IMG/VR virus record: IMGVR_UViG_3300023174_000605
Location: 1 to 24,764 of that record
Reading direction: 5' to 3' (one strand)
From: a virus
Taxonomy: Duplodnaviria; Caudoviricetes
DNA length: 24,764 nt
Part shown: positions 1 to 24,764 of the stretch, piece by piece
How positions within the stretch are numbered: position 1 is the stretch's first letter
Layout of the letters: the number at the start of each line of letters is the position of its first letter
Program-made: the position numbers and the translations under genes
The notes under the pieces: generated by a model
Database searches by the model: none
Told to the model about the DNA's origin: nothing
Seen by the model: only the letters and a program-made list of their open reading frames with translations

Positions 1-21
1 AACTGGATAGTTCTATGTAAT

Positions 22-35
22 TATTTATTATTTAT
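22..35 (-). promoter_or_regulatory. Tandem T4-type late promoter motifs (ATAAATA x2), presumably for the next gene beyond the window (gp22 by synteny)
   Basis: The + strand has tatttat at 22-28 and 29-35, giving ATAAATA twice on the minus strand at the gp21 stop. The T4 gp55 late consensus is TATAAATA. Confidence 0.6.
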
Positions 36-685
36 CTGATTTTAGTCAGAAAATTCTGGAAAGCACGTAGTTTGGCTTCCTCTAGGTTGCGAGATGAAGT
101 CTTCTTAATAATAGCTCTTACTTCATCAATCTGCTTTTCCACAAACTTTCCATCAACAAATACCCACTCCCTACTTTCCATAATACCACGTACGAAAGCA
201 TCTGGAGCAGATGGGTCAGCAACGATGTCTGCTGCGGTAGACAGCATAAAGTCATCCTGAACCACTTGAACACCCTCTTTGTTCATTTGTAGAGAACCAA
301 GTGCTCTTGAAGATACCCCTAAGTTTGCACCACCATCTAAAAGACCTTTGGCGATTTGACCCATTGGTGTATCTAAAATCTTTGCTTTACCGATATAGTT
401 AGTGCCTTCTTTTTTCAAATCAACGATCAAGTGTGAAACACGATCTAAGTTGATTGATGGAGAATCTGGATGTCCAAGTTCACCATAGGCACGATTTTCT
501 TTAACGCACTGTTGCATATATCTTGCAACTTCTTTATCCATAATTGATTCTGGATAACTGCGTCCATTACGGTTAACTAATTCTGATTGAAGGAAAACAC
601 CTTCAATGTAGTATTGCTTACCCTTACCGAGTTTTTCTTCGGTAAGAAGTTTAACCGATTCTGTAACTTCTCTAATGAGTTTCAT
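32..685 (-). CDS. gp21: Prohead core scaffold protease (T4 gp21 family)
   Basis: 217 aa with MKLIRE start, YIEGVFLQ, NRNGR.YP, GELGHP (catalytic His), GVSSRALGSL (catalytic Ser) and DIVADPSAPDAFV; lies downstream of the portal gene. Confidence 0.96.
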   Translation of the reverse strand: MKLIREVTESVKLLTEEKLGKGKQYYIEGVFLQSELVNRNGRSYPESIMDKEVARYMQQCVKENRAYGELGHPDSPSINLDRVSHLIVDLKKEGTNYIGKAKILDTPMGQIAKGLLDGGANLGVSSRALGSLQMNKEGVQVVQDDFMLSTAADIVADPSAPDAFVRGIMESREWVFVDGKFVEKQIDEVRAIIKKTSSRNLEEAKLRAFQNFLTKIR

Positions 686-687
686 TG

Positions 688-1116
688 TTAGCTCCCTACT
701 ACTGTTGGGTTGTCATAAGAACCAAATGTTGCAGTTTCAACTTCAGTAGACCAACCAGCAACTTTACGTAGAACGATCCAACCAGTTACGTCTTTCGCCA
801 CACTGTTGATAATAGCAATATCAGATGTGTTATCGTTATTCACTGGAATACCTAATGAATTAAATTCAACATTCATATCGTTTTCTGGAGAAGTTACTAT
901 AACAATTTTACCATTGCGAGAAACTATAATTTTGGAACCTAGTTCACCAGTGCACAAAAACTTAACAATATCAACCTTAGGTGCATCAGCATTTCTTGCT
1001 TGCGCATTAGCAGTTAAATTTGCAAGAGTTATAGTACCAGTCTCTGCTGCAGAAGATGCAAAATGGATTACAGTCTCCTGATTAGTATTTTTGACAGTTG
1101 TAAATGTCATTGCCAT
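688..1116 (-). CDS. Hypothetical protein, predicted beta-rich, in the head-gene cluster
   Basis: 142-aa ORF tightly packed between neighbours (2- and 5-nt gaps), with AGGA upstream and the same codon style as flanking genes. Confidence 0.8.
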   Translation of the reverse strand: MAMTFTTVKNTNQETVIHFASSAAETGTITLANLTANAQARNADAPKVDIVKFLCTGELGSKIIVSRNGKIVIVTSPENDMNVEFNSLGIPVNNDNTSDIAIINSVAKDVTGWIVLRKVAGWSTEVETATFGSYDNPTVVGS

Positions 1117-1121
1117 ATCTT

Positions 1122-1658
1122 TTATTCCTTAATCTTATTAACTACGTTAAAGAAGTTGTCTTTGCTTTCACGCATATACTCAACAACGTCTTTATGATTT
1201 GCCAATAAATTATTTAGTTGTTCTTGGGTTTGTTCATCAATGGCAACAATACTACCATCTTTTAATTCATAGTGAACTTTATTCTCAATAAGGGAATCTA
1301 ACTTATTGAGTTTTCTAATTTCTTGAACAACAGGATCTACTGTAAAAATTTTCGAAGAAGCAAGTTCGAGGTATGATTCTATTAATGTATCTGTAACTTT
1401 AATATCGTGATGTTCTTTAATAATATTAGCGATACGGTTTTCTGAAATCTCTTCGTATTGTTTTTCTATAATCTCGTCTTCTATCGCTTCTGAGCAGTGT
1501 TTATTTTTAATATATTTTCTTGCTTCTTCTAAACTCGCAAAATCCGTTTGTTCTTTATCTACAAAAATAGTGCCATCAATACTTTGTATTAAATGACCAT
1601 AAGAGCGGATAGTGGTATCCGCACCAGAGATAGATTTTGTAAACTGTTTATAGTACAT
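1122..1658 (-). CDS. Hypothetical protein, possible prohead core component (Glu/Lys-rich)
   Basis: 178-aa ORF directly abutting the gp67-like gene. It is Glu-rich with several IE/LE sites of the kind cleaved by gp21-type proteases, and sits at the gp68 position without gp68's basic RK-rich motif. Confidence 0.75.
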   Translation of the reverse strand: MYYKQFTKSISGADTTIRSYGHLIQSIDGTIFVDKEQTDFASLEEARKYIKNKHCSEAIEDEIIEKQYEEISENRIANIIKEHHDIKVTDTLIESYLELASSKIFTVDPVVQEIRKLNKLDSLIENKVHYELKDGSIVAIDEQTQEQLNNLLANHKDVVEYMRESKDNFFNVVNKIKE

Positions 1659-1868
1659 TTATTCTTCAGTCTCAGCTGGAGCTTCGGTTTCTTGCTCAAC
1701 TGCTGGTTCTTCTTGTTGTGATTTAAACATACTTTGTGCTACAGAAACACGCATATCATCTAACTTCGCTGAAATCTTTTCAGCCATAGTAGCGTTAAAT
1801 GCTTGTTCTGTTTCCACTGCATTGCCCATGGCAATTGCTGCAACTAAATCTCTAACTGAATTACTCAT
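1659..1868 (-). CDS. gp67: Prohead core protein, gp67-like
   Basis: 69 aa immediately after the portal gene; helical DLVAAIAMGN...AFNATMAEKISAKLD...VAQSMF followed by an acidic tail; GGAGA Shine-Dalgarno. Confidence 0.75.
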   Translation of the reverse strand: MSNSVRDLVAAIAMGNAVETEQAFNATMAEKISAKLDDMRVSVAQSMFKSQQEEPAVEQETEAPAETEE

Positions 1869-1880
1869 ACTATATCTCCT

Positions 1881-3449
1881 TTATTGTTGGTTCGGCGATT
1901 CTTCGTTTCCGCCGAGACCATTATCCATTAAATGCTGTTGTTGTGCAACTTGAGTTACCGCAGCCAATCTACCTTGTTCATCGGCTAACTGCATCTGTTG
2001 AACTTTATCTTCAGCCATTTCTTTATCCATAATTTCAATTTCTTCGTCAGTTTGCATTAATAGATTCTTACGAATCCATGCACTAGAATAGAAACGACCA
2101 ATATAAGGTTCCACTTGCTGCAAAGCTGTAACTCTCTGCATTAACAACTCATTATCTTTTAATTCAGTGAAATGATTATCTGCTTGATAATCATATTGTA
2201 TTGCCTGTTCAATCGTCGCCCACTCTTCATCACGAATGATACCTTTAGCAATTAATTGAACACGCAATGCACCACTAAACAAACCAGAAAACTTTTTACG
2301 TAAGCGAGCAATAAATTTATTAAACTTAATCTCGTCACGGGAAATCTCAGTACTTCTACCAAGAGAGAATCCAGTTGCTGGCTGCAATCTTGATAAAGGA
2401 ACATTTAATGCTTGATATAATTTAGTTTGGAAATATTGAATGTCAGCAATATCTCCTAAATTTTGTCCACCTGGAAGAGTAGTAATTTCAGTACCCTTAC
2501 CACCTTCACGACGTGGCATCCAGAAGTCTTCCATCATTGATAGATGGCGACGATCGTCACGAGTCTCTCCAGTTGTTGCATCATAAACAATTTTATTTCT
2601 AAACTTGTTCATAATGTCGTTTACGTATTGTTCAGCTTTTAACTTTGGTAAGTTACCAACGTCTACGTAAAACACACGTCTTTCTGGAGCACGTGATATA
2701 CGGTAAATAACTACCGCATCTTCAATCATCTTTAACTGGTTTGTTGGCTTAATTGCTTTATGCAAATAAGACATCATCATACCAGTATTTTGATCTACCA
2801 TTCCTGAAGGAGTGTAGATAATTGAATCTAGTGAGAGTTTAATTCCCTGTGTAGTATTCTCTTGAATACCTTTATCATTGTACAGGTAAAACTCTTCATT
2901 CTTAACAATTACATCAATACCTTCAGGTGTTCTTTTCTTTTCAACTTTTTTAATCTTGCGAATCTTACGAGGATCCACATAACGCAATTCTTGAATACCC
3001 AACTTAGGTTGCTTTGGGTCCAATAAAATATTGTAATAAATTCTTCCATCAATATACCACTGACGGAAGATATCATGACCTTTGTCATCAAAGTTTAATA
3101 AACGAAGAATCTCGTCAAACTCTGTTCTAACTTTACCTTTAATTGACTCGGATAATTTAACCTTATCCAAGTTAATTTTAACTGCTTGGTCGTCGGGTTC
3201 AGCGATAATCGCTTCATTCACAATATCTTCAATCGCAGCATCACAGTCAGCGTATAGAGAAGTTTCTCTGTAGCGACGAATAAGATCGTTTTCATTTTTA
3301 ACGATCGTATCCATATCCATAACCATTCCATAATAGGAAGTAGCTGAAGTGGATACAACTGTAGAACCATCGTCAGAGATCGGAGTTACTACTGCTCCGA
3401 TCTCGTTTGCTGGCTGCTTGCGTTTTATCTCAAATCCAAAAATTTGCAT
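1881..3449 (-). CDS. gp20: Portal vertex protein (T4 gp20 family)
   Basis: 522 aa with ELRYVDPRKI, SYLHKAIKP.NQLKMIEDAVVIYRISRAPERRVFYVDVGNLPK.KAEQY and EDFWMPRREGGKGTEITTLPGGQNLG, all gp20 signature motifs. Confidence 0.98.
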   Translation of the reverse strand: MQIFGFEIKRKQPANEIGAVVTPISDDGSTVVSTSATSYYGMVMDMDTIVKNENDLIRRYRETSLYADCDAAIEDIVNEAIIAEPDDQAVKINLDKVKLSESIKGKVRTEFDEILRLLNFDDKGHDIFRQWYIDGRIYYNILLDPKQPKLGIQELRYVDPRKIRKIKKVEKKRTPEGIDVIVKNEEFYLYNDKGIQENTTQGIKLSLDSIIYTPSGMVDQNTGMMMSYLHKAIKPTNQLKMIEDAVVIYRISRAPERRVFYVDVGNLPKLKAEQYVNDIMNKFRNKIVYDATTGETRDDRRHLSMMEDFWMPRREGGKGTEITTLPGGQNLGDIADIQYFQTKLYQALNVPLSRLQPATGFSLGRSTEISRDEIKFNKFIARLRKKFSGLFSGALRVQLIAKGIIRDEEWATIEQAIQYDYQADNHFTELKDNELLMQRVTALQQVEPYIGRFYSSAWIRKNLLMQTDEEIEIMDKEMAEDKVQQMQLADEQGRLAAVTQVAQQQHLMDNGLGGNEESPNQQ

Positions 3450-3472
3450 AATTAAAAACCCTAATTATAAAG

Positions 3473-4066
3473 TTAAATTGGTAGTGGGAAACTACCGATT
3501 GGTGTATCAACGGAAACATTAAGATTGATTCCACCACCCTCAGTTGCATTAGAAGTAAAGTAATTAAACTGGAATTCTACATCAAATTGTTCGATCTGGT
3601 TTTGCTGGTCATAATCTAATGCGATTGGACCAATCACTGTTGGGAATGCATCAACGAACTTATAGCTCTTGATGATTGCGCCAGAACGATCTAATTGATG
3701 AACTTGTAAGTCTACTTGATAGTCACGTGGATTAGTTCGTCCATCAGTTGAACTATAACTTTGAATACCAGCTTGCCATTGTTCCATAGCATTACGGATA
3801 TTGAAAGTAGTATCGTTGTAAATCGATACAGTCCATGGTGCGAAATTACGTTCACCTGCAAAGTTTACTGGGCGACCTTTATAGAGAACTTGAATGTTCT
3901 CAATAGTAGAAGCTGGTAACTGAGCAGACTTACATAAGAACTGAGCACGTTGACCAGCTACGATACCTAGTGGTACGTAGCTTGGGAATACTAATTCAAC
4001 ACGGAACTGATTAGGGCGAGCACCGCCACCAATCATTTGCGCTTTGAAATCGCTAATATTTGCCAT
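3473..4066 (-). CDS. gp19: Tail tube protein (T4 gp19 family)
   Basis: 197 aa with GGARPNQFRV, FLCKSAQLP, AGERNF.PWTVSIYND..F.IRNAMEQW, VHQLDR and IEQFDVEF; lies between sheath and portal genes. Confidence 0.95.
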   Translation of the reverse strand: MANISDFKAQMIGGGARPNQFRVELVFPSYVPLGIVAGQRAQFLCKSAQLPASTIENIQVLYKGRPVNFAGERNFAPWTVSIYNDTTFNIRNAMEQWQAGIQSYSSTDGRTNPRDYQVDLQVHQLDRSGAIIKSYKFVDAFPTVIGPIALDYDQQNQIEQFDVEFQFNYFTSNATEGGGINLNVSVDTPIGSFPLPI

Positions 4067-4089
4067 TTAAATCTCCTTTGTTCTTTCTT

Positions 4090-4096
4090 TATTTAG
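4090..4096 (-). promoter_or_regulatory. Late promoter motif (CTAAATA) for gp19
   Basis: The + strand has tatttag in the gp18-gp19 gap, upstream of an AAGGAGA Shine-Dalgarno. Confidence 0.6.
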
Positions 4097-4100
4097 TCTC

Positions 4101-6254
4101 TTAGCCACCGATCTCGCTGAAGTTAATTCCAGAGCGAGCAGCAACGAAGTTAAGAGTAATAAAGTTAATTGAACGTGCTGGCTTAATAAAGATATCAGCA
4201 ACGAATTCGTTACGGTCAATAACTTCGCCAGTATTGTTAGAGTCATCACACTTAACAACGAAGTCAGTAATACCACGACGACCTTGAACATCACGTAGGA
4301 ATGGCTCGACTAAGTTCTTGAACTGAGCACGAGTGAATCCATCGTTGAATTCAAACAACTGATACTTAGCAGCAGTTGCGATTGCTTTCTCAAGAACGAT
4401 AAACAAGCGACGCACGTTAATGCGATCGAATGCAGATGGTTTAGCCAATAGAGTCTTATCACCAAACAGAACAGTACCATCTCCTGGGAATGTAACAACT
4501 GGGTTAACACCATTCTTGTAAAGATTGTCACGATCTGTTTTATCAAGGCTAACTGCCAACTTAACTACGTTTTTAATTTGACCACGATTTAAACCACCTG
4601 GAGACCACCATGCATCATTTGTGTAGTCAGTGCGAGCACACAATCCAGCGATGTCACCATTTAATGGAACATAACGATACTTGTCGTTATAGCGATCATA
4701 CTGATACTTATAACCAGAATCAAGAACAGCATAAGAAGATGCTGTCAATGCGTTACGGTAAGCAACAATTTTTGTTACTGCAGTTCCTTGACTGTTTGCG
4801 CTAGTGATAACTGAACCATCGGTATCTTCTGGTGAGAAGAATGCCATACAGTCTTTTCTAGTTTCTACCAAAGCAATAATAGCATTAGCAACAGTAGTAG
4901 AACATTTACCTGCAGGAATCAATGAGATGTCATATGTTGCATCATCAGAGAAAATATCCCATGCTGCAATACGTTGACCATCAGTTGCAGTTAAGTCGTC
5001 AATACCACCTGTTAAAGAACGAGTTACAGCTGCAGAGTTTGTAAATGTTGTTCCTGCAATATCATTACCCCAGTTAGTTCCGCTAGTTGGATGATCCATC
5101 CACCAGATATACTGTGAGCGAGAATTGATTACGTCTTTGTAGTAGTTGTTAGTTCCGTCAAATTTCTTTGCGTCGCCAGCTTTTGAAACGTATGCATACT
5201 TTTCAAGAATAGTTCCTGGAACACCAGTCCACAAACCATCTTCATCAATAATGATTAAATGAAGTTCGTCGTTTGAACCACCAACGCTAGCTGCAGCATC
5301 AGAAGTTCCTGGAGCTGTATCGAACTCATCTTTGTATGCCCAAGTAGAGAAACTTGATGAGTCAGCTAAAGAAACTTGTAAAGAGTTACCCAATGTTCCT
5401 GGATATTTTGCAGCGAATTCGCCAACAACACCAGCACCATTAACGAATGATGTTAGGTAATCATTTTCGTTATTAATTTTAACACCACCAGTTGCAACAA
5501 CTGCAGTACCAGAAGCACCAGTACCACCACCACCAGTTAATGTAACTGTTGGGGCTGAAGTATAACCAGTACCACCATTGGTAACTGTAATGCTAGCAAC
5601 TGTTGTGCTAGAAAGAGTGATCGCACCAACAGTAGCACCAGATCCGTTACCAGTAATAACAGCAGTTGGTGCAGTTGTATAACCAGATCCACCACTAGTA
5701 ATAGTGATACCAGATACAGCACCAGAAGTAATTTGAACTGTACCAGTCGCAGCAGTACCACCAGCAGGTGCAGTGAATGTTATATTAGCAGAAGTGTATC
5801 CAGTACCACCAGCAGCAACTGCAGCAGATGTAACAGCACTACCAGCCATATTTGCAACAGCAGTAGCTTGAACACCACCAGCAATTTGTGGTGCGCTAAG
5901 AGTTACAGTTGGGGCAGAAGTGTATCCAGATCCAGCTGTAGATGTAATGGCAGTTACAGTACCAGATGGATTTGCAACAGCATTGCGGTGATTGATCGTA
6001 TCAATACGTGCAACTAATAAGTTGTTAGTATAAGATAAGAAGTTTGCTGCTGTGAAAAAAGATGCTGCACTATCGGCAACAGGTTTTCCGAAACGACGAA
6101 CAAGTTCGGTTTCAGAAGAAATGGTTACAGGTTGAAGTACTGGACCCCACTGGAACACTCCAGCAAAAGCACCAGCAGATGTTGAAACTGCTGGAACAAT
6201 AGAGGTAAAGTCTTTTTCTACGACTGCAACGCCAGGACTTAATTGAAAAGGCAT
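4101..6254 (-). CDS. gp18: Tail sheath protein (T4 gp18 family) with an inserted Gly/Thr-rich repeat domain
   Basis: 717 aa with N-terminal LSPGV...EKD, FQWGP, YKYQYDRYND.YRYVPLNGDIAGLCARTD, WWSPGG.NRG, FDRINVRRLF, LFEFND.FTR and IKPARSINFITLNFVA. Confidence 0.97.
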   Translation of the reverse strand: MPFQLSPGVAVVEKDFTSIVPAVSTSAGAFAGVFQWGPVLQPVTISSETELVRRFGKPVADSAASFFTAANFLSYTNNLLVARIDTINHRNAVANPSGTVTAITSTAGSGYTSAPTVTLSAPQIAGGVQATAVANMAGSAVTSAAVAAGGTGYTSANITFTAPAGGTAATGTVQITSGAVSGITITSGGSGYTTAPTAVITGNGSGATVGAITLSSTTVASITVTNGGTGYTSAPTVTLTGGGGTGASGTAVVATGGVKINNENDYLTSFVNGAGVVGEFAAKYPGTLGNSLQVSLADSSSFSTWAYKDEFDTAPGTSDAAASVGGSNDELHLIIIDEDGLWTGVPGTILEKYAYVSKAGDAKKFDGTNNYYKDVINSRSQYIWWMDHPTSGTNWGNDIAGTTFTNSAAVTRSLTGGIDDLTATDGQRIAAWDIFSDDATYDISLIPAGKCSTTVANAIIALVETRKDCMAFFSPEDTDGSVITSANSQGTAVTKIVAYRNALTASSYAVLDSGYKYQYDRYNDKYRYVPLNGDIAGLCARTDYTNDAWWSPGGLNRGQIKNVVKLAVSLDKTDRDNLYKNGVNPVVTFPGDGTVLFGDKTLLAKPSAFDRINVRRLFIVLEKAIATAAKYQLFEFNDGFTRAQFKNLVEPFLRDVQGRRGITDFVVKCDDSNNTGEVIDRNEFVADIFIKPARSINFITLNFVAARSGINFSEIGG
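5485..5975 (-). repeat. Four G[ST]GYT-type repeats (about 40 aa each) inserted in gp18
   Basis: AGSGYTSAPTVTL, GGTGYTSANITF, GGSGYTTAPTAVI and GGTGYTSAPTVTL; boundaries approximate. Confidence 0.85.
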
Positions 6255-6316
6255 TGTAATTCTCCTTATTACATGTTATTCTGTTTTGCTTCGAGGAGCA
6301 CTTGAAAGCACTAAAT

Positions 6317-6323
6317 TATTTAT
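6317..6323 (-). promoter_or_regulatory. Late promoter motif (ATAAATA) for gp18
   Basis: The + strand has tatttat in the gp17-gp18 intergenic region; a TAAGGAG Shine-Dalgarno precedes the gp18 ATG. Confidence 0.65.
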
Positions 6324-6336
6324 TGAAACTACGATT

Positions 6337-7917
6337 TCAAAAGTTTAATAGTGGTTTCTCTCTTGTATCCCCATTATCAAAGAATCCAAATGGGGTAAGT
6401 TCTTCTTCCATCGCTTTAATCTTTTTCTCATACATAATTTGTCTTAGGTTTACATTATTTAGGTCTTTGAAATAACTCGTAGAAGTTAGCCAAGAAAACA
6501 GAACCAAAGACATAACCATATCATCATGATACCCCTCATCAGCTTCGTAAGAATTGCGTTTTTCTATAAAAGTTGAAATTTCTGATATAATATCAGCGTC
6601 TTGTATAATTAGTTTATTTTCCTCAACTAACGCTTTGAAATTATGACAACCAGTTCTTTTAACTTTTTTATCAGTATTTACGCCAAGCTGGGTCTGACCA
6701 CCACCGAAACCACCAGTAACAGTTTGAAACCCTGTACTTCTATTCACAAATACTAGATTTTCATATTCTAATTCATGATGCAAAATATATGGAACTTGTT
6801 CGCTTGAGTTGATTTCAACTAAAACGAACGCTTGATTAAATTGAGTAGCCACGTGATAAATTACACTTGGATACATCAATGGACTAATATCATTCTTTCG
6901 ATATTTACCTACAAGTCTATAAGGGACTTCTGTAATATCAACAATAGTGAAAGCAGAATAATCTCCACCAACACCTTTCGCTGTATCCGCTACCAAAACA
7001 TACGTATGTCCTTCTTGCGGATTTTCATATAGATCTAAACCATCTTTGCTGAATACTGGAACTGCAACAGACATCTTTGCAATTACATCAGCATTGACTA
7101 AAGTTAAACTAGAACCAAGGAATTTACATAAAACCTCTTGGTTATATTTCAACTCGCCGAGCATGGCTTTTTGCTCAGCTGCCCATTTATCATCACGTCC
7201 TGGAATTTTCCAGTAAGGAATGAATAATGGAACGAAACCATTTCTACCATTCTCAGCATCATTCCAGAATTTCCAGAAATGATTATAACCAAGTGGAGTA
7301 GAACTTAAAAGAATCTTTGTCGTTTCACCAGCAGAAATTGTTGGGTAAACAGACGTAAAGAATTCTTCTGCAACTGTATTTGGGATAATCGCAGTTTCGT
7401 CAACATAAAGTAAGTTAACAGATTTACCACGAATACCAGAAGCAGATGTTGCAGCAGTAAATACTTTACTACCATTTTCCAATTCAATGTCACCTTTATT
7501 CCAAGTGGTGACACCTTGCTGCAACCACAATGGTAATCCTTCATACATTAACTGATAACGAGATAAAACTTCTCGAGCAGCAGTTGCTTTGTTTGCAAGA
7601 ATGGCAACTGTCTTATTATCTTGGAATACAGTATACCATAAAATATAAGCAGCTGAAGTAGTAGTTTTACCCTGCTGTCTTCCTTCCATAAGAATCACTC
7701 TTCGATTCTCATGAATTACTTTAACTTTTTCTTTTTGACAATCGTATAACTTAAAAGGTATTAAACCTTTATCAAGAGAAACAATTTGACAGTAGTTCTC
7801 TATAAAATAAATTGGATCTTCACGACACTTTAAATACTCTTGAATATTCTCTGGAGTGAATTGAACTGTTACTCCAGCAGCTTTTAAGTTCGCATTAGCA
7901 TTATAAATTTTAACCAT
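6337..7917 (-). CDS. gp17: Terminase large subunit (T4 gp17 family)
   Basis: 526 aa with Walker A GRQQGKTT, ILANK..TARE, Walker B LLYVDE, coupling motif STPLG.NHF, and RNase H-like nuclease acidic motifs VADTAKG..GDYS and HDDMVM. No intein or intron is evident. Confidence 0.97.
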   Translation of the reverse strand: MVKIYNANANLKAAGVTVQFTPENIQEYLKCREDPIYFIENYCQIVSLDKGLIPFKLYDCQKEKVKVIHENRRVILMEGRQQGKTTTSAAYILWYTVFQDNKTVAILANKATAAREVLSRYQLMYEGLPLWLQQGVTTWNKGDIELENGSKVFTAATSASGIRGKSVNLLYVDETAIIPNTVAEEFFTSVYPTISAGETTKILLSSTPLGYNHFWKFWNDAENGRNGFVPLFIPYWKIPGRDDKWAAEQKAMLGELKYNQEVLCKFLGSSLTLVNADVIAKMSVAVPVFSKDGLDLYENPQEGHTYVLVADTAKGVGGDYSAFTIVDITEVPYRLVGKYRKNDISPLMYPSVIYHVATQFNQAFVLVEINSSEQVPYILHHELEYENLVFVNRSTGFQTVTGGFGGGQTQLGVNTDKKVKRTGCHNFKALVEENKLIIQDADIISEISTFIEKRNSYEADEGYHDDMVMSLVLFSWLTSTSYFKDLNNVNLRQIMYEKKIKAMEEELTPFGFFDNGDTREKPLLNF

Positions 7918-7919
7918 GA

Positions 7920-8666
7920 TTAAAAATTATCTTCCCAACTCTCAGAAGATACTGTAGCAGTGGCAGGATCGCCCTCTGCAACGTAGACTCTATTTGGGTT
8001 TTGAAAATTCTCATTTTGTCCGACGTTGGCATTAACTTGATTAATAACACCTTGACCAGAAATTGGACCGAACAAGCTAGTTTTCATTGTAAAGTTTAAT
8101 GTGTGAGTTACAAAACGTCTTGTCTGAAAATCTCCATCATAATCATCTTGAACTGAAACACTATTTAAAATTACAGGAACATCCAAAACGATATTCATAT
8201 CCTGAACTGTTTTAACTGCCAGTGTGTACTCAGGTGTAAATGTTGGAAGAATTTGCTCAATAATTTGCAAACCATCTTCTTGCGTTTTAGTTAATACATA
8301 CAGTGCTATATCAATATTATATGGAACAGGTGTATAAACATAGCTTAGTGATTCTAAACCTGAACCACATGTAATCTTTTGCATACGATTAACTTTTCTA
8401 ACTGAATCGTAAGTATACCCAGTAATCTCAAAAGACATACGTGGTAATGTGGTATATGTATTATTTTTTAATTCTGGGTCTTGTTCGATACGAACTAACC
8501 ATTTTTCTTTTGGTGCGTAAGCCAATGGAACTTGCACACGTTGTACTGTAGTTCCGCTTACTGAATCACCTTCTTTGCGATCAATATAAATGTCGCTAAA
8601 CAATCTTCCAAAAGCAACTATACTTTTGCGAATAATTCCGTGATAATATACACTTCCACTTAACAT
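7920..8666 (-). CDS. gp15: Tail sheath stabiliser/terminator (T4 gp15 family)
   Basis: 248 aa with YHGIIRK.IVAFG.LFSDI, VPLAYAPKEKW, LPRMSFE, QIIEQILPTFTPEY, DVPVILNSV and DDYDGDFQTRR. Its start overlaps the gp14 stop (TAATG). Confidence 0.95.
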   Translation of the reverse strand: MLSGSVYYHGIIRKSIVAFGRLFSDIYIDRKEGDSVSGTTVQRVQVPLAYAPKEKWLVRIEQDPELKNNTYTTLPRMSFEITGYTYDSVRKVNRMQKITCGSGLESLSYVYTPVPYNIDIALYVLTKTQEDGLQIIEQILPTFTPEYTLAVKTVQDMNIVLDVPVILNSVSVQDDYDGDFQTRRFVTHTLNFTMKTSLFGPISGQGVINQVNANVGQNENFQNPNRVYVAEGDPATATVSSESWEDNF

Positions 8667-9580
8667 TATTGAACCTCACCGAATGGATTTGACTCAGAAA
8701 ATAATATATCTGATGCTTCTTCTTTAAATGTATTGTTATCACCAAATGAATCTGGTTTATCAATATCTGCTTCAATAACTGCAGTCGCTGCAGCACCAGA
8801 ACCACTACCACCTGTAAACGATAAAGCTGGAGCGATTTGATATCCAGTTCCACCATTAGTTACATCTACACGAATAACTTTACCTGCAGTAGTTCCACTT
8901 CCAAGAACTGCAGTGGCTGTTGCTCCTGTTCCAGTCCCAGAAGTAATCACAACAGTTGGTGCTGATGTATAACCAGAACCTTGAGAAGTTACATTAATAG
9001 ATTTAACGTAACCAAAAGCACTTCTTGTAGTATTGGTGCTGAATGTTTTTAATGATTCGAATGCATCAACAGCTGCAAGACCAGTATCAATTCTCTCAGA
9101 ACTATATTGGAACAATTCAACTTGTAACTTATATACATATAACTTACCAAGTTGATAGAATGGATCTTGGTGTTGAACGAACTTAACTTCGAACAATCCT
9201 TTTGATAGTGGGAAATAAATTAGATCGCCCTCGCATGGACGACTTGGTAGAATGGTTGCTCCGTAGCGACCAATAAATTGTTCCCAACGACGTCTTGCAA
9301 CAACAAGAGTTGCAGACTGTTCCATCATTAAACCAAACTTCTGAATGAACGCACCTTGCCCAGCAAAGTTATCTACGTTCTCAAAATACATTTCTACAGG
9401 AAATGCACTCTTAAATTCTGATAGGCGATCTTCGCCCAACACATCATCTTTTGAAACTAAAGTTCTTGGAATATAAAAGACCTCTTGCCCATAAATGCGC
9501 AGAGACTCGATGATCAGATCTTCTACTAGATGCTGCTCATTTCTTGTTCCATGAGAAAAATAAACATTAGTTGTAGTCAT
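8666..9580 (-). CDS. gp14: Neck protein (T4 gp14 family) with a C-terminal repeat insertion
   Basis: 304 aa with EQ.LVEDLIIESLRIYG..VFYIPR, KFGL, RPCEGDLIYFP, FEVKFV...PFYQLGK.YVY.L..ELFQYS.E and C-terminal FSESNPFG. Confidence 0.95.
   Translation of the reverse strand: MTTTNVYFSHGTRNEQHLVEDLIIESLRIYGQEVFYIPRTLVSKDDVLGEDRLSEFKSAFPVEMYFENVDNFAGQGAFIQKFGLMMEQSATLVVARRRWEQFIGRYGATILPSRPCEGDLIYFPLSKGLFEVKFVQHQDPFYQLGKLYVYKLQVELFQYSSERIDTGLAAVDAFESLKTFSTNTTRSAFGYVKSINVTSQGSGYTSAPTVVITSGTGTGATATAVLGSGTTAGKVIRVDVTNGGTGYQIAPALSFTGGSGSGAAATAVIEADIDKPDSFGDNNTFKEEASDILFSESNPFGEVQ
8771..9013 (-). repeat. Two G[ST]GY..AP repeats inserted in gp14
   Basis: VTSQGSGYTSAPTVVITSG and VTNGGTGYQIAPALSFTGG; same repeat class as in gp18; boundaries approximate. 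Confidence 0.8.
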
Positions 9581-9581
9581 G

Positions 9582-10322
9582 TTATCCTAGGAAAAAATCA
9601 AGTGGAGCAGATTTATTTTGCAATTCGTCTTCCAACTCTTTAATTTCTCCTACTGCTTCGTCATACAATTTATCGCCATCCAAGGTGACGCCACCTGGAA
9701 GCTGAATTCCTGAAAACTTTTTAATGTTTGTAGCCCATTGTTTTTTAAATAGAGCAGTAACATATTTTTTTAACCATGATTCATTCCATGCTCTTGAAAA
9801 CTCATTTGGGTCTAAAGCACGATATGCTTCGCAAACAATAATGTTTCCTTCTTTTACATCAGTTCCCCATTTCAAATCTATATTTAATCTGTTTTGTAAA
9901 CGATTAAATCTAAACATCTGTGGACCATTTAGTTCCATGTCCAACAACGCAATGTGCGCCATTACAGTTTTGTAATAGATGATTGAAGTTGAAGTTAAAT
10001 CATATAAGTCGTGTAAACGAAGTTGATATTGAATATCAAAAAGACTTTTGGATGATGATGTTTGCGAAATTGGAATTACACGTGTGATTCCATATACTGC
10101 ATCTGCAATAGGAATATATTGATTTGTAATATCAGTTGAAGTGACAGTGTGCTTTAAATAAACTCGCTCAATACCATCGTAGTGATATAATTTCCAGTAT
10201 TCCAACGCTTCATCGATGCGATCTTCTAACTGATCCTCATCTACGTTAATTTCCAATACTGGAGCACCCAATGCTCTTAAGCAGTATTCTTTTAACCCCT
10301 GTCTAGAAGTTACTACTGCCAT
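9582..10322 (-). CDS. gp13: Neck protein (T4 gp13 family)
   Basis: 246 aa with LKEYCLRALGAPVLEINVDEDQLEDRIDEAL, WLKKY.TAL.KKQW..N..KF.G.QLPGGVTL.G and C-terminal P.DFFLG. Confidence 0.96.
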   Translation of the reverse strand: MAVVTSRQGLKEYCLRALGAPVLEINVDEDQLEDRIDEALEYWKLYHYDGIERVYLKHTVTSTDITNQYIPIADAVYGITRVIPISQTSSSKSLFDIQYQLRLHDLYDLTSTSIIYYKTVMAHIALLDMELNGPQMFRFNRLQNRLNIDLKWGTDVKEGNIIVCEAYRALDPNEFSRAWNESWLKKYVTALFKKQWATNIKKFSGIQLPGGVTLDGDKLYDEAVGEIKELEDELQNKSAPLDFFLG

Positions 10323-10323
10323 T

Positions 10324-12660
10324 TTACTCTCCTAGTTTTGCTTTTAATGCATTAACCTCAGCAGTAAGTTCTTGAACAGCTTTAATTAAAACAGAAACCA
10401 TATTGTTATAATTTAACGATTTATAACCATCATCGCCATTTGCAACGAATTCAGGCATTAATGGTTCAACCTGCTGGGCGATCAAACCTATCTCATGACG
10501 ACCATCTTTATCATATTGGACAGAATTCATTGCTAGGATTTCTTTTAATCCATATGAAGATTCTTTAATGTTAGTCTTCATTCTTTCGTCAGAAGAAATC
10601 TGGAAAGCTCCAGCATATAATGTTCCGTGATATGAGTTACCATTACCATCACGTTGAACTAAAGTGTTTGCAGTATTTGCAGATGTTCCACTAACAGTAT
10701 TGCTAGAAGCAGAAGTTACACGACCTTTAGCATCAACAGTAATAGTTGAGAATGTATAAGTACCAGCAGTAACACCAGAGTTGGCTAATGTTAATGCTTG
10801 GCTATAGTTTGCAGAACCATCAAAACTACCAGAAGCTGTAGCGTCGCCAGTGAAAGCAATGGTGCGAGCAGTTTGTAACTTTGTAGCAGTGCTTGAGTTA
10901 CCAGTAAGTTCACCAGTGATACCACCAGTGGCAGTAATCATTCCAGTTACACCAAGAGTTCCAGCAATAGTAGAGTTACCAGTACCGATAATACCACCAA
11001 GACGTAAGTTGTCATAGGTGGCACCAGTAAAGTCATAAGTTGTTCCTGGGTTTGCTGTAGTGTTAGAGAACAATCTCCATTCACCAGAAGATGCTTGTTT
11101 AATAAGACCAGTTCTCTTATTACCAGATGATACATAAGCACCAAGGATACCAACGTCTGTAGCATTGGCAGCGTTATCTGAAGCCAAATATAACTGTGGT
11201 GTTGTAACAGTTAAAGACTGACTGTTTGTAGTAGTTGTAGTACCAGTAACAGAAAGGTTACCTGCTACGTTTAAAGTTCCACCAACATAAACTGCTCCAG
11301 CGATACCTACGCCACCAGCTACTTGCAGTGCACCAGTAGTAGTACTTGAAGCTGCAGTAGTATTAGAAACTAATAGTCGAGTAGCATTCCATCCACCACG
11401 TTTAGCTGTAGTAGAAGCATCAGTTGCGGTGTAAAATTCTAATTCATCGTTAGATGCACCAGCTGAAGTTTCAGCAATAATATATGTTAAACCATCAACA
11501 GACTTAACACCACCAAGTGAAGACCATGCGCCAGAAGCATATCCTTCAAACGAAGAAATGCTAGAGTTGTAACGAATCTGACCAACAGCAGGAGTAGCTG
11601 GACGCTGAGCAGTAGTACCAGCTGGAATCTGTAAAGATGTAGTGCTGTTCAGAACTACTTGCGCATTGTTGATAGTCAATGTTCCAGTAGAAGCACCTAC
11701 GTTAATTGTAGTTGCTGCACCAAATGCGTTTACTGTAGTAGCAGTAGTATTCCAAAGGTTTTGCGTAGTATTAGAACCAACAACAGTACCTGGACGTAAA
11801 GTTAAAGTTGCAGCAGTGGCATTACCGATATTTAATTGAGTAGCAGCACCGTATGCGTTTACTGTAGTAGCAGTAGTATTAAATACGTTCTGTGTTGAAT
11901 TTGTTCCAACTAAAGTGCCAGGATTTAATGTTAATGTTGCGCTGGCAGCATTACCAACAGTAATTGAACTTGCTCCTGCAAATAATGTTGCCGCAGCAGG
12001 TGAAGCGAAGAATGACGTTGCGCCAGTAGTAGCATCAATCGCTGTTAATCCAGCAAGAGAAGATTGAGAACTACCCAGATCGATAGTGGTAGATCCAAGA
12101 GTTACGGTAGCAGTTGCCCAACCTGGAGCATAACCAGCACCATTGGACTTCAAAAATGTTCCAGAAGCACCAGCAGTAATGAATGTAGTTAAAGACGAAT
12201 CTTGCTGAATAACCAACTGGCCAGCAGAACCACCAGCAATGTTAGTTGCGAATGTAGAGTTAACCGCAGTACCAGTTTGTAGACCAGTAGAGTTAATCCA
12301 TGATGGACCAGAAGTACCACCTGAAATTAAAACCTGACCAGAAGTTCCAGCAGCAGATAATTGAATACCATTAGCAGTACCATATGCAACAGCTCCAGCA
12401 ACTGGAGTAATGGCAGTATTCGTTCCACCGTATTGTAATGAAACTGGACTACCATTCCAAACAGAACCAGTACTGTGAGTTTTATTCAGAACTGTTTGCG
12501 TTGCGTTTGTAGTCAAAGCAATAGAACCACCACCAGCTGTTACGCCATCGTGAATTCTAAGAGTTTTAACTTCAGTGTCGTATGTTAATTCACCGACTGC
12601 GCCAGTGAACGCATTGTTCTGAGTAGTCGTACCTCTTCTAAATTGTACTTGTGTTGCCAT
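10324..12660 (-). CDS. Tail/neck fibre protein with an Mtd_N-like N-terminal domain and a C-terminal intramolecular chaperone (peptidase S74-like)
   Basis: 778 aa, Thr/Ala/Gly-rich. N-terminus QVQFRRGT....FTGAVGELTYDT...LRIHDG.TAGG; C-terminus SDERMKTNI...GLIAQQVE..MPE.V...L.Y......LIKAVQEL plus a coiled coil, typical of autocleaving chaperones. Confidence 0.88.
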   Translation of the reverse strand: MATQVQFRRGTTTQNNAFTGAVGELTYDTEVKTLRIHDGVTAGGGSIALTTNATQTVLNKTHSTGSVWNGSPVSLQYGGTNTAITPVAGAVAYGTANGIQLSAAGTSGQVLISGGTSGPSWINSTGLQTGTAVNSTFATNIAGGSAGQLVIQQDSSLTTFITAGASGTFLKSNGAGYAPGWATATVTLGSTTIDLGSSQSSLAGLTAIDATTGATSFFASPAAATLFAGASSITVGNAASATLTLNPGTLVGTNSTQNVFNTTATTVNAYGAATQLNIGNATAATLTLRPGTVVGSNTTQNLWNTTATTVNAFGAATTINVGASTGTLTINNAQVVLNSTTSLQIPAGTTAQRPATPAVGQIRYNSSISSFEGYASGAWSSLGGVKSVDGLTYIIAETSAGASNDELEFYTATDASTTAKRGGWNATRLLVSNTTAASSTTTGALQVAGGVGIAGAVYVGGTLNVAGNLSVTGTTTTTNSQSLTVTTPQLYLASDNAANATDVGILGAYVSSGNKRTGLIKQASSGEWRLFSNTTANPGTTYDFTGATYDNLRLGGIIGTGNSTIAGTLGVTGMITATGGITGELTGNSSTATKLQTARTIAFTGDATASGSFDGSANYSQALTLANSGVTAGTYTFSTITVDAKGRVTSASSNTVSGTSANTANTLVQRDGNGNSYHGTLYAGAFQISSDERMKTNIKESSYGLKEILAMNSVQYDKDGRHEIGLIAQQVEPLMPEFVANGDDGYKSLNYNNMVSVLIKAVQELTAEVNALKAKLGE
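11724..11880. repeat. 28-bp exact direct repeat, 129-bp (43-aa) period, in the 778-aa fibre gene
   Basis: atgcgtttactgtagtagcagtagtatt at 11724-11751 and 11853-11880, encoding NTTATTVNA twice. Confidence 0.9.
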
Positions 12661-12684
12661 GGTTTTCCTCTAATTTTTATCTTA

Positions 12685-12691
12685 TATTTAG
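12685..12691 (-). promoter_or_regulatory. Late promoter motif (CTAAATA) overlapping the stop of the 953-aa gene
   Basis: The + strand has tatttag, followed on the minus strand by a GAGG Shine-Dalgarno and the ATG of the 778-aa fibre gene. Confidence 0.55.
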
Positions 12692-15549
12692 GCTTGAGCT
12701 TCAGTCCAGAATAAGTTTACGTTGACTTTAGCATTACCAGTACCTAAGTTTTTAACTACAACGGCTAGAACGTCTGGACCATCTGGATAGTTACTATAGC
12801 CACCAATTGCAGAATTTGATAATTCTTTTAGTTTTGTTAAGTCGATTTCAGCAAATCCTCCTGGAGGACCAAGAGTTGAGAAAATCTGTTCTCCTGGGGT
12901 CGCTTCTGTAGTAGTGCTCGTTGAGATCTGAGCAAAAGAAGGTTGTGAACCTAAAGCTGCTTGGTTTACGTTTTCCCAAGAAAGAGTAGATGCATCGATG
13001 TTACCTGGATTTAACATACCAATTAACTGAACAGATTGGTCTGTTGTAATCTGTAACTTTTCCAACAATAATTGCGAACGATTAATCAAGTCTCTATCAC
13101 CGAAGTCTGCAGCAATAGAGTTTGAAACTGATGGGGCTAGTCTAATAAAGAATACACTTTTTGCTGCACCAGCATTAATAGTATTCGCAATAGAAGCATA
13201 GTTAAAGTAGTAACCACGATCTGAGTCAAAGTTACCATCCATAATATATGAAGAACCCCAGTGGTTAATTAATGGTGAACAAGTTACACTAACTAATCCA
13301 ACACCTTGCTGACCTAAACCATAACTATGTGGCATAGCAGCTCTTCCTTGAAAAGTTCTATTTAAACCACCAACGAATTGCGTTAACGTAGCACCACGAG
13401 TACATCCAGTTAATGTATTTCCAGTTTTACCAGTGTATTGAATTAGTTCGCCTTCACAAGAAACTACTCCTCCAGTGGATGGGTATCTAGAAGCATCTTT
13501 TAGTGGAATTGTTGTCTGATTTGCATCCATATCAGAGGTTAAAGTAGAACCTCCAATTTCATTAATAACTTGGTAACGAATAGTTGAGTTACCTGTACGC
13601 ATGTATGCTTCATCATTAATGTTGTTTTGTTTCATTCTATGAACAGGGATCATATTACCATCAGATCCACGAATCATCCAATCAATAAAACCAGCACCAT
13701 ACCATGAGAATTGAATTCCGATCATCTGCATTTTACCAAGATTAATCTTGTAACCAGATTCTCCAGTTCCATCAATTTTATCAATATTAAATTGAGATTG
13801 AGGAACACGCACATCTCTAATAACTGTATATTTTACCTTACCAGAAGGATTAATACCACGATATGCTGGATTGATTGTTAATGTTGTATCATTGGTAATA
13901 GATGCAACTTTATATGTCATTCCACGAATAATAATATTATTACCAGCACGTAGTTGTTGAGTGAAACGACTACTTGTTCCAGTAACTGCTTGAGAACCTG
14001 GAGTGCAAGAAACGAATCCAGATAATTGGTAAGTACCTGAACGCTTACCGACAGCTAACTCTCTTCCATCAAATTCCCAATAAACTCCGTTTTGATCATC
14101 AAATGGACCGCAACGAACGGTAGATCCATGCCAACCGACAACTGTTACACGTGGTAAATCAGTTAATACTGCAGTTGCAGATTCTAGTGTATTTGACGCA
14201 GAGTATGTGAATGTTTGTTCATTAATAATGGAAGTAATACCATAAGTTCCATTATATCCGTCAGTAATAACTCCAGCAATTGTTACTGTTGCTCCAACCT
14301 GACAACCATGGTTGGTTTCGCATACAACAGTAACTACAGATCCTGGAGCAGTACCATTAGCTGAAATTTGGTCTAAATTATGTACTGGACAGAATGCTAC
14401 ACCAGATGTAAACATAACACCTTTACCTGATTGGTAACGAATGTATTTTTTAGTTTGACGAATAGCAGATGCGCCATTAGATGGACTAAATGGACCTAAA
14501 ATAATACCACCATCAAATGGTCTATGAATAGAAATAGCATCCGAACGAACAAAAACCTTTCCAGTTAATCCTGTGTTGCTTACAGAACCACCAACTCGTG
14601 CAGTGTAAGTAAATGTAGTTGGGTTTAAAATTGTTTCAATAAACCAGTTACCTGAAATTAAACTATGATTGGTTCCATTTGAAGTATTGATTACAGTGAT
14701 TGGAGATCCTGGAATCAAACCATGGTTAGCTGATAATGTTACAGTAATTTTTGATGGGTTTACTTGATCGCTAACAATGCTAGTTACTGGCATTTGTGCG
14801 CCAGCATAAAATCCTCCACGACGACCATATGTTGCACTACCGAATAAAGATTGTCCGTTAGTACCAACAATACCTTTAGCGTAATAAGTGAACGTAGTAG
14901 AATTTGGAACAGTAGCAATAATAAACGCACCTTCTGCTCGAGCGAAGTTCGATACTACCGCAAGACCATGCAAAATAACTGGGTCTGCAACTGAAAGACC
15001 ATGCGGAGCTGAACAAGTAACAGTAATAATAGAAGGAGTAGATCCATCAGTCGTTACATTAGAAATAAATAAGTCCAATCCAGGTTTTTCATAGATACCT
15101 GGAATATTTCTAATAGAAGAATAGTTTTGCCACTTTGTAGTTTGTAGACCATACTCAAAGTCAGCGTCAATCATCGCCTGTGGATTTGCAATACGTATAC
15201 GTTCAATAGCATCGGTGCCAAAGAAGTATGGTTTAATAATAGTACCTTGATAAGCTGGAGCATCACTATAGATTGCCAAAGAATGTGTAGACAACATCTC
15301 TGATGTGTCTTTATTCAAAGTAATAGTAGTAACACCATCATATGCAGTATTAAACGTATCACCATCATCTGCGTTAAATGATACTGTTGCGCTTCTAGTA
15401 GGATCACCTAGAGCATAGATATTTTCTTGAGTAGTTTTATTTGTAATAACCAGTAATTGGTTTAAATCAATTTTACCTGGAACTTTAATTGTACCAGCAT
15501 TTGCAGCACCTGGAGTAAAAATGTATTTTTCTGCTAGTTGACGAGCCAT
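12688..15549 (-). CDS. Large virion structural protein, putative fibre-associated or receptor-binding protein with repeated beta-domains
   Basis: 953 aa with three [IV]TV.....HG[LC]....[VI].........TFTY repeats and a central predicted beta-sandwich region (RQTKKYIRYQSGKG, G.FDDQNG.YWE.DG, I.FSWYGAG). This architecture recalls structural proteins of T4-like aquatic phages. Confidence 0.75.
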   Translation of the reverse strand: MARQLAEKYIFTPGAANAGTIKVPGKIDLNQLLVITNKTTQENIYALGDPTRSATVSFNADDGDTFNTAYDGVTTITLNKDTSEMLSTHSLAIYSDAPAYQGTIIKPYFFGTDAIERIRIANPQAMIDADFEYGLQTTKWQNYSSIRNIPGIYEKPGLDLFISNVTTDGSTPSIITVTCSAPHGLSVADPVILHGLAVVSNFARAEGAFIIATVPNSTTFTYYAKGIVGTNGQSLFGSATYGRRGGFYAGAQMPVTSIVSDQVNPSKITVTLSANHGLIPGSPITVINTSNGTNHSLISGNWFIETILNPTTFTYTARVGGSVSNTGLTGKVFVRSDAISIHRPFDGGIILGPFSPSNGASAIRQTKKYIRYQSGKGVMFTSGVAFCPVHNLDQISANGTAPGSVVTVVCETNHGCQVGATVTIAGVITDGYNGTYGITSIINEQTFTYSASNTLESATAVLTDLPRVTVVGWHGSTVRCGPFDDQNGVYWEFDGRELAVGKRSGTYQLSGFVSCTPGSQAVTGTSSRFTQQLRAGNNIIIRGMTYKVASITNDTTLTINPAYRGINPSGKVKYTVIRDVRVPQSQFNIDKIDGTGESGYKINLGKMQMIGIQFSWYGAGFIDWMIRGSDGNMIPVHRMKQNNINDEAYMRTGNSTIRYQVINEIGGSTLTSDMDANQTTIPLKDASRYPSTGGVVSCEGELIQYTGKTGNTLTGCTRGATLTQFVGGLNRTFQGRAAMPHSYGLGQQGVGLVSVTCSPLINHWGSSYIMDGNFDSDRGYYFNYASIANTINAGAAKSVFFIRLAPSVSNSIAADFGDRDLINRSQLLLEKLQITTDQSVQLIGMLNPGNIDASTLSWENVNQAALGSQPSFAQISTSTTTEATPGEQIFSTLGPPGGFAEIDLTKLKELSNSAIGGYSNYPDGPDVLAVVVKNLGTGNAKVNVNLFWTEAQA

Positions 15550-15559
15550 AGTTTATCCT

Positions 15560-18500
15560 TTAGAATCCAAAAATAATAGAGTAAGCAATATAATCTGACT
15601 TAACAGATTGATCTAAGTTATTCAATGATACAATACCATCCAAGCGTAATTGTCCCATATCATAAACGAAGTAAGCAAGCTGAGTAACAGTTCCTAAATC
15701 TTCTGATATACCAATAACGGGATCGCTGACATCTCCTAAATCGCTCATTGCTTGTGGAGCAAAAACAGCAGAAGCTACTGCAACATCGTTATTAGCGTTA
15801 ACCCATTGTGTACCATTAAACTTAAGAACTTGCTGAGCTTGTGGGGCATTAATTACTACATCATCCAACCCATCAAGTGTGACAGTTGGAGCTGGAACAT
15901 TAATAACACCAGTAGTAGAGTTATAAGTTGCACCACCAGAAACGCTAATAGCAGCTCTTGCTCTTGCGTCTGTAAAGTATTTATTCGTTCCTTCAGAGAG
16001 GTCTGAAGTAGATTTTAATGCTAAACGATTATCAAATGCATTGTTAGCACGTGTAGTTGTAAAGTAAAGATTAGTTGAACCTTCAGTAACGCTATCTGTA
16101 GTTGGGTTACTATAACTGATTACACCAGTAGATGAGTTATATGCTAAATTACCACTTACGCTAATAGCACTTCTTGCTCGAGCAGTAGTAAAATATAGAT
16201 TAGTACCTTCTGCTACATTAGTGGTAGACTTAGTTCCCAACCAAGTGTTTGCAGTAGAAGTGAAATCTGCAGTATTTAATTTAGTTCCAACTAAAGTAGT
16301 TAGTGTAGATGCATAGTTTGGATCGTTACCGATCGCTGTTGCCAACTCTTGGAGTGTATCTAATGTAGCAGGTGTTGAGCCAACTAAGTCTGCTACCTTT
16401 GTATTAACATAAGTTTGTGTAGCAATAGTAGTTGTATCAACAGCAATTGCACCAGTGCCACTGTTATAAGAGATACCTGTTCCACCTGAATGTGCAGCTC
16501 TTGCTCTAGCATCAGTATAGTAAAGATTTGTTCCTTCAGCAATATCTGAAGTTGTTGCTTGAGCACCTACTGTTGCACGACCTTTTGTGTCAACAGTAAT
16601 TTTGGTATATGTTCCAGCCCCAATACCTGTTGCTGCCAATGTAGCATTGGTAATATCTGAACCAGTAGTTCCTGATAAAGTTAAATCACCACCAGTGACA
16701 GCAATAGAACTGGAAGGAATAAAAACTGCAGTTGTAGAAACTCCTGTTACCAAACCTTTAGCGTTGACTGTAATCGTTGGGATTGCTGTAGAAGAACCGA
16801 ATGTTCCTACGTTGGAATTTACTGTAGCTAAAGTAACAGAAGTCGTTCCACCAGTAGTTCCAGAACCTGAAACATCACCACTTAAAGTGATCGCTCCAGA
16901 AATAGAAGCAGTTGAAGCTAATGTTACACGACCCTTTGCGTCTATAGTTAAAACAGGAACTGCTGTTGAAGAACCATAAGTTCCTGCAGTTACACCTGAC
17001 GCTGCTAAAGTTAAAGCGGAAGATCCTGCTGTCGAAGTCGCATCACCACTGAATGCTGGCAATCTTGCTGCAGCCAATGTTCCAGATGAAATATTTGATG
17101 CGTTTGTTGTATCAGTTGTAGCTGAAGCAGCAAGACCAGAAATTTTAGATGTTGAGATTGCAGCTGTTGCGCTAATATCGCCATCAACGATAGTGCCATT
17201 GGCAATCATCGCAGAAGTAACAGTACCAGTATCTCCAGTAGTTACTATAGTTCCATCCACGTTTGGAATGGTCAATGTTCTTGTAGTTGCGCTAGTAATA
17301 CCAGACAACTGGAACTGTAATTTCTTAGTTGCGTCAGTTTCATCAACAAAGAATGTTGTGCTGTCTGATAAAGACTTATTAGTTAAAGTCTGAGTACCAG
17401 TTAAAGTCGCTACGGTAGAATCGATACCAATAGTCACTGCTGCAGAACCATTGTATGAGGTTCCAGTTAAACCAGTGCCGATTGTTAATGCGTTTGATGC
17501 AGTTGCAGTAACTGTTATGTTTCCACCAAGAGAAACTGTTTGTCCGTTTACTGTTACTGTGCTATTGGTTAGTTTTGAATTTGCAATAGAACCAGCAAGC
17601 ATTGCATTGGTTACAGTTGCAGAATCTCCAGTAGTTACAACAGTTCCAGAGGTAGCAGGTAAAGTTATAGTTGTTGAACCTGATGTAGCAGGTACTTGAA
17701 CTGTTACACTTCCAGATGAAGAACCATTAATTACTAAAGTTTTTCCTGATGCTAGTGCTAGATGTTCAGAAGAAGTCCAAGCTCCAGTTGCTGACACCCA
17801 GTTAAATGTTTTGTCAGTAGTACCCTTAAGAGTAATACCACCGCCATCTGCAGTGGCATTTGATGGGCTAGCAATAGAACCTAATTCAATATTTTTGTCA
17901 TCTACTGTTAGTGTTGTTGAGTTAACAGTGGTTGTTGTTCCATTTATAGTTAAGTCACCACTAACAGTTAAGCTGCCAGCTGTTATTGCTCCAGTTGAAG
18001 TAATAGAAGCGAATACTGGAGAAGATGTTGTTGATATATCTTGCGCAGTAGCAATTACACCAGTGCTACTGCTATATGTAATACCTGTTCCTGCAGAAAC
18101 TGAAGCTCTTGCACGAGCAGTTGTAAAGTATTGGTTGGTGCTACCTTCTGTTAAATTATCAGTGGTCTTTGCACCGAAAGCAGAGTCAAATCTATTTTGA
18201 GTATAATATAGATTTGTTCCTTCAGCCAAATTGGTTGTAGATTTAGCAGCAAATGCAGTATCAAATCTTGCTTGTGTATAATATAGATTTGTTCCTTCAG
18301 CAATGTCGGTAGTAGTTGCATTTGATGCTGCAGTTACAAGACCTTTACCATTTACTGTTAGTTTGGTAAATGTTCCTACGTTTGAGTTAACTGTCGCAAG
18401 AGTTAATGTTGTAGTAGTGCCAGTTGTTCCTGAACCAGAAACATCGCCTGTAAATGTTAAAGCACCTGAAATGGCTGCTGTGCCAGCTAAAGTAACACGA

Positions 18501-18883
18501 CCATATGTATCGATTGTTAATACTGGAACTGCAGTAGAAGAACCATAAGAGCCAGCAGTAACTCCAGAAGCAGCAAGAGAAACTGTTGAAGCAGTAGAAC
18601 CATTGTAAGCGGAACCAGTTAAACCAGTACCGATTGTTAGGGTTGCTAAATTAGAACCTAGAGCAACACCTGAAATTGTTGAATTTGCTAACTTCGAGTT
18701 AGCGATCGCACCTGAAGCGACATTGCTAAAATTAACTTTGGCTAATTCGTGTCCACCTGCAGTAGTTCCATCATGCATGTGTAAAGAATTATTTGTGGTG
18801 TTGACTGTTACCTCACCGAGTACACCTGTGAATGTACTATGTTGAGAATGAGTACCACGTCTTAATTGTATTTGAAGTGCCAT
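15560..18883 (-). CDS. Long fibre protein with an Mtd_N-like N-terminal domain and multiple internal repeats
   Basis: 1107 aa. N-terminus QIQLRRGT....FTGVLGEVTVNT....HMHDG.TAGG; seven EG(S)TN.Y[YF]T..R repeats; SGVTAG.YG...TID..GRVT repeats; P.TLDTLQELA.AI.NDPN motif common in phage fibres. Confidence 0.88.
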   Translation of the reverse strand: MALQIQLRRGTHSQHSTFTGVLGEVTVNTTNNSLHMHDGTTAGGHELAKVNFSNVASGAIANSKLANSTISGVALGSNLATLTIGTGLTGSAYNGSTASTVSLAASGVTAGSYGSSTAVPVLTIDTYGRVTLAGTAAISGALTFTGDVSGSGTTGTTTTLTLATVNSNVGTFTKLTVNGKGLVTAASNATTTDIAEGTNLYYTQARFDTAFAAKSTTNLAEGTNLYYTQNRFDSAFGAKTTDNLTEGSTNQYFTTARARASVSAGTGITYSSSTGVIATAQDISTTSSPVFASITSTGAITAGSLTVSGDLTINGTTTTVNSTTLTVDDKNIELGSIASPSNATADGGGITLKGTTDKTFNWVSATGAWTSSEHLALASGKTLVINGSSSGSVTVQVPATSGSTTITLPATSGTVVTTGDSATVTNAMLAGSIANSKLTNSTVTVNGQTVSLGGNITVTATASNALTIGTGLTGTSYNGSAAVTIGIDSTVATLTGTQTLTNKSLSDSTTFFVDETDATKKLQFQLSGITSATTRTLTIPNVDGTIVTTGDTGTVTSAMIANGTIVDGDISATAAISTSKISGLAASATTDTTNASNISSGTLAAARLPAFSGDATSTAGSSALTLAASGVTAGTYGSSTAVPVLTIDAKGRVTLASTASISGAITLSGDVSGSGTTGGTTSVTLATVNSNVGTFGSSTAIPTITVNAKGLVTGVSTTAVFIPSSSIAVTGGDLTLSGTTGSDITNATLAATGIGAGTYTKITVDTKGRATVGAQATTSDIAEGTNLYYTDARARAAHSGGTGISYNSGTGAIAVDTTTIATQTYVNTKVADLVGSTPATLDTLQELATAIGNDPNYASTLTTLVGTKLNTADFTSTANTWLGTKSTTNVAEGTNLYFTTARARSAISVSGNLAYNSSTGVISYSNPTTDSVTEGSTNLYFTTTRANNAFDNRLALKSTSDLSEGTNKYFTDARARAAISVSGGATYNSTTGVINVPAPTVTLDGLDDVVINAPQAQQVLKFNGTQWVNANNDVAVASAVFAPQAMSDLGDVSDPVIGISEDLGTVTQLAYFVYDMGQLRLDGIVSLNNLDQSVKSDYIAYSIIFGF
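18201..18301. repeat. 26-bp exact direct repeat, 75-bp period, in the 1107-aa fibre gene
   Basis: gtataatatagatttgttccttcagc at 18201-18226 and 18276-18301, encoding AEGTNLYYT twice. Confidence 0.9.
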
Positions 18884-18892
18884 TCTTTACCT

Positions 18893-19567
18893 TTAAACTA
18901 TAGTTCCTGCGTCTACCATTGCAGACATATTTATTGATTCTGTAATCAACCCTGCGTCAACAACAGGAAATCCTCCACCACCAGTAACAGCTGCCCAAGA
19001 TAAATTAGAACCATCAGTGGTTAAATATTTACCAGCATTACCACTCTGAGAAGGTAATGATGTTCCCTGCGATCCACCAGTTAAAAGGTTGGATCCAACT
19101 CCACCAGTTGCAGCAGATAAATCAATAAATGCGCCACGATTTGATCCACCACTTTCAAAAAATCTAATCTTATTTTGAAAGATGTCAATAGTAACGCTTG
19201 TGGAAATTGTTGTATTCGTTACTGGTTTGTTTAGGGTAATTTCACCACCCTCATCGCCAGAAGAATAATTACTTACTAAATTTTGTCCAGCTGTAATATT
19301 ACCTGTAGCAGACAAAGAAGTAAAAGCACCAGTCGATGGTGTTGTAGCACCGATTGATGTATTATTGATAGTGCTATTATTTAATGTTTTATTTGTTAAG
19401 GTATCTGTGGCAGATGATGCGCCAAATAATTGAATTACGTTTGACGAATCTTTAAAATACAGTTTCCCATCAGCGTAGTTAAGTGCTAACTCGCCATAAT
19501 CTAAATCTGCAGATTGTGGGATCTTTCCTAGTACGGAAGACTTTTTTAACTTAACCGTATTGGCCAT
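18893..19567 (-). CDS. Short fibre/adaptor protein with an Mtd_N-like N-terminus
   Basis: 224 aa with VKLKKS....K.P....L.YGELALNYADGKLYFK, IGATTPSTGAFT and LPSQSGNAGKYLTTDGSNLSW fibre motifs; C-terminal VDAG twice. Confidence 0.82.
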   Translation of the reverse strand: MANTVKLKKSSVLGKIPQSADLDYGELALNYADGKLYFKDSSNVIQLFGASSATDTLTNKTLNNSTINNTSIGATTPSTGAFTSLSATGNITAGQNLVSNYSSGDEGGEITLNKPVTNTTISTSVTIDIFQNKIRFFESGGSNRGAFIDLSAATGGVGSNLLTGGSQGTSLPSQSGNAGKYLTTDGSNLSWAAVTGGGGFPVVDAGLITESINMSAMVDAGTIV

Positions 19568-19601
19568 TATTTACCTTAAAAAAGGACAACTCAATTTTGA
19601 A

Positions 19602-19621
19602 AGAGGGATAAAAATCCCTCT
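19602..19621 (-). terminator. Stem-loop AGAGGGAT-TTTT-ATCCCTCT: weak terminator or leader hairpin
   Basis: Perfect 8-bp inverted repeat with a 4-nt loop between the 869-aa and 224-aa genes; only a short U tract follows on the minus strand. Confidence 0.55.
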
Positions 19622-19631
19622 GTTCTTTTGC

Positions 19632-19638
19632 TATTTAG
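19632..19638 (-). promoter_or_regulatory. Late promoter motif (CTAAATA) overlapping the stop of the 869-aa gene
   Basis: The + strand has tatttag, the same motif and placement as at 12685. Confidence 0.55.
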
Positions 19639-22244
19639 TATGTTCCACCATCTACGTCGCCGTAGACTAGAGTAGTTCCATTTGATTGTAGAACTTTACC
19701 TGAAACGCCAACACTCAACTTACTTAGAGTTGATGCACCAGATGCAACTAACAAGTCACCAGTTGAGTAACTTGATTGTCCAGTACCACCATACCCAGCA
19801 CCGATTGTAGTACCATTCCAAACACCAGTAGTAATAGTACCTAATGTTGTAATAGAAGATTGACCAACATAAGTTGATGCAATATCAATACTGTCAGCAT
19901 TGACTGTAATTCTGTTTGCAGTTCCAACTACATCAACAACACCAGAAGTGAATGTTAAACCAGCACCAGCAACAGTAGAAGCAAGAGTTACAGTATCAGC
20001 AACGATTGCGATACCTGTTCCAACTTGTACGTCAAACTGATTACCATTCTTGATAAGACCAGCACCAGCTGCAATATTATTGGTGATTGAGAATAAACCG
20101 AATGTTAATGGAGATGTTCCAACTGTCAATGTTCCAGTTGAAGTTAATACCCATCCAGTCGCTGCTTGAGTATTACCCTCTTCAACGAAAGTGAATAAAC
20201 CAGAAGTAACTTCGGCATTAGCGTCTGCATCAGAAGAACGAGTCCACGCACCATTGGCAACAACATAGATACCGTTCTGAGATGCAGTGGTTTGATCTTT
20301 AACAAGAACACGATCGCCAGAAACAACAGCAATTCCGTCAATTGTTTGTGTTCCAGAAAGTGTAATGTTGCCAGTAGTAGTAACACGAACTGACTGTTTA
20401 ACATCAAGACCAGAACGAGCAGCATCAACGTAGTTCTTAGTTGCAGCGTCTTGTGGATTTACTGGATCAGCAAGACCAGTAATCTTTTGTCCACTCATCG
20501 CTACATCTGATGAGAATGTTGTAGCTCCAGTAACAGTTAATGTTCCTGCAATCGCAGTATTACCAGAAGTAGCAGCTACTGTAAATTTGTTTACGTTAAT
20601 CGCTAGATCGCCTGTTAAACCAAGAGTACCAGCGATTTGAGTGTTACCAGAAGTAGCATTAACAGTAAACTTGTTGGTTGCTACATCGAAGTTACCCAAT
20701 GAAGAAACTGTGCTAGAGAAAGTAGCAGCACCAGTTACTCCAAGAGTTGTAGAGAAAGTACCTGAAGTGGCACTTAATGCAGCGAGAGTTGTAGCTCCAG
20801 TTACACCTAAAGTTCCAGCTATTGCAGTATTACCTGAAGTGGCAGCAACAGTAAACTTATTAGTTGCAACAGAGAAGTTTCCTGCAACATCTGCAGTACT
20901 TGAGAAAGTCGCTGCTCCAGTTACACCTAAAGTTGAACTTAATGTTGTAGCACCACCAACACCTAAAGTATTGCTGAGGTTAGTTGCTCCAGTTACACCT
21001 AAAGTTCCAGCTACAGAAGTATTACCAGACGCTGCAGTGACTGTAAACTTATTTGTATTTACGGCAAAGTCACCAGAAACATCTAATGTTCCAGAGTAAG
21101 TTCCGTTTACTGCATTAGTGTTAGCGAATGTAGAAGTTCCAGTAACACCGAATGTTCCACCAACAGTAGCGTTACCTGTTATAGAAGCAGAAGCAAGAGT
21201 TGATGCTCCAGCTGCCAAAGCTCCGTTAAGTGTTGTATTACCTGTTACAGTTAAAGTTCCGCCAACAGAAGCATTATTGCTAATAGTTGCTGATGAAAGA
21301 GTAGAAGCACCTGCCGATAATGTTCCAGAAATAGAAGTATTACCGTTGGCAGTATCAACTAAGAACTTAGTTGCTGGAGTAGCAGCACCATCAGTGATGC
21401 GGAAATATTCAGTTGCTGGTGTTGTAGAACCAGATAATGTTAATCCTTGATTAAACTGAACGCTACCGATGTTTAAGTCAGTACCAGCGATACTTAAGTT
21501 ACCACCAACATATAAGTTTCCAGCGATACCAACACCACCAGCAACAGTTAATGCGCCAGATGTTGTGCTAGTAGAAGCAGTAGTTGCGTCAATTTGAACA
21601 GTAGCAATCTGAGAACCGATTCTGAATAAACTTGTGCTTAAAGAAGCAGCTAAGTTACCATCAGTATAGAATCTTAATGTATCATCAGAAGCACCTGGAG
21701 TTGCTTCTGCAGTAATGTATGTTAAGCCATCAACAGAACGGACACCACCTAGTGATGACCAGTTGGAACCTGAATAACCTTCGAAAGAAGTAGTATCAGT
21801 ATTGAAACGAATTGCGCCAGCATAAGCAGGAGTAGTTCTTTGTGCTGTAGTACCAGCAGGAATCATCATCTGGTTTGTACCAGCGATTCTTACAATTGCT
21901 GTAGAAGAATTAGGAGCGATTGTAATATCGCCACTTACTGCGCTAATTGTATTTGGTGCTACATCACCGAAAGCTAAACCACCAACTAAGAACTTGTCAA
22001 TCTTACCTGAGTTATCAAGGATAACTGCTTTACCACTTAAAGTAGACCAAGATCCTGCAGTTCCAGATAATAAGTCAGTGTAGAATTTACCACCGATAAT
22101 TTGCTGCGGTGCGCCACCCGATACTTCAGTACCGAAACCAATGTATAATTTACCTGAGCCAGATGAGTAGGCTAACTCACCATCTCCCAATATCGCTGGA
22201 GCGGAACTTCCGCTCGAACGCTTAATTCTGATTATTGATGCCAT
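19635..22244 (-). CDS. Fibre protein with an Mtd_N-like N-terminus and TNKFTV repeats
   Basis: 869 aa. N-terminus IRIKRS....AP..L.DGELAY.....KLYIG; four NKFTV.A.SGNT..AGTL repeats; ITGLADP.NPQDAATKNYVD followed by LSG.QTIDG.....GDRVLVK.QT.ASQNGIY (common fibre module); ends in DGGTY. Confidence 0.88.
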   Translation of the reverse strand: MASIIRIKRSSGSSAPAILGDGELAYSSGSGKLYIGFGTEVSGGAPQQIIGGKFYTDLLSGTAGSWSTLSGKAVILDNSGKIDKFLVGGLAFGDVAPNTISAVSGDITIAPNSSTAIVRIAGTNQMMIPAGTTAQRTTPAYAGAIRFNTDTTSFEGYSGSNWSSLGGVRSVDGLTYITAEATPGASDDTLRFYTDGNLAASLSTSLFRIGSQIATVQIDATTASTSTTSGALTVAGGVGIAGNLYVGGNLSIAGTDLNIGSVQFNQGLTLSGSTTPATEYFRITDGAATPATKFLVDTANGNTSISGTLSAGASTLSSATISNNASVGGTLTVTGNTTLNGALAAGASTLASASITGNATVGGTFGVTGTSTFANTNAVNGTYSGTLDVSGDFAVNTNKFTVTAASGNTSVAGTLGVTGATNLSNTLGVGGATTLSSTLGVTGAATFSSTADVAGNFSVATNKFTVAATSGNTAIAGTLGVTGATTLAALSATSGTFSTTLGVTGAATFSSTVSSLGNFDVATNKFTVNATSGNTQIAGTLGLTGDLAINVNKFTVAATSGNTAIAGTLTVTGATTFSSDVAMSGQKITGLADPVNPQDAATKNYVDAARSGLDVKQSVRVTTTGNITLSGTQTIDGIAVVSGDRVLVKDQTTASQNGIYVVANGAWTRSSDADANAEVTSGLFTFVEEGNTQAATGWVLTSTGTLTVGTSPLTFGLFSITNNIAAGAGLIKNGNQFDVQVGTGIAIVADTVTLASTVAGAGLTFTSGVVDVVGTANRITVNADSIDIASTYVGQSSITTLGTITTGVWNGTTIGAGYGGTGQSSYSTGDLLVASGASTLSKLSVGVSGKVLQSNGTTLVYGDVDGGTY
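20520..21080 (-). repeat. Four G[DN][FL].[VI]..NKFTV.A.SGNT..AGTL repeats, including a 28-bp exact DNA repeat
   Basis: gctccagttacacctaaagttccagcta at 20794-20821 and 20986-21013, with a 21-bp partial copy at 20914-20934; outer boundaries approximate. Confidence 0.85.
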
Positions 22245-22259
22245 CTGTTATTCTCCATT

Positions 22260-22511
22260 TTAATAATACCCACCTTCCATGTTTTGCGCATCTAAGGTGG
22301 TTGAGGCGGTCCATTTTTGTGTTGTTTCTCTGTAAATCAATATTGACCCAGTTACTTTACCATTTGTGGTAACATCAACGTCTGCAATATTAGACATTGA
22401 TTCTACTACAGCTGGGTTAGCCAAATTGGTATTGGAAAGAACGATCGTGCCTTCTGATACTGCAACTTGTAACGCTTCATCAGGCTGAACTATTGCTACT
22501 GTGTCTGCCAT
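22260..22511 (-). CDS. Small fibre-associated adaptor protein
   Basis: 83 aa with an IADVD......GSILIY.....KW motif (similar to LDDV......QVLKFNGTQW in the 1107-aa fibre), ending in EGGYY; tightly packed in the operon. Confidence 0.78.
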   Translation of the reverse strand: MADTVAIVQPDEALQVAVSEGTIVLSNTNLANPAVVESMSNIADVDVTTNGKVTGSILIYRETTQKWTASTTLDAQNMEGGYY

Positions 22512-22513
22512 GT

Positions 22514-22846
22514 TTATCTCGTTATTTCTGGGGTTACTGTTACGATTCCTTCTATGACCCTTGTTTTAGTTCCTGATGGTGATGTTATCTCTACGTCATA
22601 TAGCCATCTTCCAGCTGGTATAGCAGAAGATTGGGTATTGTTTAACTGGAGACGAACCTTGCCTTGCGCAGCGTCATAAAGAGATGTTGTGAAGTTATAT
22701 ACAGTGGAAGATGAGTAAGATTTTCTCATCTGAGACGCCACGCTATACCCAGTCAGATTCAATGGTTGTCCGTTAGTAGCAGCCACAGTAATAATTGTAC
22801 TGTAGTCAGCTCCAGCGTCTACAAAAAGGTTGCTAACAGTTGCCAT
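22514..22846 (-). CDS. Small beta-sandwich virion adaptor protein (BppU-N/LtfC-like fold suspected)
   Basis: 110 aa with NL.VDAGADY, LNLTGY...SQMRKSY.S, G.V.L.L...Q...I.AGR..YDVEI and TRVIEG.VTVTP.ITR; first gene after the leftward late promoters. Confidence 0.8.
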   Translation of the reverse strand: MATVSNLFVDAGADYSTIITVAATNGQPLNLTGYSVASQMRKSYSSSTVYNFTTSLYDAAQGKVRLQLNNTQSSAIPAGRWLYDVEITSPSGTKTRVIEGIVTVTPEITR

Positions 22847-22876
22847 CCTTGGGATCCTAAATTGCTTTTCTTCAAT

Positions 22877-22918
22877 TATTTATCATATTTAGAAACGCTA
22901 AATACAGTTGTATAAATA
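22877..22918. promoter_or_regulatory. Divergent late-promoter cluster
   Basis: Minus-strand ATAAATA (22877-22883) and CTAAATA (22886-22892); plus-strand CTAAATA (22898-22904) and a perfect TATAAATA (22911-22918). Confidence 0.75.
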
Positions 22919-22961
22919 CTTTTTTGCTGCGAAGCGATAATTTTTAACTCATGGAGATAAC

Positions 22962-23570
22962 ATGGAAACTACTCAAAACACCCCAGAAGTCAATAAACTT
23001 GTAACAGAATCTTTCGCAAAAGAACTGTTCCCAACACAATTCCGCAGTTTTGATATTAACCCAGAAATGATGGATGGGTTAACCTTTAGCGATCAAGATT
23101 TTATTGACTTGGTGAATTCATGTTCTACGAACGTAACTACTGAATTGATGTTTACAGAAGATAACAAATATGTAGAAAAACTGAAAGAAATCGTTTACAC
23201 TATTTGCCAAGATCTTCCAGAATTTAATAATGAGATGCAATATACACCTGTTATTATTGGATCTAATGCTCTGTTCCAACAAAAACTAGAACACATTCCA
23301 TTACATGCATATGAGCATGTTCCACTAGTATTCACGTTTGTTCTTCATACAGGAGATTACACACCTCCAACATATTTTGCAGATCCACGTGGTGGCGTAA
23401 CTACAACACGTCAGCTAGTTGCTCAGAATTTAGTTTCAACTTCTTTCCAAATCAAAGGTAGATTTGGTGAGGTTTTTGTAACTCCTGGACATTTGATGCG
23501 CTACACAGAAACTAATTTAGACACTCAAGCCTATGTGACTTTAAATATTAAAATTGGGTTTGGGCGTTAA
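22962..23570 (+). CDS. Putative 2OG-Fe(II) oxygenase-like (DSBH fold, TIGR02466-like) protein with degenerate metal ligands
   Basis: 202 aa with a GGAG Shine-Dalgarno. LFPT near the N-terminus, PLHAY...L.FTF.L, F.DPR, G.VFVTPG.L.....TN and terminal TLNI match the layout of phage TIGR02466-type proteins. Confidence 0.65.
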   Translation: METTQNTPEVNKLVTESFAKELFPTQFRSFDINPEMMDGLTFSDQDFIDLVNSCSTNVTTELMFTEDNKYVEKLKEIVYTICQDLPEFNNEMQYTPVIIGSNALFQQKLEHIPLHAYEHVPLVFTFVLHTGDYTPPTYFADPRGGVTTTRQLVAQNLVSTSFQIKGRFGEVFVTPGHLMRYTETNLDTQAYVTLNIKIGFGR

Positions 23571-24627
23571 TTCTATTTCGGTTAACAAAAGATGTCGGTG
23601 GCAATTTAAAGACACTGTAATCTTCTAATAAAAGCAACCAAGTCGGATCGGGGTTTCCTAAATTGGAAACCCCTTTTGGTTTGCGCCAAGCATAATAGCT
23701 ATCTCCACTCCACTCTTCAATTAACTCTCTCATAACCCAACGATGTGTTAATGGGTTTCCAACTTCTTTAGTGAATGGTTCTTTTGTAGTAATCACATAA
23801 CGCTGAAAGTCATCAGTGTTAAAAAAGTGATATTGATTATCTTGCTGACTAGTGCTAACACGTGTTGCAAATTCAGCAGTATACCAGTCTAAGTTGAAAA
23901 TAAACCACCAACGCAAATCCCTTAAAGTTTCAATCTTCTTTGGACTTGCTTTAATGCATGGTAGCATAAACTCATGCAATTCTGGATCAATGTATTTTGT
24001 ATAATCGTCCAGTGGATCTGGTCCGTTAAACTGATGGTGAAAGAATGATATGTTGGTTTTTACTGAAGGATTAACTGAAAAATTATCAGTTGGTCCAAAT
24101 AATTGATTACCAAAAAATCCAGTAACAAATATCTCATCTTCTGAACAGTCATCAAAATCTCTACTTGATGAAACTTTAATTTTTACTTTCACACCTTTGG
24201 GGATAATTCTTTTCTCCAAGAAGTCACCAGATTCAAGTATCGAAGTATATGTTCCATAAACAGTAATTTGAATTGGATCATTGGCAAAATGCAATAACGC
24301 ACATAACACCAAAGTGCTATCAATTCCTCCGCTCCAGACTACGTTTATACGTTTGCCCATAGCCAAGAGTTCTTTACATCTTTCCTCTACGCATTGCGCA
24401 AAAGATTTATTAAACCCATCTACGTTTGGTATTTGTAACAGTCCAGGTTTAATATTTAAATAATGTGGGATAGATCCTGTTCTATCATAAACATTGTTTA
24501 GATTCATTTTATGTTTATCATAAAAATAAAATAAATCTCTATCTAAAAGATGCTCGCCCAAAATGCTAGGTTGTTGGTCAACAACTTGCTTAACAAATCC
24601 GACATTGTAAAATAAAATTTGCTTCAT
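23548..24627 (-). CDS. PP-loop (N-type ATP pyrophosphatase) protein, asparagine-synthetase C-domain-like, with no glutaminase domain
   Basis: 359 aa. INVVWSGGIDST is the SGGxDS PP-loop, and FVTGFFGNQLFG resembles the AsnB SGEGADE.FGG motif. No N-terminal Ntn Cys domain. Confidence 0.75.
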   Translation of the reverse strand: MKQILFYNVGFVKQVVDQQPSILGEHLLDRDLFYFYDKHKMNLNNVYDRTGSIPHYLNIKPGLLQIPNVDGFNKSFAQCVEERCKELLAMGKRINVVWSGGIDSTLVLCALLHFANDPIQITVYGTYTSILESGDFLEKRIIPKGVKVKIKVSSSRDFDDCSEDEIFVTGFFGNQLFGPTDNFSVNPSVKTNISFFHHQFNGPDPLDDYTKYIDPELHEFMLPCIKASPKKIETLRDLRWWFIFNLDWYTAEFATRVSTSQQDNQYHFFNTDDFQRYVITTKEPFTKEVGNPLTHRWVMRELIEEWSGDSYYAWRKPKGVSNLGNPDPTWLLLLEDYSVFKLPPTSFVNRNRINAQTQF

Positions 24628-24644
24628 ATAATCCCCAAATGAAA

Positions 24645-24668
24645 AAGGGGATGCCTAAACATCCCCTT
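24645..24668 (-). terminator. Rho-independent terminator-like hairpin AAGGGGATG-TTTAGG-CATCCCCTT followed by TTT
   Basis: Perfect 9-bp inverted repeat; the minus strand reads CCCCTTTTT. It lies downstream of the partial ORF ending at 24690. Confidence 0.65.
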
Positions 24669-24677
24669 ACATAATGT

Positions 24678-24684
24678 ATTTAGA
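24678..24684 (-). promoter_or_regulatory. Late promoter motif (CTAAATA) upstream of the PP-loop gene
   Basis: The + strand has tatttag in the intergenic region, 9 nt from the hairpin. Confidence 0.5.
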
Positions 24685-24689
24685 CAGTA

Positions 24690-24764
24690 TTACTGTAGCT
24701 TAATTTTTTCTACTAGACCTGGAGTGAAGTAGTCAGCGTACATGTCATATACTTTAGAAGTAAC
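24690..24764 (-). CDS. 3' end of a gene truncated by the window edge (...VTSKVYDMYADYFTPGLVEKIKLQ*)
   Basis: Manual translation gives an open frame from the window end to TAA at 24690-24692, with phage-like codon usage and a hairpin downstream. Confidence 0.6.
   Translation of the reverse strand, partial: VTSKVYDMYADYFTPGLVEKIKLQ

Follow-up and report, generated by a model that had tools for sequence, protein, structure and literature searches.

In phage T4, gp36 attaches as a trimer to gp37, at the N-terminal region of the latter, according to PMC3004832 and to 10.64898/2026.03.06.709160. The gp36 protein ends with ...QDFGYY just before its stop codon and its gene adjoins gp37, whose product starts MATLKQIQFKRSK..GELAINL (..IQFKRSK..GELAINL); gene order in T4 equals physical order. 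An arrangement of the same kind is found in BPP-1, where bbp9, a putative tail fibre protein which we take from its annotation to be the fibre carrying Mtd, ends with ...GLADLGGIA directly upstream of mtd. Mtd, a short tip protein for receptor binding, comes with a C-type lectin domain and a diversity-generating retroelement. PMC3240598 places it at the distal ends of the tail fibres. Another fibre made of separate trimers is the neck fibre of the Anabaena myophage A-1(L), a bead chain in which gp82, gp81 and gp80, products of adjacent genes, are arranged head to tail and beta-hairpins at the N-terminus of one trimer dock on the preceding one's C-terminal domain (PMC10966104). None of these three proteins has an Asp-x-Gly tail or an Mtd_N/gp37-N head, so this fibre is an analogue and not a relative of the system considered here. 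Phages G7C and CBA120 carry branched tailspike complexes. Podophage A1002 has rope-and-dimer chain fibres (PMC13730344). All three resemble the proposed assembly of our locus in that several receptor-binding proteins are mounted on each other through small docking modules, but their docks are T4 gp10-like or based on beta-sheet augmentation on a scaffold, and not a C-terminal peptide placed on a cap.

The window analysed here, the whole stretch of 24,764 nucleotides, contains seven consecutive ORFs of 110, 83, 869, 224, 1107, 953 and 778 codons, all on the minus strand, and an ORF check reproduced the coordinates noted earlier (Table 1). Beyond the gp13-like gene that bounds them, a Pfam scan identified T4_neck-protein, gp15, terminase, sheath, tube and portal genes. 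Together the seven genes form the fibre cassette of a T4-like, uncultured myovirus. Below, "tail" denotes a C-terminal peptide that reaches the stop codon and "head" an N-terminal domain.

Table 1. Features of the fibre cassette and its boundary in the window
Feature	Coordinates	Strand	Remarks
110-aa protein	22514..22846	-	likely Ig-like fibre anchor, kin to T5 p132 / BppU_N
83-aa adaptor	22260..22511	-	tail ...MEGGYY, then stop; codons 22263-22280
869-aa fibre segment	19635..22244	-	head MASIIRIKRSS..GELAY 22110-22244; tail ..VDGGTY, then stop, 19638-19655
224-aa connector	18893..19567	-	gp37-N-like head 19433-19567; double Asp-x-Gly tail VVDAGLITESINMSAMVDAGTIV, then stop, 18896-18964
1107-aa fibre segment	15560..18883	-	Mtd_N head 18749-18883; ~70-aa SIIFGF module (three D-x-G) 15563-15772
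953-aa virion structural protein	12688..15549	-	phrog_5838, cyanomyovirus homologues
778-aa distal-type fibre	10324..12660	-	Mtd_N head 12526-12660; Peptidase_S74 chaperone 10444-10593; no tail motif
gp13-like neck/adaptor gene, cassette boundary	9582..10322	-	phrog_211 head-tail adaptor 1.3e-41

The original prediction was that four of these proteins end in acidic Gly motifs and four begin with a basic Mtd_N-like domain. Every motif that it quoted is present in the translations at the positions given. The tails are indeed terminal in the 83-aa (...NMEGGYY), 869-aa (...GDVDGGTY) and 224-aa (...VVDAGLITESINMSAMVDAGTIV) proteins, but those of the 1107-aa protein (SDLGDV, EDLGTV and YDMGQL) are internal, 31-70 residues before its C-terminus, in a conserved ~70-aa module that ends with ...SIIFGF in a by-eye alignment. 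For the double tail of the 224-aa protein, the alignment of tails shows D50, G52, D65 and G67 as the only invariant residues, the proteins being otherwise unrelated. Regarding the heads, those of the 1107-aa (MALQIQLRRGT..GEV) and 778-aa (MATQVQFRRGT..GEL) proteins match Pfam Mtd_N over residues 5-41 with 49 bits (5.6e-13) and 42.8 bits (4.8e-11), above the cut-off of 26.3, and residues 2-109 of the former match Mtd in the PDB (1yu0, 1.8e-8). The 869-aa (MASIIRIKRSS..GELAY) and 224-aa (MANTVKLKKSS..GELAL) proteins have heads of the K[RK]S type, which stay under the same Mtd_N (PF18454) cut-off of 26.3 bits, with 13.2 bits and no match, respectively. Weak Mtd_N matches occur in 8 of 30 members of the K[RK]S-head family (best E 0.0012), and the profile of this family aligns with Mtd_N over 41 columns (94.7%, E 5.6e-8). 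A stronger relationship joins the 224-head family to the first 60 residues of T4 gp37 (hhalign 98.6%, E 5.8e-16, 52 columns); the two N-termini share 39% identity over 44 aa by BLASTP (E 2e-9), and PHROGs annotated as 'long tail fiber protein distal subunit' match residues 4-51 of the 224-aa protein. These comparisons indicate that the 869 and 224 heads are divergent Mtd_N relatives, closer to the N-terminus of T4 gp37. Residues 1-55 of the 224-aa protein are modelled by AF2 as a monomer of four strands (pLDDT 82.7). When this model, of a kind that is a weak probe for an intertwined trimer domain, was compared with known folds with the N-terminal beta-prism of Mtd (residues 1-45) in view, Mtd was not among the Foldseek and VIA-align matches listed (best Foldseek E 0.21; best VIA-align Z 4.2, to collagen XV/XVIII trimerisation domains).

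How might these proteins be put together? Because the pairing of their ends is the same as at the T4 gp36-gp37 joint, they are likely to snap together, end against end, in a single modular fibre. We consider it reasonably probable that consecutive trimeric proteins of the cassette are joined end to end in this way, the acidic Asp-x-Gly tail, two to three residues from the end of one protein, docking on the basic N-terminal cap (gp37-N or Mtd_N) of the next. Such a joint would be of the same kind as those between gp36 and gp37 and between the BPP-1 fibre and Mtd, and the contact would combine electrostatic attraction with the terminal hydrophobic residue. The physical order may then run from the 110-aa p132-like anchor through the 83-, 869- and 224-aa proteins to the 1107-aa protein. 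As in T4, a D-[FG]-G-x-[YF] end stands directly before a headed gene (MEGGYY before 869, VDGGTY before 224), and the 224-type head is homologous to gp37-N. T4 differs in having one such joint, whereas the cassette would have at least three in series with tiny 83-aa adaptors; the cassette contains no equivalent of gp34 or gp35, and it has in addition a second head type, Mtd_N, that goes with a double Asp-x-Gly tail. A Pfam scan at E <= 0.01 gave no family for either the 83-aa or the 869-aa protein; no kinship with gp36 was therefore detected, the resemblance being limited to the last five residues. The likeness to BPP-1 lies in the Mtd_N heads of the 1107- and 778-aa proteins and in the Asp-x-Gly tail encoded upstream of mtd, although here the Mtd_N cap sits on long fibre segments and that of the 1107-aa protein would be internal to the chain. 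When the PDB was searched for a joint of this kind, the only matches were isolated Mtd crystals, and the gp37-N-type profile had none.

A survey of motif co-occurrence in related genomes had been suggested with the original prediction. In 80 homologous loci with 663 unique gene junctions, a tail is followed by a head at 88 junctions, a tail stands alone at 11, a head alone at 35, and neither is present at 529 (Fisher odds ratio 121, p 1.6e-67; the loci are phylogenetically dependent). This confirms that tail and head are paired far above chance, though the counts are not independent because the loci are homologous. Fibre bodies are shuffled and the cap type tracks the upstream tail: in 125 pairs of proteins the body is common to both (at least 150 aa, at least 40% identity) and the head type differs, and of 103 unique junctions, 90 have a head that matches the upstream tail (37/37, 40/40 and 13/13 by tail class), the other heads following a 953-like gene (11) or an inserted endonuclease-like gene (2). 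Heads were strictly N-terminal in 122 of 122 cases in a scan free of any ATG constraint. Net charge averages -1.34 over the last 10 residues of the tails and +2.5 over the first 12 of the heads, values partly set by the motif definitions. The 869 family (55 distinct members of 665-1149 aa) illustrates how the ends are kept, with a mean pairwise identity of 0.71 in the first 60 residues and 0.88 in the last 14, against 0.38 over residues -60 to -15 and a mosaic middle. Residues 619-797 of the 869-aa protein itself match the PDB entry 9nx3_A, a 'capsid decoration protein' (3.6e-7).

Might the tail be a nucleotide signal, its Gly codons serving as a ribosome-binding site or translational-coupling element for the next gene? 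GGA is the commonest Gly codon (30/60) and the motif ends 8-12 nt ahead of the ATG in about 25 of 60 cases. Nevertheless, the motif is fixed with respect to the stop codon (2-3 residues before it in 57/60) and not to the next ATG, which lies at a distance of 8-62 nt; each of the four Gly codons occurs; the gap between the 869- and 224-aa genes of the window is 67 nt; and conservation of the motif in T4, BPP-1 and podoviruses is at the protein level. The fixed stop position, variable ATG distance and mixed codons contradict a ribosome-binding-site by-product, and we regard this explanation as extremely improbable.

A more serious alternative, which we judge unlikely, is that each headed fibre attaches independently to the baseplate or neck at a site of its own, that the tails are trimer-capping or folding elements of the shafts, and that the order of tail and head merely reflects clustering of fibre genes and inheritance of junction DNA as a block. 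A stretch of about 150 nt holds both the tail and the following head, and because of this short distance linkage alone could preserve the pairs; the lack of independence among related loci is also compatible with such an origin. Two unbiased IMG/VR samples, of 122 IDGGTY-TAA sites and of 123 MxxQxQxRRGT starts (120 with a visible upstream ORF), bear on the question from both sides. The gene after IDGGTY encodes a head in 62 of 122 cases (59 K[RK]x, 3 QxQxRRGT), and 49 of the 122 tails have no following head: 46 precede other genes and three stand directly before gp13. By eye, the 46 include about 27 small proteins in overlap with a Gly-rich gene, some 8 before a small coiled-coil gene and about 5 heads missed by the regular expression. 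Conversely, an Asp-x-Gly tail is found upstream of 61 of 120 Mtd_N-type genes, while the other 59 follow proteins ending ..AIAVALG (16), 953-like proteins (18), proteins ending ..RTYxxII (5) or others (20). Independent attachment would accommodate these 59 heads, and also the tandem small Mtd_N-headed paralogs ending ..EEIYGFV, which have no Asp-x-Gly tail ahead of them. Against it stand the tail-bearing proteins upstream of Mtd_N-type genes, 55 of which fall into 22 unrelated body clusters, the tracking of head type and upstream tail through body swaps, the absence of tails from terminal fibres, the placement of 70-102 aa proteins with no known domain between anchor and fibre, and the known binding of gp36, with the same type of tail, to the gp37 N-terminal region (PMC3004832).

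The same samples do not sustain the strict two-class docking code that had been proposed. DGGT[YF] precedes a QxQxRRGT head in 7 of 123 and 3 of 122 sampled cases, the identical IDGGTY tail occurs upstream of both IKRS-type and LKKS-type heads, at least three classes of Asp-x-Gly tail exist, and the ..AIAVALG, ..RTYxxII and 953-like ends are further tails that lack Asp-x-Gly.

Tail-on-cap joining also agrees with gene order in cultured phages, where the tail precedes the head in 12 of the 12 examined. K[RK]S heads have a ..D[GF]Gx[YF] tail upstream in 6 of 6, namely S-CBS2, Ralstonia PY059YO380, Vibrio 1.293.O (three serially), Klebsiella Metamorpho (DFGNY), Yersinia phiR1-RT (DFGAY) and P-HM2 (one gene removed). 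For Mtd_N heads, D/N-x-G lies within the last 11 residues of the upstream protein in 6 of 6 and within the last 6 in 5 of 6. A gene-collinear chain had been predicted from the 110-aa to the 778-aa protein, without the 953-aa protein as a member; its adjacent steps, from 83 to 869, 869 to 224 and 224 to 1107, stand as putative joints supported by homology to gp36-gp37 and BPP-1, by recurrence in IMG/VR and cultured phages, by head swaps and by tail-less terminal fibres.

At the proximal end, the 110-aa "adaptor" is likely, judged by homology, to be a relative of p132, which in the collar of T5 anchors the side fibres. This Ig-like, BppU_N-like structural protein holds fibres by their N-terminal ~50 residues (PMC10038345). 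The 110-aa protein matches phrog_1084 (1.7e-29), phrog_3304 'L-shaped tail fiber protein assembly' (2.5e-22) and, with phmmer against the PDB, 8hqz_Q (9e-5) and T5 p132 (7qg9_R, 0.0025); its BppU_N score in Pfam, 18.8 bits, is under the cut-off of 23.1. The likeness to the anchor of the L-shaped tail fibre pb1 is one of sequence. T5 is a siphovirus whose dodecameric collar encloses a p140 ring, and here an additional 83-aa protein is encoded between anchor and fibre. Wherever the next ORF is visible in the related loci (79 of 79), an 83-like gene follows the 110-aa gene, as it does in Limnohabitans phage DC31. Within this family of 70-102 aa proteins, A5, G55, L58, G80 and G81 are invariant; the 83-aa protein has no Pfam family or PDB relative, and its AF2 monomer is a poor model (pLDDT 54) with one hairpin and the tail and no further fold.

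At the distal end, the original view of the 778-aa protein as lacking a tail and carrying an S74-like chaperone proved right: Peptidase_S74 (PF13884) matches residues 690-739 with 43.5 bits (3.8e-11; cut-off 22 bits), and none of 16 distinct cassette-terminal proteins directly before gp13 in relatives has a tail. Its domain content, with the S74 chaperone, makes it a protein of the tip type. What points to a link from 1107 to 778 across the 953-aa gene is co-inheritance: the SIIFGF module, the 953-like gene and the QVQFRRG fibre occur all together in 11 loci reaching gp13, are all missing in 11 and are never partial, the 953-like gene being constantly between the other two. The 953- and 778-aa proteins may thus attach at the SIIFGF module of the 1107-aa protein, in which case 778 would be the distal tip. 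In T4, gp35 is the connection between two rods. A comparable branched end, in which the module carries both proteins, or one in which 778 docks on 953 instead of 1107, is conceivable but on the doubtful side. Besides the all-or-none inheritance, a branch would fit the module's internal double D-x-G, with a spacing of 14 as in terminal tails plus a 45-aa extension, and the position of 778-type heads, which without exception follow a 953-like ..LFW[ST]EAQA end after 22-27 nt (27 nt in the window). It fits less well with D-x-G motifs that are internal in 1107 and terminal in every other tail, or with a 953-aa protein that has no known family or structure in Pfam and the PDB, its matches being phrog_5838 (1.6e-248) and, by tblastn, cyanomyovirus structural proteins such as that of S-CAM1 (47.9%).

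In its more modest form, our result is that the window probably encodes a jointed fibre like that of T4, in which joints are more numerous and adaptors smaller. The broader reading, to which we give slightly less than even weight, is that the Asp-x-Gly peptide and the gp37-N/Mtd_N cap together make one universal connector between trimers, used again and again in thousands of myo-, sipho- and podoviruses, T4 and BPP-1 among them, with cap subtypes as address labels. The pairing would be a common design and not a curiosity, since we estimate about 3100 IMG/VR stretches with terminal IDGGTY and about 2400 with MxxQxQxRRGT. A literature search found no description of a tail-and-cap pairing rule. 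If the rule is true, gene order and end motifs would predict the physical build of multi-protein fibres, whole segments could be exchanged with assembly retained, the shuffling of fibre bodies between positions would be explained, and there would be a molecular handle on an unsolved detail of T4, how gp36 grips gp37. Were tails and caps real connectors, the long-fibre build of uncultured phages could be read from sequence alone, which to our knowledge is currently impossible. Limnohabitans phage DC31, which carries the same module of 110, 83, 869 and the N-terminal part of 224 in another genomic setting, also speaks for end-to-end joining. The body of the 1107-aa protein is 59% identical over 390 aa to that of an LKKS-headed protein in one of the related loci (L078).

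The coupling of an acidic Asp-x-Gly motif at the C-terminus of one protein (the tail) to a basic domain at the N-terminus of the protein encoded next (the head) is real and general. We analysed the best 80 loci from 330 IMG/VR relatives of the 110-aa protein, where the type of head tracks the upstream tail in 90 of 103 unique junctions, counts that are not independent since these loci share ancestry and a tail and its next head lie close on the DNA. The original prediction had proposed an ordered plug-and-socket chain of fibre proteins, built with a two-class docking code. What stands of it are the adjacent pairs 83-869, 869-224 and 224-1107 (proteins are named by their length in amino acids), which are favoured by the likeness to T4 and BPP-1, by the junctions of related loci and by the IMG/VR samples, whereas a strict two-class code does not hold. 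Judging from sequence, we think it fairly probable that these three pairs are end-to-end joints of the kind formed by T4 gp36 and gp37 or by the BPP-1 fibre and Mtd.

All motifs quoted for the 83-, 869-, 224-, 1107- and 778-aa proteins are present verbatim in the translations. Regarding the four heads described as Mtd_N-like, those of 1107 (49 bits) and 778 (42.8 bits) pass the Pfam Mtd_N cut-off of 26.3, but those of 869 (13.2 bits) and 224 (no match) fall short. A profile of 30 heads of the 869/224 kind (K type) matches a profile of 26 Mtd_N-type heads with 94.7% probability and the first 60 residues of T4 gp37 with 98.6%, and BLASTP aligns the 224 head with gp37 at 39% identity over 44 residues. 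The S74-like chaperone expected in 778 was recognised by Pfam as Peptidase_S74 (residues 690-739). The 1107-aa protein does not end in Asp-x-Gly motifs, as had been thought: all three are internal and belong to a conserved module of ~70 aa with the end ...SIIFGF. The 110-aa protein matches T5 p132 (PDB 8hqz_Q, 9e-5; 7qg9_R, 0.0025; phrog_3304), an Ig-like protein of the T5 collar, where it serves to anchor the side fibres (PMC10038345, in part). Part of 869 matches the 'capsid decoration protein' PDB 9nx3_A (3.6e-7) and PHROGs annotated as head decoration, an annotation also given to S-CBS2 gp051, a protein with the same ends as 869. Because of these links to head decoration, the fibre may be located at the head or the neck instead of the baseplate. 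Also, 869 and 778 have in common an internal motif, IPAGTTAQR.(5-6)G.IR[FY]N....SFEGY.G..WSSLGG, which matches phrog_6005 and phrog_25721 and is loosely similar to the motif of the N-terminal heads.

What precedents exist for such joints? In T4, gp36 ends ...QDFGYY and the product of the next gene, gp37, starts MATLKQIQFKRSK..GELAINL; trimers of gp36 bind to gp37 at its N-terminal region (PMC3004832, in part), and the distal rod is given as (gp36)3-(gp37)3 in a 2026 preprint (10.64898/2026.03.06.709160, in part). As these are the ends of two T4 proteins known to be joined, [DE]GGxY followed by K[RK]S marks, at the sequence level, a physical joint that is already established. The BPP-1 gene bbp9, whose product is a putative fibre protein with the end ...GLADLGGIA, is immediately ahead of mtd, and the distal fibre tips carry Mtd (PMC3240598, in part). 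The neck fibre of A-1(L) is a solved precedent of head-to-tail trimers docked via N-terminal hairpins (PMC10966104); as a member of the present joint family it was discarded, its proteins being without both motifs. Our literature searches, whose coverage stopped short of subscription journals and supplements, found no phage-related text with DGGTY, IDGGT or DFGYY in it; in the parts seen of texts on gp36/gp37, half-fibre termini and Mtd_N fibres, the T4 joint is described and a rule for end motifs was not found.

Searches of the PDB found no solved structure of a tail/head joint; by sequence, they gave only chance-level matches for K-type heads and the 83-aa protein, and none for the K-type head profile or 953, which in the ESM Atlas matches only unnamed viral clusters. 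The AF2 model of the 83-aa adaptor, made with an alignment of its family, is of poor quality and contains one hairpin (pLDDT 54, pTM 0.26). The 224 head folds with confidence into four strands (pLDDT 82.7). Its best Foldseek match in the PDB has an E of 0.21 and its best wide VIA-align matches, the collagen XV/XVIII trimerisation domains, a Z of 4.2, neither good enough to be of use; Mtd was not found among the matches listed by either search.

Of the best 80 loci, 79 have a visible ORF after the 110-like gene, and in all 79 it is an 83-like gene with a GGx[FY] end; the third gene is an IKRS-headed fibre in 66 of the 66 where it is seen and has at least 300 aa; genes beyond this fibre are highly variable. 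Within the 103 junctions, an IKRS head follows the 83-type tail (37/37), an LK[KR]S head follows terminal DGGTY (40/40) and a QxQxRRG head follows a terminal D-x-G (13/13), the others being 11 QxQxRRG heads after a 953-like gene and 2 IKRS heads after an inserted gene. Bodies have been swapped between positions: 125 protein pairs match in their bodies (minimum 150 aa and 40% identity) and differ in their heads. For instance, the 609-aa protein of L022, LKKS-headed and directly after ..IDGGTY, is 59% identical over residues 225-609 to a QFRRG-headed protein of L008, and a protein 99% like the window 1107 is 59% identical over 390 aa to an LKKS-headed protein of L078. Across the 55 distinct members of the 869 family, which have 665-1149 aa, mean pairwise identity is 0.71 in the first 60 residues, 0.88 in the last 14 and 0.38 from -60 to -15, and the middle is a mosaic. 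Proteins encoded just before gp13 carry a tail in 0 of 16 distinct cases and end in S74 chaperones or ...ATLFKV. Exactly between the 83-like and IKRS-headed genes of L034 (226-aa ORF), L041 and L043 there is a gene of ~225 aa (MRKTWKVENFKM..YYGCRF..) that looks like a mobile endonuclease-type insertion.

Could the tails simply be ribosome-binding sites of the next gene? This explanation was rejected, as the motif lies 2-3 residues from the stop in 57 of 60 cases, the next ATG is 8-62 nt away and all four Gly codons are used. Nor did a Rosetta-stone test reveal naturally fused tails and heads: ORFs of at least 150 aa in the large loci contain 0 internal heads, and a scan for QxQxRRGT..FTG heads without ATG constraint gave 0 internal ones, all 122 sites being N-terminal.

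Two wider IMG/VR samples bear on the strict code. Scanning 3 of the 64 parts of the collection for IDGGTY-TAA gave 122 sites (L208-L329; ~3100 stretches estimated in all), every one at an ORF end (122/122); they are followed by a K[RK]x-headed gene in 59 cases, a QxQxRRGT-headed gene in 3, gp13 in 3, something else in 46 and no readable ORF in 11. The scan for MxxQxQxRRGT gave 123 sites (~2400 stretches estimated in all), with upstream C-termini of the kinds [DE][GSF]Gx[YF] (7), DxGx(1-4) (40), DxGGx(1-3) (14), ..AIAVALG (16), 953-like (18), ..RTYxxII (5) and other (20), and no ORF in 3. DGGT[YF] ends precede QxQxRRGT heads in 7/123 and 3/122 and IDGGTY precedes IKRS and LKKS heads alike, which is contrary to a strict code; half of the Mtd_N heads sampled follow ends other than Asp-x-Gly, and many IDGGTY proteins precede non-headed genes. 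The 55 tail-bearing proteins upstream of MxxQxQxRRGT genes with enough visible sequence form 22 body clusters. In the double-D-x-G subset the sub-types co-vary: RRGTxxxW..NPxL heads come after collagen-like proteins with a ..DGG.P.S.YGG....D.GG. end, and RRGT......FTG heads come after a ..D[YFWA]G[LS][IV]T....D[YFA]G... end. In 16 loci of L086-L207, the MxxQxQxRRGT sample (e.g. L092, L096, L113, L114), ..[ED].FATAIA[VI]ALG ends 4 nt before MxTQVQFRRGT heads and may be another connector type, lacking Asp-x-Gly.

Among cultured phages, 12 from different families have an Asp/Asn-x-Gly tail at or near the end of the protein ahead of a headed gene; in P-HM2 another gene separates tail and head, and the last motif in Vibrio K385 stops 9-11 residues short of the C-terminus. 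The complete 110-83-869-224N module is found in Limnohabitans phage DC31, where it adjoins the portal gene. A small coiled-coil gene (MDQTKFINSY.. / MNAQIVINTLQKK..) follows the IDGGT[YF] gene in P-HM2, where the next headed gene comes after it, and in ~8 loci of the IDGGTY sample (e.g. L215, L249, L250, L324); its product could assist in assembling the joint. A second context of the IDGGTY tail is found in ~27 loci of that sample (e.g. L209, L222, L226, L240), in small ..SPTFTGTVT..GTIDGGTY proteins (at most 111 aa, counted between stops); their stop codon and the start codon of a Gly-rich protein without a head overlap as ATGA.

Among loci reaching gp13, the SIIFGF module, a 953-like gene and a QVQFRRG fibre are all present in 11, all absent in 11 and partially present in 0; from such co-inheritance alone we infer a link of 1107 to 778. 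Upstream of the 110-like gene in L072 and L074, a 320-aa protein (..YLGK) precedes three paralogs in tandem (216-244 aa), all with an MSKQVRFRRGT start (Mtd_N-type head), an ..EEIYGFV end and no Asp-x-Gly tail upstream; these could be short fibres that serve as alternatives to one another.

The window is the entire IMG/VR virus record (24,764 bases, completeness estimate 15%), and its minus strand carries every large ORF except one. Downstream of the fibre cassette are genes for a gp13-like adaptor, T4 neck protein, gp15, large terminase, sheath, tube, portal and prohead protease. Methylophilales phage Melnitz has a portal 55.8% identical to this one, cyanomyovirus portals are ~51% identical to it, and no near-identical DNA was found among cultured phages. 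The window therefore belongs to an uncultured T4-like myovirus, with its fibre cassette upstream of gp13.

Coordinates of features in the window and in related loci
Record	Position	Strand	Feature
Window	11512-11664	minus	778, residues ~333-383: internal motif in common with 869
Window	19854-20390	minus	869, residues 619-797: match to capsid decoration protein
Window	21735-21875	minus	869, residues ~124-170: internal motif in common with 778
Window	22911-22918	plus	TATAAATA, match to the T4-type late promoter, ahead of the 202-aa gene
Window	22911-23570	plus	202-aa gene together with the promoter match ahead of it
L005	2695-4237		proteins with alternating Cys-Asn ends
L072	6539-9673		320-aa protein and three tandem paralogs
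L074	424-3521		320-aa protein and three tandem paralogs
L335 (P-HM2)	1356-1562		small coiled-coil gene

The T4-type late promoter has this single match in the window scan (2.55 expected by chance) and was not found inside the fibre cassette. The 202-aa protein, from the sole sizeable plus-strand gene, has a weak match to the phrog_81 2OG-Fe(II) oxygenase (5e-06), and an adjoining minus-strand gene of 359 aa has a weak QueC-like match. Outside the window, L005 and its relatives encode structural-region proteins whose ends alternate Cys and Asn, such as ..NCNCNCACNCNCACNCNC and ..YNCNCVCNC.
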